From assembly GCA_963422265.1 (NCBI GenBank), contig OY729416.1, forward strand, positions 480,001 through 544,000: DNA of 64,000 nucleotides. Direction: 5' to 3'. Under the pieces are notes generated by a model. That model was not told the origin of the DNA. It searched no databases and saw nothing but the letters and a program-made list of their open reading frames with translations. This document shows, piece by piece, positions 1 to 64,000 of this stretch. The position numbers and the translations under genes were made by a program. Numbering within the stretch: position 1 is the first letter of the stretch; every line of letters begins with the position of its first letter. This DNA comes from Thermodesulfobacteriota bacterium. Lineage in GTDB: Bacteria; Desulfobacterota_D; UBA1144; Nemesobacterales; UBA2774.

Positions 1-512
1 AAGAAGGCGTCTCAATTATAAATGATATTAGTGGACTGAAATTTGACAATAGGATAGCCGAGATTGCGGTAGAATATGAAATGGGGATTGTACTTATGCA
101 CACAACCTCTCGCCCCAAAGATATGCAGCTTAAAACCCATTATAAATCGCTTGTTCAGGATGTAATAGATTCGCTAAGGTTTTCGGTAGAAAAGGTGCAG
201 GACATTGGGGTAGCCGACAATTCTATTGTTATTGATCCAGGTTTTGGATTTGGGAAAACACCGGAACAAAACCTTATACTTCTAAAGAATTTGAAGAAGC
301 TAAGCCAGCTTGGAAAACCGATACTGATAGGCACGTCAAACAAATCATTTATCGGGCAGATTCTGAATAGAAAGATAAACGAAAGGATGGAAGGTACCGC
401 AGCTACAATAGCGATTGGCATTATGAACGGTGCCTCAATTGTAAGGGTGCACAATGCAGGGCAGATGAGACAGGTTAGCAGGATGGTGGACGCCGTTCTT
501 AGCGTAAATTAA
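1..512 (+). CDS. folP: Dihydropteroate synthase, 5' end outside the window
   Basis: Frame is open from position 3 (EGVSIINDISG), with IDPGFGFGK, SNKSF and IVRVH motifs; upstream of cdaA as is usual. Confidence 0.95.
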   Translation, partial: EGVSIINDISGLKFDNRIAEIAVEYEMGIVLMHTTSRPKDMQLKTHYKSLVQDVIDSLRFSVEKVQDIGVADNSIVIDPGFGFGKTPEQNLILLKNLKKLSQLGKPILIGTSNKSFIGQILNRKINERMEGTAATIAIGIMNGASIVRVHNAGQMRQVSRMVDAVLSVN

Positions 513-535
513 TAGAACTTTAATGGAATTGTATA

Positions 536-1357
536 ATGCTTGAGGGGATATTATTAGATTTTAGATACGTCTGGGACACGCTCGATATAGTCCTTGTCGC
601 CTTCATTATTTACTATGTCTTAAGTATTATAGAAGGCACGCGGGCGGTCCAGATATTGCTCGGACTGGTGTTGCTGGCATTGCTGTATTATTTTTCTCAA
701 AGAGGGCTTTTTACGTTGAACTGGATTCTAGGACAGTTTCTAGGATCTATAATTCTAATCGTCGTAATCTTATTTCAGCATGATATAAGGCGCGGACTTG
801 CAGCCATGGGCAGAAGGCCATTCCTTCTAAAGATGTTTTCAGGGAAGTCAAAGCAACTATTCGTCGAAGAAATTGTAAAAGCGTCGGCATACCTTGCCAA
901 TCGCAATATAGGGGCGCTTATTGTGGTTGAAAGGAACAACAGCCTCTCGGATTTTATAGAAATAGGTATGAGCGTTGACGCCCTTGTGTCAAGAGAGCTA
1001 ATAATAAGCATTTTTAATCCTAGCTCTCCGCTTCATGACGGTGGAATAATTATTGGCGGAAATAGAATACTATCTGCAGGTTCATTTTTTCCTCTGGCTA
1101 CTGATCTTGATCTTGAGAGAGCGCTTGGAACAAGACATAGGGCTGCTATAGGACTATCTTCAGAGACCGATGCGTTAGTAATAGTGGTTTCAGAGGAAAC
1201 GGGTGTAATTTCTCTTGCTTCAGGGGGCGAACTTACAAGGGGGCTTGATCCAGTGACGCTTAACAGCGTGCTCCTTGACCTGCTTGGAATTCAGACTAAT
1301 CAGTTGGAAACGAGTAAAGCTTCAAGAAACGGGCTCGGGAAGGAGGAGAATAAGTAA
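536..1357 (+). CDS. cdaA: Diadenylate cyclase CdaA (c-di-AMP synthase)
   Basis: Three N-terminal TM segments; DisA_N motifs PLHDGG and GTRHRAA. Confidence 0.95.
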   Translation: MLEGILLDFRYVWDTLDIVLVAFIIYYVLSIIEGTRAVQILLGLVLLALLYYFSQRGLFTLNWILGQFLGSIILIVVILFQHDIRRGLAAMGRRPFLLKMFSGKSKQLFVEEIVKASAYLANRNIGALIVVERNNSLSDFIEIGMSVDALVSRELIISIFNPSSPLHDGGIIIGGNRILSAGSFFPLATDLDLERALGTRHRAAIGLSSETDALVIVVSEETGVISLASGGELTRGLDPVTLNSVLLDLLGIQTNQLETSKASRNGLGKEENK

Positions 1358-1375
1358 GTTTGTGAGAGCCTCGTT

Positions 1376-2359
1376 ATGATGGATTGGCTAAAAGCACAAC
1401 TTCGATTGAATAAAAACGTATCCCTGGTCGACAGGCATATAGGGAAGAAGATACTTGCCGTTGTAATTTCTACGGCGCTGTGGATGGTGGCGAACCTCCA
1501 GTATGACGTCGAAAAAAACATATCTGTTGATGTTAACTACGCCAATTTGTCCGCTGGTCTTATTGTGGCTAATAACCCTCCTGAGAAACTGAGCGTAAGG
1601 GTGAGGGGCCCGCGCAGCCAACTTATGTCGATGTCTCCACAAAAAATGTTCTTTACTATTGATCTTTCAAACGTGTCACAAGGCATGTCTATGTTCGAGC
1701 TAACGACGGATCAGATCAAACCTCCACGAGAGGTTCAGGTTACGGGCATTAGTCCCTCAGAAATTAAGGTTGAAGTAGATAAACTCAGAAGAAAAGACAT
1801 TATGGTCAAACCCTCAGTAGGAGCACCAGCTATGGGTTATGAAATTGTCGGCGAGCCTGCGGTTAGTCCTAAGAGGATTAAGATCGAGGGACCGAGCAAC
1901 TTACTTAAACAGATTAAAACCATTACTACGGATCCAGTATCCGTTGATAAAGAAAAGTCTAAATTTACAATAGAAGTGCAGTTAAGGCCACCCTACCCTC
2001 TTATTAGTATAGTAGGAGAAAACACGGTAAAGATCAGCATCGATGTTAAAGAAAAAACCTTGGCGAAGGAGTTTAATGACCTTGATATCAACTTCGTAAA
2101 CTTTGACGGGCTTGATTACAAAGACGGGCTTGATTACAAAATAGAAGGGAACATAGTTACGGAACTCGCTTTTGAGGGACCGTTCAGTATCATCAATAAT
2201 CTAAACAGTGACGACATAGACTTCTTCGTAGATGGAAGTGGTATAAAATCTAGGCTCAGGAAAGAGCATAGGTTAAAAGTTAACGTTAATTACCCTCATA
2301 AAGATATACTCAAAATTACGAAGCAACTCCCAAAAACAATCAGGATTAGACTTAGATAG
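1376..2359 (+). CDS. cdaR: CdaR/YbbR-domain regulator of CdaA
   Basis: N-terminal TM (KILAVVISTALW), YbbR-like repeats (VRVRGPRS, PKRIKIEGP), position between cdaA and glmM. Confidence 0.85.
   Translation: MMDWLKAQLRLNKNVSLVDRHIGKKILAVVISTALWMVANLQYDVEKNISVDVNYANLSAGLIVANNPPEKLSVRVRGPRSQLMSMSPQKMFFTIDLSNVSQGMSMFELTTDQIKPPREVQVTGISPSEIKVEVDKLRRKDIMVKPSVGAPAMGYEIVGEPAVSPKRIKIEGPSNLLKQIKTITTDPVSVDKEKSKFTIEVQLRPPYPLISIVGENTVKISIDVKEKTLAKEFNDLDINFVNFDGLDYKDGLDYKIEGNIVTELAFEGPFSIINNLNSDDIDFFVDGSGIKSRLRKEHRLKVNVNYPHKDILKITKQLPKTIRIRLR
2105..2140 (+). repeat. Exact 18-bp tandem duplication (GACGGGCTTGATTACAAA x2) inside cdaR
   Basis: Read directly; encodes DGLDYK-DGLDYK in frame. Confidence 0.95.
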
Positions 2360-2373
2360 ACTGGAGACTGTAG

Positions 2374-3756
2374 ATGGAGTTTAAGCATAAAGAGCGTCTT
2401 TTCGGAACGGACGGCATTAGAGGAATAGCTAATAAATATCCTATGACTTCGGAGATGGGACTCAGGCTAGGGAAGGTGCTAACTTATATACTTAGGCAAA
2501 GTAAAAAGGCTGCGAAAGCTCCAAAGATAGTAATCGGCAAGGATACAAGACTCTCAGGCTATCTATTTGAGCAGGCATTATCTTCGGGAATAGCATCTAT
2601 GGGAGGGAACATCTCTTTTGTCGGCGTGTTACCAACCCCTGCTATTGCCTTTATTACGTCTAGCACAAGGGCTGACGCGGGGATTGTAATATCAGCTTCT
2701 CATAATTCCTATGAGGATAACGGCATAAAAATATTCGATAGATTCGGCTTCAAACTTCCCGATAAAAAGGAGCTTGCAATTGAGAAGCTACTTCAGAACG
2801 GGGATTCGGATGAGGCTTTTAAAACTTCTTCCAAAGTAATTGGTAAAGCCTTCAGGATTGAAGATGCTCAGGGGAGATATATCGTCTTTGCCAAGAATGC
2901 GTTTCCTCGGCATTTAACCCTTGATGGAATCAAGATTGTGCTTGACTGTGCGAATGGTGCGGCATATAGGGTGGCTCCGACTATTCTTCAAGAACTGGGC
3001 GCCGAGGTAATCACTATCGGAGTCGAGCCGGATGGTACCAATATTAATGCTAATTGTGGCTCGCTCAATCCTGAGTTATTAAGCAACAAGGTTGTGGAGA
3101 CGGGTGCCGACCTTGGAATTGCCCTTGATGGAGATGGGGATAGGGTAGTCTTTTCCGATGAAAAAGGGGAAATTGTAGACGGAGATAAGATCATAGCGAT
3201 CTGCGCTGATGAAATGATTAGGAATCAAGCGCTTAAACAAAATACCTTAGTAACAACTCTTATGAGTAATATGGCTCTTGAAAGGTTTATTTGTGATAGA
3301 GGGGGTGTTTTTGTAAGAACCCAGGTTGGTGATAGATACGTTGTGGAAGAAATGAGGACGAGAAAATGCAACCTCGGTGGAGAGAAGTCGGGACATATAA
3401 TATTTCTTGATCATACAACAACGGGTGACGGTATGCTCGCCTCGCTTCAGGTACTGGCGATTATGAGATTAAAAGAAACTACTTTGTCAGAACTCTCAAA
3501 GATTATTGATCTTTACCCACAGGTGCTTATTAACGTGAAGGTTAGAGAAAAAAGAGACTTTGTGAAAATCCCAGGTTTCAACGAATTGATAAATAAAAAC
3601 GAAAGACGACTTAATGAAAAAGGGAGAATCAATATCCGTTATTCTGGCACAGAGCCGATATTGAGAGTAATGGTAGAAGGCGAAGACGAGTTGCTTATAG
3701 AAGGAATCACTCACGAGATAGTTGGTCTGCTGCGCAAAGAAGTAGGTTCGAGCTAA
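2374..3756 (+). CDS. glmM: Phosphoglucosamine mutase
   Basis: FGTDGIRG, ISASHN, DGDGDR, GGEKSGH and RYSGTEP motifs. Confidence 0.96.
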   Translation: MEFKHKERLFGTDGIRGIANKYPMTSEMGLRLGKVLTYILRQSKKAAKAPKIVIGKDTRLSGYLFEQALSSGIASMGGNISFVGVLPTPAIAFITSSTRADAGIVISASHNSYEDNGIKIFDRFGFKLPDKKELAIEKLLQNGDSDEAFKTSSKVIGKAFRIEDAQGRYIVFAKNAFPRHLTLDGIKIVLDCANGAAYRVAPTILQELGAEVITIGVEPDGTNINANCGSLNPELLSNKVVETGADLGIALDGDGDRVVFSDEKGEIVDGDKIIAICADEMIRNQALKQNTLVTTLMSNMALERFICDRGGVFVRTQVGDRYVVEEMRTRKCNLGGEKSGHIIFLDHTTTGDGMLASLQVLAIMRLKETTLSELSKIIDLYPQVLINVKVREKRDFVKIPGFNELINKNERRLNEKGRINIRYSGTEPILRVMVEGEDELLIEGITHEIVGLLRKEVGSS

Positions 3757-3758
3757 CA

Positions 3759-4472
3759 ATGCCGAAGTTGAACGTTAATATCGACCACGTCGCAACGGTG
3801 CGACAGGCAAGAGGGGTGAACGAGCCTGATCCAGTTCTTGCAGCTTATCTAGCCGAGGTTGCAGGAGCCCAAGGGATCGTAGCGCACCTTAGAGAAGACA
3901 GAAGACATATACAAGATAGGGACCTTAAGATCCTACGGCAAACTATAAAAACAAAACTCAATATGGAAATGGCGCCCACTGATGAAATGGTGAGGATCTC
4001 ATCAAAACTCAGACCTGATATGGCTACTCTAGTTCCAGAAAAAAGACAGGAGCTAACAACGGAAGGCGGTCTTAATGTAATAAATAATCTACAAACGTTA
4101 AACAAAACGGTTGGGAAGTTCAGAGACAAAGGGATTTTGGTGAGCCTTTTTATTGATCCTGATCCTGAACAAATAAAAGCCTCAAAAGATATAGACGCCT
4201 ATATGGTTGAAATTCACACTGGACTATACGCAAATTCAACGAATGAAGACGAAAAAGAACAGGAATTAAGAAAAATTGAGGAGGCAGCAGAGATTGCCCT
4301 TGATTACAAACTGAGAGTAGCGGCAGGCCACGGACTCGATTACATAAATGTAGAGCCGGTAGCGGCAATTGAGGCAATTGAAGAGTTGAATATAGGGCAT
4401 AGTATAATATCCCGCTCAATTATAGTGGGAATAGAGCAAGCAGTTGGTGAAATGATTACGCTTTGTAGGTAA
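3759..4472 (+). CDS. pdxJ: Pyridoxine 5'-phosphate synthase
   Basis: VNIDHVATVRQAR, HLREDRRHIQD, AGHGL and LNIGHSI motifs. Confidence 0.97.
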   Translation: MPKLNVNIDHVATVRQARGVNEPDPVLAAYLAEVAGAQGIVAHLREDRRHIQDRDLKILRQTIKTKLNMEMAPTDEMVRISSKLRPDMATLVPEKRQELTTEGGLNVINNLQTLNKTVGKFRDKGILVSLFIDPDPEQIKASKDIDAYMVEIHTGLYANSTNEDEKEQELRKIEEAAEIALDYKLRVAAGHGLDYINVEPVAAIEAIEELNIGHSIISRSIIVGIEQAVGEMITLCR

Positions 4473-4547
4473 GCTATATGATTGGTAAATAGCCCCCAAA
4501 TCTCCAAATGGAACAGAATCCTCCCTCCGATCCTTGCTGGCCGATTC

Positions 4548-5000
4548 TTACCGGCAGTCGGAGCAAACACCATAGATTTGGAGTTTACGTTTCTTTACGT
4601 AGAACTGGTTTAGTTTTGCGATTTGGTCTAAGCAAAGCTCAATCTGAGAGTTCGCGAACTCTACAATCTTGCCACATTCCGTGCATATAATATGGTGATG
4701 GTCCGTATCAGACCTAAGGGGTTCATACTTGGCTTTGCCATCTTCAAAATCTCTCTCATAAGCTATACCAGACTCTGTGAATAGCTTCAACGTTCTGTAT
4801 ATGGTTGCGTATCCAATAGAAGAATGCTTTCTCTTTATACTCTCATAAAGCTCTTCGACAGTGACGTGCTTTCCCGTATAATTATTAAAAAATTCATCGA
4901 AAATAGCCTCTCTTTGTTTAGTTGATTTGAGATGTTTTTTAGATATGTATTCGTTGAAGGTTTTTCTTTTTTCCATTTTATGCTTAGCTAAAGGGGTCAT
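4548..5000 (-). CDS. Fur-family transcriptional regulator (start may be 4976)
   Basis: TKQREAI, ATIYRTL, HHHIICTECG and C-terminal CSDC motifs. Confidence 0.92.
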   Translation of the reverse strand: MTPLAKHKMEKRKTFNEYISKKHLKSTKQREAIFDEFFNNYTGKHVTVEELYESIKRKHSSIGYATIYRTLKLFTESGIAYERDFEDGKAKYEPLRSDTDHHHIICTECGKIVEFANSQIELCLDQIAKLNQFYVKKRKLQIYGVCSDCR

Positions 5001-5166
5001 TGAGTAGCCCTTTGATTTTAATATATTGTATCATAATAAAAATAATATCAACAGGTTAAAGCTACTAAATAGGAATTATTACCATTCATATAGCTGTATA
5101 GAGAACACAAAGTCCAGTCTATGATACAATCTTGAAGTATCCACAACATTCTCTAATCTGAATGAA

Positions 5167-6417
5167 ATGAAATTAGATATGTTTTCTTATCTTAACTCAC
5201 TCGGTCAACATAGAGTTAAACCCGGTATTGATCGTATAAAAGCGTTACTAGGATTCTTTGACAACCCCCATAGTAAAGCACCGTCGATAATTGTTGGCGG
5301 CACCAACGGTAAGGGCTCAGTCGCTTCCGCTATCTCATCAGTCTTATCTGCTCAAGGCTATAAAGTGGGTTTATATACGTCTCCTCATTTAGTAAGAGTA
5401 ACAGAGAGAATAAGTATAAACGAAACTGAGATTCGGGAATCCGATCTATCCGATACATTAAGGTGCGTTAAGGATTTATCTGAGAGACAATTGGCAGAGC
5501 CTCTCAGTTATTTTGAATTTCTAACTGCCGCTGCATTTTTATACTTTGCCGAAAGCTCAGTAGATTTTAACGTGCTCGAAGTGGGAATGGGCGGGAGGTG
5601 GGACGCGACAAATATTGTAACGCCTTTGGTCTCTGTAATAACCAATATTTCTAAGGATCACACCGAATATCTAGGAAACACGACGGATGAGATTGCATAT
5701 GAAAAGGCTCTCATAATAAAACCGGGTGTCCCCTGTGTAACGGCTGTAAGAGGAAGCTCACTCAAGATTATTTTAGCTCAGGCGGAGAGGGTAAATTCTG
5801 ACGTCCGCATTTTAGGAAAAGATTTCACTTGTGTTGAAAATAATAGCGGTAATCTTACTTATTCGGGTAAGACGTGGATGATAGAGAATGTAGAATCCAG
5901 TTTAGTAGGTTACTACCAGATAAGTAATTTGACGTTGGCGATAGCGGCGTTAGAGACGCTTTCTGATTTTAACGAAGTGCAAATTGACGAGCAAAACCTG
6001 AGACAAGGGCTTTCTCGAATAAAGCTGGAAGGAAGATTTGAGATCATTAGAGATGACCCTCCACTTATAATGGATGGAGCCCACAATTCCGGAGCGGCAA
6101 AATCACTTGTAGAATCCTTGACTAAATCTTTTCCGGGACGGAGGTTTACCTTTCTAGTGGGGATGCTAAGCGATAAAGATCACCAGATGTATATAAAGGA
6201 GGTATCTGCGGTCGCGGATAAAATCATATTTACCGAAGTTCCCTCACCAAGAACGATAAAAGCCCGCGATTTAGCAAGAAAGGCAGAACCGCTTAGGAAC
6301 AAGTTTGAAATTCTGGCAAACTATGAAAAAGCGTGGGATAAAGTAATCAGTCTCAAATCACCTGCATGCGTAACTGGCTCTCTTCATCTGATCGGGTCTA
6401 TTAAAAATCTTCTTTAG
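5167..6417 (+). CDS. folC: Folylpolyglutamate synthase / dihydrofolate synthase
   Basis: GTNGKGS, YTSPHL, EVGMGGRWDATN and DGAHN motifs. Confidence 0.95.
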   Translation: MKLDMFSYLNSLGQHRVKPGIDRIKALLGFFDNPHSKAPSIIVGGTNGKGSVASAISSVLSAQGYKVGLYTSPHLVRVTERISINETEIRESDLSDTLRCVKDLSERQLAEPLSYFEFLTAAAFLYFAESSVDFNVLEVGMGGRWDATNIVTPLVSVITNISKDHTEYLGNTTDEIAYEKALIIKPGVPCVTAVRGSSLKIILAQAERVNSDVRILGKDFTCVENNSGNLTYSGKTWMIENVESSLVGYYQISNLTLAIAALETLSDFNEVQIDEQNLRQGLSRIKLEGRFEIIRDDPPLIMDGAHNSGAAKSLVESLTKSFPGRRFTFLVGMLSDKDHQMYIKEVSAVADKIIFTEVPSPRTIKARDLARKAEPLRNKFEILANYEKAWDKVISLKSPACVTGSLHLIGSIKNLL

Positions 6418-6498
6418 GTCTTTACTTAGCAGTTTCTAGTTATTAGGATTTTAAGGCTGTCGAAGACTGACAGAAAGGTTATATAATTCACAGGTGGA

Positions 6499-7545
6499 GT
6501 GTGTAAGTTTATGCCAGAAGTAGGAATTGTACTTGATAGGCTTTATGCAGAGCACGATAACGGTATGGGACACCCCGAGTCTAGGGAAAGGGTTCTAGCT
6601 ATAGTGGATATGCTCAGGTATACAAATTTATTTGAAGAAGTGATTCACATTAAGGCTAGAAACGCAACTAAAGAGGAGATAATGCTAGTCCATGAGCCGA
6701 GATACTACGAAACAATCGCCAGAACCAAGGGCAAACCGAGGGTGTTTCTGGATGCCGATACATCAACGTGCGCCCTGTCGTTTGACGCAGCGGTTAGAGC
6801 GGTGGGAGGAATACTCTCCGCGATAGATAGCATACTCAGAGGAGAAGTAAGTAGAGCTCTCCCTATTGTTCGCCCACCTGGGCACCACGCAGAAGCCGGT
6901 AGAGCCATGGGGTTTTGTCTGTTCAATAACATTGCAGTTGGAGCAGCTTATTTAACCCGAATTGAAGGTCTTAAGCGCGTTCTCGTTATGGACTGGGATC
7001 TTCATCATGGTAACGGCACTCAGCACATATTTTATGACAAATCAGAGGTGCTTTACTTTTCAGTTCACCAGTATCCATACTATCCAGGCACTGGAGGGCT
7101 TGCGGAAATCGGCGAAGGGCAAGGTAAAGGCTACAATGTAAATGTGCCTCTATCTTCTGGAATGGGAGATAATGAATACATTAGGATATTTGAGGAAATA
7201 CTGTCTCCCGTAATTGATCAGTATGAACCCCAGTTTATATTAGTTTCAGCGGGGTTTGATACCTATTTTGATGACCCATTGGGAGGAATGAAAGTAACCC
7301 CGCAGGGGTTTTCTAAAATGACAAGGTTTTTGACCGATGCTGCGGATAAACACTGTCAAAGTAATATAGTCTTCATACTTGAAGGCGGATATAACTTGGA
7401 CGGACTTTGGGTCTCAATAAAGGAAGTTGTTGAGGAGCTTATGGATAAAAAATTATCTGATTATAAACTATCAGAAAGCAATCCACAGATCTACTCGATT
7501 ATTGAGGATGTAAAAAAGGCTTATACTGCATATTGGACGTTCTAA
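6499..7545 (+). CDS. Histone deacetylase-family Zn-dependent deacetylase (start may be 6511)
   Basis: HPES, RPPGHHA, GFCLFNN, DWDLHHGNGTQ, SAGFD and LEGGY motifs. Confidence 0.93.
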   Translation: MCKFMPEVGIVLDRLYAEHDNGMGHPESRERVLAIVDMLRYTNLFEEVIHIKARNATKEEIMLVHEPRYYETIARTKGKPRVFLDADTSTCALSFDAAVRAVGGILSAIDSILRGEVSRALPIVRPPGHHAEAGRAMGFCLFNNIAVGAAYLTRIEGLKRVLVMDWDLHHGNGTQHIFYDKSEVLYFSVHQYPYYPGTGGLAEIGEGQGKGYNVNVPLSSGMGDNEYIRIFEEILSPVIDQYEPQFILVSAGFDTYFDDPLGGMKVTPQGFSKMTRFLTDAADKHCQSNIVFILEGGYNLDGLWVSIKEVVEELMDKKLSDYKLSESNPQIYSIIEDVKKAYTAYWTF

Positions 7546-7615
7546 ACTCTCTTTGGTTCGGTGAGGTTTCTCAACCATGAGGTTTCAGTGAACTCAACCA
7601 GGCAATTCAGCCAAA

Positions 7616-8440
7616 TCAGCTTGCAGGGTGTTGTGTTCTCCTGTGATCCCCTCCCTTAAGATATAAAAATTCGCACATTTCGTAAAGCCTAGAAGCGATG
7701 CGCTCCCCTACCTTATTTTCTAAAATTTCATTCAACGTATCTGAGTCCTTTGCGATATCATAAGATACGCAATTGGTGGTAATTAAGGTTCTTTTAGAAG
7801 TGTTATAGCGCTTGGATATAAGCTGATCAAGCACGTTGAGCTCCCAGTCACTACTTTTGCCTCTCCCAAGCTCGTCCACAACCAAAACTTCTGTCTCTAC
7901 GAGAGGCATAATTACCTCATTTTCAGAAGCGCCTTCGGAGTAGGCTTGTTTAAGGTCTGAAAGTAGATGAGAAAAATCCTTAAATATGCACCGCACACCG
8001 CGATTAAGTGTGAGCTCAGAGATAGTTCCTATAGCAAGGTGAGTTTTGCCGAGACCTGGCAGTCCCATTAACAAAAATCCCCGCTTTGTAGGATATTTCT
8101 TAACGAACTCTTCCCTTGCGTATTTAAGCGCTGATTGCAGGTGGCTTGTCTTTTTAACGTCCAGAGCAGCGTCAATCTGTCGCACGTGCGCGTACTTAGC
8201 AGGAATCCCAGCGGCATTGTATAATCTAACGTTTCTCCTAATCAAGCCGCAATATGAGCAGGGCGACGCATAAGAGTAGCCTCTCTTATTACTAGCTACA
8301 ACAACTCCTGACCCGTTGCAATTTTTACAATCCCGCATGCAATTGCACAATTCTGCGACGGCGCGACTATCTTTGCCGTCAACAAGGAATCCGGCGCTAT
8401 AGCACTTCTCGCAGCCGGCTTTTTTTTGTCTTTTAGCCAT
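7616..8440 (-). CDS. DnaC/IstB-like AAA+ ATPase with N-terminal Cys-rich Zn-binding region
   Basis: CxxC clusters, Walker A GLPGLGKTH, Walker B VVDELG, ITTN, ERIASRLYEMC. Confidence 0.85.
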   Translation of the reverse strand: MAKRQKKAGCEKCYSAGFLVDGKDSRAVAELCNCMRDCKNCNGSGVVVASNKRGYSYASPCSYCGLIRRNVRLYNAAGIPAKYAHVRQIDAALDVKKTSHLQSALKYAREEFVKKYPTKRGFLLMGLPGLGKTHLAIGTISELTLNRGVRCIFKDFSHLLSDLKQAYSEGASENEVIMPLVETEVLVVDELGRGKSSDWELNVLDQLISKRYNTSKRTLITTNCVSYDIAKDSDTLNEILENKVGERIASRLYEMCEFLYLKGGDHRRTQHPAS

Positions 8441-9157
8441 TTATAAAATCTGCTTAATCTCGTATTTATCTCGAATCAACTCGTCTCTAAAGGACTCTAG
8501 GCTTTCCCTATACGCGGTATCAGTCATATAACGCACTCTTTCTTTGATTTTATCCTCAGCATCCGAAGTAATTTGCTTTCTCTCAGACTTAGACAATAAA
8601 TCATAGAAATGGTTAAGGCATTCTTTTTCTATTCGCATAAGTATTTCCAAATCTTCATTATTACCCAGATCCAGAATTTTCGTTCTTAAACATTTATAAT
8701 AATCTTTTACTTCCCCTCTTTTTTCAAGCTCAATATAATTAGCGAGTTTCACCGTGGTATCTCCGATAATAGATGTATTAAAGGCCGATTGGGCGGAAGA
8801 TTTTCCTTTCGGCAGGCTCGAGTCATTACCCCAAAGCCTGGTTCCAGATGCCGCTTTTGCTTCTCCTTTATTGAATCTTCTCGCCGTTGAAGATATTTGC
8901 TCCTTTATACAAAGTTCTACATAGGAAGCACATTGTTTTATATTTCTAATTTTCTTTAATCTAGTTTCCCCCCCCCTATGCACACCGGTATTCTTGAAAG
9001 CTATGCTGATGCCTTTGAGCACAAGCTCCCTTGGAACGTTTCTTTCTTTCCACCCTGAAATCATCCTATAATCTATAGAAGATAGCATTAGACCTTCGCC
9101 TGCTAGAGAAAGAAAATAGCTCTCTACTTCTCTTAAGTAATTGGTATCTTCAGTCAT
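8441..9157 (-). CDS. Hypothetical protein with a DnaD-like N-terminal helical region
   Basis: 238-aa ORF abutting the ATPase (TAA directly followed by ATG); LSSIDYRMISGW...VPRELVLKGI resembles a DnaD/DnaB_2 pattern. Confidence 0.6.
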   Translation of the reverse strand: MTEDTNYLREVESYFLSLAGEGLMLSSIDYRMISGWKERNVPRELVLKGISIAFKNTGVHRGGETRLKKIRNIKQCASYVELCIKEQISSTARRFNKGEAKAASGTRLWGNDSSLPKGKSSAQSAFNTSIIGDTTVKLANYIELEKRGEVKDYYKCLRTKILDLGNNEDLEILMRIEKECLNHFYDLLSKSERKQITSDAEDKIKERVRYMTDTAYRESLESFRDELIRDKYEIKQIL

Positions 9158-9278
9158 ACAAACCTATTAAACCTACACTAGTTTAATTAAACTCTAAAGG
9201 CTCAGATAGACGCTTAATAGTTGGGCATGTCCTCTACCTCGTGGGAGGTGGGATTCTCTAACACCACTTCAAGTTTGC

Positions 9279-9307
9279 TTGACAGATATACTAAAACTAT
9301 TTACTAT
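9279..9307 (+). promoter_or_regulatory. Putative sigma70 promoter of the metK operon
   Basis: TTGACA (9279-9284), 17-nt spacer, TACTAT (9302-9307), about 50 nt upstream of metK. Confidence 0.7.
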
Positions 9308-9358
9308 AATTATTCCTATTAACCGCTTGGGTTTCAAATATAAGGATGTAAGTAAGTC

Positions 9359-11802
<2,444 letters not shown>

Positions 11803-11822
11803 TACTATAAATTCCTGACAAT

Positions 11823-12710
11823 ATGGATCAGTTTCTTGATTCTTTTCTTTCATACCTTGCCATAGAGAAAGGGCTTTCCAAAAATACCATTGAGTCTTAT
11901 GGAAGAGATTTAAGGAAATTTATTCGGTTTGTCAATAAAAGCGGCGACTCTTCCATAAAGGATGTTAAGTATAGCCAGATACTGGATTTCTTAGCCTTCT
12001 TGAAGGAAAATGGATTTAGCTCTACTACAATCGTCAGAAGCGTAGTATCTATAAAGCAGTTCTTTAAGTATCTTCAGTTTGATAAAGCGTTGGCTCAGGA
12101 TCCTACAAAGCATATCACCACCCCCAGAATGAAAAAGAGCATTCCCAAGATCATATCACTGGATGAGGTTGAAAAAATACTCTCAGCCCCTGATGAATCT
12201 ACGCCAGAGGGAATTAGGGACTCCGCCATGCTTGAGGTTTTATACGCTACGGGAGTAAGGGTATCTGAGCTTATAAACTTGAAACTTAATGATGTGAACT
12301 TTGAGCTTGGATTCGCGTTAGCTTATGGTAAGGGATCGAAAGAAAGAGTAATTCCTATGGGGGAGAAGGCGCTAAACAGATTAAAAAATTATATATGCGC
12401 TTCAAGGCCCCTCCTTCTAAAGGAGAGAGAATCTAAAGCGCTTTTTGTAACTAGACGTGGGGGAGGAATGACCAGACAGGGTTTTTGGAAGCTGATTAAG
12501 AGCTACTCCGCAAAATCAGGGTTAAGTAAGAAAATAAGTCCTCACATTATCAGACACTCTTTCGCTACGCACCTTCTTGAACGGGGTGCTGACCTTAGAG
12601 CAATACAGATAATGCTCGGGCACTCAGACATATCAACAACGCAGATTTATACACATGTAGAAACGGAGAGATTAAAGGAAGTTCACAAACAATATCACCC
12701 CAGATCATAG
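11823..12710 (+). CDS. xerD: Tyrosine recombinase XerD
   Basis: LYATGVRVSEL, GKGSKER, TRQGFWK, HIIRHSFATHLL and LGHSDISTTQIYTHV; core-gene context. Confidence 0.92.
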   Translation: MDQFLDSFLSYLAIEKGLSKNTIESYGRDLRKFIRFVNKSGDSSIKDVKYSQILDFLAFLKENGFSSTTIVRSVVSIKQFFKYLQFDKALAQDPTKHITTPRMKKSIPKIISLDEVEKILSAPDESTPEGIRDSAMLEVLYATGVRVSELINLKLNDVNFELGFALAYGKGSKERVIPMGEKALNRLKNYICASRPLLLKERESKALFVTRRGGGMTRQGFWKLIKSYSAKSGLSKKISPHIIRHSFATHLLERGADLRAIQIMLGHSDISTTQIYTHVETERLKEVHKQYHPRS

Positions 12711-12746
12711 TATTATTTTGGTTTCAACACGCACAACGCTTCTCAA

Positions 12747-13427
12747 ATGGACTTTTTCAAAAACATTGATCTAATCTTGATTCAAGCTCCGGTAATATTG
12801 TTTTCGCTAACCGTGCACGAGTACTTCCATGCCTATACGGCAAACAGGCTGGGTGACCCCACAGCTGAAGAGAGAGGCAGACTCACGCTAAATCCGATTG
12901 CCCATTTGGATATATTTGGTACTGTGCTTATGTTCTTCGTGGGATTCGGTTGGGCAAAGCCCGTCCCGATCAATCCCATGAACTTTAAGGAGCCTAAAAA
13001 AGGGACGCTCCTCGTCGCTATCGCAGGTCCGATCTCTAATCTGGCAACTGCTATTGTAGCGGGGCTTCTACTACAAACCCTCATTCCAGAGATTGTGAGC
13101 GGTAATCTAAGCCAAGAGGGAGTTTACGGTATAGTTACTATCATACTAATACTTATGCTTGTTTATGGGATAGTTCTCGCGGTATTTAACATGATTCCGG
13201 TGCCGCCACTTGACGGTTCCAGGGTTGTTTACGCCCTATTGCCTGACAGCCAAGCGCAAGTTTACGGAAGATTTGAGCCTTATGGTGTTATGTTTTTATT
13301 TGCCCTTTTTATCTTCGGTGGGGGAATTTTCAAGTATATGTTTTATCCTGTCTCGCTGCTCACGGAAATGCTTTCAGGTTACAGCTACGGAACCCTCTGG
13401 AGCATAGTAGAATTAATAATGAGATGA
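12747..13427 (+). CDS. Site-2 protease (M50 family)
   Basis: HEYFH metal motif, GWAKPVP, AGPISN, FNMIPVPPLDG; hydrophobic. Confidence 0.92.
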   Translation: MDFFKNIDLILIQAPVILFSLTVHEYFHAYTANRLGDPTAEERGRLTLNPIAHLDIFGTVLMFFVGFGWAKPVPINPMNFKEPKKGTLLVAIAGPISNLATAIVAGLLLQTLIPEIVSGNLSQEGVYGIVTIILILMLVYGIVLAVFNMIPVPPLDGSRVVYALLPDSQAQVYGRFEPYGVMFLFALFIFGGGIFKYMFYPVSLLTEMLSGYSYGTLWSIVELIMR

Positions 13428-14179
13428 GCAAGCCAACTCAACTGCTAGAATACTCACAAAAATCTGAGCCTTGCTTAATTAAAGTTCAACTATTTGAAGG
13501 TCCCCTCGACTTTTTACTCCACTTAATTAAAAAGAATGAAATTGACATAAACGATATACCCGTTGCTGCTATAACGGAGCAATACATTGATTACCTTGAG
13601 CTTATGAAAGAGATGAACTTGGAAATTGCAGGAGGGTATTTGGTTATCGCCGCCGACCTGAGTTTGATTAAATCAAAGATGCTTCTCCCCAAACCGATCA
13701 TTGAAGAAAATGAGATTGATCCGAGGTCGGATCTTGTAAAAAGATTGATCCAGTACCAGATATATAAAGACGCGGCGTCTGATTTGGTAAACCGTCATAT
13801 CCTTGGAAGAGACGTATTTAAGAGAGAAGCTGATGAGTCAGACCCTTTGATGGAAGAAGTCGAAATTGGACGCGTAGATCTGTGGGGGTTAATCGAAGCC
13901 TTCCGCGATTTTTATAAACGAAGGAGCTACGTTTGGGCTGAAGGGATTGTTTATGAAGCCGAGCATATAAAAATTGAAGATAAAATGCAGGAGGTGCTTG
14001 AAGAATTGGGAAGAAGACAAATACTTAGTCTTAAAGAATTTCTAATGGAATGCTCTTCTAAACTCGACCTCGTAATCACTTTTCTCTCTTTGCTTGAACT
14101 CATAAGAATGCAAACTATTCACATAGTTCAGCAGTTGCCTGACTCATCAATCCTCGTAAGATATTTAGGAGAAAGCTGA
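13424..14179 (+). CDS. scpA: Segregation and condensation protein A
   Basis: FEGPLDFLLHLI, IKSKMLLP, ITFLSLLEL. Confidence 0.95.
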   Translation: MSKPTQLLEYSQKSEPCLIKVQLFEGPLDFLLHLIKKNEIDINDIPVAAITEQYIDYLELMKEMNLEIAGGYLVIAADLSLIKSKMLLPKPIIEENEIDPRSDLVKRLIQYQIYKDAASDLVNRHILGRDVFKREADESDPLMEEVEIGRVDLWGLIEAFRDFYKRRSYVWAEGIVYEAEHIKIEDKMQEVLEELGRRQILSLKEFLMECSSKLDLVITFLSLLELIRMQTIHIVQQLPDSSILVRYLGES

Positions 14180-14180
14180 T

Positions 14181-14747
14181 TTGAAACACTTTGACCTTAA
14201 AAAGGCGATAGAAAGTATTATTTTCATCTCTCGGCAGCCCGTAACCGTGGATAAGCTAGCGCAGGTTTTTCCTAACACTGAGAAGACAGATATAAGAAAC
14301 TGCCTAACAGAGCTTGTGAAGGAATGGGGGGACTTGGGAAGGGGCTTTCATCTAGCTCGGATCTCAGATGGTTATCAGTTCCGAACGTGCGCAGAGCAAA
14401 GCGAGCATATATCTAACTTTAACAAAAAAGTTAAAAGGTTTCGTTTGAGTAAGGCTGCTCTTGAGGTAATAGCCATCATTGCTTATAAGCAACCAATAAC
14501 TAGGTTGGAGGTTGAGAGCATACGCGGGGTTGATTCCTCGGGAATAATAAACGCCCTTTTAGAAAAGAGAATAATAGAGATTAAGGGAAGAAAGGAGGTA
14601 ATTGGCAAGCCGTTTATTTACGGTACGACAAAAGAATTTCTCGAAGTCTTTGGTCTCATTGGTCTGGGAGATCTCCCGACTTTGAAGGAAATAGAAGACA
14701 TTAGCAAAAACCTTGAGCCTCGAATCCCTACGGCTTATGAAGATTAG
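14181..14747 (+). CDS. scpB: SMC-Scp complex subunit ScpB (TTG start)
   Basis: LSKAALEVIAIIAYKQPITR, IRGVDS, YGTTKEFL. Confidence 0.95.
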   Translation: MKHFDLKKAIESIIFISRQPVTVDKLAQVFPNTEKTDIRNCLTELVKEWGDLGRGFHLARISDGYQFRTCAEQSEHISNFNKKVKRFRLSKAALEVIAIIAYKQPITRLEVESIRGVDSSGIINALLEKRIIEIKGRKEVIGKPFIYGTTKEFLEVFGLIGLGDLPTLKEIEDISKNLEPRIPTAYED

Positions 14748-14899
14748 ATTCTTTGACTCTGCACAATTTGACTTTTGTTCACTTTTCTATCATGTTTTAT
14801 ATGGATTCACATCGTCCTATAAACTGTAGTATGAGGTTTGTAATCAAGCATATATCTTGCATCAAGTCAGGGGTTTTGTAAGCGGAGGGGGGGATTGAT

Positions 14900-15439
14900 A
14901 TGAGCCTTTCTTCTCAAATATCTGAAGTTAGTATTGTAATGGGTTCTCAGTCTGATTGGCAAACTATGAAAGCCACAACGGAGATTTTAGAATCTCTCGA
15001 GATAAGCTACGAGACTAAAATTGTTTCAGCCCATAGAACTCCTGACCGTCTTTATGAATACTCTAAGTCCGCCTGTGAACGCGGCATTAAAGTCATTATA
15101 GCAGGAGCTGGAGGGGCGGCTCATTTACCGGGGATGGTAGCTAGTATGACCGCGCTCCCAGTCCTCGGTGTGCCTATAGAAAGTAGATCTTTAAAAGGTT
15201 TGGATAGCCTGTTATCAATTGCACAAATGCCCGCGGGTGTTCCGGTTGGAACTTTGGCAATTGGCACTGCCGGGGCTAAGAATTCAGCGCTGCTTGCGGC
15301 GGCAATCCTCTCAATATCAGATGATAAACTACGCGATAGACTTGAGCAGTTTAGAAAGAAACAGACGGCTGGAATTGCCGTTAAACCTAGTAGAGACCCA
15401 ACCTCGTCAATTCTGAAAAAGATCTCGAAGCACGCTTAA
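14900..15439 (+). CDS. purE: N5-carboxyaminoimidazole ribonucleotide mutase
   Basis: [23 protein letters not shown] and QMPAGVPV motifs. Confidence 0.97.
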
Positions 15440-15443
15440 CTGC

Positions 15444-16514
15444 ATGAAGTCTCAGGTTAAAACGCTTGGTATATTAGGAGGCGGTCAGCTTGGACGTATG
15501 AGCACGCTTGCAGCGGCTAATCTTGGGATCAGGGTGCATATATACTGTCCGGACGAAGAAAGCCCCGCATCACAAGTAGCTGAAAAAACTTATGTTGGGA
15601 ACTATAGCGACAAGAAAAAACTCAGGGCTTTCGCCAACGGTGTTGACGTTGTTTCTTATGAGTTTGAAAACATACCCGTAGAAACGGTGCGTTTTATAGA
15701 AAACGTAAGACCTGTATTTCCAAATTGTAAACTCCTTGAGATTTCCCAGAACCGCATTACCGAGAAGAGATTCTTAAATAACGTCGGTATTTCTACAGCA
15801 CACTGGACACCCATCAGAAGTGCTGGAGAGTTAGCTGCCGCCGTCCGGAGTGCTGAGAAGCAAGATTTTATACTCAAGACTGCTCGGTTCGGGTACGACG
15901 GCAAGGGTCAGCTTGTTCATAAAGCCGGCAGCGATCCAAAAAAGAACTTTGAAAGACTAAATTCAAAAGAACTAATCCTTGAGGAAAAAGTCAATTTTTC
16001 ACGCGAAATATCGATTATCATCGCACGTGATAAGAACCGAAAATCGGCGCTTTACGGTCCGGTGCTGAACGAGCATAAAAACCACATACTTTCAAAGAGC
16101 ACAATACCTGCCCCGATTGAAGATGAAATTGCGGCTAAGGCACTCAGAGTTACGCGCAAGCTTGCGGAAGCGTTAGATTTAATCGGGGTGCTAGCGCTTG
16201 AAATGTTTGTAACCAAGGATGGGCGTATTCTTGCAAACGAAATTGCCCCTCGCACGCACAACTCTGGGCACTGGACTATTGACGCGTGTTATGTATCTCA
16301 GTTTGAGCAGCACGTGCGCACTGTATGTGGTCTTCCCGTTGGAAACCCCGCTCGGCATTCAAATGCGGTAATGATAAACTTCCTCGGGAGCGACGTTGAT
16401 AAGGTAAATAAATACTACAAAATGAAAGGCTCCTGTATACACTTATACGGCAAGTCTGAAATCAGAAAAGGGCGAAAGATGGGACACATTACTATTTTGA
16501 AGCCTATTAAGTAA
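15444..16514 (+). CDS. purK: N5-carboxyaminoimidazole ribonucleotide synthase
   Basis: GGGQLGRM, GYDGKGQ, NEIAPRTHNSGHWT and RKMGH motifs. Confidence 0.97.
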   Translation: MKSQVKTLGILGGGQLGRMSTLAAANLGIRVHIYCPDEESPASQVAEKTYVGNYSDKKKLRAFANGVDVVSYEFENIPVETVRFIENVRPVFPNCKLLEISQNRITEKRFLNNVGISTAHWTPIRSAGELAAAVRSAEKQDFILKTARFGYDGKGQLVHKAGSDPKKNFERLNSKELILEEKVNFSREISIIIARDKNRKSALYGPVLNEHKNHILSKSTIPAPIEDEIAAKALRVTRKLAEALDLIGVLALEMFVTKDGRILANEIAPRTHNSGHWTIDACYVSQFEQHVRTVCGLPVGNPARHSNAVMINFLGSDVDKVNKYYKMKGSCIHLYGKSEIRKGRKMGHITILKPIK

Positions 16515-16654
16515 GGGGTCTCGTAACTTACTTACCCTACCCTTCTATATTTTTGCCTATCTGTGCTTGAATGTGTATATTCGGTACCAAAAGTGAATAA
16601 TGACTAGAAAAGCTATCCACCACCTACTATTCACGCTATACCAGTACTTAGATT

Positions 16655-19255
16655 ATGCGAAAACAGTCGCTTTTTGATTCATTAAAAGAGTCCTCTCTTA
16701 ATTGGCGTAAGGGTGGATATAGTTGTGATAATTATCCTCTGATTAGCGAAGTTCTCACCTACCAGATGGAGACGCAGGGGGATAATCCGAGCCTGAGGTT
16801 TCTGCGCGAGCCGCAGTTTCTCGCGCTTGAAGTGTATTGGTATGTTCGTCTCAAACTGAATACCCCTCGTATCATAGACCTTTACAAGCTCTACTACGGG
16901 GACGATAAGAGAAATTTTTTTGAGATTCTCGGCGTTCCCATATCTAGGGATGCGTTAGAATGGGCGACCATAGAGGCCGTTATCAAAAAAATCAAAAGCG
17001 ATCCCGATTTTGTCTCTGAAAAGAAAATTCAGGCATTGCACGAGGCGGCAATGTTGGACTATCCAAGTTACATCCTCGCCTTGGCAATGGGTGCCGGCAA
17101 AACCGTGCTAATCGGGACTATTATAGCCATAGAATTTGCCCTGTCTCTGCGCTACCCCAAGGGATACTTCATGAAAAACGCCCTGGTTTTCGCTCCCGGT
17201 ACGACGATCATAGAATCCTTGCGTGAACTCAGCAATATGCCTTATGAAAACATTCTACCACCCGATCTCTATCGAGATTTTCTTGCCAACCTGAAAATTG
17301 AGTACCCGAGCAAAGAGAAAGATATACAGGCACAAAGGGGGAGCATCTATAACCTAATAGTGACAAATACGGAGAAGATCAGCCTGCGCGCTAATAGGAG
17401 AAGAAATCAGCAACAGGAAGCATTTGAGCGTGAGGAACTGCGAGCCAACCTGAGGTTGCAAAAGATTACCAGCCTGCCCAATCTTGGTGTCTTTTCAGAT
17501 GAAGCTCATCACACTTACGGCAACACTTTCGACAAACTGAAACGGGTACGGCAAACAATAAATTATATCCACAAGGAAACGCCTATTGTAGCGGTGATCA
17601 ACATGACTGGGACGCCTTACTACAAAAAGCAAATCTTGAAAGAGGTAGTTGTCTGGTATGGGCTGGGAGATGGCATTAAAGATAATATACTTAAAGACCT
17701 AGTAGATGGGATTCATCAATATGATATTGGAGAACAATCAGAACAGGGTGTGTTCAGGGACATTATCAAGGAATTTTTTGCCCATTATGGCGATGTTTCA
17801 CTCCCTGATGGTTCACAAGCTAAGATTGCCTTTTATTTCAAGACGCAGGAACATCTGAATAATTCCCGTCTTTTGATTGAACAAGCAATGACAGAGATAG
17901 GAGAAAATGTAGCTCAGATATTAATCAATACGCAACAATCAAGCGCAACCGAGATTGGTGAGTTTAAGCGTCTTAACAACCCCAACAATCAAAAACGGGT
18001 TATTCTGCTGATTGGCAAGGGCGTGGAAGGATGGAACTGCCCGAGTCTATTTGCCTGCGCGCTCATCAAGAAGCAGACCACTAGCAATAACTATGTATTA
18101 CAGGCATCTACCCGATGCCTACGACAAGTGCCAGGAAATAGGCATTCAGCGAAGGTCTTTCTCGATTATAGCAATGCTAAGATTTTGGACAAGGAACTAC
18201 AAGATAACTTTGGCACCAGCCTTGACCGCCTTAGTGCCGGGACGAAGGATAAACAGACCATAACCTTGCGCATTATGAAAACGCAATTACCAAAGCTGGA
18301 AATTACGCGGACGGTTAGGCGTGCCGTGCGAACTGAAGCGGTGCATGGTGAAATCAAGCTGGAAAGGCCGCAACCACAGGAAAGTCCTGCAATACTGCGA
18401 AATATCTTGACGCTAGACTTCAGAGGCCCCAGAGAAATACTGATGCCCACGGGCGATACGAAAGAACTGCCTACTGGCGAACAAATGACAAACTGCCATA
18501 CTGCTGCTTGGAAAATCGCCACGAGATACCATCTCCCGGTCATGCCGATTTTGAGAAAACTCCGTTTCTTATATCCTGATGCCGAAATGCCGAATAACCA
18601 TTTATACGGACTGCACCGGCAGGTTGAAAAACAGCAGACAAACTACGAGACAGTTGAAGAAAAAATAACCGAAGTGATGGCGTTGATCAGACTTCAGGAT
18701 GAAAATGGGGAAGACGTCTTTGAAAAAAATGAGGACGACATTTATGTTCACCATTTGCGTTTGCTAAAGAGGACTTATGAAAGAATGGAACAGGATGGAT
18801 TGTTTGCTAATAGTAAAGACTATCAAGACAAGCATGATCTGAGCTTTCATTATACGCCCTATAGTTTTGATAGCGAACCGGAGCGTTCCTTCTTTCATCA
18901 AATTTTATCAAGCCTCAACACCAACCCCGACGACGTGGAGACGTTTCTATTTACAGGTGGATTAACCGATCCTAAGAAGACTGATTTTCATTTTGAATAT
19001 TTGGGTGAGGATAAACGGTATCATCGCTACTTCCCCGATTTTGTGATTGTGAAAAAGACAGGTGAGTTTTACATCGTCGAAGTCAAGGCTGAGAGAGATC
19101 TAAGGGATAAAACAGTGGAAGCGAAGAAAAAGGCGGTGGAAAGATTGCAAAAAATGCAGCCTGATAAGTTCAAGTATAGTGTTGTCTATGCATCTACGAC
19201 TTCTATAAACACAACAGAAATCAAGCCGGTTTTGGATTGGGCGAAAAACACATGA
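16655..19255 (+). CDS. res: Type III-like restriction subunit (SF2 helicase + C-terminal PD-(D/E)XK nuclease)
   Basis: Walker A MGAGKT, DEAHH, TGTP, EGWNCP; nuclease motif YFPDFVI...IVEVK. Confidence 0.88.
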   Translation: MRKQSLFDSLKESSLNWRKGGYSCDNYPLISEVLTYQMETQGDNPSLRFLREPQFLALEVYWYVRLKLNTPRIIDLYKLYYGDDKRNFFEILGVPISRDALEWATIEAVIKKIKSDPDFVSEKKIQALHEAAMLDYPSYILALAMGAGKTVLIGTIIAIEFALSLRYPKGYFMKNALVFAPGTTIIESLRELSNMPYENILPPDLYRDFLANLKIEYPSKEKDIQAQRGSIYNLIVTNTEKISLRANRRRNQQQEAFEREELRANLRLQKITSLPNLGVFSDEAHHTYGNTFDKLKRVRQTINYIHKETPIVAVINMTGTPYYKKQILKEVVVWYGLGDGIKDNILKDLVDGIHQYDIGEQSEQGVFRDIIKEFFAHYGDVSLPDGSQAKIAFYFKTQEHLNNSRLLIEQAMTEIGENVAQILINTQQSSATEIGEFKRLNNPNNQKRVILLIGKGVEGWNCPSLFACALIKKQTTSNNYVLQASTRCLRQVPGNRHSAKVFLDYSNAKILDKELQDNFGTSLDRLSAGTKDKQTITLRIMKTQLPKLEITRTVRRAVRTEAVHGEIKLERPQPQESPAILRNILTLDFRGPREILMPTGDTKELPTGEQMTNCHTAAWKIATRYHLPVMPILRKLRFLYPDAEMPNNHLYGLHRQVEKQQTNYETVEEKITEVMALIRLQDENGEDVFEKNEDDIYVHHLRLLKRTYERMEQDGLFANSKDYQDKHDLSFHYTPYSFDSEPERSFFHQILSSLNTNPDDVETFLFTGGLTDPKKTDFHFEYLGEDKRYHRYFPDFVIVKKTGEFYIVEVKAERDLRDKTVEAKKKAVERLQKMQPDKFKYSVVYASTTSINTTEIKPVLDWAKNT

Positions 19256-21078
19256 AACTTGTAAAGCTTCATGTGGAAGGTTTTAGAGGTTTTGCTGAAA
19301 AGACCACTGTAAAATTTGATGATCTTACGGTATTTGTGGGGAAGAACGATGCAGGCAAGTCTTCGATTCTTGATGCTTTAAACATTTTCTTTGAAGCAGG
19401 CAAGATAGATATAGGTGATGTGAACACTGGACACCAAAATACCAGCTCGTCTTCTGTAGTCATCTCATGCGAATTTACCGACTACCCTGATAAATTGGTT
19501 ATAGATGCCTCAAATGAAATATCACTATATGAAGAATACTTACTGAATTCCGATCAAAATATACACATTAAGAAGGAATACGTTGGCAAGCATTTAACAT
19601 CTCAAGTTTATCTTGTGGCTCATCATCCTAGTAAAGATAATTTAGGAGACCTATTAGAACTTAGTATTAACGACTTGAAAAAACGTGCGCGAGATATTAA
19701 TGTCGATTTATCAGATGTTACTCAAACAATAAAAGCTGAAATACGCCATGCTATATGGAATAAGTGTGACGCGCATGCGTTTTTAAAAGAAAAAGAGATT
19801 CCAATAGATAAAAATGCTAAAGGTGAATTCAAGTCTATTGAAAAGAGTCTTAAAAAGTACATGCCAATATTTGCTTTGTTCAAATCTGATAGGCCAAATC
19901 TGGATCAGGATTCCGAGGCTCAAGACCCTCTAAAATTGGCTGTCAAGGAAATATTGAAAGAAGGAAAACAAGAACTTGATAAGGTTGCTTCTAAGATACG
20001 AGATAAATTACAACAGGTGGCTGATAGGACTGTAGAGAAAATAAAAGAGATGGACCCTGAAATCGCGAAACAACTAACCCCAAAAGTCGGTGAGCCTGCG
20101 TGGGATAAGGTATTCAAAATATCTCTCACAAGTGAAGAAGAAGTTCCAGTGAATAAACGGGGAAGTGGTGTGAGAAGACTGATATTGCTGAATTTCTTTA
20201 GGGTAAAGGCAGAAGAAAAAGCGAATGAGAAAGACGTAATTTATGCTATTGAAGAACCTGAAACATCTCAACACCCAAATCATCAGAAAATGTTAGTTAA
20301 TGCTTTTGAAGATCTTGTGCATCGCGGAAATTGTCAGGTATTTGTGACAACGCATACGCCAATGCTGGCTAGCCTTGTTCCAGATAATTGCCTGCGCTAT
20401 GTAAAAATTGATAACGGGGAGCGAAAGGTCATTGATGAGTTGGGCGACGAAGAAAAGAAAGAAATTGCTATTAGTCTAGGAGTATTGCCTGATAACAATG
20501 TGAAGTTGTTTTTATTTGTTGAAGGGAAAAATGATGAAAACTTTTTGAAAGGAATTGCGAAATTATTTTCCCTCGACCTGCAAGAAAAGGAAAAACGCGG
20601 AGAGTTGATTTTTATCTCTATGGGAGGAGGCAGTAATAGCAATCTGCAATACTGGGCAAATAAACTAGCAGAATTAAATAGGAAAGAGATGTATATCTAT
20701 GACAAGGATAATGATAATTCCCCTGATAGTGGAGAGAATGAAAATATCACTTTATTCCGAACTTGTAAAAGCGAGATGGAAAATTATATACATCCCGATA
20801 CCATCAAGGATGCTTACAAGGAACAGAATATAGAGATAAAAATAGAAGAAAACGAAATTCAAGATAATACTGATGTTCCAGTGTTGATTGCCAAGAAAGT
20901 TTATCAAGTAAGCGAAGGGCAAAAGAATTGGTCTGACATTACTGAGAAAGAAAAAAAACAAAAGGAGTCTAGAGTGAAGAGAATTCTTAATACATCTGCC
21001 GTAGAAAAGATGACTGGAGAACAGTTACGAGAAATAGGAGGATGGGATGAGATTAAAAATACACTGAACGCACGATGA
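19252..21078 (+). CDS. OLD-family ATP-dependent nuclease (ABC-ATPase + TOPRIM)
   Basis: GKNDAGKS, signature RGSGVRR, IEEPETSQHP, TTH; TOPRIM VEGKND and DKD. ATG at 19252 overlaps the res stop (ATGA). Confidence 0.88.
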   Translation: MKLVKLHVEGFRGFAEKTTVKFDDLTVFVGKNDAGKSSILDALNIFFEAGKIDIGDVNTGHQNTSSSSVVISCEFTDYPDKLVIDASNEISLYEEYLLNSDQNIHIKKEYVGKHLTSQVYLVAHHPSKDNLGDLLELSINDLKKRARDINVDLSDVTQTIKAEIRHAIWNKCDAHAFLKEKEIPIDKNAKGEFKSIEKSLKKYMPIFALFKSDRPNLDQDSEAQDPLKLAVKEILKEGKQELDKVASKIRDKLQQVADRTVEKIKEMDPEIAKQLTPKVGEPAWDKVFKISLTSEEEVPVNKRGSGVRRLILLNFFRVKAEEKANEKDVIYAIEEPETSQHPNHQKMLVNAFEDLVHRGNCQVFVTTHTPMLASLVPDNCLRYVKIDNGERKVIDELGDEEKKEIAISLGVLPDNNVKLFLFVEGKNDENFLKGIAKLFSLDLQEKEKRGELIFISMGGGSNSNLQYWANKLAELNRKEMYIYDKDNDNSPDSGENENITLFRTCKSEMENYIHPDTIKDAYKEQNIEIKIEENEIQDNTDVPVLIAKKVYQVSEGQKNWSDITEKEKKQKESRVKRILNTSAVEKMTGEQLREIGGWDEIKNTLNAR

Positions 21079-22805
21079 AAAAACCTAAATCTCTCAAAAT
21101 CACCCCTATCAAGGGGCGGCCGATGCTGCATTGGGTTGGTAAAAAGCCGCTGGACGTGGTGCGGCATTTCCCGGCGCAGGTGTGCGAGACGGTTGGGGTA
21201 ACAAGCCCGCCTGCTGAACCTTCTTACCGGGAATTTAAGAAAAATAGTTACAATCTGCTGTTTCACGGTGACAACAAGGAAATTTTATCGTCACTAATTG
21301 TGGCCGGGTTCCGTGGCAAGGTGGCTTTGATTTATATTGACCCGCCGTTTGACTCAGGGGCGGATTATGTACGCCGGGTGAAACTGCGCGGGCAATCTGA
21401 AAAGCTGGAGGGTGAAGGGCATACTTCCATTGAGCAAGCACAATACACTGATATCTGGGCGAACGATAATTATCTGCAGTTCATGTATGAGCGGCTGATA
21501 CTGATGCGAGAGTTATTGAGTGATAAAGGTAGTATCTATCTGCATTGCGATTGGCATAAGAACCATCACCTGCGATTCTTATTGGATGAAGTGTTTGGGG
21601 AGGAGAATTTCGTGAATGAGGTTGTTTGGTATTACAAAGATGCTTCAGGAATTATGAAAAAAGGATTTAGAAAGAAGCACGATACCGTCCTTATTTATGC
21701 CAAAAGTGAAAAATTCTATTTTAACTCTGATGTTGTAAGGCAGGATTATGGAGCATCAACAAAAAAAGCGGCTGAATCGGGAACTGTTTCTTTTGGCAGA
21801 CCCACAAAAATAAATTCATTAGGTAAATACCCAGATGATGTTTTAGAAATTTCCATCATTAACAGCCAAGCAAAAGAGCGGCTTAATTTTCCCACCCAAA
21901 AACCCGAGGACCTGTTGGAGCGCATCATAAAAGCTTCTAGTGATGACGGTTCCATTGTTTTAGATTGCTTTTGTGGTAGCGGCACCGCGGCTGCCGTAGC
22001 CGAGAAGCTGGGCCGCCGCTGGATCATGGCGGACCTGAACAAAGGGGCAATCAAAACCACTATGAAGCGATTGCAAGGCATTATTAACAGAAAGAACGGA
22101 GACCTTGCAGAGAAAAATGGACGTGGATTTATTCATTATCGGGTGAATAACTACGATTTTGCCAAACAGATCGAGCTCAAGAAAATAATCATCTCCAAAT
22201 ATGGAGTTCAAAAGGACAATGGGGATTTATTCTTTGATGGCTTGTATCAGGGGCAGTTGGCGAAGATTATTGACCTGAATAGACCTTTGACGCGGCTGGA
22301 CATTCAGATCATCAAGGATGAAATTCAAAACAACCGCCCGGAGGAAACACGCGACATCACTGTATTCTGCAATGGTTCAGAGTTAGAAATAATCAATGAA
22401 CTTGCCCAAGATAAAAACCCCATCAACAAAATCAAAGTTTGCGACATCCAGCAAGATGGCATGGTAACGAATCAGCCCGCAGAAGCGGACGTGTGCATCA
22501 CTAAACAAGGCGTGAAGGCAGAGGTAATGATCAATGACTATATCAGCCCTTCCATACTGGCACGTATGGATATAGACCGCACTATATTTGATGAGCAGAT
22601 TGACGATTTCCGAGCACAGATTGATTGCGTGCTGATTGACAACGACTATGACGGTGAGCGTTTCAACATTGTGGAGAGCGATTTACCACAAAGGAAAACG
22701 GATTATATCAGGGGCGAGTACCTGCTTACCCTCCCACACCCTGATGCCAAAGTGGCAGTAAAAATTGTGGATATGCTGGGCGAGGAAGTCGTTGTGGTGA
22801 GATAG
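21075..22805 (+). CDS. mod: Type III-like DNA methyltransferase (beta class)
   Basis: Catalytic IYIDPPF precedes SAM-binding FCGSGT; FPTQKPE; C-terminal VAVKIVDMLGEE. Confidence 0.9.
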   Translation: MKKPKSLKITPIKGRPMLHWVGKKPLDVVRHFPAQVCETVGVTSPPAEPSYREFKKNSYNLLFHGDNKEILSSLIVAGFRGKVALIYIDPPFDSGADYVRRVKLRGQSEKLEGEGHTSIEQAQYTDIWANDNYLQFMYERLILMRELLSDKGSIYLHCDWHKNHHLRFLLDEVFGEENFVNEVVWYYKDASGIMKKGFRKKHDTVLIYAKSEKFYFNSDVVRQDYGASTKKAAESGTVSFGRPTKINSLGKYPDDVLEISIINSQAKERLNFPTQKPEDLLERIIKASSDDGSIVLDCFCGSGTAAAVAEKLGRRWIMADLNKGAIKTTMKRLQGIINRKNGDLAEKNGRGFIHYRVNNYDFAKQIELKKIIISKYGVQKDNGDLFFDGLYQGQLAKIIDLNRPLTRLDIQIIKDEIQNNRPEETRDITVFCNGSELEIINELAQDKNPINKIKVCDIQQDGMVTNQPAEADVCITKQGVKAEVMINDYISPSILARMDIDRTIFDEQIDDFRAQIDCVLIDNDYDGERFNIVESDLPQRKTDYIRGEYLLTLPHPDAKVAVKIVDMLGEEVVVVR

Positions 22806-22907
22806 CCGCAGGAATATAATAATATAACGCTCTAAAAGAGCGAAAAAGATAGCCGTGTATCACATACGAGTGTATCAGACAAACAACTTCATCAGCTTGA
22901 GGCAGCA

Positions 22908-24290
22908 ATGATCTGTAATAGGCAATTTGAAATAAACAATCTTGGGGTCATAAGGAACGGGTCTTTTGAAGTGAAACCGCTTACCCTTTTTTGCGGCCCG
23001 AATAATAGTGGTAAGACCTGGGCAATGTATTCGCTATATCATTTTTATTCTTTTTTAAGACATGGCTTATCGCTGGCGCCTGTACTGGAAGAAAGTATCA
23101 ATATGTTACAACAAGGGTCTCGCCAATTTAATTTTATTGATTGGCTACAGCGTAACCACGAAGAGATCATTGATATTTGCAAGCTCCGAGTTTCAGAATC
23201 CCTACCCGATTTGTTTAACAGCCCATCTACAACGTTTCAGAACGCATCTTTCGGTTTGGTGATGAATACTGATGATTGGAGGCATGCTCTACAAACTTCA
23301 CAGGAGAAAACATATACGGATAAAAGCAAGAAGGAGACGATACGTTTTTCAAAGCCCGAAGGTGGAGAAATCATTGATATTTCTCATCAAGGAGCAAACG
23401 AGGATTTTCTGAAACGTAGTCTAGCGGCTTTTTTGAAAGACTTTATTGCGAATTGGTTGGTTCCTGGTATTGAAAATGCCGATATTTTCCTGATGCCTGC
23501 CGAGCGCAATGGTCTCCATTTATTTTTCCGTGAGCTCAGCAGTCGCCGCACGGCATTACTGCATCATGCCTCCAAAGAAAATATTGATATTAGCGAATTA
23601 CTGCGTGACGTCATACGTTCCCGCTATGCGATTCCAATCGCTAAATATATTGACTGGCTGAATAGTCTCGCGGAAATAAAAAAAATGGGTAGGGGTAAGT
23701 TTCACAGCTACGCGGAGAAATTGAAAAAATTGGCTGGCGGTGCGTATAGAGTTGATGCGAGGACCAGCGACATTACCTTCAAACCCTACCAGAAAAAACG
23801 TGATAGGAAACCAACGAAATTGTTGGGGTTGCATACTACGTCCAGCACAGTAAAGAGCCTGTTCGGGCTGTGGTTTTACCTGGAGTATCAGGCAAAATCT
23901 GGAGATACGTTGATGATTGATGAGCCAGAACTCAATATTCACCCTGAAAATCAGCGCAAGTTGGCGAGGTTTTTCGCCACGCTAGTCAACGCCGGCTTAA
24001 ACATAGTGATCAGCACGCATAGCGATTATATGGTGCGTGAGTTCAATTCACTTATTATGCTAAGTCGAGATAGGGACAGTAAGCTAAGGAAGAAACATGG
24101 TTATGCCAAAGAGGAAGTGTTAGAGCCGAAACAAGTCGGAGCATATTTATTTGATAAGCAAAAAATAGAGGCATTTGAGATTACACCGGAAGATGGTATC
24201 TACGCCACTACGTTTGATGACGTGATTCGTGACCTGAATAGGGTCAACGACGATATCTACTACAGCTTGAAGGAAGCGCAAGATGAGTAG
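22908..24290 (+). CDS. ABC-type ATPase (AAA_15/AAA_21-like), defence-associated
   Basis: GPNNSGKT, PAER, LMIDEPELNIHP, ISTHS. Confidence 0.85.
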   Translation: MICNRQFEINNLGVIRNGSFEVKPLTLFCGPNNSGKTWAMYSLYHFYSFLRHGLSLAPVLEESINMLQQGSRQFNFIDWLQRNHEEIIDICKLRVSESLPDLFNSPSTTFQNASFGLVMNTDDWRHALQTSQEKTYTDKSKKETIRFSKPEGGEIIDISHQGANEDFLKRSLAAFLKDFIANWLVPGIENADIFLMPAERNGLHLFFRELSSRRTALLHHASKENIDISELLRDVIRSRYAIPIAKYIDWLNSLAEIKKMGRGKFHSYAEKLKKLAGGAYRVDARTSDITFKPYQKKRDRKPTKLLGLHTTSSTVKSLFGLWFYLEYQAKSGDTLMIDEPELNIHPENQRKLARFFATLVNAGLNIVISTHSDYMVREFNSLIMLSRDRDSKLRKKHGYAKEEVLEPKQVGAYLFDKQKIEAFEITPEDGIYATTFDDVIRDLNRVNDDIYYSLKEAQDE

Positions 24291-24852
24291 AAAACTCATT
24301 GAGTTATTTCAACGGTCTATTAACTCTGATTCTTGTTTGCAAAGAGAAGGTAGAAGCTGGCTGCTTCAGGATAATAATTGCAAAATAAGTTTGAGAGTTT
24401 CTAATCGGAACTCGCTCGGCTTTAGTTTGGATCATAAAAGTCAGCCTTCTCCTTTCCCTTTTTTCTCATCTAAGCCGCCATCGGGAATCGCTACAATGTG
24501 TGATGCAATCGTCGCGTTATCGTATAAAAATAAAGCTTATATATTTGTCATTGAGCAGAAAACAAACAATCAGGATAGTTATAAGAAACAATTAGCCAAT
24601 GGCAAATATTTTTGTGATTGGTTACTAATGCTGCTAAAAGAACATAAGCATTATAGCGACACACCCATTTTCATCGGTCTGCTATGCTGGAGGCCTCGTG
24701 AGAAATCGCCTGATAAGGGTACAACAACACATGGGATTAGTAAAGATAAAAAACAACATTCATTGTTTAATATGCTTTACGAAACCTCGAACCAAGAAGA
24801 AATCTACTTACAAGAACTGGCAGACGATGCCAATGGCCAATCTTTAGTATGA
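24283..24852 (+). CDS. Putative PD-(D/E)XK nuclease partner of the ATPase
   Basis: MCDAIV...IFVIEQK...KQL pattern; 8-nt overlap with the ATPase stop. Confidence 0.6.
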   Translation: MSRKLIELFQRSINSDSCLQREGRSWLLQDNNCKISLRVSNRNSLGFSLDHKSQPSPFPFFSSKPPSGIATMCDAIVALSYKNKAYIFVIEQKTNNQDSYKKQLANGKYFCDWLLMLLKEHKHYSDTPIFIGLLCWRPREKSPDKGTTTHGISKDKKQHSLFNMLYETSNQEEIYLQELADDANGQSLV

Positions 24853-24977
24853 TAAATAAATATCAGCAAGTAGCGCTCACTTGCTTTGAAAAGGATCATA
24901 TTTATTTTTATTGCCATCGAGATGCCTTGTCCGAAACTATTAGCGCTCGCTGTGGTGTGAATGTGGAGCATTTGTAA
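24849..24977 (+). pseudogene. C-terminal remnant of a DUF488-family gene (absent from ORF track)
   Basis: Translates MINKYQQVALTCFEKDHIYFYCHRDALSETISARCGVNVEHL*, matching the DUF488 C-terminal ALxCxE..CHR...HL pattern. Confidence 0.7.
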
Positions 24978-24979
24978 TT

Positions 24980-25246
24980 ATGTGGGAACATAAGAAAATA
25001 CTGATAACGATGAAGACCTACCCCAATTTGTCTGCCAAATACGATGAATTAGTTTGTGCCTCCGGCATTTTAGAAGATGGTTCATGGATACGTCTTTATC
25101 CGATCCCTTTTCGGCAGATGGATTATGACAGGCAATACAGAAAATACGACTGGATAGAAATCGAGACTCAGCGGCGCGGGCAAGACATGTGGCCAGAGAG
25201 TTTTACGCCAATTCCTGATTTTCTATTATTGTCAAAAAGGCAATAG
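24980..25246 (+). pseudogene. Probably truncated N-terminal part of a conserved 'KTYP...VC.G...WIRLYP' protein
   Basis: 88 aa with KTYPNLSAKYDELVCASG and WIRLYPIPFR; family members I recall are considerably longer. Confidence 0.55.
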
Positions 25247-25329
25247 AGTTTTATAATACTTAAAGCTAAATTAGAAAGAATAAACAATACAGATAGAACA
25301 GTAAAAGCGAATGAAATGCAGGGAGCAAT

Positions 25330-25820
25330 ATGTTAACAGATCAAGAAATTCAAGACCTTATAACATCTCACAAAAAGATAAAAGAAAAAGTTCCTGCTGA
25401 AGGATACAAAGAAAATAATGAACACAGGCGTTGCACTTTGGCATTGGAGTCTATCCCCGAAATTAGTAATGTGTTTTCGGTCTTCATTCGTCAAAACAAG
25501 ACATTTATAGAAAACTTTTCTATTGGCTTGCGTTACAAAACAGAAGATAAAGTATTAGGTTCCGTGACGCTTATTCGTTACAATGGTTCTCACGGGGAGA
25601 AGAGCCGAAGGGTCACTACGACAAACCACATATACATCGTATAACTGCCAAGGAATTGAGATCAGGCAGTGTTAAGCCACAGGAAAGTCAGAGAGAAATT
25701 ACCGATACTTATAGGACGTTTGAAGAAGCTCTTAGAGTTTTCTTTGACGATGTTGGCGTAAGAGACTATTTAAAATACTTCCCTGACTTAAATCAAAGGA
25801 AACTTTTCAATGGACATTAA
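25330..25820 (+). pseudogene. Frameshifted His-motif gene (DUF6978-like) upstream of the DUF1828-like gene
   Basis: First frame reads ...LIRYNGSHGE; from 25611 another frame reads GHYDKPHIHRITAKEL...YRTFEEALRVFF...NGH*, stopping at 25818-25820 and overlapping the next start. Confidence 0.7.
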
Positions 25821-26580
25821 TAGAATTATATCCCTGTTACAAGACAGGACAAGAACTGGTTTTGATATTTATGAACGCAGATCGGGCAAGTATCAACTTA
25901 TAAACCCTGTACTCCATGAGGACGGTGATATGGTGGATATATATCTGCAAGATAGTCCTAAAAGTGAAAACCATATACGCATCTGTGATTTTGGCATGGC
26001 GTTAATGCGCCTTTCTTACACTTATGAAATTAATACCGATTCCCGCCATAGAATTTTTGACAGCATTCTTATAAACAATGGCGTTCAAAATGACGCGGGA
26101 AATCTTTACTTGGATACGACACTCAATATGCTTTATGAGAGCATCCTTCAGTTCGCAGGCTGCGTGCAAAAAGTGTGCAACATGCGCTATTGGAGCAGAG
26201 AAATCGTCATAAGCGCATTTTATGATGACCTAAAAGAATATACAACTACTGAGCTAAGAAACTTTAACCCAATGCCTAATGAATCCCCTTTGCCTAATTA
26301 TGATATTATAAGCGTGGACTGGTTACTAACTCATAATAACCGCAGCCTTTATTTATTCGGAGTAAACACTAACGACAAAGCCAAAAGCACTGCCATTTCT
26401 TTGCTGGAATTCCAGAAGCAAAAATTGAATTTTATAAGTCTCGTCGTGCATGAAAATATGGAGGAACTTGGTAGAAAAGAGAGAATGTACCTTACCAAGA
26501 ATGCCGATACGCAATATCCGACCTTGGGAGATTTCCGAGACAAAGCGCCCTCGGATATTCCGAGACTCGCGGCGGCGTAA
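25810..26580 (+). CDS. DUF1828/DUF1829-like protein
   Basis: INPVLHEDGDMVDIYL...IRICDFGMAL N-terminal pattern; C-terminal alpha/beta domain. Confidence 0.65.
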   Translation: MDINRIISLLQDRTRTGFDIYERRSGKYQLINPVLHEDGDMVDIYLQDSPKSENHIRICDFGMALMRLSYTYEINTDSRHRIFDSILINNGVQNDAGNLYLDTTLNMLYESILQFAGCVQKVCNMRYWSREIVISAFYDDLKEYTTTELRNFNPMPNESPLPNYDIISVDWLLTHNNRSLYLFGVNTNDKAKSTAISLLEFQKQKLNFISLVVHENMEELGRKERMYLTKNADTQYPTLGDFRDKAPSDIPRLAAA

Positions 26581-26916
26581 TTACAAAAAACTACAGTTAA
26601 CTATACGCTGCAGCGCGGTTCCCTCTTGTTAAAGCTGTTACTTAAGTATTTGAATATGTTAAGCATGTTAATTTATTAGTTTGAAATTGTAATGTAACCC
26701 TCTAAAATCACTATATATATTCCAGTATTTGTTTATAGAGAAACCTTTACAAGATAAATCCCTAGAACCCGCAACCGTGGATATCACCTACTCTTCACAA
26801 GAATTAGGAAAGAGAACACTATAATAGTGGACTATGCAAATGAAGTAGTTTAGAGTAACATCATAATTTTAGACGTATTCTATTACACTGTAAGGGTTAT
26901 TGTAAGGAAATACATA

Positions 26917-28188
26917 TTGCCATCTTCCTTCAGATTCATTCACACCGCAGATATCCATCTAGACAGCCCGCTTAAGGGACTCGCCGGCCAGGACAAATAT
27001 ATAGCCGAACGTATTCGCACTGCCACACGCGATGCTTTTAACCAGCTTGTTGAACTCTCTATTGGAGAGCGAGCCGACTTTTTTATCATTGCTGGCGATC
27101 TTTACGATGGCGACTGGCGCGATTACAACACCGGACTGTTCTTCGTTCGTCAGATGGGGCGTCTCAAGAGTGCTGGCGTACCCGTGTATCTTCTATACGG
27201 CAATCACGATGCTGAAAGCCAGATTACTCGTCACCTCAACTTACCAGAAAATGTGAATACTTTTGGGAGCAGAAATCCAGTCACTTTCAAAATTAATAAT
27301 TTGGACGTCGCCTTGCATGGGCAGAGCTTCCGTCAACGCGATATCGCCGACAATCTAGTACTTAGTTATCCCGATCCAGTTGATAGCATATTTAACATTG
27401 GCGTTCTTCATACTGGACTTGGCGGTATAGGTGGTCATGAAAATTACGCGCCATGCGCTCTCGATGATCTTATAAACAAGGGATACGATTATTGGGCGCT
27501 TGGCCATGTACACAAGTCCAGGGTACTCAATGAGTATCCGCATATCGCCTTTCCCGGTAACTTGCAAGGGCGCAATGCGAACGAGACCGGCGATAGGGGT
27601 GCCTATATAGTCACGGTGGAAGATGGTGAGATTGTTGATTTCTCAGCCTTACACAGTGACGTTGTGCGATGGGCTCTTGTTCCCGTTGAGATGGATGGCG
27701 TTGCAAGCATTGACCAAGTTATTGATCATATTCGGGATGCGATTGAGGACGCCGTTAAAAATCTGGCAGACAGTCGCTTGTTGGTGTGCCGCTTGCGATT
27801 ACAGGGTAGCACGGAAATTCACGAGAAGATTTTAACTTCCCTGCATAGTCTCACCGCCGAAGCGCGCTCAAGCGCGCTTGGTCTAGGGAGCGACGTAGCA
27901 TGGGTCGAAAGAGTTGTTGTTGAGACGAAAACGGTTACAGATTCAAGAGCTTCGGTGGAACGTGAAGATACTGTTGGTGAATTGATGCAAATGTTGCAAG
28001 AAGCGAGTGCCGACACGGATTTCATAGAAGAGCTTAAAGCTGATATCGGCGAGATGATCGGACGTTTGCCTCCCGATCTGCGCAGTGAAGTTGAGGATGC
28101 AGTGCTCAAGGCGGCGATTGGTGGAGACTACGCTAAGCTCATTGCCGAAGCCAAGCCTTACCTGTTAGCGCGCCTGATAGAGGGATAG
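26917..28188 (+). CDS. Mre11/SbcD-like metallophosphoesterase nuclease (YhaO-type)
   Basis: ADIHLDSP, AGDLYD, GNHD, YWALGHVH, PGNLQGR. Confidence 0.92.
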   Translation: MPSSFRFIHTADIHLDSPLKGLAGQDKYIAERIRTATRDAFNQLVELSIGERADFFIIAGDLYDGDWRDYNTGLFFVRQMGRLKSAGVPVYLLYGNHDAESQITRHLNLPENVNTFGSRNPVTFKINNLDVALHGQSFRQRDIADNLVLSYPDPVDSIFNIGVLHTGLGGIGGHENYAPCALDDLINKGYDYWALGHVHKSRVLNEYPHIAFPGNLQGRNANETGDRGAYIVTVEDGEIVDFSALHSDVVRWALVPVEMDGVASIDQVIDHIRDAIEDAVKNLADSRLLVCRLRLQGSTEIHEKILTSLHSLTAEARSSALGLGSDVAWVERVVVETKTVTDSRASVEREDTVGELMQMLQEASADTDFIEELKADIGEMIGRLPPDLRSEVEDAVLKAAIGGDYAKLIAEAKPYLLARLIEG

Positions 28189-28196
28189 ATATAGAC

Positions 28197-31100
28197 ATGC
28201 GACTAAGACGTCTTGACCTTCTTCGCTACGGATGCTTTACGGATAAATCGTTTGAACTGCCTGTTAACCAATTTGATTTTCACATAATTTTCGGTTCCAA
28301 CGAAGCTGGCAAATCTACCGCGCTTGCGGCGATTGAAGACCTGATTTTTGATATGCCAAGGCACTCGCCCTATAACTTTTTACATGACTATACGAGTATG
28401 AGAGTCGGAGCCATTCTTGAATCTGAAGGTTCGTCACTGGAATTCGTCCGAAGGAAAGGGAGTAAGCATACCCTACTCGATATGAATAACTTGCCGATAA
28501 AAGGTGGTGAGGGACGTCTAAAACCTTTCCTTGCTGGGGTAGATAGATCATTTTTTGAGCGTATGTTTAGTCTCAACCACGTTCGGCTCGAGGCGGGAGG
28601 GCGAGAGATATTGGAGGCAAAGGATGAGATTGGACAGATGTTATTTTCAGCCGGAGCTGGCATTGTAGGTCTGAAGGGTCGGCTTAATAATATGCATAAC
28701 GAGGCTGATGGCTTGTGGGCACCGAGAAAAGCGGGACACAGAAAATACTATCAGGCTAGGGACAAGTTAGATGAAGCAAAGCGAGAATTGCGCGAAAAGA
28801 CATTGCCGGCAAACAAGTGGCAAAAACTAAGGCTAGATTATGAGAAGGCTGAAGAAAACTACTCTAACGCTAAAGAGAAATGTGAACAAGCGGAAGCAGG
28901 AAGAACGAAGCTCAATCGGATTCGCAGGGTATATAGATACGTCAGCCGCAAAGCACGATTAGAAGAAGAGATAAAAACTCTTAAAGATGTTGCCTCTCTA
29001 CCCGAGGATGCTAGGCAGAAACTTGACGCAGCCAACCGCCAAAAATCTGAATCCTCGGCACAGATCGAAGTACTCTCCAAACAACTGGAGGAAGCGCGTC
29101 GAAAATTGGAAAATCTGACATATGACAAAGCATTGGTAATACAAGCGGATGATGTAAAACAGCTTTCCGAACGGCGTATTGAGATTCGCAAGGAGAAGAC
29201 TGACCTACCCAAACGGCAGGCAGAACTGAACGCGGCTGAAATAGAAATGTGGCGTCTCGCAAAGGAGCTTGACTGGCACGAGAAGAATGGAGTCGATAAG
29301 CTGATTGAGCGCATTCCCAAACAAGTCAAGATAAAAGAGCTGCGATCTCTGCTTGTCCGTCGTAGAGAAATCTATTCAGGTATTGAAAGGCACTCCGAAG
29401 ATCTGAAAGAATCTCAAACCGATTTAGACAAAATACGTAAAAGCCTTGATGGAATGGGCGAGGAGAAAGACGTCTCCGGATTATCCGCCGTAATTAGGGC
29501 AGTGCGAGAGATGGGTGATATAACAACCCGCCTGCGTAACGCTGAACAAAAACATCTGGAGGTGCAAGGTTATGTTAATGGGTTGTTTGCCTCGCTACAT
29601 CCGGAGCTTCCAAGTGAAAAGGACGTTATAGATATAAAGGTGCCGCCGCGTCCAAGTGTCCAGAGTCTCCGCGACGAGATTAAGAATGGGGAGAGGCTAT
29701 TCCAAGAGAATTTTAAGCAGATTGAATCCATCAAACAAAAACTTAATAGTAATCGTAGCGCTTATGAGCACGCCGCGCGAGAAGGGAATACCGTTACTGC
29801 AGAAGAGCTTAAAAATGCAAGAAGCCACCGAGATACTCTCTGGAAGCTGGTGAGAAGCAAGCATATAGAAGAGGTAACGATCTCTGATAAACATCTATGT
29901 GATTATGATAAGGAACTAGACGATCTTCCCGCATCCTTAGAAATAGCGATGCGAAAGGCTGACGAGGTTGCGGATAGTAAGTTCGAGAATGCGGAGGTAT
30001 CTGGACGGCTAGCGGAAATGTCTCGTAACATCAACGAGCAAGAAGAAAAACTAGATCAATTACGTGAATTGGAAGAGAGTTTCAGAAAAGAAGGCCAATA
30101 CCTGAAAAATAGTTGGATATCTCTATGGAATAATGCTCCGTTCGAACCCCTTGATCCAGACGCCATGCTAGAGTGGATGGAAGCACATAATAAGCTGCTA
30201 GAGGCTATTGGTCGACGAGACGAAACAAGAGCGGCACTGATGTTCGTGTGTAGAGAAGAATATGAGGCTAAAGAGAATATTATGAATGAATTGAAAGCGT
30301 TTGGCATTGATAAATCTACTTTAGAGAAGAAAAGCCTACAGATGATCCTATCACGCGCCTCTGACTTGGAAGATAAATGCAAGAAAGAAGCACAGGAAAG
30401 GATTCAATTAAAAGAGAGCCTGCAGAATGCTTTAGACAGAGTTGAAAAACGCCAAAGGAGACTTCGTCAAGTTAAAAAAGATCAGGAAGAGTGGAAGGAG
30501 CTTATATACACGGCTTTAAGCGGTGTTGGGCTTGCGAGCGATTTGAGCTTGGAAGCAGTAGATGCACAGATCGATCTTATAGACCAGATGAAAGTTAAGG
30601 AAAGAGAAATAAATAATCTGCGTTATGATCGCATTGAAAAGATAAAGCGGGATATCGCCAATTATGAGTCAATGGTCAAGGAAGTTGTTAAGAAGGTAGC
30701 TGAGGACATTTCAGGCACAGGGGCTGACGATGCCGTTCTGCAAATCGAAAGCCGTTTGCAAGAAGCGCAGCGCCTGCGTACCCTCCAGGAAGAGACTAGA
30801 GAAGAGATTGATAAACTTACCAGAAAAGTATCTGAAGCGGAGAGAAAATATCAGGAGGTAGAGGCATCTGTCAAAAATCTCCGTGAAGTCGCTGACGTTA
30901 AAACAAATGAAGAGTTAAGAGAAGCTATAGAGAAATCTGACAGGCTTCGCCGTCTGAATAGCGAGTTAAAAGAGACACTTCAAATGCTAGAGAATGAAGG
31001 CGATTGTTTTACGGTTGAAGATTTAGAACGGGAATGCGCTGACGTCGATGACATAGATCAGGTTACCGCAAAAGAAACGGCAATAACCAAAGAATTAGCT

Positions 31101-31748
31101 CAACTAAGAGAAAGTGTGATTGAGACCTCTGGAACAAAGTCGGAGGCTAAGAGGGAGCTTGATGCGGTTGGCGGCGAAGATGCAGCTTCACGCGCTGCTG
31201 CAGAGCGGCAGGAAGCACTCGCCGAGATGCGTGAGGTGGCTGAGCATTACGTGCGGTTGCGTACATCAACAATGTTGCTGCAATGGGCAATTGACCGCTA
31301 TAGGCGAGAAAAACAGGCACCTCTCCTCAAAAGCACTGGAAAAATTTTCAGAATAATCACGGGTGGCTCGTTTGAAGGCTTAGGCATAGACTATGATGAT
31401 AAGGATAGGGCGCAGCTTATCGGGCTGAGATCAGACGGAAAGACTGTAGGGGTAGATGGCATGAGCACGGGAACGAGAGATCAACTCTACCTTGCACTAC
31501 GCGTGGCTTCCATCGAAGATTACCTAGATCACGCAAACGCCCTGCCATTCATTGCCGACGATCTTTTTATCAATTTTGATGATGATAGATCCTCAAAAGG
31601 CTTCCAAGTTCTTGAACGACTCGCGGACAAAACCCAGGTACTCTTCTTTACGCATCATAAGCATTTGGTAGATATAGCTCTATCTACCCTAGGAAAGTCA
31701 ACTCATATAGTTTCTTTGCAGGATAAAAAAACCAGTCCTTTAGATTAG
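28197..31748 (+). CDS. YhaN-type SMC/Rad50-like ATPase (AAA_27)
   Basis: GSNEAGKST, long coiled coil, MSTGTRDQLYLALR, DDLFINFDDDR, FTHH. Confidence 0.9.
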   Translation: MRLRRLDLLRYGCFTDKSFELPVNQFDFHIIFGSNEAGKSTALAAIEDLIFDMPRHSPYNFLHDYTSMRVGAILESEGSSLEFVRRKGSKHTLLDMNNLPIKGGEGRLKPFLAGVDRSFFERMFSLNHVRLEAGGREILEAKDEIGQMLFSAGAGIVGLKGRLNNMHNEADGLWAPRKAGHRKYYQARDKLDEAKRELREKTLPANKWQKLRLDYEKAEENYSNAKEKCEQAEAGRTKLNRIRRVYRYVSRKARLEEEIKTLKDVASLPEDARQKLDAANRQKSESSAQIEVLSKQLEEARRKLENLTYDKALVIQADDVKQLSERRIEIRKEKTDLPKRQAELNAAEIEMWRLAKELDWHEKNGVDKLIERIPKQVKIKELRSLLVRRREIYSGIERHSEDLKESQTDLDKIRKSLDGMGEEKDVSGLSAVIRAVREMGDITTRLRNAEQKHLEVQGYVNGLFASLHPELPSEKDVIDIKVPPRPSVQSLRDEIKNGERLFQENFKQIESIKQKLNSNRSAYEHAAREGNTVTAEELKNARSHRDTLWKLVRSKHIEEVTISDKHLCDYDKELDDLPASLEIAMRKADEVADSKFENAEVSGRLAEMSRNINEQEEKLDQLRELEESFRKEGQYLKNSWISLWNNAPFEPLDPDAMLEWMEAHNKLLEAIGRRDETRAALMFVCREEYEAKENIMNELKAFGIDKSTLEKKSLQMILSRASDLEDKCKKEAQERIQLKESLQNALDRVEKRQRRLRQVKKDQEEWKELIYTALSGVGLASDLSLEAVDAQIDLIDQMKVKEREINNLRYDRIEKIKRDIANYESMVKEVVKKVAEDISGTGADDAVLQIESRLQEAQRLRTLQEETREEIDKLTRKVSEAERKYQEVEASVKNLREVADVKTNEELREAIEKSDRLRRLNSELKETLQMLENEGDCFTVEDLERECADVDDIDQVTAKETAITKELAQLRESVIETSGTKSEAKRELDAVGGEDAASRAAAERQEALAEMREVAEHYVRLRTSTMLLQWAIDRYRREKQAPLLKSTGKIFRIITGGSFEGLGIDYDDKDRAQLIGLRSDGKTVGVDGMSTGTRDQLYLALRVASIEDYLDHANALPFIADDLFINFDDDRSSKGFQVLERLADKTQVLFFTHHKHLVDIALSTLGKSTHIVSLQDKKTSPLD

Positions 31749-31950
31749 CCAACGCCTGATTTTATGCAGAATTATTTAATTGCCAATCTTTCTATCTCTA
31801 TTCTTATGTCTCATACTCTCTATGGGCTTGTTCAGCAACGCAGTTCTACATTCATAAGCATTGAAAGTAGTTTAATCTCATTATGTAACTTACTGTAATG
31901 ATAGTTAAATAATATTTTTAAACTGTCATCACTTGCATGAAAAAGGTACC

Positions 31951-33405
31951 CTACCTCTTCCAAAACATCGGGGAAAAGAATACTAGAATAGCGTATAGCT
32001 CAAGCCTTCCAAGAAGCATAAGGAAGCACGTCCATAACTTTGAGAAATCAGAGAGAAATTGGTAGTTACGCGTCGCTCCTACTTCCTCAAAACCTGGACC
32101 TACGTTGCCAATCGTAGCAGCGGATAGGGATAGTGCTCCCATTATTGAGATGTCCTCAACCAATAGGATTACTAATACTGAAAGAATGAAAATAGCTATG
32201 TAGAGAAGAAAAAAGCTTGTAATGCCGGATGCTATGTCATCGCTAACGGCTCTCTTATCTATTCTAAGGGGAAGGATGGCATGTGGCTTTATAAGGTGGT
32301 TTATTTCCCTAATCCCTTTCTTAATTAAAACTAGTATTCTGATTACCTTAATCGAGCCCGTTGTAGATCCTGCGCACCCACCGACGAACATGAGAATAAG
32401 GAGAGCAAATACGGCGAATTTAGTCCAGAGATTAGGGTCCGTCGTGCTGAAACCCGTCCCAGTCATTATAGAAATTATCTGAAATGACGCGTATCTAAGC
32501 GATTCGAGGTAGCTTGGGTAATGGCGTAACCACAATTCGACACTGACCAACAGCACAAAGGCTACTAACAGAGACGCAAAGAATTTCAGCTCGGAACTCT
32601 TTAAGAGTTTTGAGAATTTGCCGGTAAAAAAATAGTATAGGAGGAGGAAATTAGTCGCTCCCAAAATCATAAACAATATAATAATAAACTCTATAAAGGG
32701 ATTACCGTAGCCTCCTATACTACCGTTATTGACTGAGAAGCCTCCCGTCGACACGGTGCTGAACGAGGTAGCGATGGCGTCAAAAATTGGCATACCAGCA
32801 AAGTAGAGCAAAGCTATCAAGATTACGGATAGTATAATATAGACTAGCCATAAGCTTTTCGCCGTCTTGGCTACGTGCGGGGTTAGTTTTTCCGTAGTTG
32901 GACCTGGGGCTTCAAGACTCATAAGCTGCATACCACCTACGGACAGCTTAGGCAAAACGGCAATGCACAAAATAATAATCCCCATGCCGCCTAACCATTG
33001 GGTGAAACCCCTATAAAACAATATACCGTGAGGGAGACTTTCTACATTGGAGATTACGGTAGCTCCCGTAGTCGTATAACCTGAGACGGACTCGAACAAC
33101 GCGTCCATTGGACTAGAAGAAACGCCTATGAACAAATACGGAAGTGCCCCGAAAAGGCTTGCCGCCATCCAACACGTGAAGGCGATAAAAAAAGCTTCCT
33201 TTCTGCCTATCTCAACTATACTTCCCGGCTCTTTAGTTGCTAGTTTTAGGGTAGCCCCTGAGCTGGCCGTTATTAAAGCAGTGATCCAAAAAACATGGAA
33301 CTTGCCGTCTCCATAGATAAAAGATGGGATTATGGGAATTAAGAACAGCAAGCCAAAGAATTTAAGAAAAATCCCGACTACGTGAAACGAACGCCTTAAA
33401 TTCAT
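31951..33405 (-). CDS. trkH: Trk potassium uptake membrane protein
   Basis: FESVSGYTTTG, QWLGGMG, GGCAGSTTG, GNVGPG, GRLE. Confidence 0.93.
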   Translation of the reverse strand: MNLRRSFHVVGIFLKFFGLLFLIPIIPSFIYGDGKFHVFWITALITASSGATLKLATKEPGSIVEIGRKEAFFIAFTCWMAASLFGALPYLFIGVSSSPMDALFESVSGYTTTGATVISNVESLPHGILFYRGFTQWLGGMGIIILCIAVLPKLSVGGMQLMSLEAPGPTTEKLTPHVAKTAKSLWLVYIILSVILIALLYFAGMPIFDAIATSFSTVSTGGFSVNNGSIGGYGNPFIEFIIILFMILGATNFLLLYYFFTGKFSKLLKSSELKFFASLLVAFVLLVSVELWLRHYPSYLESLRYASFQIISIMTGTGFSTTDPNLWTKFAVFALLILMFVGGCAGSTTGSIKVIRILVLIKKGIREINHLIKPHAILPLRIDKRAVSDDIASGITSFFLLYIAIFILSVLVILLVEDISIMGALSLSAATIGNVGPGFEEVGATRNYQFLSDFSKLWTCFLMLLGRLELYAILVFFSPMFWKR

Positions 33406-33449
33406 CCCCTATGTGTTTTTGGCTGCCCTTTTCTGGCTGGACTTGTCAT

Positions 33450-34817
33450 CTATTTCACCAGCCGTGCCGCCTCAGGGTTATGGCGCAGAAACGTATCAAG
33501 GTGCATATCTGAATATGAGCCCTTAGGATAGTACTCGTCGTAAAACTCAACGTCTATATTCATAGCCTGAAATACAAGCCTCATATACATAGGATCTACG
33601 AACGCAGGAAACCTGCCGTACCTGTCGTATATATAGTTAGCCACGTCTTTTACAATCTGTTTTGTAGTCTCCGTCGGCTTGGGGGCTCTCATTAAATGTT
33701 TATCGGGCTCCACGTAGGGAAACGGCTTGTCAGACTTCCAAGCGGCGTTTTTGTGCTCATGGAAAGCGTCAATCGCTTCATCCATATTTTTATAATATGG
33801 AGGGCAATAAGCTTCAAACACGCCATCCCTACCAACTGGCACGGTCGTGGGAGGATCAATTACGCCTTTCTTAGGTTGTATAAATCTGAAGCCGAGACCC
33901 TTAAACAACTCGGGGGCACAACCCATCGCGAATCTTGGGATAAATCCGCTGAACGTCCAACCTGCAAGTCCGAGGGCTTGGAGGGCGAGGCTCATATTCT
34001 GACAAATAAACGCCTGTTCAACGTTCAGCCCGGTGAGAATTCTTACCTCAAGGTCAAATAGAGATAGCTTTACGCTGTCTTTTAACCTTCCCTTTTCAAT
34101 CCATTTTGAGACTCCTGCGGGCTTCCCCGTAAGATCGTCAATAATGGTGAATCCGTATGAATGGCTGCAGTATAGGTGAAGTAAATTTATATATTCCTCA
34201 GTTACATCCGTAACCGGTATAAAAACAGAGGTGCCTGGCTTGTTCGTATTCCATTGGTTGAAATCAAAAAGCCCGGGCATACGGTCAGGAAGTTCCGCCC
34301 TCCCCTCCTCAAGCTTAACTAGGCTTTCGCGGTATAGCTCCAATAATTTTTCGATTCTCTGACTTCGGTTCATTTTGAAAAACACGTCAAGCTCGTGGTT
34401 TTTGGGGAGCATGTGTTTTACGTTGACGTGGTAAAGCCCTTTGTCATTAGTAAAAAATAGCTCAGTTCCGTGATTATTACATGCTGAGGGCCAAGTGCGT
34501 CCTGTCCACTGGCAAAGGAGGTCAATACCCGTCTCCGGAGGGAGGTCAGCGAGACAAAGACCCGTAAGCCCGGTTCCAGACCACACTAGAAGCGCTTCTT
34601 CCATCTCCTCAAGCGGTATAGGATCGTATTTAGATTCAAAACCAAGCGTCGTGTCTTCAAGCTTCATACCTAAGCCAAAACGACGAGACCTTCTATTAAA
34701 TATAGAATCAAATAATGGGTACTTTAGGGCAGCCTCGTATCTTTCATTTAGCTTAAACATCTCCTCCTTTCCATTAGCGTTCTTCTTATTCCCTTTTTTA
34801 TCAGTCTTCTTAGCCAT
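33450..34817 (-). CDS. Uncharacterised nitroreductase/SagB-fold protein (paralog 1)
   Basis: RRSRRF, LLVWSGTG, GRTWPSACN, QNMSLALQALGLAGW; AGGAGG-like RBS; paralog at 52235. Confidence 0.7.
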   Translation of the reverse strand: MAKKTDKKGNKKNANGKEEMFKLNERYEAALKYPLFDSIFNRRSRRFGLGMKLEDTTLGFESKYDPIPLEEMEEALLVWSGTGLTGLCLADLPPETGIDLLCQWTGRTWPSACNNHGTELFFTNDKGLYHVNVKHMLPKNHELDVFFKMNRSQRIEKLLELYRESLVKLEEGRAELPDRMPGLFDFNQWNTNKPGTSVFIPVTDVTEEYINLLHLYCSHSYGFTIIDDLTGKPAGVSKWIEKGRLKDSVKLSLFDLEVRILTGLNVEQAFICQNMSLALQALGLAGWTFSGFIPRFAMGCAPELFKGLGFRFIQPKKGVIDPPTTVPVGRDGVFEAYCPPYYKNMDEAIDAFHEHKNAAWKSDKPFPYVEPDKHLMRAPKPTETTKQIVKDVANYIYDRYGRFPAFVDPMYMRLVFQAMNIDVEFYDEYYPKGSYSDMHLDTFLRHNPEAARLVK

Positions 34818-35030
34818 TTTATACCTCCAGATTTATTCGGATTTGTATAGCCAATTCATAAACGCGTGAGCTTAACTAATCAAGCGCTTTGAGATGGCAA
34901 CAGACAATCTAAAGTAGCTCAATAAAAAAGCAAGAAATCTATTTCTAACCTAATTCTGTTCAAAATAACCTTTTTATGCTACTATTACAAGTCATTAGTG
35001 CCATACAATGAAATGTAATACAAAATCAAG

Positions 35031-35681
35031 ATGTTTTTAGCCTTTTTATGCTACTCAATTTTTCTCCACGCTATATTCATCATCTCTTTAGTCCCATTAT
35101 TTTTAGGAGAGCAAAAAGATGAGAAAGACGACTATATAGTTATTGCAATAGCAAGCAAACAGATACAGGAAAGGATACAGGAGAAACCAAAGAAGACGGT
35201 TACTAATAAGAAAGAGCCAGTTAAAAAGAACTACGAGAAAAAGCCCACTATACCACAAGAACAAAACCCCCTTATTAGCAAGAAACAAGAAATAATTAAA
35301 CCAGTTGAAGAATCCCAAAGTGAGGAGGTAGAGGAGGTAAAAGGTAGGCTGTTAAAAGAGCAAAGTGGGCCGAATAAGCCGATCAAGCCTAGTAAAAAGG
35401 ATGAGGTTGCTAAACCTGCCTACGGCGTTAACCCCAGTCCAAAGTATCCCAAGGTGGCTACAAGAAGGGGGTATGAAGGTGAGGTTCATGTAAGGGTTTT
35501 TGTTCACAATAATGGAAAAGTAGGCAAAATCGAGCTTGAGAAGTCCTCTGGCTACTCAATATTGGATAGGTCAGCCCTTAGAGCCGTAAAAAAATGGACG
35601 TTTATTCCAGCCCGAAAAAACGGTAATAAAATATCAAGCTGGGTAACGGTGCCTATAAAATTCCAACTTGACAAGAAATAA
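35031..35681 (+). CDS. TonB-family energy transducer
   Basis: N-terminal TM with S..H, Lys/Pro/Glu-rich linker, YPKVATRRGYEG...SSG..LDRSA..WTF.PA. Confidence 0.88.
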   Translation: MFLAFLCYSIFLHAIFIISLVPLFLGEQKDEKDDYIVIAIASKQIQERIQEKPKKTVTNKKEPVKKNYEKKPTIPQEQNPLISKKQEIIKPVEESQSEEVEEVKGRLLKEQSGPNKPIKPSKKDEVAKPAYGVNPSPKYPKVATRRGYEGEVHVRVFVHNNGKVGKIELEKSSGYSILDRSALRAVKKWTFIPARKNGNKISSWVTVPIKFQLDKK

Positions 35682-35701
35682 ACGATGTCTTACTTACTAA
35701 A

Positions 35702-36205
35702 ATGAGAAAATACCTCAGAGCAATTACGATAGCGGCTATCATAGCAATTTTGGATCAGTTATCAAAATGGCTCATCGTGAAATACGTTCCTCTTTATTCT
35801 AATATTAACTTACTACCGTTTCTTGATATAAGTCACGTGCGAAATACGGGGGCAGCTTTTGGCCTGTTCAGCAATCTGCCAGAAGTTGTGAAGCTCCCAT
35901 TTTTTGCATTGGTTCTGATAGCGGCAGTCGTTATTATATTCTATTTTCTATCTAAAGTGGAAGTTCACGACAAGCTTCTGAGTTACTCTCTAGCCCTGAT
36001 ACTCGGCGGGGCAATTGGAAACTCAATAGATAGGTTCAGACTGAGATACGTAACTGATTTCATAGATTTTCACTGGTTTGGGAATCCAGAACTCCATTGG
36101 CCCCCGTTCAACATAGCTGACTCCGCCATCACAATCGGCGTTATACTGATACTGATAGCCACCTTTATATTAAGGGGGGGAGACGAGGAATGTTCACGGG
36201 GATAG
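35702..36205 (+). CDS. lspA: Lipoprotein signal peptidase II
   Basis: DQLSK, NTGAAFG, GAIGNSIDR, VTDF, FNIAD. Confidence 0.96.
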   Translation: MRKYLRAITIAAIIAILDQLSKWLIVKYVPLYSNINLLPFLDISHVRNTGAAFGLFSNLPEVVKLPFFALVLIAAVVIIFYFLSKVEVHDKLLSYSLALILGGAIGNSIDRFRLRYVTDFIDFHWFGNPELHWPPFNIADSAITIGVILILIATFILRGGDEECSRG

Positions 36206-36801
36206 TTGAAGACATAGGGACGGTAAAAAGAATTGATACCAAAGAAAAGGAGATTGTGTTTACTTTTGAGGTAAATAAAATTGATTTAGACAACTCCGAG
36301 ATAGGAGATAGCATAGCCGTCAACGGCGCGTGTCTTACAGTAATCTCACTGAACAGGAAAGCTTTCTCAGTAGAGGCATCTCATGAAACCCTCATTAAAA
36401 CCAACCTCAATAATCTCAAGGTGGGAAGCAAGGTGAACCTTGAACGCTCACTCAAGGTAGGAGCTAAGCTCGGTGGACACATTGTAAATGGGCACGTGGA
36501 CGGCGTAGGTAGGGTAGAATCTACGGAGAAACAGGGAGATTCGGTAGAGTTTACTTTCTCTGTATCTGACGAGGTATTGAGATACATAGTTGAAAAGGGC
36601 TCTGTCTCAATTGACGGAGTAAGCCTTACTGTCAATTCCGTCCGCGGTAATGAATTTGCCGTGAATGTTATCCCATACACACGGAAAGAAACTATATTTG
36701 GGGAATTAGCGCAAGGAAGCCTTGTGAACGTTGAATGTGATATAATTGGCAAATACGTGGAAAAATTCATCGTGGGCACGGCAAAAAAGCAGTATTTATG
36801 A
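36190..36801 (+). CDS. ribE: Riboflavin synthase
   Basis: MFTGIVE N-terminus, SIAVNGACLTV, GGHIVNGHVD. Confidence 0.96.
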   Translation: MFTGIVEDIGTVKRIDTKEKEIVFTFEVNKIDLDNSEIGDSIAVNGACLTVISLNRKAFSVEASHETLIKTNLNNLKVGSKVNLERSLKVGAKLGGHIVNGHVDGVGRVESTEKQGDSVEFTFSVSDEVLRYIVEKGSVSIDGVSLTVNSVRGNEFAVNVIPYTRKETIFGELAQGSLVNVECDIIGKYVEKFIVGTAKKQYL

Positions 36802-36821
36802 GCCTTTCAGGTAGTTGATTT

Positions 36822-37340
36822 GTGAGCAAAAAAGACAAAAATATTTTCTTAGTCGGGTTTATGGGGGCTGGAAAGTCCACCGTTGGGCGTATTCTGGCTG
36901 AGGAAATGGGTTTTAGCTACTGTGATTCTGATAAGTTGTTAGAAGAGCAAGCAGGAGAGACAATCTCAAAGATTTTCTCGGAGCGCGGAGAGGATTACTT
37001 TAGGGATTTAGAATCACAAACCCTTGAATACATATCAAGTAAGGAGAAGCAAGTCGTTGCCACAGGGGGTGGAGTGGTTCAAAGAAAAGAAAACTGGATA
37101 GCTATGAAGAAAAGCGGCATAACAGTTTATCTCAAAGCATCCGTTGAAACTATGCTTGAACGTATAAAACACGACAACTCTCGACCACTACTACAAGTGA
37201 AAAATCCGATTGAAACCGCTAGAGAGCTTCTTGACATAAGAACTCCGATGTATGAAAAAGCGGATTTGATGATTAACACGGAAAACTGTTCACCTGGCAA
37301 GGTTGCCGATGAAATACTTAATAAACTTGTTAGCAAATAA
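36822..37340 (+). CDS. aroK: Shikimate kinase
   Basis: GFMGAGKST, GEDYFRDLE, ATGGG, RPLL. Confidence 0.95.
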   Translation: MSKKDKNIFLVGFMGAGKSTVGRILAEEMGFSYCDSDKLLEEQAGETISKIFSERGEDYFRDLESQTLEYISSKEKQVVATGGGVVQRKENWIAMKKSGITVYLKASVETMLERIKHDNSRPLLQVKNPIETARELLDIRTPMYEKADLMINTENCSPGKVADEILNKLVSK

Positions 37341-37351
37341 CAAACTTGCCG

Positions 37352-37549
37352 TTATATTACCTCAACCGCTTGATTCATAAGTTCTTCAGGAAACCTTGCC
37401 ACCCTCCCGTCAAGGAATTGAACCCTGTATGATTTGCCATGAGGAAGATCAAAAGCCTCTACAATAGTTCCCTTAAGACCCTCTTCAAATCTATCCTTTT
37501 TTCCCTCGATAGACTGCGTTAGCTGAATGGATGATCCTTTTATATACAT
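37352..37549 (-). CDS. Small hypothetical protein, possibly an SH3-like beta-barrel
   Basis: 65-aa ORF with GGAAGG RBS-like sequence; GLKGTIVE...YRVQFLDG. Confidence 0.6.
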   Translation of the reverse strand: MYIKGSSIQLTQSIEGKKDRFEEGLKGTIVEAFDLPHGKSYRVQFLDGRVARFPEELMNQAVEVI

Positions 37550-37615
37550 ACTATTAATAAAACCTTCCTTCGGGGCAGCAGCTTAGAAGATTGCAACTTG
37601 ACGAGCACCTAGCGC

Positions 37616-37945
37616 TTAAAAGGCTTTTTCTATAGCCCTCTCAATTTCACCTTTGGGAACAGCTCCAATTATTTGCTCTATAGCTTCTCCACCTTTGAAA
37701 ACTATGAGCGTTGGAATACTCCTAATCCCAAACTTCATTGTGGTCTCTTGATTTTCATCAACGTTGACCTTGCCGACCTTTAGTTGTTCCTTGTAAGCAG
37801 ATGATACTTCTTCTACTATAGGGGTTATAGCCCTACAGGGGCCACACCAAGGCGCCCAAAAATCAACTAGGACTGGAAGATCACTTTTTATTACTTCTTC
37901 TTCAAAGTTTGAATCGCTTAGTTCTACTACTGAGTTACTAGACAT
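37616..37945 (-). CDS. trxA: Thioredoxin
   Basis: FWAPWCGPC, IRSIPTL. Confidence 0.97.
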   Translation of the reverse strand: MSSNSVVELSDSNFEEEVIKSDLPVLVDFWAPWCGPCRAITPIVEEVSSAYKEQLKVGKVNVDENQETTMKFGIRSIPTLIVFKGGEAIEQIIGAVPKGEIERAIEKAF

Positions 37946-38023
37946 GGCGCTCTCCTCAAATAAAAAGTTGAGATATAATATATACTATATCCACTCTGTG
38001 TCACCCTCAATGCCTCAATGAGT

Positions 38024-39547
38024 TCAATGCTCTTCTATCTCAACGTTGTTACTCTGAAGAAGCGTTCCTGTTGCACTTTTTAATTCAGCTAGATAAATGT
38101 TGTAACTTGTAATCGCTTTTATCTCACGCGTTCCGGCGTCTATAAGGTCCCTTTGCGCCTCCATAACTTCTCGGGTAGTGCCTATACCGACGTTTAATTT
38201 CTCCTGCTCGTTGCTAAGCACCTCTTCTGCAAGTTCAACCGACGCTCTAGCAGCATCTATAGCCTTCAAAGCACTTTCTATCCCCCTAATGGTGCTTCTT
38301 ACCTCAAGCGCAATATTATCCCAAGTCCGTTTCAACGTAATAGCAGCCATTTGAAGCTCAGCCGAAGCCTTTAGATGCTCGCCCCTAGCGGTCTTGTTAA
38401 ATAGGGGAAAGCTAAATTTTCCCAGCACCTGCCAAGTCGCAAAATCTGCATCCCAAATCTGCTTATAAGCATCCTCACGGCTATCGAATTGAGGTGGAAT
38501 GGGTTTAGATTTTTCATTTCCGAAGCTTTGTCTCTTCGGGTTTTCATCCCCACCAAGCCCCTTTAATTCAAGATTTCCCTCAATGGTGAGACTAGGCAGT
38601 CTTTGGTTTGAATAATATCTTTTCAGGGTCTTTTTATTCTCTATATCCAGTTTTACCTTACCTATTTCGGGGCGGAGCTCATAAGCCTTATCTAGTGAAC
38701 TCTGCTCGTCATACTTATATACCTCAGTAGTAGGTTCGTCAGTTACTTCTATTCTTTGAGAAAGGTTTATCCCAAGGATATTCTTAAAATTATCCTCTGC
38801 CGAACTCAACTCGTTCTCAGCCCTTATCAAATCTATCTCCTTTGCCGCGACCTCCGATTTTGCCTGCGTAGCGGCGATCGGAGGAAGAACGCCAACTTCA
38901 ATGCGTATTTCATTTCTTGCCTGAAGGTCAAGGGCAAGCTCGAGTCCTTTTTTTTCAAGCTCAAGGTTTTTCTTCGCGGCAACCAGAAGCCAATAATGCC
39001 TCTCTACATCTAGCAGGACGTTACTCGCAATTATATCCAGTTCTTTTTCTGCAATCTGGCTCGATCTTTCCGCAGTAATTATAAGAGCCCTATTCACTTC
39101 AAGACCAAAGCCCCTAAGAAGATTCTGTCCCAAACTAAAGCCGAGGGTATTGGACCAACTTGGGCTCAAGTCCACAATGCTTGAATCAGTTTTCACCCTG
39201 CTAGTTGAAAAAGTGAGAAGGTTATAAAAAGTTCCTGTTGGTAACTTGCCTTCCACTTTAGCTGATGCCCCTAGTTGTTTCTCATTTACAACTCCGTCTG
39301 GGACGAAGGTGCTAGATGTGGGAACCTCACTCTCGGCATAGAATGAATTTATACTCAGCACTGGGTCAAAGGAGCCTTTCCTAGTCGTAACCTCAGCTTG
39401 AGAAGCTTCGACGCTACGCCTTTGTATCTGTATATCCGTATTGTTTTCAAGGGCTATAAGGATTGAGTCGCTAAGGGAAAGGTTTAATAGCGGATCACCT
39501 TTGCCCGCCATTGCGATCAGCATTAGCAATAGAGTCTTGGTAATCAA
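38024..39547 (-). CDS. TolC-family outer membrane efflux protein
   Basis: Signal peptide, ALENN, two OEP-like repeats, VGIGTTREVMEAQ. Confidence 0.85.
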   Translation of the reverse strand: MITKTLLLMLIAMAGKGDPLLNLSLSDSILIALENNTDIQIQRRSVEASQAEVTTRKGSFDPVLSINSFYAESEVPTSSTFVPDGVVNEKQLGASAKVEGKLPTGTFYNLLTFSTSRVKTDSSIVDLSPSWSNTLGFSLGQNLLRGFGLEVNRALIITAERSSQIAEKELDIIASNVLLDVERHYWLLVAAKKNLELEKKGLELALDLQARNEIRIEVGVLPPIAATQAKSEVAAKEIDLIRAENELSSAEDNFKNILGINLSQRIEVTDEPTTEVYKYDEQSSLDKAYELRPEIGKVKLDIENKKTLKRYYSNQRLPSLTIEGNLELKGLGGDENPKRQSFGNEKSKPIPPQFDSREDAYKQIWDADFATWQVLGKFSFPLFNKTARGEHLKASAELQMAAITLKRTWDNIALEVRSTIRGIESALKAIDAARASVELAEEVLSNEQEKLNVGIGTTREVMEAQRDLIDAGTREIKAITSYNIYLAELKSATGTLLQSNNVEIEEH

Positions 39548-39656
39548 TATTAGCTCCTTTTAATGTTAAAGTGCTATTACAATACTGCACCTACCTAATA
39601 AAAGCACCAAGAGTTCACACACTTCCTTCATAGGACTCGCCTTCTGCTTCAGCCAC

Positions 39657-39684
39657 GTAGGGATAGAATAAACCCTACCCCTAC
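39657..39684. repeat. Degenerate GTAG-type REP-like palindrome
   Basis: GTAGGG...CCCTAC inverted ends around a degenerate core, intergenic. Confidence 0.4.
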
Positions 39685-39745
39685 AACAGTTTATTTATGC
39701 AAGAGTGAACAAGCTGCACAATATGGACATCTACGCTTAGTGTTG

Positions 39746-40684
39746 TTAGCTTGAGTATGTCTCAACCGTGCTTTGCATTACCTCAACGTTACTCTGTTTT
39801 CCAGCGGGAGCTGGAACAATAATAGGAAGATCAACCCCTGCTTCTCTATATTCTTCGAGCTTAGCACGACATCTATCCGGAGGACCTATCAGGGCTATGG
39901 AATCAAGCATATCGTCCGTAAACACGTCCACCGGCTTTGCCCCATCCCTTATTTTATCAATAGCTTCACCATAACCGTTATTTATCATAAGCCTCTGATA
40001 AAATGGGAAGTTTAAGTAAGGTGAGAATCCTCGTTTTCCCGAAGCCCTGGCAAGCTCAAGGTCGTCCGACACGACGGATGGTATCCCTAGAGTAACGTCT
40101 ATATCTGATGGTTTTCTCCCTGCTGCCGATGCCCCTTCGGCTATGTAACCCTTTAGAGTAGAAATATAATCAACTGTCGTCATATAAGGCATAAGCCCAT
40201 CCGCAACCTCACCCGCGAGCTTTGCGGCGCCCTTAGTGAGTCCTGCAATGTAAACAGGAACTTTAGGCACTTGACGCTTGAGAGTGAGTTGTGGCGCCGA
40301 ACCATCCATAAAGGCTTTTACCCGAACTACGTAATCCTTCATGGTTTCCATAGGGTCTCCCATATCTATCTCGTAACGATCGTTTACGGGCTTGTGGCTT
40401 ACTCCAAGACCAAGAACCATTCGTCCATCCGTGATCTCTTGGATAGTAAGTGAGGTAGCAGCAGCTATTACAGGTTGGCGCATATATATGTTGGTGATCC
40501 ACGTTCCAACGTTGATTCTCGAGGTAGCTTCAGCGAATACTTGGGCGTTTGATAGCGCGTTGTATGGCGGAACTTCGGGAGAAAAAATTGCTTCAAACCC
40601 TCCGTCCTCGGCAATCTTTGCGAGAGAGCGAAGGTCCCCTATACTACATCCCCAAACGGGTGAAATTGTGGCTATTCTTGACAT
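39746..40684 (-). CDS. LLM-class (luciferase-like) flavin/F420-dependent oxidoreductase
   Basis: AEATSRINVGT, GRMVLGLGVSH, PVYIAG, LAGEVADG. Confidence 0.88.
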   Translation of the reverse strand: MSRIATISPVWGCSIGDLRSLAKIAEDGGFEAIFSPEVPPYNALSNAQVFAEATSRINVGTWITNIYMRQPVIAAATSLTIQEITDGRMVLGLGVSHKPVNDRYEIDMGDPMETMKDYVVRVKAFMDGSAPQLTLKRQVPKVPVYIAGLTKGAAKLAGEVADGLMPYMTTVDYISTLKGYIAEGASAAGRKPSDIDVTLGIPSVVSDDLELARASGKRGFSPYLNFPFYQRLMINNGYGEAIDKIRDGAKPVDVFTDDMLDSIALIGPPDRCRAKLEEYREAGVDLPIIVPAPAGKQSNVEVMQSTVETYSS

Positions 40685-40709
40685 GAGAGTCCTCCTTTAC
40701 GATTTTGTC

Positions 40710-41630
40710 TTAATATTGATTGATAACATCTCTGTAATAATCGGGCATGAGAAGCGATTCATCGCTACTCTTTAACACAGCTTGTATTTCTTCTAGCACC
40801 CTTGCCTTGTCCTCTGGAAATTTGGCTTTTATCGGTAGGAAGTTTGAAATGTGGTTTGAGAAGAAGTAACCATCAGATAATTCGGTGTTTTCAACGATCA
40901 CCTCAAGCTCCTTTATCATCTGAAACTTTTCTGGAAGTTCAAACCTGCCAGTCTTCCATTCTTCGTAAAGAGGTGCCCCAGGACGTATTTGGAGAGATAA
41001 TGCTCCTACGTATTCAGGGTTGCTCTCGGTTAAAAGCTTGCCCGTGGCTTCTGCGTGCTCAAGGCTTCTATCAACGCCCCCCATTCCAAGTAGGACCATA
41101 GCGGAATTCATGATGCCTGCTTCTTTTAGCAACCGTGACGCATTTACGGTCTCATCAAAGTTAGCGCCCTTTTTTATCCTCTCAAGCACGACGTTATCTC
41201 CACTCTCAAAACCTATATAAACCATATCGAGTCCGTGCTCTCTGATCTGTTTTAAGTTTTCCGCTCCTTGCCTTAATATATCGCCTACGTTCGCGTACAT
41301 TCTGATTCTTTTAATATTAGGATTTTTTTCTTTAAGGTATTCTATGATCTCAATTAGCTTTTTTTTGGATAATACAAGCGCGTTGCCATCCGCTATAAAA
41401 ACACGTTCACCGATTATACCCTCTTGGCTTGCCGCATCTATGATTTCTTTGATCTCTCGCATCGGTCGCACACGGAACTTTTGCTCTTCCTTGCGGTACA
41501 TAGCGCAGTAGGTGCACTGATTATGCGAACAGCCAATTGTTGCTTGAAGTATAAAGCTCTTAGCTTCGCTGGGGGGTCTGAAATATGGGCTTACATATTC
41601 TATCACGTCCTGTAGTGTAGCAAATTTCAT
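40710..41630 (-). CDS. Radical SAM protein of unknown function
   Basis: RPPSEA...GCSHNQCTYCAMY (CxxxCxxC), GFESG, SNHISN. Confidence 0.9.
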   Translation of the reverse strand: MKFATLQDVIEYVSPYFRPPSEAKSFILQATIGCSHNQCTYCAMYRKEEQKFRVRPMREIKEIIDAASQEGIIGERVFIADGNALVLSKKKLIEIIEYLKEKNPNIKRIRMYANVGDILRQGAENLKQIREHGLDMVYIGFESGDNVVLERIKKGANFDETVNASRLLKEAGIMNSAMVLLGMGGVDRSLEHAEATGKLLTESNPEYVGALSLQIRPGAPLYEEWKTGRFELPEKFQMIKELEVIVENTELSDGYFFSNHISNFLPIKAKFPEDKARVLEEIQAVLKSSDESLLMPDYYRDVINQY

Positions 41631-41843
41631 GACGATATCAAGTTAGAAAATATAAATGATCTTTACAAGGCAAATTGATTATTTATAATAATAGTTATGC
41701 AGAAAGAGAACAGCAGAAATAGTCTGGAGTTAGATGAACGCGAAAAAGTTGGCGCTTGGTACATTGGGGGAGTATTGGTACTAATACTTTCAATAGTCTT
41801 TCTAGCCTCGCTGACTCACTTGGTATTAAGCCCGTAGTTGTGG

Positions 41844-42251
41844 CTAGCTTGACACGGTCCATTTTATTAAAAGCGTTACTATATCCTTCAGGTCTATTGC
41901 TCCTCCAACATTGTCTTTGTATTCATAAGAGTCGTCAGGTTTTGAGAACGAAAGTTTAAGCAGCTGCCTACTTGAGGATGCCCCTTTGCCCTTGGCGTTG
42001 TTGTTACTCCTCTTTCTTCCTATAAATACAATTGAATTAGGATATTCATCAAATGCTACAACGAGCTTGGTCAGAGAAATTATGCAAAAACCTCCGTTCC
42101 TACCGGGAATATCAAGGAAAATATCAAGGAATTCAGGAGGGAGTTCACGCACGATGAGCGGCGCGCCATCCGAAGCTTTGTTGTGCGCGGCAACCCCTTT
42201 TTCAGTAATGACTATAAGGTTCTGAATTACCTCTATAAGTTCGTTATCCAT
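41844..42251 (-). CDS. Hypothetical protein
   Basis: 135-aa ORF co-oriented with its neighbours; no recognised motif. Confidence 0.6.
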   Translation of the reverse strand: MDNELIEVIQNLIVITEKGVAAHNKASDGAPLIVRELPPEFLDIFLDIPGRNGGFCIISLTKLVVAFDEYPNSIVFIGRKRSNNNAKGKGASSSRQLLKLSFSKPDDSYEYKDNVGGAIDLKDIVTLLIKWTVSS

Positions 42252-42286
42252 CAGTAAGGGGTCAGCCTTTTGCTCTCCCTCGGAAT

Positions 42287-44047
42287 TTAATTTAGATTTC
42301 GCTTCAGACTGTTTACTTTTTTTTGAAGCCTCATCTTGAGTTTAACGTCTTCGCGTTCCAAGGGATCCTTGAACAACCCAACCCCCCTTTTGTAGTATTC
42401 AAGAGCTTTTAGAGTGTCTCCCTTATCTTTGTATAAATCCCCCAAGTGCTCCATAATAGCGGGATCATTTGGCTGAAGGCTAGCAGCCTTTTCTAGGAGT
42501 TGAGTTGCTTCTTTATAGCGCCTCTTCTTATAGTAAACCCAGCCTAAGCTATCAATTATATAGCCTTTATTAGGAGAAATGTTGAGCGCTCTTTTAATAA
42601 GATCCTCCGCTTCATCCAAATTGACGCCCATATCTGCATACGTGTAACCAATAAAATTAAGGGCGTCCGCATGGCTAGGGTTTATCTTTATTAGTTCTTT
42701 CATAGTATTTATCGATTTCTCTTCTTCCTCCATGGAATAATAAGTTGCACCTAAGGAGTAGTAGATTGCCTCATCGTTTGGGTTTGACCGTAGAAATTTT
42801 TTATAAATCTTAATGGCTTCCCGGCTTCTATCTAATCTCCGATAAACGCTTCCTAAGTAATTAACAATTATCCTGTTATTAGGTTGATGGCCATAAGCCT
42901 GCTTAGCGAACTGGAGTGATTTGACTAAGTTCTTCTTCTTCTCATGAGTGAAAGCCTTTTGCACGAGGCTCTCACTATAAAATTCAGAGTCTGGATTGAT
43001 CGAGTCAAGTATGCGCAAAGCTTGATCGTATTCGCCGATTTCTATGTGAGAAAGTGCTAGATAATATGTAGCCCTTTCGTTGTTAGGATTGCTCGAGAGA
43101 ATTAGCCGAAACTCTTCAATAGCTTTTCTAAATTCTTTATTCTCAATATAAAGAAACCCTAATCTAAACTTCAAATCCGAATTTTGATAACCGCTGAGGC
43201 TTTCCGCTTTTTCGAATTGTTCTTTCGCTTCCACCATTCGTCCTATCCTAAAAAGAAAGTTTCCGTAACTCACATATGATTCAAGACTGTGAGGAAGTAG
43301 GTTTATGATCTTTTTATATGTATCCCTGGACATTTCTATCCTTCCCTGTTTTTCATATACGAGCGCAAGCTCAATGAGGGCTGAAGCGAAGCTCGGATTG
43401 ATTTCGAGCGATTTGGCGTAGTAATTCTCTGCGCCTAAGAAGTCTTCTTTTTCGTAGAACAGTCTTGCTATAAAGTAATAACCTCTTTCGTTATCAGGGC
43501 GTATCTCTATTACTTTCCTAAAATTCTCTTCGGCTTCACTATACTTACCAGATTCAATCTGAATAATTCCTAACGAAAGATAGGCTTCAGGATCATCAGG
43601 GTTGATTTGGGTGGCTTGTTTCAAGATCTCTACTGATTTCCTTCTATACTCGGCATTGTGAGACACTGCATAGATTTTTCCTAACGTAGTAAAGGAAGGC
43701 GCAAACTTAGGATCAAGCTCGACAGATTGTTCAAGCTTATCAATCGCTTCTTTTATCCTGCCTGCTGATATGTATAACAGTGCGAGTTGATGTTTTAGAT
43801 AAGCGGATTTAGGATCATATTTTTCAGCGATTACAAGCTGTTGTAAGGTGTTGCTAAACTTACGTTTTAATAAATGGTGCTTTGATAAAATGAAATGGTA
43901 ATAGGCTTTATGCTTTGATTTCGTGTTAGATTCAGGGTTGTCTTCGATACTGCTAGCTGCTAGATCGGTTGTTAGTATAGTTTTCTGACCACAAGACAAA
44001 AGATCTAGTAATAGAACAAAGCTTACGATTACTATTCTAAGCGTCAT
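42287..44047 (-). CDS. TPR-repeat protein, possible lipoprotein
   Basis: Lipobox-like LLSC, many TPR repeats, ALNFIGYTYAD...DSLGWVYY. Confidence 0.88.
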   Translation of the reverse strand: MTLRIVIVSFVLLLDLLSCGQKTILTTDLAASSIEDNPESNTKSKHKAYYHFILSKHHLLKRKFSNTLQQLVIAEKYDPKSAYLKHQLALLYISAGRIKEAIDKLEQSVELDPKFAPSFTTLGKIYAVSHNAEYRRKSVEILKQATQINPDDPEAYLSLGIIQIESGKYSEAEENFRKVIEIRPDNERGYYFIARLFYEKEDFLGAENYYAKSLEINPSFASALIELALVYEKQGRIEMSRDTYKKIINLLPHSLESYVSYGNFLFRIGRMVEAKEQFEKAESLSGYQNSDLKFRLGFLYIENKEFRKAIEEFRLILSSNPNNERATYYLALSHIEIGEYDQALRILDSINPDSEFYSESLVQKAFTHEKKKNLVKSLQFAKQAYGHQPNNRIIVNYLGSVYRRLDRSREAIKIYKKFLRSNPNDEAIYYSLGATYYSMEEEEKSINTMKELIKINPSHADALNFIGYTYADMGVNLDEAEDLIKRALNISPNKGYIIDSLGWVYYKKRRYKEATQLLEKAASLQPNDPAIMEHLGDLYKDKGDTLKALEYYKRGVGLFKDPLEREDVKLKMRLQKKVNSLKRNLN

Positions 44048-44059
44048 CTTTCGAGGCGT

Positions 44060-45502
44060 CTATAATATCTCAAAGTTGATTTTACCTACTATTCCCATAA
44101 TCTGCTGTGAGCCTTTTATCAAATCGCCCTCAATTAGTTTTATGTGCGTTGCGTCAGCGGGAATCTGACCAAACATTGAATCAACGGCAACCCATTTCCC
44201 TATGAAGACCTCGTTCCAAGCATGGTAACGGAAACTCCCGTCCACATAAACTGTTCCTAGGATGATCTTGGTGGGTATGCCAGCCGCGCGTGCCATTGCT
44301 GCGAATAACGCAGCGTGCTCGTTACAGTCGCCCGCTTTAGTATGAAGCGTATCTTTTGCGCTTGGTATGCTGGCAGCGCCTTCTTTTTTTAGGTTTTCAT
44401 ATATCCATTTATTAATTTTGCTTGCCGCTTTAAGTGAATCTGTCTCTCCGTTAAGAACGTTTTTAGTTTTAGATACTATCTTGTCGTCATTACTCTGTAT
44501 TAGATGGGCAGGTTTAAGATATTTAGAAAATTTCTCACCTTTATATGGTAATTGGTAATTTGTTATTTCCTTTAAGTCCGTAGATTTTATATTAACTATA
44601 CGACCTTGCAAAAACTGGCGGTAACCATCTCTTATATTAAGCTTTTCACTAAGCTCTATACCATTTATTCTGACCCTCAAATGCTTGAGTGCTCTGGCTT
44701 TAGCGAGTTTTGCTTTGGTGGGTTTAATGGACGTATCTCCCGTAATATCGTAAGAATAATAGTTTCCCCTTAAAATGTCGTCCTTTGACTCTCTGACGGC
44801 GACAAGCCCTGGCGGTATAATCTGCTTTACTATTTGTCCGTTAGGCGTAATCCAAGTTGTATACTTAGCCCCCTGGAAACTCGAGCTAACCCTGTAGGCG
44901 TAAGCGCCTCCCGCAAGATGAGGGGTCCTTAGCGTCTCTTTTCCTTCAATACGGTGGTTTGAAACAAGGTCCTCTATTTTCACTCCCATTAAGATCGCAA
45001 CTGGGTCAAAAAGCGAGACCTCATAAGCCCTCTTCATATTCAATGGACTATTATTATCAATTAGCCACTTGGGAAATAGAGACGGCAGGATAAGAACTCT
45101 ATCAATAGGGACTTTAATATCCGTCTTCCCTGAAATTGTTTCCATTGTTATAAGAAGACTCTGCCCTTCCCTTCTCCCTTCAGCTCGTATATTGAGGGAT
45201 TCGGCGGACATAAAGAAACTAAAGGATTTGATTTCGTAATTGTCCAAATTGTAACGTCCCTCAGTCTCTACTTCCTGATTTTTCCCAAGGAGTTTTACTT
45301 TGAGCTTGGTTATCTCAGTTGCTTTAGTAAAGCCGTTGATATTTTTTCTGATTGAGCTATGGGAATAACCTATTCTCTGATCCCCCGAGTAAATGCCTAA
45401 CCAATTTTCCTCAAAGATGCTTTCATCTGCGTTTAACTGAGGCAGGTTTAGACATAAAGAAAGAAAGATCCATATCACTGAATATCTAGCTATCAATCTC
45501 AT
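44060..45502 (-). CDS. Secreted transglutaminase-like cysteine protease domain protein
   Basis: Signal peptide; GDCNEHA, HAWNEV and WVAVD catalytic triad pattern. Confidence 0.88.
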   Translation of the reverse strand: MRLIARYSVIWIFLSLCLNLPQLNADESIFEENWLGIYSGDQRIGYSHSSIRKNINGFTKATEITKLKVKLLGKNQEVETEGRYNLDNYEIKSFSFFMSAESLNIRAEGRREGQSLLITMETISGKTDIKVPIDRVLILPSLFPKWLIDNNSPLNMKRAYEVSLFDPVAILMGVKIEDLVSNHRIEGKETLRTPHLAGGAYAYRVSSSFQGAKYTTWITPNGQIVKQIIPPGLVAVRESKDDILRGNYYSYDITGDTSIKPTKAKLAKARALKHLRVRINGIELSEKLNIRDGYRQFLQGRIVNIKSTDLKEITNYQLPYKGEKFSKYLKPAHLIQSNDDKIVSKTKNVLNGETDSLKAASKINKWIYENLKKEGAASIPSAKDTLHTKAGDCNEHAALFAAMARAAGIPTKIILGTVYVDGSFRYHAWNEVFIGKWVAVDSMFGQIPADATHIKLIEGDLIKGSQQIMGIVGKINFEIL

Positions 45503-45758
45503 ACGTGAATACCAACCTTCCCTATATATTTACGGGATACGAGTTTGAGAATTGCATCCAGCGATTTGTTATCCATAGATATATCTCTTACAGTCATCAA
45601 TTTTTATTTATCTTTAAACATTCGGAGACACCGCTGACACTGAAGATCGCAACTCAACTTCGGTAGGAGTTATCTTCTATCTCCTCCCTTTCACCTCACA
45701 TAAATAAATATCCACAGATGAGCACAGATAATGAAAGAAAGATAAATAAAAAATGTCT

Positions 45759-46547
45759 TTACAAATGATCTTTCATTGATTCATAAAAGACTTTAGCAAC
45801 CTTTTTACATCCACTCTGGGTAAGATGAAGCTGATCGTTAAAGTCTTCCTTTTTCAATTTCAAGGCTGAAGTATCGGCAAATATCAGCCAGTCCTTATAA
45901 TCTTTTTTGAGATCCTGTAGCATCTCTTTCATCTGCTCTATCATTAGGCGTTCTGCTTCTTCCTTCTCGTTTTTATTGTATTCTCCTAGCCATGGGCCAG
46001 CAAGCGGGATTCCCAAAAAAGTAGTTGGACCTTCTCCTTCTCCGAAGCAATAACAATGCGTCACCATTTTCACTCCTTTATCATAACATAATTTAAGTAA
46101 ACTTTCGTAAGAGCGCCTAACCTCCTCATCAATAGCTTTGCGTATTGATACCTCAATATCGTCCGGGAGAAATTCCTCTAACCCGTCTATTATATCGTTA
46201 CCTCCGCCTGAAAATAACAGGAAGTCAATATCCCAGTTGAGGCAATCTCTTAATGTAAGGACTCTTTCCCCTGTGCTTTGCCAATGAGTTGCATGAGATC
46301 CATTTACTGCCAAATTCAGTATACGGTGGCGAATTCTCTTCTTGTAAGCAAGTAGGTAAGAAAATTGTTCAACAACATTCAGCCCTGCATACCCCAGATC
46401 CATATAGCAAAACCACGAATCCCCAGCAGCTAGCATATTGTGCCCATCGTTTTTGTTTTGTGCATCTCTTTTGAAATCGTCGCCCTCTCCGTAGCACCAA
46501 TAATAAACATTCTCAAAAGCAGCGTTTCTTGATCCATGCTTTAACAT
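45759..46547 (-). CDS. SGNH/GDSL-family hydrolase
   Basis: GDSWF, SGGGND and DQLH blocks; AGGAGG RBS. Confidence 0.82.
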   Translation of the reverse strand: MLKHGSRNAAFENVYYWCYGEGDDFKRDAQNKNDGHNMLAAGDSWFCYMDLGYAGLNVVEQFSYLLAYKKRIRHRILNLAVNGSHATHWQSTGERVLTLRDCLNWDIDFLLFSGGGNDIIDGLEEFLPDDIEVSIRKAIDEEVRRSYESLLKLCYDKGVKMVTHCYCFGEGEGPTTFLGIPLAGPWLGEYNKNEKEEAERLMIEQMKEMLQDLKKDYKDWLIFADTSALKLKKEDFNDQLHLTQSGCKKVAKVFYESMKDHL

Positions 46548-46709
46548 AATAACTTCCTCCTTGTAACAACTTGTAACAAAATTTTTTCAAATAAACATGT
46601 GGCAACAGCCGATACTTCTAACTACTCATTCAACACCTAAACTAAAACTTCACCTATGAAGCAAGATTACAATGACTATCAAGTACTAGGAGCCTTTTGG
46701 GAAGAATCC

Positions 46710-46955
46710 TTACTTTTGTATAGCCATCTTCACAATTTTCTCTGCTGACCTGGCTCCGATGTATCCCCCAATACCGATCTCCAATAAAAGCCATGTCCTA
46801 TCATTTAAATTGAACCACGATGATTCAGGTGCAATGAAATCTACAACTACCATACCAACGAAAACTAGCATAGTGATTGGACGCCAGTTCCTTTGCAACC
46901 AGGAATGACCTGTTATTTCCTCGTGCACTAAATCCGCCGACGTTGTGTTACTCAT
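46710..46955 (-). CDS. Short holin of the 3TM (GTA-holin-like) family
   Basis: SWLQRNWRP followed by TM helices and GGYIGARSAEK; AGGAGG RBS. Confidence 0.72.
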   Translation of the reverse strand: MSNTTSADLVHEEITGHSWLQRNWRPITMLVFVGMVVVDFIAPESSWFNLNDRTWLLLEIGIGGYIGARSAEKIVKMAIQK

Positions 46956-47028
46956 CTGTTACCTCCTTATAAATAATAGAGTTAGTTTAAATCTAAACAT
47001 TAGCCAATTATTTGTCCCTAATACTTAT

Positions 47029-47328
47029 TCACTTGATCTTTGTTTCGTAAATCAGATAACCAGGACCCGCAAAAGGAGCACCAAACACTAAGGCATAAAG
47101 CCACCAATGCTCATCCGTCAACAAATTCCCAACCCCAAACCAAGCAAGTTCTAAATCTGTATATGAATTAAAATAAGTCGGGGCACCAGCTTGAGCCAAT
47201 ACCAACGTCTTATTATGCTCCCAGCCAGCTACCTCCTCAGCCTAAAGCATATGTTAGGGCCGTATATCAGTCATACAGGCACCTAAACATAGGACAAAAA
47301 AAGCTAAAACGAGAATAAATCCCTTCAT
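47029..47328 (-). pseudogene. Putative lipoprotein/membrane protein gene with two in-frame stops (absent from ORF track)
   Basis: AGGAGG RBS, then MKGFILVLAFFVLCLGAC (lipobox) MTDIRP*HML* and 70 open codons ending WWLYALVFGAPFAGPGYLIYETKIK*. Confidence 0.5.
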
Positions 47329-47919
47329 AATATACCTCCTTAATTATATATTATTGTTTTTTCTTGCTTTTATCCTTATAGCACTTAACAAGGCTGCATG
47401 AATGCCTCGTTTTAAAGTTTTCAGATAATTTAGAATTGGTAGATGAGATTCTATTTCCCGAGGTTGGATACTAGCTCTCCGCTCAAGAGGTTGCAGGAAT
47501 AGGCTTATAGAGAATGACAGATAGGGGAGCGAGAGAAATCTCAAAAAATGAGTAAGTGATGGGCACTTCTCCTCAAGAGAGATTAGTGAAGTGAGAAGAA
47601 AATATTGAGTTAGAAAACGGCGAAACTCTATATAGTTTGGAAGAACGCAGCCTAACCTACTGAAATCATTAAATATTCGGGGAGGGGTGGGGGTAGATAA
47701 GGTAGTAGGCTTTCTCTTTACTTTCATTACCCTAGTCCTCTCCCAGAGAGAGAAGGAGTTTTTAGTTCGTCTGGTTCGGCAGATGCAGGTGGAAGGAAAG
47801 TCTGAACTATGATTTTTATGATTGAATGATGGAGACTATGATTGAGGTGCATAGGGCAAGATAGATTTCTCAGCTTAGCTAGGAATAATTGGAGGAAGCA
47901 TTTTCATTTCCCGCTTCCC

Positions 47920-48250
47920 TGTTAAATCCCTCTATATCCCCCTTTACAAAAGAACTGGATTCCAATTTTCCGCACCCGATCCCCTATCAAATCCCCCCCT
48001 TTAGAAAAGGGGGGGGAAACATAAAGTGGATTCTGGTTCCCTGCCTAAGCATGTTCCTGCATGTATTAAGCAGGAAACTACGGGGGGGCAGGTAAGTTGG
48101 GAATGGTGGGCGGATTGGACATCACTCCCCAATCTCCTATCGAACCACCCTTTAATTCCCTCTTTAGCAAAGAGAGAAAGTCTATTGTCAGGCTCAGAGA
48201 TTGGCAAAAGATTTCCCTTCTTTTGTAAAGGAAGGCTAGGGAGGATTGCT
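47920..48250. repeat. Cluster of degenerate palindromic repeats (CCCCCTTT-N-AAAGGGGG type)
   Basis: Perfect 10-bp stem at 47993-48015; decayed copies near 47924-47952, 48146-48178 and 48213-48247; TTCCTGC/GCAGGAA hairpin at 48054-48076. Confidence 0.6.
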
Positions 48251-48334
48251 TTTTGGTTGTTGTAGTGAGCATGCAAAATATTGAACCCTGCTTGCGTTGA
48301 CACCAAAGCTCTGATTGGGTTTATTAGACAGAGT

Positions 48335-49411
48335 ATGAAGTTGAAAAATATATTTAGAAAAACCTTTAACAGGGGAAGGATAGACTCTGAAGAAGCGCTC
48401 TACTTGCTTCAAAACGCTAATACTGTTCAGTTAGGCGCCGTCGCCGATTTGGTAAGGAGAACGTTGCATCCAGAAGGAGTGGTTACATTTGTAGCCGATA
48501 CCAACCCCAACTACACGAACGTATGCGACACGGAGTGTCTTTTCTGCGCGTTTTGGAGACCTTCTGATGCCTCGGACGCTTATACGCTTAGCGTGGATAA
48601 GCTAATTGAGATAATGAGAACCTCCTACCATAACGGCGCTACGACGGTGCTTCTGCAAGGGGGTCACAACCCTAAAATCGGTTTTGATTATTACCTTGAA
48701 ATCGTAAGAAGAGCTAGAAAGGAAATTCCAGGACTTCACCTACATTTATTTTCCGCCCCAGAGATAAGCGCTATTGCAAAATACTCTAACACAACTACTG
48801 AAAGTATTCTCGAGCAGCTTTGGGAAGCGGGGCTTAGAACAATTCCTGGTGGAGGAGCGGAAGTGCTTTCTAACCGTGTGAGAAAGAAGATAAGTCCCCT
48901 CAAAATAGATGCGGATGAATGGATGAAGGTTACGCGAGAGGCACACCTTATGGGTTTCAAAACTACGGCTACGATGATGTTTGGACACTTTGAGGAAGAC
49001 GGGGATATTATTGAGCACCTAGAAAGGATAAGAAACTTACAGGACGATACAGGTAATTTTCTTGCCTTCATCCCCTGGACGTTCAAACCCAAAAACACCT
49101 TCTTAGAAAGAAAACTCCCGCATGAGGTCGGCGGTGATAGATATCTGCGCGTCCTCGCCCTTTCTCGTATATACCTCGACAACTTCGCTCATATTCAAGG
49201 TTCTTGGTTCACCCAGGGCAATAAGATAGGCTCCCTTTCAATGCACTATGGGGCGAGCGATCTAGGCGGAACGCTGTTTGATGAAAATGTATTAACATGC
49301 GCTGAAAATAAATATCGCTCTAGCCTCGAAGAGCTTGTGCATATGATTAGTTCCGCAGGCTTCAAGCCTGCTCAAAGAAACACGTTTTATGAAATTGTGA
49401 ACAGATATTAG
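48335..49411 (+). CDS. mqnC: Cyclic dehypoxanthine futalosine synthase (radical SAM, futalosine menaquinone pathway)
   Basis: NYTNVCDTECLFCAF, LLQGGHNP, PGGGAEVL, FIPWTF, IQGSWFTQG; ATG at 48335 preferred to TTG at 48281. Confidence 0.85.
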   Translation: MKLKNIFRKTFNRGRIDSEEALYLLQNANTVQLGAVADLVRRTLHPEGVVTFVADTNPNYTNVCDTECLFCAFWRPSDASDAYTLSVDKLIEIMRTSYHNGATTVLLQGGHNPKIGFDYYLEIVRRARKEIPGLHLHLFSAPEISAIAKYSNTTTESILEQLWEAGLRTIPGGGAEVLSNRVRKKISPLKIDADEWMKVTREAHLMGFKTTATMMFGHFEEDGDIIEHLERIRNLQDDTGNFLAFIPWTFKPKNTFLERKLPHEVGGDRYLRVLALSRIYLDNFAHIQGSWFTQGNKIGSLSMHYGASDLGGTLFDENVLTCAENKYRSSLEELVHMISSAGFKPAQRNTFYEIVNRY

Positions 49412-49418
49412 TTAGTAA

Positions 49419-50930
49419 TCAGCCTTGTTTTAGCAAATCCCGATACATATTGAGATACTGCTCACCCGAGTTTCTCCAGGAAAAGTCCTCTTTCATCGCT
49501 CTTTTCACAAGCGCTTGCCATTCCTCTGCCTTTTCAAAGATGGATATTGCCCTTATCAAAGCGTCTAAAAGGCTAACCTTTGAAAACTCGTGGAATATGA
49601 AACCGTTACCGTTCACGTTATCCTCAGAGTAATCTTTTACCGTATCAATAAGTCCTCCTATACCTCTAACAACCGGTATGCTACCGTATCTGAGTGCAAT
49701 CATCTGACCAAGTCCGCAGGGCTCAAACCTCGAGGGCATAATAAACATATCGGATCCCGCATATATTCTTCTTTCAAGAGTATCATTAATGCCTATAGTT
49801 AGTGATACATTTCTATTGTATCGCCGTCTTGCCTTTCTTAAAAGTCGTTCATAACGTAGCTCACCTTTTCCTATAACTACAACCTGATAACCGAGATCTA
49901 GTATTTGAGGAAGGGCATCAATGAGAAGGTCTATACCCTTTTGCTCCGTAAGTTTTGAAACGATTCCAAGAAGCGGTGCGCTTTTATTTGGCTCGAGCCC
50001 TAATTCCTTTTTTAACAATTCTTTGTTCTTAGTCTTATTACCATGCCTCGCATAACTGTAGTTCTCATAAATTGAGGGGTCTTTATCAGGATTCCAGAGG
50101 TTAAAATCAATGCCATTTAGTATCCCGACGAAGTTGTTCGATTTTCTAGTTATCCACTTAAAAACTGCCTCCATGCCGTAGGCGTATTCACGTTTCTTTA
50201 GCTCTTCAGCGTAGGTAGGGCTTACAGTTGTTACCATATGGGAGTATATGATCCCTCCTTTTAGAAGATTGGCTTTCCCATGAAGCTCAAGTCCCTGGGG
50301 TGTGAATAAGTATATTGGGAGTCCGAACCTTTCTAGTATGTCTTTAGCAAAAGTTCCCTGATAAGAAACGTTGTGGACGGTAAAAACAATTTTTGAATTC
50401 TTAAAAAAGTCATCATCCCTTAGATGCTTTCGCCATTTAAGGAATATTGGAACAAAAGCTCCCTGCCAGTCATGGCAATGTATGATGTCTGGTTTAAAGT
50501 TAAGCGCTTTTGCCGCTCCTAAAGAGGATAAGGATAAGAATCCGAACCTCAGGTCGTTATCTTCAAATTCTCCTTTTCGCGTGGCGTAAATTTGATCGCG
50601 TTTATAGAGTTCGTCGTTCTCTATTAAATAGACGGTTACACGGTCGAGGTTGAGTTTGTATATGTTGCAGGCTACAGGAAGCCAGTCAATGCAAACTGTG
50701 ACGCTTTCTTTTAATTTTTTGGGTTTTATTTTAAGCTTGTTTAAGTTCTTCTTTACCTGTTTATAGAAAGGTATAGCAACCCTCAAGTCACATTTAAGTC
50801 CTGAGAGCCTCCTTGATAAAGCTCCTATTACATCGGCAAGTCCACCGACTTTCGCTAGGGGCTCCATTTCTGAAACTATGAATAAAACTTTCATTTTTTC
50901 ACATAAGTGCTTAGGGTCTTCTTTTCTCAT
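49419..50930 (-). CDS. glgA: Glycogen synthase
   Basis: KVGGLADV, HCHDWQ, TVHN, PSRFEPCGL. Confidence 0.93.
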   Translation of the reverse strand: MRKEDPKHLCEKMKVLFIVSEMEPLAKVGGLADVIGALSRRLSGLKCDLRVAIPFYKQVKKNLNKLKIKPKKLKESVTVCIDWLPVACNIYKLNLDRVTVYLIENDELYKRDQIYATRKGEFEDNDLRFGFLSLSSLGAAKALNFKPDIIHCHDWQGAFVPIFLKWRKHLRDDDFFKNSKIVFTVHNVSYQGTFAKDILERFGLPIYLFTPQGLELHGKANLLKGGIIYSHMVTTVSPTYAEELKKREYAYGMEAVFKWITRKSNNFVGILNGIDFNLWNPDKDPSIYENYSYARHGNKTKNKELLKKELGLEPNKSAPLLGIVSKLTEQKGIDLLIDALPQILDLGYQVVVIGKGELRYERLLRKARRRYNRNVSLTIGINDTLERRIYAGSDMFIMPSRFEPCGLGQMIALRYGSIPVVRGIGGLIDTVKDYSEDNVNGNGFIFHEFSKVSLLDALIRAISIFEKAEEWQALVKRAMKEDFSWRNSGEQYLNMYRDLLKQG

Positions 50931-50964
50931 AAGCTATTTGTAAATTCGTAAAACCTTCCTCGCT

Positions 50965-51606
50965 TTACGCTTGGACAGGTGCTCTTTCTAAATCAGCAAA
51001 TCTAGTTACAAATGTTTTGGCAGTTTCACTTATAGCTTTGGACTCAATTCGTTTATTGCTCCCTAAGAGCGCTCCTGAAATACCTACGGCAGTAACTCCT
51101 GCTTGTATATAGTTTATAAAATTATGGTAGTTTATTCCCCCTGTAGCCATAATTTCCATGAAAGGGAGAGGCTTTTTGATCGCTTTTACATACGATGGTC
51201 CCCCAACTGATTCGGCGGGGAAAATCTTCACCAAGTCTGCTCCTTCCCTCCAAGCGTTTACCATTTCAGAAGACGTGAGCGCTCCCTGTATGCTTAGTAC
51301 ATTGTTACTTTTAGCAAATGAGATTAGCTCTTTATCAGTATGGGGAGAGACAATAAACTTGGATCCAGCCCTTAGGGCGTCTTGCGCCATTTGGAGATTT
51401 AGCACCGTCCCCGCCCCTACCGATATGCCTACCCTCTGGCTTAGTTCTGAAATTACCGTCTCAGCCCCTGCAAATGAAAAAGTAACCTCTATTAGCTTTA
51501 AGCCACCCTTTATGCAGCCTTCGGCGAACTCAAGCGCTTCCTCTATGCTATTACCACTTATAACAGCAATTATCCTGTTCCTTTTTATCTGATTAAGAGT
51601 ACTCAC
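50965..51606 (-). CDS. eda: KDPG/KHG aldolase family protein
   Basis: IEVT, VGAGTV, FIVSP, VKIFPA, TGGI. Confidence 0.88.
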   Translation of the reverse strand: MSTLNQIKRNRIIAVISGNSIEEALEFAEGCIKGGLKLIEVTFSFAGAETVISELSQRVGISVGAGTVLNLQMAQDALRAGSKFIVSPHTDKELISFAKSNNVLSIQGALTSSEMVNAWREGADLVKIFPAESVGGPSYVKAIKKPLPFMEIMATGGINYHNFINYIQAGVTAVGISGALLGSNKRIESKAISETAKTFVTRFADLERAPVQA

Positions 51607-51673
51607 GTTAATACCTTAATAGAATCCTTCTGGAATTTTTATTAGTTTTTATGTAACATATAAACGGATTATT

Positions 51674-52114
51674 ATGAATAGCGCAATGATTCAGGAAAAG
51701 GTGAATAATTTTATCGAGCATAGTAAGCGACTCGGTCTCAAGGTTACCCCACAAAGAATTGCAATTTATAGAGAGCTTGCAATTACTGATAAGCATCCAA
51801 GTACCGAAAATATTTATAAGAAGATCAAAGATTATTACCCTAACATATCTCTTACGACCGTTTACAGAACCCTCGAAACCTTCGAAAAGCTAGGTCTCGT
51901 TTCCATCGTGAACGTTTTATCTAGTGCTGCAAGATATGATGCTAACTTAGAGACCCATCATCACATCGTATGCTCCAAGTGTAAGAAAGTTGAGGACGTT
52001 TATGATGAATCGCTCAATAAGTTAAATATATCTGCAAAAACGCTTGGGGATTATAAAGTACATGGTTATTCTCTAATACTTAACGGTACCTGCCGAACCT
52101 GTAGGGACAGCTAA
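51674..52114 (+). CDS. Fur-family regulator, PerR-like
   Basis: KVTPQRIAI, HPSTE, SLTTVYRTL, RYDAN..HHHIVCSKC, CRTC. Confidence 0.88.
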   Translation: MNSAMIQEKVNNFIEHSKRLGLKVTPQRIAIYRELAITDKHPSTENIYKKIKDYYPNISLTTVYRTLETFEKLGLVSIVNVLSSAARYDANLETHHHIVCSKCKKVEDVYDESLNKLNISAKTLGDYKVHGYSLILNGTCRTCRDS

Positions 52115-52234
52115 AACTATATAAACTTTAATTATAATGAGGCTTCCTAAATCTTCCCTCCTGCGCGAGATCCTACTTATATTAGATGTGAGGTTTAAGG
52201 ATACAAAAATATTAAAGACATTAAGGAGATTTGT

Positions 52235-53545
52235 GTGGGTATCCCTGAAGGTTTGAAGGTCGCGCTTAATTTCGGCTTTATGGACTCCATTTTTACAAGG
52301 CGCTCAAGAAGGTTTGGTCTCGGTATGGAAATAACTGAGGGCACCCTAAAGCATAAGTCGGAATACCCTCCAGTGCCATTAACTGAGCTTGAAGAGGCGT
52401 TTTTGATTTGGTCAGGAACTGGAATGACGGGACTGTCATTAGGGGATTTGCCGCGCACTGGTATTTCGTGGCTATTTCAGTGGACTGGAAGGAGCTGGCC
52501 CTGCTCGTGTAATTCACATTCTACCGAGCTTTTTTACACAAACGATAACGGCGTATATGTGGTTAAGCTTCACGACTTGATGCCTGAACAGGAGGAGACG
52601 TCTATTTTCTCCGGAAAGACGGAAAAAGAGAAACTTGAGAAAGTGCTTGAGCTTTTCAAGAAGAGCTTAGTTAGGCTTGAGGAAGGAAGAGCCAAGCTAC
52701 CCAAAGGCGAACCCGGGCTATTTGATTTTAACGCTTGGAATTGTAACAAGCCAGGCACAACATTTTTTATCCCGGTAACAAACACGACAGTTGAGTATAT
52801 GGTTCTGTTATTCATATATTTCGGCGCTAAGTATGGCTTTAACGTGATAGATGAACTCAATGGAGGAAGATCATGTGGACTTGATAAGTGGATAAAAAGG
52901 GGATATATACGTAAAGAAGTCGAGTTATCGCTCTTTGATCTTGAATTGAGGGTGCTTACTACTCTAAACGTAGAACAGGCGTTTATTTGCCAGAATATGA
53001 ACCTTGCGCTTCAGAGCCTCGGACTCGGTGGTTGGGCTTTTACGGGGTTACTGCCTCATTACGCCTTGGGCTTGGACCCGAATTACAGAGGGCTTGGATT
53101 TAGATTTATGCGCCCTGAAAAAACGCTAAGGAGCGCGAAACCTCCCGTCCCTGTGGGAAGGGACGGTATTTTTGAAGCGCTGTGTCCTCCCTACGTAAGG
53201 GATATGCGTGAGGCGGTGGATAGATTTCTCCAGCAGAGAGGACGGTTTTGGGAAGAGGATAACCCTTATCCTTATAGACGTCCTAGCGATATATTAGCGG
53301 ATGAGTACCATCCCAGTGAGGTGAGGATTGAAATTGTTAAGGATTTCTGCACTTACGTCTATGAAAACTACGGTCGGTTCCCAGCCTTCCTAGACCCTAT
53401 GTTTACAAGGCTCGTTTTCCAAGCGCACCACTTAGACTTAGATTTCTATGATAAGTATTACAAAGATGGTGCTTACACCGATGTTCATAGAAAGCACTTT
53501 AAGCTCTGGCATCCAGAGATTGAGGACTTTTTTGAAACTAGATAA
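52235..53545 (+). CDS. Uncharacterised nitroreductase/SagB-fold protein (paralog 2)
   Basis: RRSRRF, FLIWSGTG, GRSWPCSCN, QNMNLALQSLGLGGW; AAGGAG RBS. Confidence 0.7.
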   Translation: MGIPEGLKVALNFGFMDSIFTRRSRRFGLGMEITEGTLKHKSEYPPVPLTELEEAFLIWSGTGMTGLSLGDLPRTGISWLFQWTGRSWPCSCNSHSTELFYTNDNGVYVVKLHDLMPEQEETSIFSGKTEKEKLEKVLELFKKSLVRLEEGRAKLPKGEPGLFDFNAWNCNKPGTTFFIPVTNTTVEYMVLLFIYFGAKYGFNVIDELNGGRSCGLDKWIKRGYIRKEVELSLFDLELRVLTTLNVEQAFICQNMNLALQSLGLGGWAFTGLLPHYALGLDPNYRGLGFRFMRPEKTLRSAKPPVPVGRDGIFEALCPPYVRDMREAVDRFLQQRGRFWEEDNPYPYRRPSDILADEYHPSEVRIEIVKDFCTYVYENYGRFPAFLDPMFTRLVFQAHHLDLDFYDKYYKDGAYTDVHRKHFKLWHPEIEDFFETR

Positions 53546-53606
53546 ACCTATTTCCCCAAATTGGTTGGAGAGAATTCTCAAAACTGCTCCCTTTTATAAA
53601 TACAAC

Positions 53607-54071
53607 TTATGGCTTACCGTTAAGTGCTAGGTTCTTATTTTTATAGTTCTCGTCATGCGTAATCTCATCCGCTAACCAAAGAGGTGGATTGAAGCTGACT
53701 GCATCTTCCTCACGTTCAAACTCAACTTCCGCTGTAACCAGACCCTCCAGCGCGCCTTGATATACATCAAGCTCAATCACCCTATCCTCATATTTGATTT
53801 CATAGCGCGTCTTCTCAATTCTTTTACCGTCAGTTAAATGCCAGAAGGCGTAAAACTGCTTTTGATTAAGCTCGGTCTCAATCTCATCTCTTGCAAGTCC
53901 GATGCCCATTTTCACTGCTTGATAATACCTGCTTCCTTTTTGACGAAGTCTTACCTCTAATGCCTCAGTAACAACGATATAGCCTTGTAGTATTTGATAG
54001 CTAGAATAGCGATGCAAGGTGCGCAGTGGAGGGAACTTGACTAAATACTTTCTTTCAATCTCACTTGCCAT
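53607..54071 (-). CDS. CYTH-domain protein (triphosphate tunnel metalloenzyme)
   Basis: EIERKY (ExExK), VRLRQK, IEKTRY, ELDVY, AEVEF. Confidence 0.9.
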   Translation of the reverse strand: MASEIERKYLVKFPPLRTLHRYSSYQILQGYIVVTEALEVRLRQKGSRYYQAVKMGIGLARDEIETELNQKQFYAFWHLTDGKRIEKTRYEIKYEDRVIELDVYQGALEGLVTAEVEFEREEDAVSFNPPLWLADEITHDENYKNKNLALNGKP

Positions 54072-54083
54072 GGATGTAACTAA

Positions 54084-54821
54084 TTATAAGTTTTTTATTT
54101 CATTCCATAGAGCTGTATAGGCTTGGGCGCTTTCAGAGCCGGGTTCAAACTCATTTACTGGCATTCTATATATTCCCATTTTTTCTATGCTGGACCTGTA
54201 TGGTATATGAGTTTCTAAGATGTTTTTCCCCTTATATGACATCTCTTTAATTATATTCTGGTGTAGCCCCTTTCTTTTCTCAACCATAGAGAAAAATATG
54301 TAAAGCTTGGAGAGGTCTATGCCCTTCTTCTCCATGAACTCAACTAGCTTGTTGTAGGTAAGTGCTGAAAGCGTAGTCGGTATAAGAGGGACGATTATCG
54401 CGTCCGAAGCTTCGAACACGTTTTCCGAGAGGAGTGATATGCCCGGAGGGCAGTCTAAAAACATGTAATCATACTCATCTTTTATTGCCTTAAATATCTT
54501 TCTTAGTCTAGTTTTGGAGTTTCTCAATGAGTCAAGGGATAGGTCCATATTGCGAAAGGAAAGCTTGGATGGAAGGAGGTCTAACTTAGCGTAATCAGTC
54601 CCCTTTATATTTTTACTAATACTCCCCCCACCCTTTACAAACTTACTTGAGCTAAATTCCTTTGAAGCCCTGATACGAAAGTAGTAGCTTGAAGCCCCTT
54701 GTGGATCCAGATCACAAATTATAGTGCGAAATTCATCTCTTGCGGCTAGGAAAGCCAGATTTACGGAAGCCGCTGTTTTTCCTACGCCCCCCTTCATACT
54801 ATAAAGCGCAAATGTTTTCAT
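54084..54821 (-). CDS. ParA/Soj-family ATPase with no ParB partner
   Basis: Deviant Walker A KGGVGKT, DLDPQG, LDCPP. Confidence 0.92.
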   Translation of the reverse strand: MKTFALYSMKGGVGKTAASVNLAFLAARDEFRTIICDLDPQGASSYYFRIRASKEFSSSKFVKGGGSISKNIKGTDYAKLDLLPSKLSFRNMDLSLDSLRNSKTRLRKIFKAIKDEYDYMFLDCPPGISLLSENVFEASDAIIVPLIPTTLSALTYNKLVEFMEKKGIDLSKLYIFFSMVEKRKGLHQNIIKEMSYKGKNILETHIPYRSSIEKMGIYRMPVNEFEPGSESAQAYTALWNEIKNL

Positions 54822-54823
54822 AA

Positions 54824-56413
54824 TTAAGCCAAAACTTCGTCGTTGGAGAAAAGCTTCTTGAAAAGCGCCTTGTTTTCATTGATGCTGAACTGCTCAAATC
54901 TGTTTGAGAATAGAGACCTAGCTTGTTTTTGCTTGCGGTGTAAAATGGATATTAAGCCCCCTGCGGCTATCGCACAGTTTCTGTCGTATTCATCTTTTCC
55001 CGAGTCAAATTCCTGTATAAAACTCTTCAGGCTTTGCTGTTGAACGTAGAGATCGTTAAAGTCGCCTAGATTGTCCTGAAGTCTTTTCATTTGTTTAATA
55101 ATTTGCTCCATTTCTTTGTCTGGAAATAGACAGGCGAAGAATTCAAGACAATACCTCAGTTTCTTGCATTCAATACGGAGCTTGTGAAGAACGGGATCTG
55201 GGCTCTCATCATCTATTTGCCTGCCGGTCTTAATGACCTTTTTATACCTTTTCCAAATAGTTTTCTTTGCTAACTCTATAATTGGAGTATTGAGATTAAA
55301 CGTTGACTTGTCACCTCTTATCGGCTGTTCTTTCAGAAAGTTATCCAATGTATCAAGAGCGCTTTTATACGAGTAACCCGCAAGAGATTTTACAAACCCT
55401 TTATGCGCTTCCTTTCTCTTTTTACAAAGTATTTCATCAAATAGATAATTTAAACCTAAGCGCATGTCTTCAGGAATTATATTCAAATACTCTTGTCTCT
55501 TAAGTAGATATACGTCAAGGTCGCGTAAAAGGTTGGTCATTTTGCCAAGCCTCGCAAAATCCATTTTAAGTTGGCTGGTTACGTCTTCAGGGAAAACCCC
55601 CTTTATCAGCGTAAGAAGGGAACGCGCTCGCCTAACCGCTACCCTGAAATCATGTAAGAACTCTGTGTCAATATCCTCTTTCATGCCATACTCATTAAGC
55701 TTCATTGTCTGAAGAAGGTTTGAAAGTATGTTCTTGAAGGCTCGGGAGGCGGGCATTTGTGAAGCTAAGGCAAAGTTTAACTTAGATGAGTAATTAGAAG
55801 GCTCTTTACCAATGGATTCAAGCGCCATACCGAAAACATCTCCGCCGCATTCTTTAAGCATGGACCGCTCTATATTACTCTTTATCCTATTAAACTCCCT
55901 ATCATAACCCCTTACCGGTGCTAAACTCAACATGTTTATCAACAACTTTTTCTTGCCATTATCAGAAAGACTGATGTTCTGAATACTTAAAAAAGCGACA
56001 GTCTTTTCATCTTTATTCAGAACCCTCGTTTTTGTTATATGTCTTCTAATATCTACTACTGGTAACAAAGCCCTTACATCTATACAAGATTTTAGCTCTT
56101 TTCCCAAAGGACAGTCAGGCAGATCCCACCAGAACCTCAGACTAACCTTTGATCTATCTATAACTTGAGTCATAGATTGAGCTAAGTTAAGTTTGCTTAG
56201 GTGGTAAGACTTACTTTCTTTTGATAGAGTAAGTCCTTTTTTGTATAGCCTGAAGTCAAAGGTGTCTAAGTAGTTTTGGATTTTCACATAAGCTGTTTCC
56301 GTGTTGATGAGGTATCCAGAGGCTATCTGACTAAGAAATTCTTTATCTGTCTGAGATTGTGAAGTTACAAAATACTTTATACGATTATGGTTCAAGTCTC
56401 TGGCTCCTACCAT
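54824..56413 (-). CDS. CHAD-domain protein with an N-terminal CYTH-like region
   Basis: LHDFRVAVRRARS, RDLDV, LHKLRIECKKLRY, LQDNLGDFND; N-terminal YLDTFDFRL. Confidence 0.88.
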   Translation of the reverse strand: MVGARDLNHNRIKYFVTSQSQTDKEFLSQIASGYLINTETAYVKIQNYLDTFDFRLYKKGLTLSKESKSYHLSKLNLAQSMTQVIDRSKVSLRFWWDLPDCPLGKELKSCIDVRALLPVVDIRRHITKTRVLNKDEKTVAFLSIQNISLSDNGKKKLLINMLSLAPVRGYDREFNRIKSNIERSMLKECGGDVFGMALESIGKEPSNYSSKLNFALASQMPASRAFKNILSNLLQTMKLNEYGMKEDIDTEFLHDFRVAVRRARSLLTLIKGVFPEDVTSQLKMDFARLGKMTNLLRDLDVYLLKRQEYLNIIPEDMRLGLNYLFDEILCKKRKEAHKGFVKSLAGYSYKSALDTLDNFLKEQPIRGDKSTFNLNTPIIELAKKTIWKRYKKVIKTGRQIDDESPDPVLHKLRIECKKLRYCLEFFACLFPDKEMEQIIKQMKRLQDNLGDFNDLYVQQQSLKSFIQEFDSGKDEYDRNCAIAAGGLISILHRKQKQARSLFSNRFEQFSINENKALFKKLFSNDEVLA

Positions 56414-56474
56414 TTATCATAAGCATAACTGGCAACATAATAACTCAAAAACCTATAAGGGATTCTCTTTAAGC

Positions 56475-57503
56475 TTAAGCTATTTTTAATACTTTAGCGC
56501 CTTTTATCTTACCTTCTTTCAATTCAATCAAAGCTTTATTGGCTTCTTCCAGCTTGTAGGTCTGAACATCGGGCTTAATCGGCATGCTAGAAGCAAGTTT
56601 CAAGAATTCAGCTACGTCCCTCCTACTAACGTTGGCGACGCTCTTTATTTCTTTTTCCATCCACAAATGCTCCGCGTAATTTAGGTTTAATAAGTATTTC
56701 TTGTCAGACTCCTCTTTCCTTATAGCGTTAATAACGAGCCTTCCACCACTCTTTAAGTTTCTTAACGCTTCGACTACAGATTTCCATACGGGTGTGGTAT
56801 CGATAATTAAGTCAAGTTTTTCAGGACATGTATCTTCACTGTCTCCTGTCCAGACCGCTCCCAATTCCCGAGCAAACTCTCTTTCACTAGTGTTTCTAGC
56901 AAATACATATACCTTAGAGCTAGGAAATGTATGTTTTACCATCATCAAGACTAAATGCCCGGAAGCTCCAAAGCCAGTCAGACCTAGACTCATGCCACCC
57001 TGAATACCTGTTAGCCGTAAAGACCTGTATCCAATTGCTCCCGCGCACAAAAGAGGCGCAGCCTCTTCGTCCGTAAATACTTGGGGTATTCTATATACAA
57101 AATTGTGAGGTGCCGTCATGTATTCGGCGTAACCGCCGTCTGTGTCCCTTCCAGTGGCTCTGAAGTCAATGCATAGATTATCTTTATCCTCTAGGCAGTA
57201 ATTGCACTCTCCACAAGAGGAATAAATCCAGGCTACCCCTACTCTATCACCTAATCTAAACTTATTCGTTTCAGCCCCCATACCTTCGACGATGCCTACC
57301 GCTTGGTGACCGATTATTATAGGTAAACTCACTGGGGGAGATCTTCCCTCTATTTCATCCAGTTCCGTATGGCACACCCCGCAGGCTCTAACCTTTATTA
57401 GTACTTCCCTTTCTTGGGGTTTTGGCACTGCTATGTTTTCTAATTTGAGCGGTGTTTTATGCTTCTCTAAATTGACTGTTTCCTTTAATACCATTGCGCG
57501 CAT
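56475..57503 (-). CDS. Zinc-dependent alcohol dehydrogenase family protein
   Basis: CGVCHTE, GHQ, CGECNYC...C, APLLCAG, GFGASG. Confidence 0.92.
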   Translation of the reverse strand: MRAMVLKETVNLEKHKTPLKLENIAVPKPQEREVLIKVRACGVCHTELDEIEGRSPPVSLPIIIGHQAVGIVEGMGAETNKFRLGDRVGVAWIYSSCGECNYCLEDKDNLCIDFRATGRDTDGGYAEYMTAPHNFVYRIPQVFTDEEAAPLLCAGAIGYRSLRLTGIQGGMSLGLTGFGASGHLVLMMVKHTFPSSKVYVFARNTSEREFARELGAVWTGDSEDTCPEKLDLIIDTTPVWKSVVEALRNLKSGGRLVINAIRKEESDKKYLLNLNYAEHLWMEKEIKSVANVSRRDVAEFLKLASSMPIKPDVQTYKLEEANKALIELKEGKIKGAKVLKIA

Positions 57504-57648
57504 GGACTACTCCTCTGATCTTTCATGGCTGGCCAATTTGAATAAAGTTATATTGATTAGAAAATAGGATAATGAACAATTAGACATCTTTATAGAGTAA
57601 AATAGTAATGATTAAATAGAACCTGACTTATAAATAAGTGAGATAGTT

Positions 57649-58647
57649 GTGATTCAGGGACCTAAAAGCAAGCTTACGCTATCGATTCTGCTGATTCTCT
57701 CAATAAATGCCTTCGGCGTAGTCGGTTATATGATTATAGAAGGCTGGAGTTTCAGTGACTCTCTCTTTATGACCTTAATTACGCTGACTACCGTAGGTTA
57801 TGAAGAAGTAAATGAACTTACTCGTTCTGGCGAAATTTTTACAATGATCTTGCTTATAGTAGGGGTGGGCATCATTTTTTATTTGCTGGGCAGTCAAGCA
57901 AAGCTCTTATTGGAAGGGCAACTTCAAGATATAATAGGGAGGAGCAGATTGCAGAAAAAGATAAGAAATCTAAAGAAACATTACATTGTATGTGGTTTTG
58001 GGAGAATGGGTAAAACGGTTGCGAACGAACTCAAAGCTAAGGGCGTTGACGTGCTTGTTATAGAAAAAGAGCCCGTGCCAACTATTGATAAGGGAGACTT
58101 TATCTTTCTAGAAGGTGATGCTAATGATGAAGATTTATTAGAAACGGCGGGAGTTGAAAGGGCAAAAGCTATTATATCGGTTTTACCTACCGATGCTAAA
58201 AATCTATTCTTGGTATTAAGCGCGCGTGAGCTTAACCCTGATATTTTTATTGTTGCAAGAGCGAACCAACAAAACTCGGAGCGTAAGATGCGAAGAGCCG
58301 GAGCTAACAGGGTTGTCTCTCCTTATCACGCTGGGGCGGTAAGAATAGTAAACAGCATTCTACGGCCAGCCGTTATGGACTTTCTTGAGTTTGCGCATAG
58401 TGAAAGCTTAGGGATTGAGCTTAAAGAGATAATAGTTCTTACAGGATCGAAGCTCATAGATAGCACTCTACAGGCTGCTGCTATCGACAAGAAGCTTGGA
58501 ATAATAATACTTGCCATACAAAAACCCGACGGCGCTATGGTTTTTAATCCCACTTCGCAAAGTAAAATGCAAAACGAGGATAAACTCATAGCAATTGGTA
58601 GGTCGGCTAAATTAAACGAGCTTGAATCTATCGCTTCAGGAGCCTGA
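57649..58647 (+). CDS. 2TM potassium-channel-like protein with RCK (TrkA_N/TrkA_C) domains
   Basis: Pore loop TTVGYEE, CGFGRMG, EGDA, AGANRVVSPY. Confidence 0.88.
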   Translation: MIQGPKSKLTLSILLILSINAFGVVGYMIIEGWSFSDSLFMTLITLTTVGYEEVNELTRSGEIFTMILLIVGVGIIFYLLGSQAKLLLEGQLQDIIGRSRLQKKIRNLKKHYIVCGFGRMGKTVANELKAKGVDVLVIEKEPVPTIDKGDFIFLEGDANDEDLLETAGVERAKAIISVLPTDAKNLFLVLSARELNPDIFIVARANQQNSERKMRRAGANRVVSPYHAGAVRIVNSILRPAVMDFLEFAHSESLGIELKEIIVLTGSKLIDSTLQAAAIDKKLGIIILAIQKPDGAMVFNPTSQSKMQNEDKLIAIGRSAKLNELESIASGA

Positions 58648-58700
58648 ATGAGCGTTTGAAAAGTCATTTTTAGGTGATTAGAAATTGCGAGTTCTAAAGT

Positions 58701-59954
58701 TTAACCAAAAATCCTTTTCGCTTTCTTCATAGCCTCAATGGCGAGGTCTATGTCATTTTTGGTATTGTAGAGATAAAAGCTTATTCTTGCTGCATAGTCT
58801 ATACCAAGTCTTTTCATAAGAGGTTGAGCACAGTGATGCCCTGAACGGATAGCTATTCCGGACTCGTCCAAAACCCCCGCAACGTCGTGAGGATGAACGC
58901 CTTCAACGTTAAAGGAAATCACTCCCACCCTGTCTCCTTTATTATGAGGTCCGTATATTTTCAGCCATGGATATTGAGTCATTTTCTCAAGGGCATAAGA
59001 AAGAAGCTCTTCTTCATAATTATATATCTCTTCAATGCCGACGCGTTCTATATAATCAACTGCTGCCCCAAGACCTATACCCCCAGCGACGTTGGGGGTG
59101 CCAGCTTCGAACTTCCAAGGAAGCTCGTTCCAAGTGGATTTGTCCATATCTACTCTTTCAATCATATCTCCACCGTATTGAAATGGTTCAACAACGTTAG
59201 ATAAGAGTTCCTCTCGGCCATAAAGAAAACCTATGCCAGTAGGACCGAGCATCTTGTGCCCCGAAGCAGCCATAAAATCGCAGCCTATCTCCTGCACGTC
59301 TATTGGCATATGTGGAACCGATTGGGCAGAGTCTATTAATACTAGCGCCCCTACTCTTTTAGCTTCCTCAATTATAAGTTTAATCGGATTAATAACACCA
59401 AAGACATTAGAAGTCTGTAGAACGCTTACAAGTTTTGTCCTTTCTGTCAACAACTTAGGGAGCTCATCAAGCCTTAAATTGCCTTCTTCGTCAACATCTA
59501 GGTATTTAACAACGATACCTTTTACGTCTCTTAACATCTGCCATGGAACAATATTTGAATGATGTTCCATAATAGTGATAAGCACCTCATCTCCTGCGTT
59601 TAAGTTGTGAAGTCCCCAGCCGTAAGCGATAAGGTTAATTGACTCGGTAGCGTTTCTGGTAAAGATAATATTTCTCCAGTTACCGGAGCCAATGAATCCT
59701 GCAATTTTTTTATGTGCATCCTCATACATTAGCGTTGACTCATAGCTTAAAGTGTGAACGCCTCTATGTATGTTGGAATTATGCTTAGCATAGTATGTAG
59801 ATAGAGATTCAATTACGGAAGTAGGTTTTTGTGTTGTGGCGGCGTTGTCCAGATAGACAAGAGGCTTACCATTTATCCTCCTGCTAAACACAGGAAAATC
59901 TTCTTTTATTCTCTCGGGATTTAGGCTCTTAACGGGGTTTAATTTGTTTTTCAT
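58701..59954 (-). CDS. sufS: Cysteine desulfurase, SufS-type
   Basis: YLDNAATTQKP, EHHSN, SGHKMLGP, EAGTP, RSGHHCAQP. Confidence 0.94.
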   Translation of the reverse strand: MKNKLNPVKSLNPERIKEDFPVFSRRINGKPLVYLDNAATTQKPTSVIESLSTYYAKHNSNIHRGVHTLSYESTLMYEDAHKKIAGFIGSGNWRNIIFTRNATESINLIAYGWGLHNLNAGDEVLITIMEHHSNIVPWQMLRDVKGIVVKYLDVDEEGNLRLDELPKLLTERTKLVSVLQTSNVFGVINPIKLIIEEAKRVGALVLIDSAQSVPHMPIDVQEIGCDFMAASGHKMLGPTGIGFLYGREELLSNVVEPFQYGGDMIERVDMDKSTWNELPWKFEAGTPNVAGGIGLGAAVDYIERVGIEEIYNYEEELLSYALEKMTQYPWLKIYGPHNKGDRVGVISFNVEGVHPHDVAGVLDESGIAIRSGHHCAQPLMKRLGIDYAARISFYLYNTKNDIDLAIEAMKKAKRIFG

Positions 59955-59985
59955 AGCAACTTAAAAAGCTTCAGATAGTCAACTA

Positions 59986-60372
59986 TTATCCTAAGTTGGC
60001 GCCTTTGCCTTTGGTGAGAAGGGCTTTTTTTAGCACAGTAAATCCCAAAAGAGCGCACTTGAACCTAATTGGTGAAACTTTGCCTCCCAGCGCTTTGAGC
60101 GCGTCGTCGTCTGTAAGAGATATAATTTCTTCAACCTTCTTGCCTATGACCTGCTCAGTCAGAATAGAAACTGATGCTTGACTAATAGCGCACCCACTGC
60201 CTGAGAATTTTATTTCCTTTATCATATTATCCGCGATTGTTAAGTCTATTCTTACTAAATCGCCACAGGATGGAATCCCTTCTTCATACGACGCGTCAGG
60301 CTCATCCAAGATTCCGTAATTTCGTGGGTTTTTATAGTGGTCAAGTATGAATTCTATATCTTCTGATTCCAT
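59986..60372 (-). CDS. sufU: SufU/NifU-family Fe-S assembly protein
   Basis: DHYKNPRN, SCGD, GCAISQAS, RFKCALL; directly upstream of sufS. Confidence 0.88.
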   Translation of the reverse strand: MESEDIEFILDHYKNPRNYGILDEPDASYEEGIPSCGDLVRIDLTIADNMIKEIKFSGSGCAISQASVSILTEQVIGKKVEEIISLTDDDALKALGGKVSPIRFKCALLGFTVLKKALLTKGKGANLG

Positions 60373-60455
60373 TTTAATAGAGATTTTCCATCATGCTAAA
60401 TGTAAGATTCCAACTATTTGCCATATTTAACTTGGCTTTTTGAGGGTATGAGGTT

Positions 60456-61046
60456 TTATGAGTGGACCACTGTCACCTTACAGCCATTTTCTCTTAACAC
60501 TTTTTCTATCCTGCCCAGGTCACTATCTACCACCCAAAAATAGCATACGCTCCTGTCAAGCGGAGCAGAACTAAACGACAACACCTTATCTGAATTTGCC
60601 TCTACTAAATGCAAAACGTCAAACAAGCCTAGCCCTGGCGATGTTTTAACCTCGAGCTTAATTGGTTTTTCGTTAAAACTGAACTTATCGCGCAAGGCGT
60701 CTAATATGTCGCTTACGCTTACTATACCTACCAAATCCCCCTCTTTAGTTACGACTGGAAGGATATTGATATCTACCTTCCTAATAATGTCAGCTGCGTT
60801 TTCTATTGATGCTTCCTCCAAAATGGTTACAGGGTCGTCTAGCATCACTTTGTCAGCGCTAACCGGTCCCATACTTCCTAAGGCTCTGCTCAACCCTTTT
60901 TCCGTAACTATTCCGATTAGCTTTCTATTCTCGACCACTGGTAGCTGACTATAACCAAGCCCTTTCATTTTATTAATTATCTCTGATGCTCTATCTCCGG
61001 GTGATACCGTCGTCGGGTTCGTTGTCATATAGTCTTTGACAAGCAC
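60456..61046 (-). CDS. CBS-pair protein with an ACT-like C-terminus (AcuB-like)
   Basis: VKDYMTTNP, LPVVE..LIGIVT, LPVV...LVGIVS. Confidence 0.82.
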   Translation of the reverse strand: MLVKDYMTTNPTTVSPGDRASEIINKMKGLGYSQLPVVENRKLIGIVTEKGLSRALGSMGPVSADKVMLDDPVTILEEASIENAADIIRKVDINILPVVTKEGDLVGIVSVSDILDALRDKFSFNEKPIKLEVKTSPGLGLFDVLHLVEANSDKVLSFSSAPLDRSVCYFWVVDSDLGRIEKVLRENGCKVTVVHS

Positions 61047-61194
61047 TGATTCTCCTCCTGCGCTGTTATAATTAGTCTGCGCTCATTGTCCGTCAGCAAA
61101 GCTTCTACTAATTTCTGATATGATGTGTGTATGATACCATTAGACTATATTCTTGACAATTTTATAGATCATCGGTTTTCTTTAGAATAAGGAC

Positions 61195-62724
61195 ATGAGA
61201 AAATCAGGAACCGTCTATCTAATTGGCGCAGGTCCTGGCGACCCTGAGCTAATCACCATAAAAGGTAAAGAGATACTTAAAAAAGCAGACGTTATAGTAT
61301 ATGACTATCTGGTAAATCCAGAACTACTTAGACACTCTAAGGATGGATCAGAAGTAATCTACGTTGGGAAAAAAGCGGGACAGAAAGCGCTCTCGCAGTC
61401 AGATATAAATAAGTTGCTAATTAAGAAGGTTAAAAAGGTTAAAGTAGTTGCAAGGCTTAAAGGAGGGGACCCCTTTATTTTTGGTAGGGGTGGAGAGGAA
61501 GTTGAATCGCTTGTAAAAAACGGTATTGATATAAGCATCGTTCCTGGCGTAACTTCGGCTTCTGCCGTGCCATCATACGCTGGCATTCCTTTAACTCATA
61601 GAGACATAACCTCCTCATTTGCAGTCGTTACTGGTCACGAGAATCCTACGAAGGATGAATCTAATATTCCGTGGAGGTCTCTCTCTAACATAGGAACGCT
61701 GGTTTTTTTAATGGGAGTTAAGAATCTAAAAGAGAATATGAATAAACTTATAGACAGTGGAAAGCCAGCGCGTACGCCTGCTGCCGTTATTACATGGGGC
61801 ACCTATCCTTTTCAGACGACGGTTACGGGCACCATAGGGGACATAGCTGAGGTTATAAAACGTAGAAAAGATATAGCTTCTCCCGCAGTCACTATAGTAG
61901 GCGATGTTGTTGGGATAAGAGAGATAGCAAATTGGTATGAGTCAAGACCTCTTTTTGGAAAGAGAGTAGTAGTAACAAGAGCAGAGGAGCAAGCGACCCC
62001 GTTTGTAAAATTACTCTCTGACAAGGGAGCGAACGTAATTGAGTTTCCCACTATTGAGATTAAGCCTCCTAAGAGTTTCAAAAAACTAGATGAAGCTATA
62101 TATAGGATTAAGGAATACGACTGGATTATTTTTACAAGTCTAAACGGAGTCAACAATTTCTTCAAAAGGTTTATAGAGTTGAAAAAAGATATAAGAGAGC
62201 TTTACAATATTAGCATTGCTGCAATAGGACAGAAAACCGCGAATTCTATTGAAGAAATGAGTATAAAAGTGGAAATGATTCCCGATGAATATGTAACGGA
62301 GAGTCTTATTGACAGTTTTAGAAGTATAGGAATCGAGGAAAAAAAAATCCTCATTCCTAGGGCAAAGGTCGCAAGGAACTTACTACCCACAACCCTTGAA
62401 AAACTAGGAGCGATTGTTGACGTAGTGACCTGTTATGAAACCGGGAAACCGCAAAAGGAAGCGCCTCAAAAACTAAGTAAGATGCTTAAAAACTCACAGA
62501 TTGACGTTATCACCTTTACAAGCCCTTCAACCGCTACAAATTTTCTCTCCTTAGTGGACTACATTCCCGCTAAAACGTTAATAGCGTGCATAGGCCCAAT
62601 AACTGCTAGCGCAGTAAAAAAACTAGGTCATAAAGCTAGTATTGTCCCCTCTAAATATACTATTGAAAACCTCGCCGAAGAGATCTCGAATCATTTAGGG
62701 AAACCAAGAGCTAGGAAAGGATAG
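61195..62724 (+). CDS. cobA: Uroporphyrinogen-III C-methyltransferase / synthase fusion (CobA-HemD)
   Basis: GAGPGDPELIT, RLKGGDPFIFGRGGEE; HemD part with FTSLNGV, FTSPST, CIGPITA. Confidence 0.94.
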   Translation: MRKSGTVYLIGAGPGDPELITIKGKEILKKADVIVYDYLVNPELLRHSKDGSEVIYVGKKAGQKALSQSDINKLLIKKVKKVKVVARLKGGDPFIFGRGGEEVESLVKNGIDISIVPGVTSASAVPSYAGIPLTHRDITSSFAVVTGHENPTKDESNIPWRSLSNIGTLVFLMGVKNLKENMNKLIDSGKPARTPAAVITWGTYPFQTTVTGTIGDIAEVIKRRKDIASPAVTIVGDVVGIREIANWYESRPLFGKRVVVTRAEEQATPFVKLLSDKGANVIEFPTIEIKPPKSFKKLDEAIYRIKEYDWIIFTSLNGVNNFFKRFIELKKDIRELYNISIAAIGQKTANSIEEMSIKVEMIPDEYVTESLIDSFRSIGIEEKKILIPRAKVARNLLPTTLEKLGAIVDVVTCYETGKPQKEAPQKLSKMLKNSQIDVITFTSPSTATNFLSLVDYIPAKTLIACIGPITASAVKKLGHKASIVPSKYTIENLAEEISNHLGKPRARKG

Positions 62725-63453
62725 ATGCCCAGGTTTCCCGTAAGCCATAATCAAATAAACGATAACGTAGCCACGATATTGGGAGATGATTATAGGCACG
62801 TAGTAAAGGTTTTAAGGCTGGGTAAAGGGGATAGGCTTACCCTTTTTGATTCAAATTCAGTTGAGCACTATGGGTTAATAGAAAGTATCGGAAAAAGAGA
62901 AGTTGTAGTGCGTATTGCTGAGTCGCGCGCGGTTGATACCGATCCCCTTATAAACATTACTCTGCTTCAAGGGATGGCTAAGGGTGATAAGATGGACTAT
63001 GTAGTTGAAAAAGCGACCGAGTTGGGAGTAAACACAATAGTTCCCGTTATAACTGAGAGATCTCAAACAAGGAATACTAATAGGGTGGAAAGATGGCGGC
63101 GTATTGCGGTTGAAGCGTCTAAGCAATGTGGTAGAACAAAACCTACGGTTTTAGAAGATACCTTAGATTTTAAGACTGCAATTAATATATACTATAATAA
63201 CAGAGGGTTGTCAATCATACTCCATGTCGATTGTGAGCTATCAGTCAAGGATTATTTTGGGCAGCCTTTACCGCTTTCGCACAATAATATAACGATACTC
63301 GTCGGGCCGGAGGGTGGATTGACTGAAAAAGAAATACTCCTTGCCAAAGAAATGGACTTTATTCCTCTAGGCATAGGTCCTAGAATTCTTAGAACTGAGA
63401 CGGCGAGTCTAACAATCCTTTCAATCGTTCAGTTTCTATATGGAGATCTGTAG
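62725..63453 (+). CDS. rsmE: 16S rRNA m3U1498 methyltransferase
   Basis: HVVKVLRL, KATELGV, EASKQCGR, VGPEGG, LGIGPRILRTETA. Confidence 0.95.
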   Translation: MPRFPVSHNQINDNVATILGDDYRHVVKVLRLGKGDRLTLFDSNSVEHYGLIESIGKREVVVRIAESRAVDTDPLINITLLQGMAKGDKMDYVVEKATELGVNTIVPVITERSQTRNTNRVERWRRIAVEASKQCGRTKPTVLEDTLDFKTAINIYYNNRGLSIILHVDCELSVKDYFGQPLPLSHNNITILVGPEGGLTEKEILLAKEMDFIPLGIGPRILRTETASLTILSIVQFLYGDL

Positions 63454-63480
63454 TTTTCCCACTACTAAAGAGAACAAGTG

Positions 63481-64000
63481 TTAATTAAGTATTTTAGGCT
63501 TGGCTAAGTTTGAAAAAAGAATAGCCGACAGAATAATGAGAAATAAAAGTCCTAGTGCTCCAAATTGCAAGTAGTTTTCACCTTCACCTACTATATTAAG
63601 CCATTTTTGTTTCTTAAACTCTATTTGTATCCTGTGCCCGGGTTTAAGCTCAGTGCCAGACCATTTTAGAAAGTTTTGGTTATCAATTATGACAGGCTCA
63701 CCAGTGCTGAGTCCCTTTACGGATACGGTGCCCTCAAAACCTGAAATGAGGAGCAAAAAATGACCCGTTGGGTAATCAATTACTTTTTCTACATAGGTAT
63801 CTCCTGATTCTAAACTCAGTGAGTAAGTGTAAACTACCCTTCTCTCTCCAGGAATGACGCTTGAAGTGTCGGAAAAGCCAATATCCGTTCCAACCGTGCT
63901 ATTCAATGATATACCGTGAATCAGCTTAAAATCCCTTGCGTTGTCAGGCGTGCTAAACTTCAGGGTCTCTTTTCTACCGTCTTCAAGGACTTTATCTCCA
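63481..64000 (-). CDS. Hypothetical membrane-anchored protein, 5' end outside the window
   Basis: Frame stays open from 63906 to the window edge (GDKVLEDGRKETLKFSTP...); C-terminal TM helix. Confidence 0.7.
   Translation of the reverse strand, partial: GDKVLEDGRKETLKFSTPDNARDFKLIHGISLNSTVGTDIGFSDTSSVIPGERRVVYTYSLSLESGDTYVEKVIDYPTGHFLLLISGFEGTVSVKGLSTGEPVIIDNQNFLKWSGTELKPGHRIQIEFKKQKWLNIVGEGENYLQFGALGLLFLIILSAILFSNLAKPKILN

Follow-up and report, generated by a model that had tools for sequence, protein, structure and literature searches.

We estimate a probability of about 0.7 that the OLD-family gene (old) lying between a Type III-like restriction gene (res) and its methyltransferase gene (mod) is an autonomous abortive-defense cassette, recently embedded in the restriction-modification (R-M) operon and borrowing its expression and mobility. 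Since relatives of the res-mod pair hold many unrelated genes, or none, in the same junction, OLD is most likely independent rather than the dedicated R-M guard that an earlier note on the window (the whole 64,000-nucleotide stretch of DNA analyzed) had proposed. We agree with that note that an abortive antiphage role is likely, as a predicted role. It had named a lack of association between OLD homologs and R-M loci as an outcome that would count against its guard, and this is largely what was observed.

Anatomy and mobility of the res-old-mod operon

The two ATGA overlaps that the earlier note had read from the sequence are confirmed by ORF coordinates (Table 1). A simple ORF caller shows such overlaps in 37 of the 513 pairs of closely spaced ORFs on the same strand in this genome; they are thus common without being the rule. 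An in-frame TTG occurs at 19237, upstream of the old ATG, which lies inside a predicted hairpin (19249-19275; z -1.55); since 15 of 200 shuffles fold equally well, a hairpin over the old start is suggestive only and not significant. Matches to promoters (10 versus 13.6) and terminators (7 versus 6.8) were no more frequent than in shuffled sequence. As had been noticed, old is AT-rich: its GC content is 0.366 (GC3, 0.322), versus 0.439 (0.479) for res and 0.448 (0.503) for mod, in a genome with a GC content of 0.441 where 2.3% of 1239 ORFs are as AT-rich. The gene is therefore compositionally foreign. Misassembly was rejected as a source of the arrangement, since a single 2372-base contig from run X4, made on another sample of the same study, matches 18753-21124 with zero differences and spans both junctions.

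Table 1. Features of the operon and the surrounding island (window positions)
Feature	Position	Strand	Remarks
Left breakpoint of variable cassette	16538..16539	.	right after purK
res	16655-19255	+	866 aa; Type III-like restriction subunit
ATGA, res stop/old start	19252-19255	+	ORF coordinates
old	19252-21078	+	608 aa counted from ATG; OLD family, clade U1-like
ATGA, old stop/mod start	21075-21078	+	ORF coordinates
mod	21075-22805	+	576 aa; N6-adenine methyltransferase, Type III Mod architecture
PD-T4-4-like two-gene defense module (ABC ATPase + small partner)	22908..24852	+	same island; PADLOC
DUF6978 + DUF1828 module, PDC-M24-like	25330..26580	+	downstream of mod; domain and PADLOC searches
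Mre11/SbcD-like nuclease + AAA_27 coiled-coil ATPase pair	26917..31748	+	last genes of the island

A contig joint from 16538 to 22676 occurs in runs X4 and X5, in one contig each (its short side is 49 letters long, and the intervening letters were not read), while run X7 has a different loose end, also at 16538. Contig depths in X4 (67 for res, 89 for old, and 227 to 258 for the flanks) and the near absence of cover over old in X5 fit a cassette carried by part of the population; since contig depth is no measure of the share of cells, we relied on the bridging contig and the joints alone. Short pieces in run X7 lie over old; that X7 is RNA is a guess, and we hence take no expression read-out from it. 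Neither target-site duplications nor terminal repeats were found at the ends of the island or of old. The PD-T4-4-like module matches PADLOC models PD-T4-4_A (E 1.3e-115) and PD-T4-4_B (E 7.1e-17), and the DUF6978/DUF1828 module has 71.7% nucleotide identity with L173:9670-10916. A cation-transport gene at 31951 follows the end of the island.

The OLD, Res, and Mod proteins

Domain, PADLOC, and structure matches bear out the three protein identities that had been proposed. OLD comprises an ABC-ATPase (residues 1-410), a TOPRIM domain (~415-540), and a C-terminal domain (542-606) that is helical in the structural model, and its C terminus aligns ~5 to 9 residues short of those of its closest relatives. 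Pfam searches returned AAA_15 (E 3.8e-77) and, below the cut-off, OLD-like_TOPRIM_1 (E 4e-5). Among PADLOC models, AriA scored best for the ATPase (E 4.3e-64 over 1-372), Old matched 186-606 (E 2.2e-26), and GajA also matched, while the C-terminal 198 aa alone returned no PADLOC match at 1e-12. The top Foldseek matches of the model were GajA (8sm3) and Ts OLD (6p74). The ATPase aligns with 6p74 at Z 18.0 (rmsd 4.1; 236 aligned), and residues 1-608 align with GajA 8x5i_D at Z 17.4 (rmsd 13.5; 429 aligned), with TOPRIM modeled as part of the whole protein. Walker A, signature, Walker B, and H-loop are all present in the ATPase, and the TOPRIM two-metal acidic set (E424, D428, D484, D486, and E508/E510) has the spacing found in Ts and Bp OLD. 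Across 32 sequences K36, E334/E335, H368, E424, D428, D484, E508, E510, and K576 are invariant, and D486 is kept in at least 90%, so that both active sites appear intact as judged from their residues.

By its signature motifs (GKNDxGKS, SDR, NKRGSGxxRL, and YA[IV]EEPETSQHP) and the length of ~600 to 630 aa, OLD resembles clade U1, an uncharacterized clade in the OLD catalogue of Yang et al. (EMBO Rep, PMC12796447). NKRGSG occurs in three rows of that paper's Dataset EV1, all of them U1; the comparison was made by eye on cells of up to 400 characters and is not a tree. We found no report of activity for any U1 protein in the literature searched. ATPase and TOPRIM are fused in one 608-aa ORF, also full length in relatives. 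As had been claimed, no UvrD/GajB or retron partner is at hand: neither a UvrD helicase nor a reverse transcriptase was found in the ten island proteins scanned. Gabija (Class 2) was accordingly rejected for want of a UvrD-like helicase directly downstream, retrons (Class 3) for want of a reverse transcriptase in the island genes, and PARIS (Class 4) because ATPase and TOPRIM are fused and no DUF4435/AriB match was obtained.

Predicted Res has the order of a Type III restriction subunit, an SF2 helicase and then a PD-(D/E)xK nuclease (P794-D795, E809-x-K811), with MGAGKT (145-150), DEAH (282-285), and a variant of what we take to be motif VI (Q483-R490), the motif names being our own assignment; the helicase and nuclease motif residues are invariant across 51 sequences. 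Pfam matches are ResIII (E 2.6e-7) and a TnsA-like endonuclease (E 2.4e-5). No match was found to PADLOC models, nor with a Res profile to PDB sequences. The structural model (pLDDT, 83.6) matches SF2 folds and aligns with EcoP15I Res (4zcf_C) at Z 16.9 (rmsd 4.5; 368 aligned), which is not the top Z; the modeled fold does not set EcoP15I Res apart from other SF2 proteins. Mod is a separate N6-adenine methyltransferase, presumably of the beta order, with DPPF (89-92), DCFCGSG (297-303), a conserved C-terminal domain, and, as in Type III Mod proteins, an internal target-recognition region (~185-270), here variable and AT-rich (GC 0.353). It matches Pfam N6_N4_Mtase (E 6.5e-53), EcoP15I Mod (4zcf_A; E 1.1e-23), and, as its best PADLOC model, MTase_III (E 4.2e-74).

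Junction occupants and OLD neighborhoods

The 86 res loci examined fall into 51 clusters at 95%. In 53 of the loci mod abuts res, leaving the junction empty, and a gap of more than 150 bp separates them in 16 (more than 400 bp in 12); mod lies upstream in one, one lacks mod, and 15 are cut short. The res-before-mod order that the earlier note had held to be unusual is thus real but not distinctive: it is found in 69 of the 70 loci where mod could be placed, is what this Type III-like family normally shows, and was rejected as a special trait of this locus. None of the 69 relatives carries OLD in the junction, and the idea of a conserved res-old-mod guard finds no support on this count. Instead, junction cargo includes DUF3644 HEPN, BRO, AbiD, SoFic, NucS-like, and IS200-like genes. 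Among the five closest loci (Res, 66 to 78%), the junction is empty in G080 and holds DUF6978/DUF1828 with two ORFs in G059 (here this module lies 3' of mod), PDC-M34A and Ymh HEPN in G735, a 250-aa gene of unknown kind in G752, and TIR with 8xMP in G832. Within one 95% Res cluster, the junction is empty in L149 and L160 and filled in L153. Two further Type III-like loci in the same genome hold other cargo between mod and res, and a second, unrelated OLD-like gene is found between mod and res elsewhere in this genome. The res-mod junction is therefore a slot with interchangeable occupants.

We surveyed the contexts of the best 80 of at least 575 OLD relatives (36 to 48% identical). This survey leaves out the nine closest relatives (P0002-P0010; 49 to 80% identity), so a young res-old-mod lineage could lie among them. 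DNA queries for these closest relatives returned one weak OLD match in 251 genomes of G120's order and none in 33 of G121's phylum, and did not recover their contexts from 301 genomes of G123's class, 301 of G124's order, or 115 of G735's family; a protein query against 5 and 115 genomes gave 47% at best. A search of a phage collection yielded one partial, unannotated match, and an atlas search, generically named clusters only.

For 20 of the best 80, an R-M or BREX gene is no more than two genes away. Among 50 well-flanked relatives, 35 have no such neighbor and 15 do, taken as raw counts; the proposed OLD-R-M association thus holds for a minority, in which OLD may serve as a backup that is not physically coupled to R-M. 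On the tree, the R-M label requires 19 changes versus 17.9 +/- 1.8 when shuffled, and contexts differ between sister pairs; the association is scattered, without phylogenetic clustering. Three of four plasmid copies viewed lack an R-M neighbor. At E 1e-40, 267 plasmid records belong to the U1 clade, and most of these are enterobacterial. Furthermore, of 119 other genomes of the phylum, two carry this res, two others this OLD, and none both, so that the two distributions are independent.

A PrrC-like guard, in which the Mod/Res complex binds and silences OLD until a phage inhibitor of the complex releases it, would be in keeping with ATGA coupling at both junctions, with the likeness that an ABC-ATPase sensor plus toxic nuclease bears to PrrC and PARIS, with the closest relatives' contexts falling outside the survey, and with two relatives (L015, L049) embedded in Type I operons as hsdS-old-hsdM. 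We nevertheless consider it improbable. Those two are the only cases inside an R-M operon in the best 80 of at least 575, whereas PrrC lies almost exclusively in Type I loci; the OLD family shows no such near-restriction to a single type of R-M locus. Nowhere in that sample does OLD sit between a Type III res and mod, contrary to the recurring context that had been expected, and the R-M neighbors (Type I, III, IIG, MmeI, ISP, and BREX) lack one common subunit to guard. A predicted complex between Mod and the ATPase domain of OLD (1-412) scored 0.00 against a mark of 0.32 and is evidence neither way.

OLD might also depend on R-M without binding the complex, acting on DNA ends made by Res. Ts OLD degrades and nicks DNA (PMC7049728), P2 OLD has been proposed to answer DNA ends and aberrant structures (10.64898/2026.07.10.737580), and the 20 relatives near R-M or BREX genes would suit such an accessory nuclease. 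Given that most OLD relatives in the best 80 of at least 575 lack an R-M neighbor and most res-mod units lack nuclease cargo, we regard this as unlikely, whether OLD were to degrade cut phage DNA or to sense self-restriction. A selfish, addiction-like, or DNA-processing hitchhiker in a tolerant site is doubtful too: some OLD clades do not defend (archaeal class 5), U1 is uncharacterized (both PMC12796447), and relatives on plasmids ride Tn7-like and IS-rich regions, but a patchy spread over many phyla and recurrent Hachiman, GmrSD, Mrr, nSTAND3, AbiEii, and BREX neighbors form a defense-gene pattern, and other slot occupants match PADLOC defense models.

Proposed mechanism and comparison with known systems

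As an independent cassette, OLD would be the present occupant of a slot in a mobile two-gene Type III-like unit, naturally ordered res then mod, into whose junction unrelated defense cassettes have probably been swapped repeatedly. The first line of defense would be Mod, which methylates, and Res, which cuts phage DNA lacking methylation. Translational coupling would tie OLD levels to res, and embedding would supply a promoter and co-transfer; tight overlaps are what any gene in the slot would need to keep mod expressed, and coupling on both sides does not speak for a dedicated partnership. The single-gene nuclease, working alone, would be kept off by an oligomer of its own ABC-ATPase until a sign of infection, rather than loss of Res/Mod, switched it on. 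By analogy with P2 OLD, that sign could be aberrant DNA ends or hairpins, at slightly less than even odds; less probably, by analogy with PARIS, a phage anti-restriction protein; or, with somewhat smaller likelihood still, something else. Active OLD would then cut tRNA or DNA, with about even chances for each, and abort the infection.

It is rather unlikely, but worth considering, that U1 OLDs are single-chain counterparts of PARIS, sensing phage anti-restriction proteins or DNA mimics. If so, direct PARIS-like sensing would explain repeated U1 recruitment next to Type I, Type III, IIG, and BREX systems, and OLD here would back up the res-first family without having to bind it, as the first second line of a Type III enzyme to be triggered by anti-restriction. 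The widespread U1 clade should be easily tested for trigger and target, and the res-mod junctions of the Type III-like family offer candidate defense genes.

Like EcoP15I (4zcf), the present system has a Mod in which DPPF comes ahead of the SAM motif, with a variable region in between, and a Res with an SF2 helicase and C-terminal PD-(D/E)xK; unlike in Type III systems, res comes first, Res has no PADLOC model or PDB sequence match, and its motif VI reads QAxTRCLR. Like Class 1 OLDs (P2 Old and Thermus scotoductus OLD, 6p74), OLD is a single fused ABC-ATPase/TOPRIM without a dedicated partner gene, in a variable neighborhood (the largest recurrent neighbor cluster, DUF2130, occurs at 9 of 102 loci). 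In the best 80 of at least 575 relatives no UvrD adjoins old; a PIF1-like helicase adjoins it in L039, UvrD lies four genes off in L028, and a reverse transcriptase lies two genes downstream in two. The catalytic set matches E377/D381/D431/D433/E480 of Ts OLD by motif and spacing. Unlike Class 1, identity is only 17 to 20% in structural alignments and the family is often in defense islands; a C-terminal helical domain, here with invariant K576, is lacking in Ts OLD and shared with Class 2 (for the contrast, see PMC7049728). The catalogue's description of U1 does not mention an R-M context (PMC12796447).

Like PrrC/EcoprrI and PARIS, OLD is a predicted toxic nuclease controlled by an ABC-ATPase close to an R-M system. 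PrrC differs in having a HEPN rather than a TOPRIM nuclease, and OLD relatives are not restricted to R-M loci; PARIS differs in its split AriA/AriB. The embedding of independent defenses has been documented by Payne et al. (10.1101/2024.01.29.577857), who describe HEC-04, an embedded ABC-TOPRIM fusion that defends when cloned alone. The best 25 of OLD's 108 PADLOC matches do not include HEC-04, whose catalytic Glu is at 319 versus 424 in OLD. In the literature outside subscription journals and preprint supplements, we found neither an OLD/TOPRIM guard described for a Type III system nor a report of genes between mod and res. Embedded genes such as HEC-04 and the OLD-ABC backup effectors of BREX (PMC12839542) are, like old, on the same strand and nested between core genes, and as described in these surveys the cargo is interchangeable, with ABC-ATPase/TOPRIM genes among the commonest. 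The scope described there is Hma, BREX, DISARM, and Type I rather than Type III junctions; the nesting of defense genes in modification-based systems is now extended to a res-first Type III-like family that has been little studied.

Anatomy and mobility of the res-old-mod unit

The earlier note had described a Type III-like restriction gene (res), an OLD-family ABC-ATPase/TOPRIM nuclease gene (old) and a modification gene (mod) as coupled by two ATGA overlaps, absent UvrD/GajB helicase or retron reverse transcriptase nearby, with old looking more AT-rich than the start of mod. All of this held. Both overlaps are present and all three ORFs are intact; with a simple ORF caller, 37 of the 513 same-strand ORF pairs that lie close together overlap by ATGA. 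One contig (18753-21124), obtained from a different sample in the same study, crosses both overlaps with zero differences. GC and GC3 are 0.366 and 0.322 in old, 0.439 and 0.479 in res, and 0.448 and 0.503 in mod; genome GC is 0.441, and 2.3% of 1239 genome ORFs are as AT-rich as old. A predicted hairpin at 19249-19275 spans the old start codon (z -1.55, not significant) and would tie old translation to ribosomes completing res.

Coordinates and contents of res-old-mod, of the junctions in the five closest Res loci, and of two further Type III-like loci of the source genome (G000)
Feature	Position	Strand	Description
res	16655-19255	+	intact ORF, 866 aa
old	19252-21078	+	intact ORF, 608 aa
mod	21075-22805	+	intact ORF, 576 aa
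ATGA overlap, res/old	19252-19255	+	seen in sequence
ATGA overlap, old/mod	21075-21078	+	seen in sequence
Junction, G080			empty
Junction, G059			DUF6978-DUF1828 and two ORFs
Junction, G735			PDC-M34A and Ymh HEPN
Junction, G752			unknown 250-aa gene
Junction, G832			TIR and 8xMP
L222	G000:C1:986000-1000000	minus	127-aa ORF, DUF1828, PD-T4-4A-like ATPase and 157-aa ORF between mod and res
L223	G000:C1:1358000-1372000		mod-first Type III-like locus

The operon begins a 15-kb island directly after purK, which continues beyond mod with PD-T4-4-like genes, a PDC-M19B-like fragment, a DUF6978-DUF1828 module and an Mre11-like/AAA_27 pair. Neither a UvrD helicase nor a reverse transcriptase was found among the ten island proteins scanned. 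The fragment, an 88-aa ORF (24980-25246), aligns only with positions 1-77 of the 269 in the PADLOC PDC-M19B model and is probably a truncated or frameshifted defense gene. The pair of Mre11-like nuclease and AAA_27 ATPase (26917-31748) ends the island, and similar pairs adjoin OLD relatives in three loci (L020, L022 and L062). Position 16538 is joined to 22676 in sequencing runs X4 and X5, with one contig per joint, while run X7 has a different loose end at 16538. These joints and this loose end suggest that res-old-mod is missing from, or replaced in, some alleles at its site.

In the N6-adenine methyltransferase Mod, DPPF lies ahead of the SAM motif, the two being separated by a variable, AT-rich stretch; its top PADLOC score is MTase_III, and EcoP15I Mod is also matched. 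Res has no match to any PADLOC model or PDB sequence. Its predicted model folds like SF2 proteins, EcoP15I Res included (Z, 16.9; rmsd, 4.5; 368 aligned), with RadD scoring higher (Z, 20.4). Res carries SF2 motifs and a C-terminal PD..ExK. The label "Type III-like" is justified for the pair.

The res-mod junction as a site of variable cargo

We surveyed 86 loci of Res relatives, forming 51 clusters at 95% identity. Of these, 80 were metagenomic (the best among 210), 3 viral, 2 genomic and 1 on a plasmid. Mod directly abuts res in 53, and a gap above 150 bp separates the genes in 16 (above 400 bp in 12; 205 to 277 bp in 4); the remainder comprise 1 with mod upstream, 15 ending too soon and 1 without mod. 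These counts give a res-first order in 69 of 70 informative loci. The res-before-mod order is real, as claimed, but it is usual in this Res family; a more distant Nitrosomonas plasmid relative (32% over part) is mod-first.

None of the surveyed junctions contained an OLD match, and a distant OLD-like gene in L127 sits after mod. Junction occupants include DUF3644 HEPN (PDC-S19), BRO (PDC-S13), AbiD, SoFic, NucS-like (PDC-S11) and IS200-like genes. Contents differ among all five closest loci, and a single 95% Res cluster includes both empty and filled junctions. The DUF6978-DUF1828 genes in the G059 junction are the module downstream of mod in the window, at 71.7% nucleotide identity. In run X5, one contig carries a related res-mod (81 to 87% over four pieces) with ~1.25 kb separating the genes; its joints, of equal depth, run into the DUF6978-DUF1828 region. 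The G059 mod relative (L173:11747-13508) is split near residue 62-82 into 82-aa and 512-aa ORFs, possibly by frameshift, phase variation or assembly error.

The two further Type III-like loci of the source genome also house cargo between mod and res. That of L222 consists of distant paralogues of modules downstream of mod in the window. That of L223 comprises a 656-aa OLD-like ATPase/TOPRIM gene, a 170-aa ORF, a HEC-02A-like ATPase and a 188-aa ORF; its OLD-like gene belongs to another family (24%, probability 98.6).

Genomic neighbors of OLD relatives

OLD relatives form a large family, with 7812 scored out of 8000 candidates and 267 plasmid records. We examined the best 80 among at least 575 genomic loci (36 to 48% identity, below the nine closest relatives at 49 to 80%) and classified the nearest ORFs on each side by hand, using cluster representatives scanned with Pfam and PADLOC; the main neighbor batches comprised ORFs of at least 200 aa, the majority trimmed to 450 aa. 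Twenty of these 80 loci have an R-M or BREX gene no more than two genes away, as do 15 of the 50 loci flanked on each side by 3 kb or more. This count leaves out L022, L028 and L071, where R-M genes are further off, and four with Type IV-like neighbors (GmrSD in L030; Mrr in L050, L059 and L075). Old lies between hsdS and hsdM in two loci (L015 and L049), directly ahead of a Type III mod in four (L003, L004, L007 and L008, three of them behind DUF2130) and between an SNF2 gene and mod in two (L010 and L073). An association of OLD with R-M systems stands as proximity. The recurring res-old-mod context that the earlier note proposed to look for was found in none of these best 80 loci, just as it was absent from the Res junctions.

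DUF2130, the most recurrent neighbor, is directly upstream in nine loci (L004, L007, L008, L010, L013, L023, L029, L030 and L060), in four cases preceding a Type III mod. An nSTAND3 protein follows the OLD relative in six loci (L040, L182-L184, L187 and L191) and a HamA/HamB-like pair in four (L054, L056, L057 and L062; HamA shown for L062 only). On an IncHI2 plasmid (L224; NZ_CP043545.1 114832-126445), a 36%-identical relative annotated just "AAA family ATPase" lies alone between Tn7-like transposition genes and a sil metal-resistance cluster; similar matches are common on many enterobacterial plasmids.

The simplest account of the locus is two layers put together by cassette exchange, in which Res-Mod would restrict unmodified DNA and OLD would act as an autonomous abortive nuclease, with the operon supplying expression and co-transfer. 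As a raw frequency, the 30% R-M/BREX adjacency is substantial and counts against OLD as an autonomous cassette. On a tree of 84 sequences (58 labeled), the R-M label takes 19 changes, against 17.9 +/- 1.8 in 1000 shuffles. Of the four plasmid regions viewed, a Type II R-M pair neighbors one, and the remaining three have no R-M neighbor. A search of 119 further genomes from the phylum placed this res in G059 and G080 and this OLD in G098 and, within a BREX-like locus, in G024; no genome had both. We consider it unlikely that proteins of U1, a catalogued OLD clade, directly sense anti-restriction factors and are selected to sit beside R-M systems.

Embedding and comparison with known OLD proteins

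OLD residues 1-372 match Pfam AAA_15 (E, 3.8e-77) and the PADLOC AriA model (E, 4.3e-64), and PADLOC Old covers residues 186-606 (E, 2.2e-26); TOPRIM is matched weakly in Pfam (E, 4e-5, under cut-off). The first structural matches of the predicted model (pLDDT, 81.8) are GajA and Thermus OLD. Across 32 aligned sequences, the invariant positions comprise K36 of Walker A, the NKRGSG signature, E334/E335 of Walker B, H368 and, in the acidic set, E424, D428, D484, E508 and E510; D486 is nearly invariant. The acidic set agrees in motif and spacing with Ts OLD E377/D381/D431/D433/S478/E480 (PMC7049728), and an invariant K576 lies in the C-terminal helical domain, which is similar to the Class 2 OLD domain that contains Bp K562 (PMC7049728). 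In the partial sequence cells of Dataset EV1 (PMC12796447), NKRGSG occurs in three rows only, all of clade U1, which is listed there as uncharacterized; compared by eye, these rows share the remaining motifs.

Literature searches returned no report of an OLD gene within a Type III operon, nor of this res-first Res family. Res-old-mod is nonetheless a case of the published phenomenon of embedding: 96.7% of embedded genes run in the same direction as their host system, and PrrC exemplifies a system hardly ever seen outside such a setting (10.1101/2024.01.29.577857). OLD classes are defined in PMC10568477 and PMC12796447. For the U1-like clade, the trigger and target are inferred from other OLD proteins. 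P2 OLD is described as an abortive tRNase, an inactive tetramer with DNA structures as trigger (10.64898/2026.07.10.737580); Ts OLD cuts DNA (PMC7049728); and further studies report DNA nicking by a Vibrio Class 1 OLD and, again, P2 OLD and tRNA (PMC12392090, PMC12445682). OLD also occurs as Tn7 cargo (PMC8649781), and, within BREX loci of 1242 taxa or more, OLD-ABC modules reportedly serve as backup effectors (PMC12839542). HEC-04, an embedded ABC-TOPRIM fusion, still protects when cloned alone and requires its Walker A and metal residues (10.1101/2024.01.29.577857).
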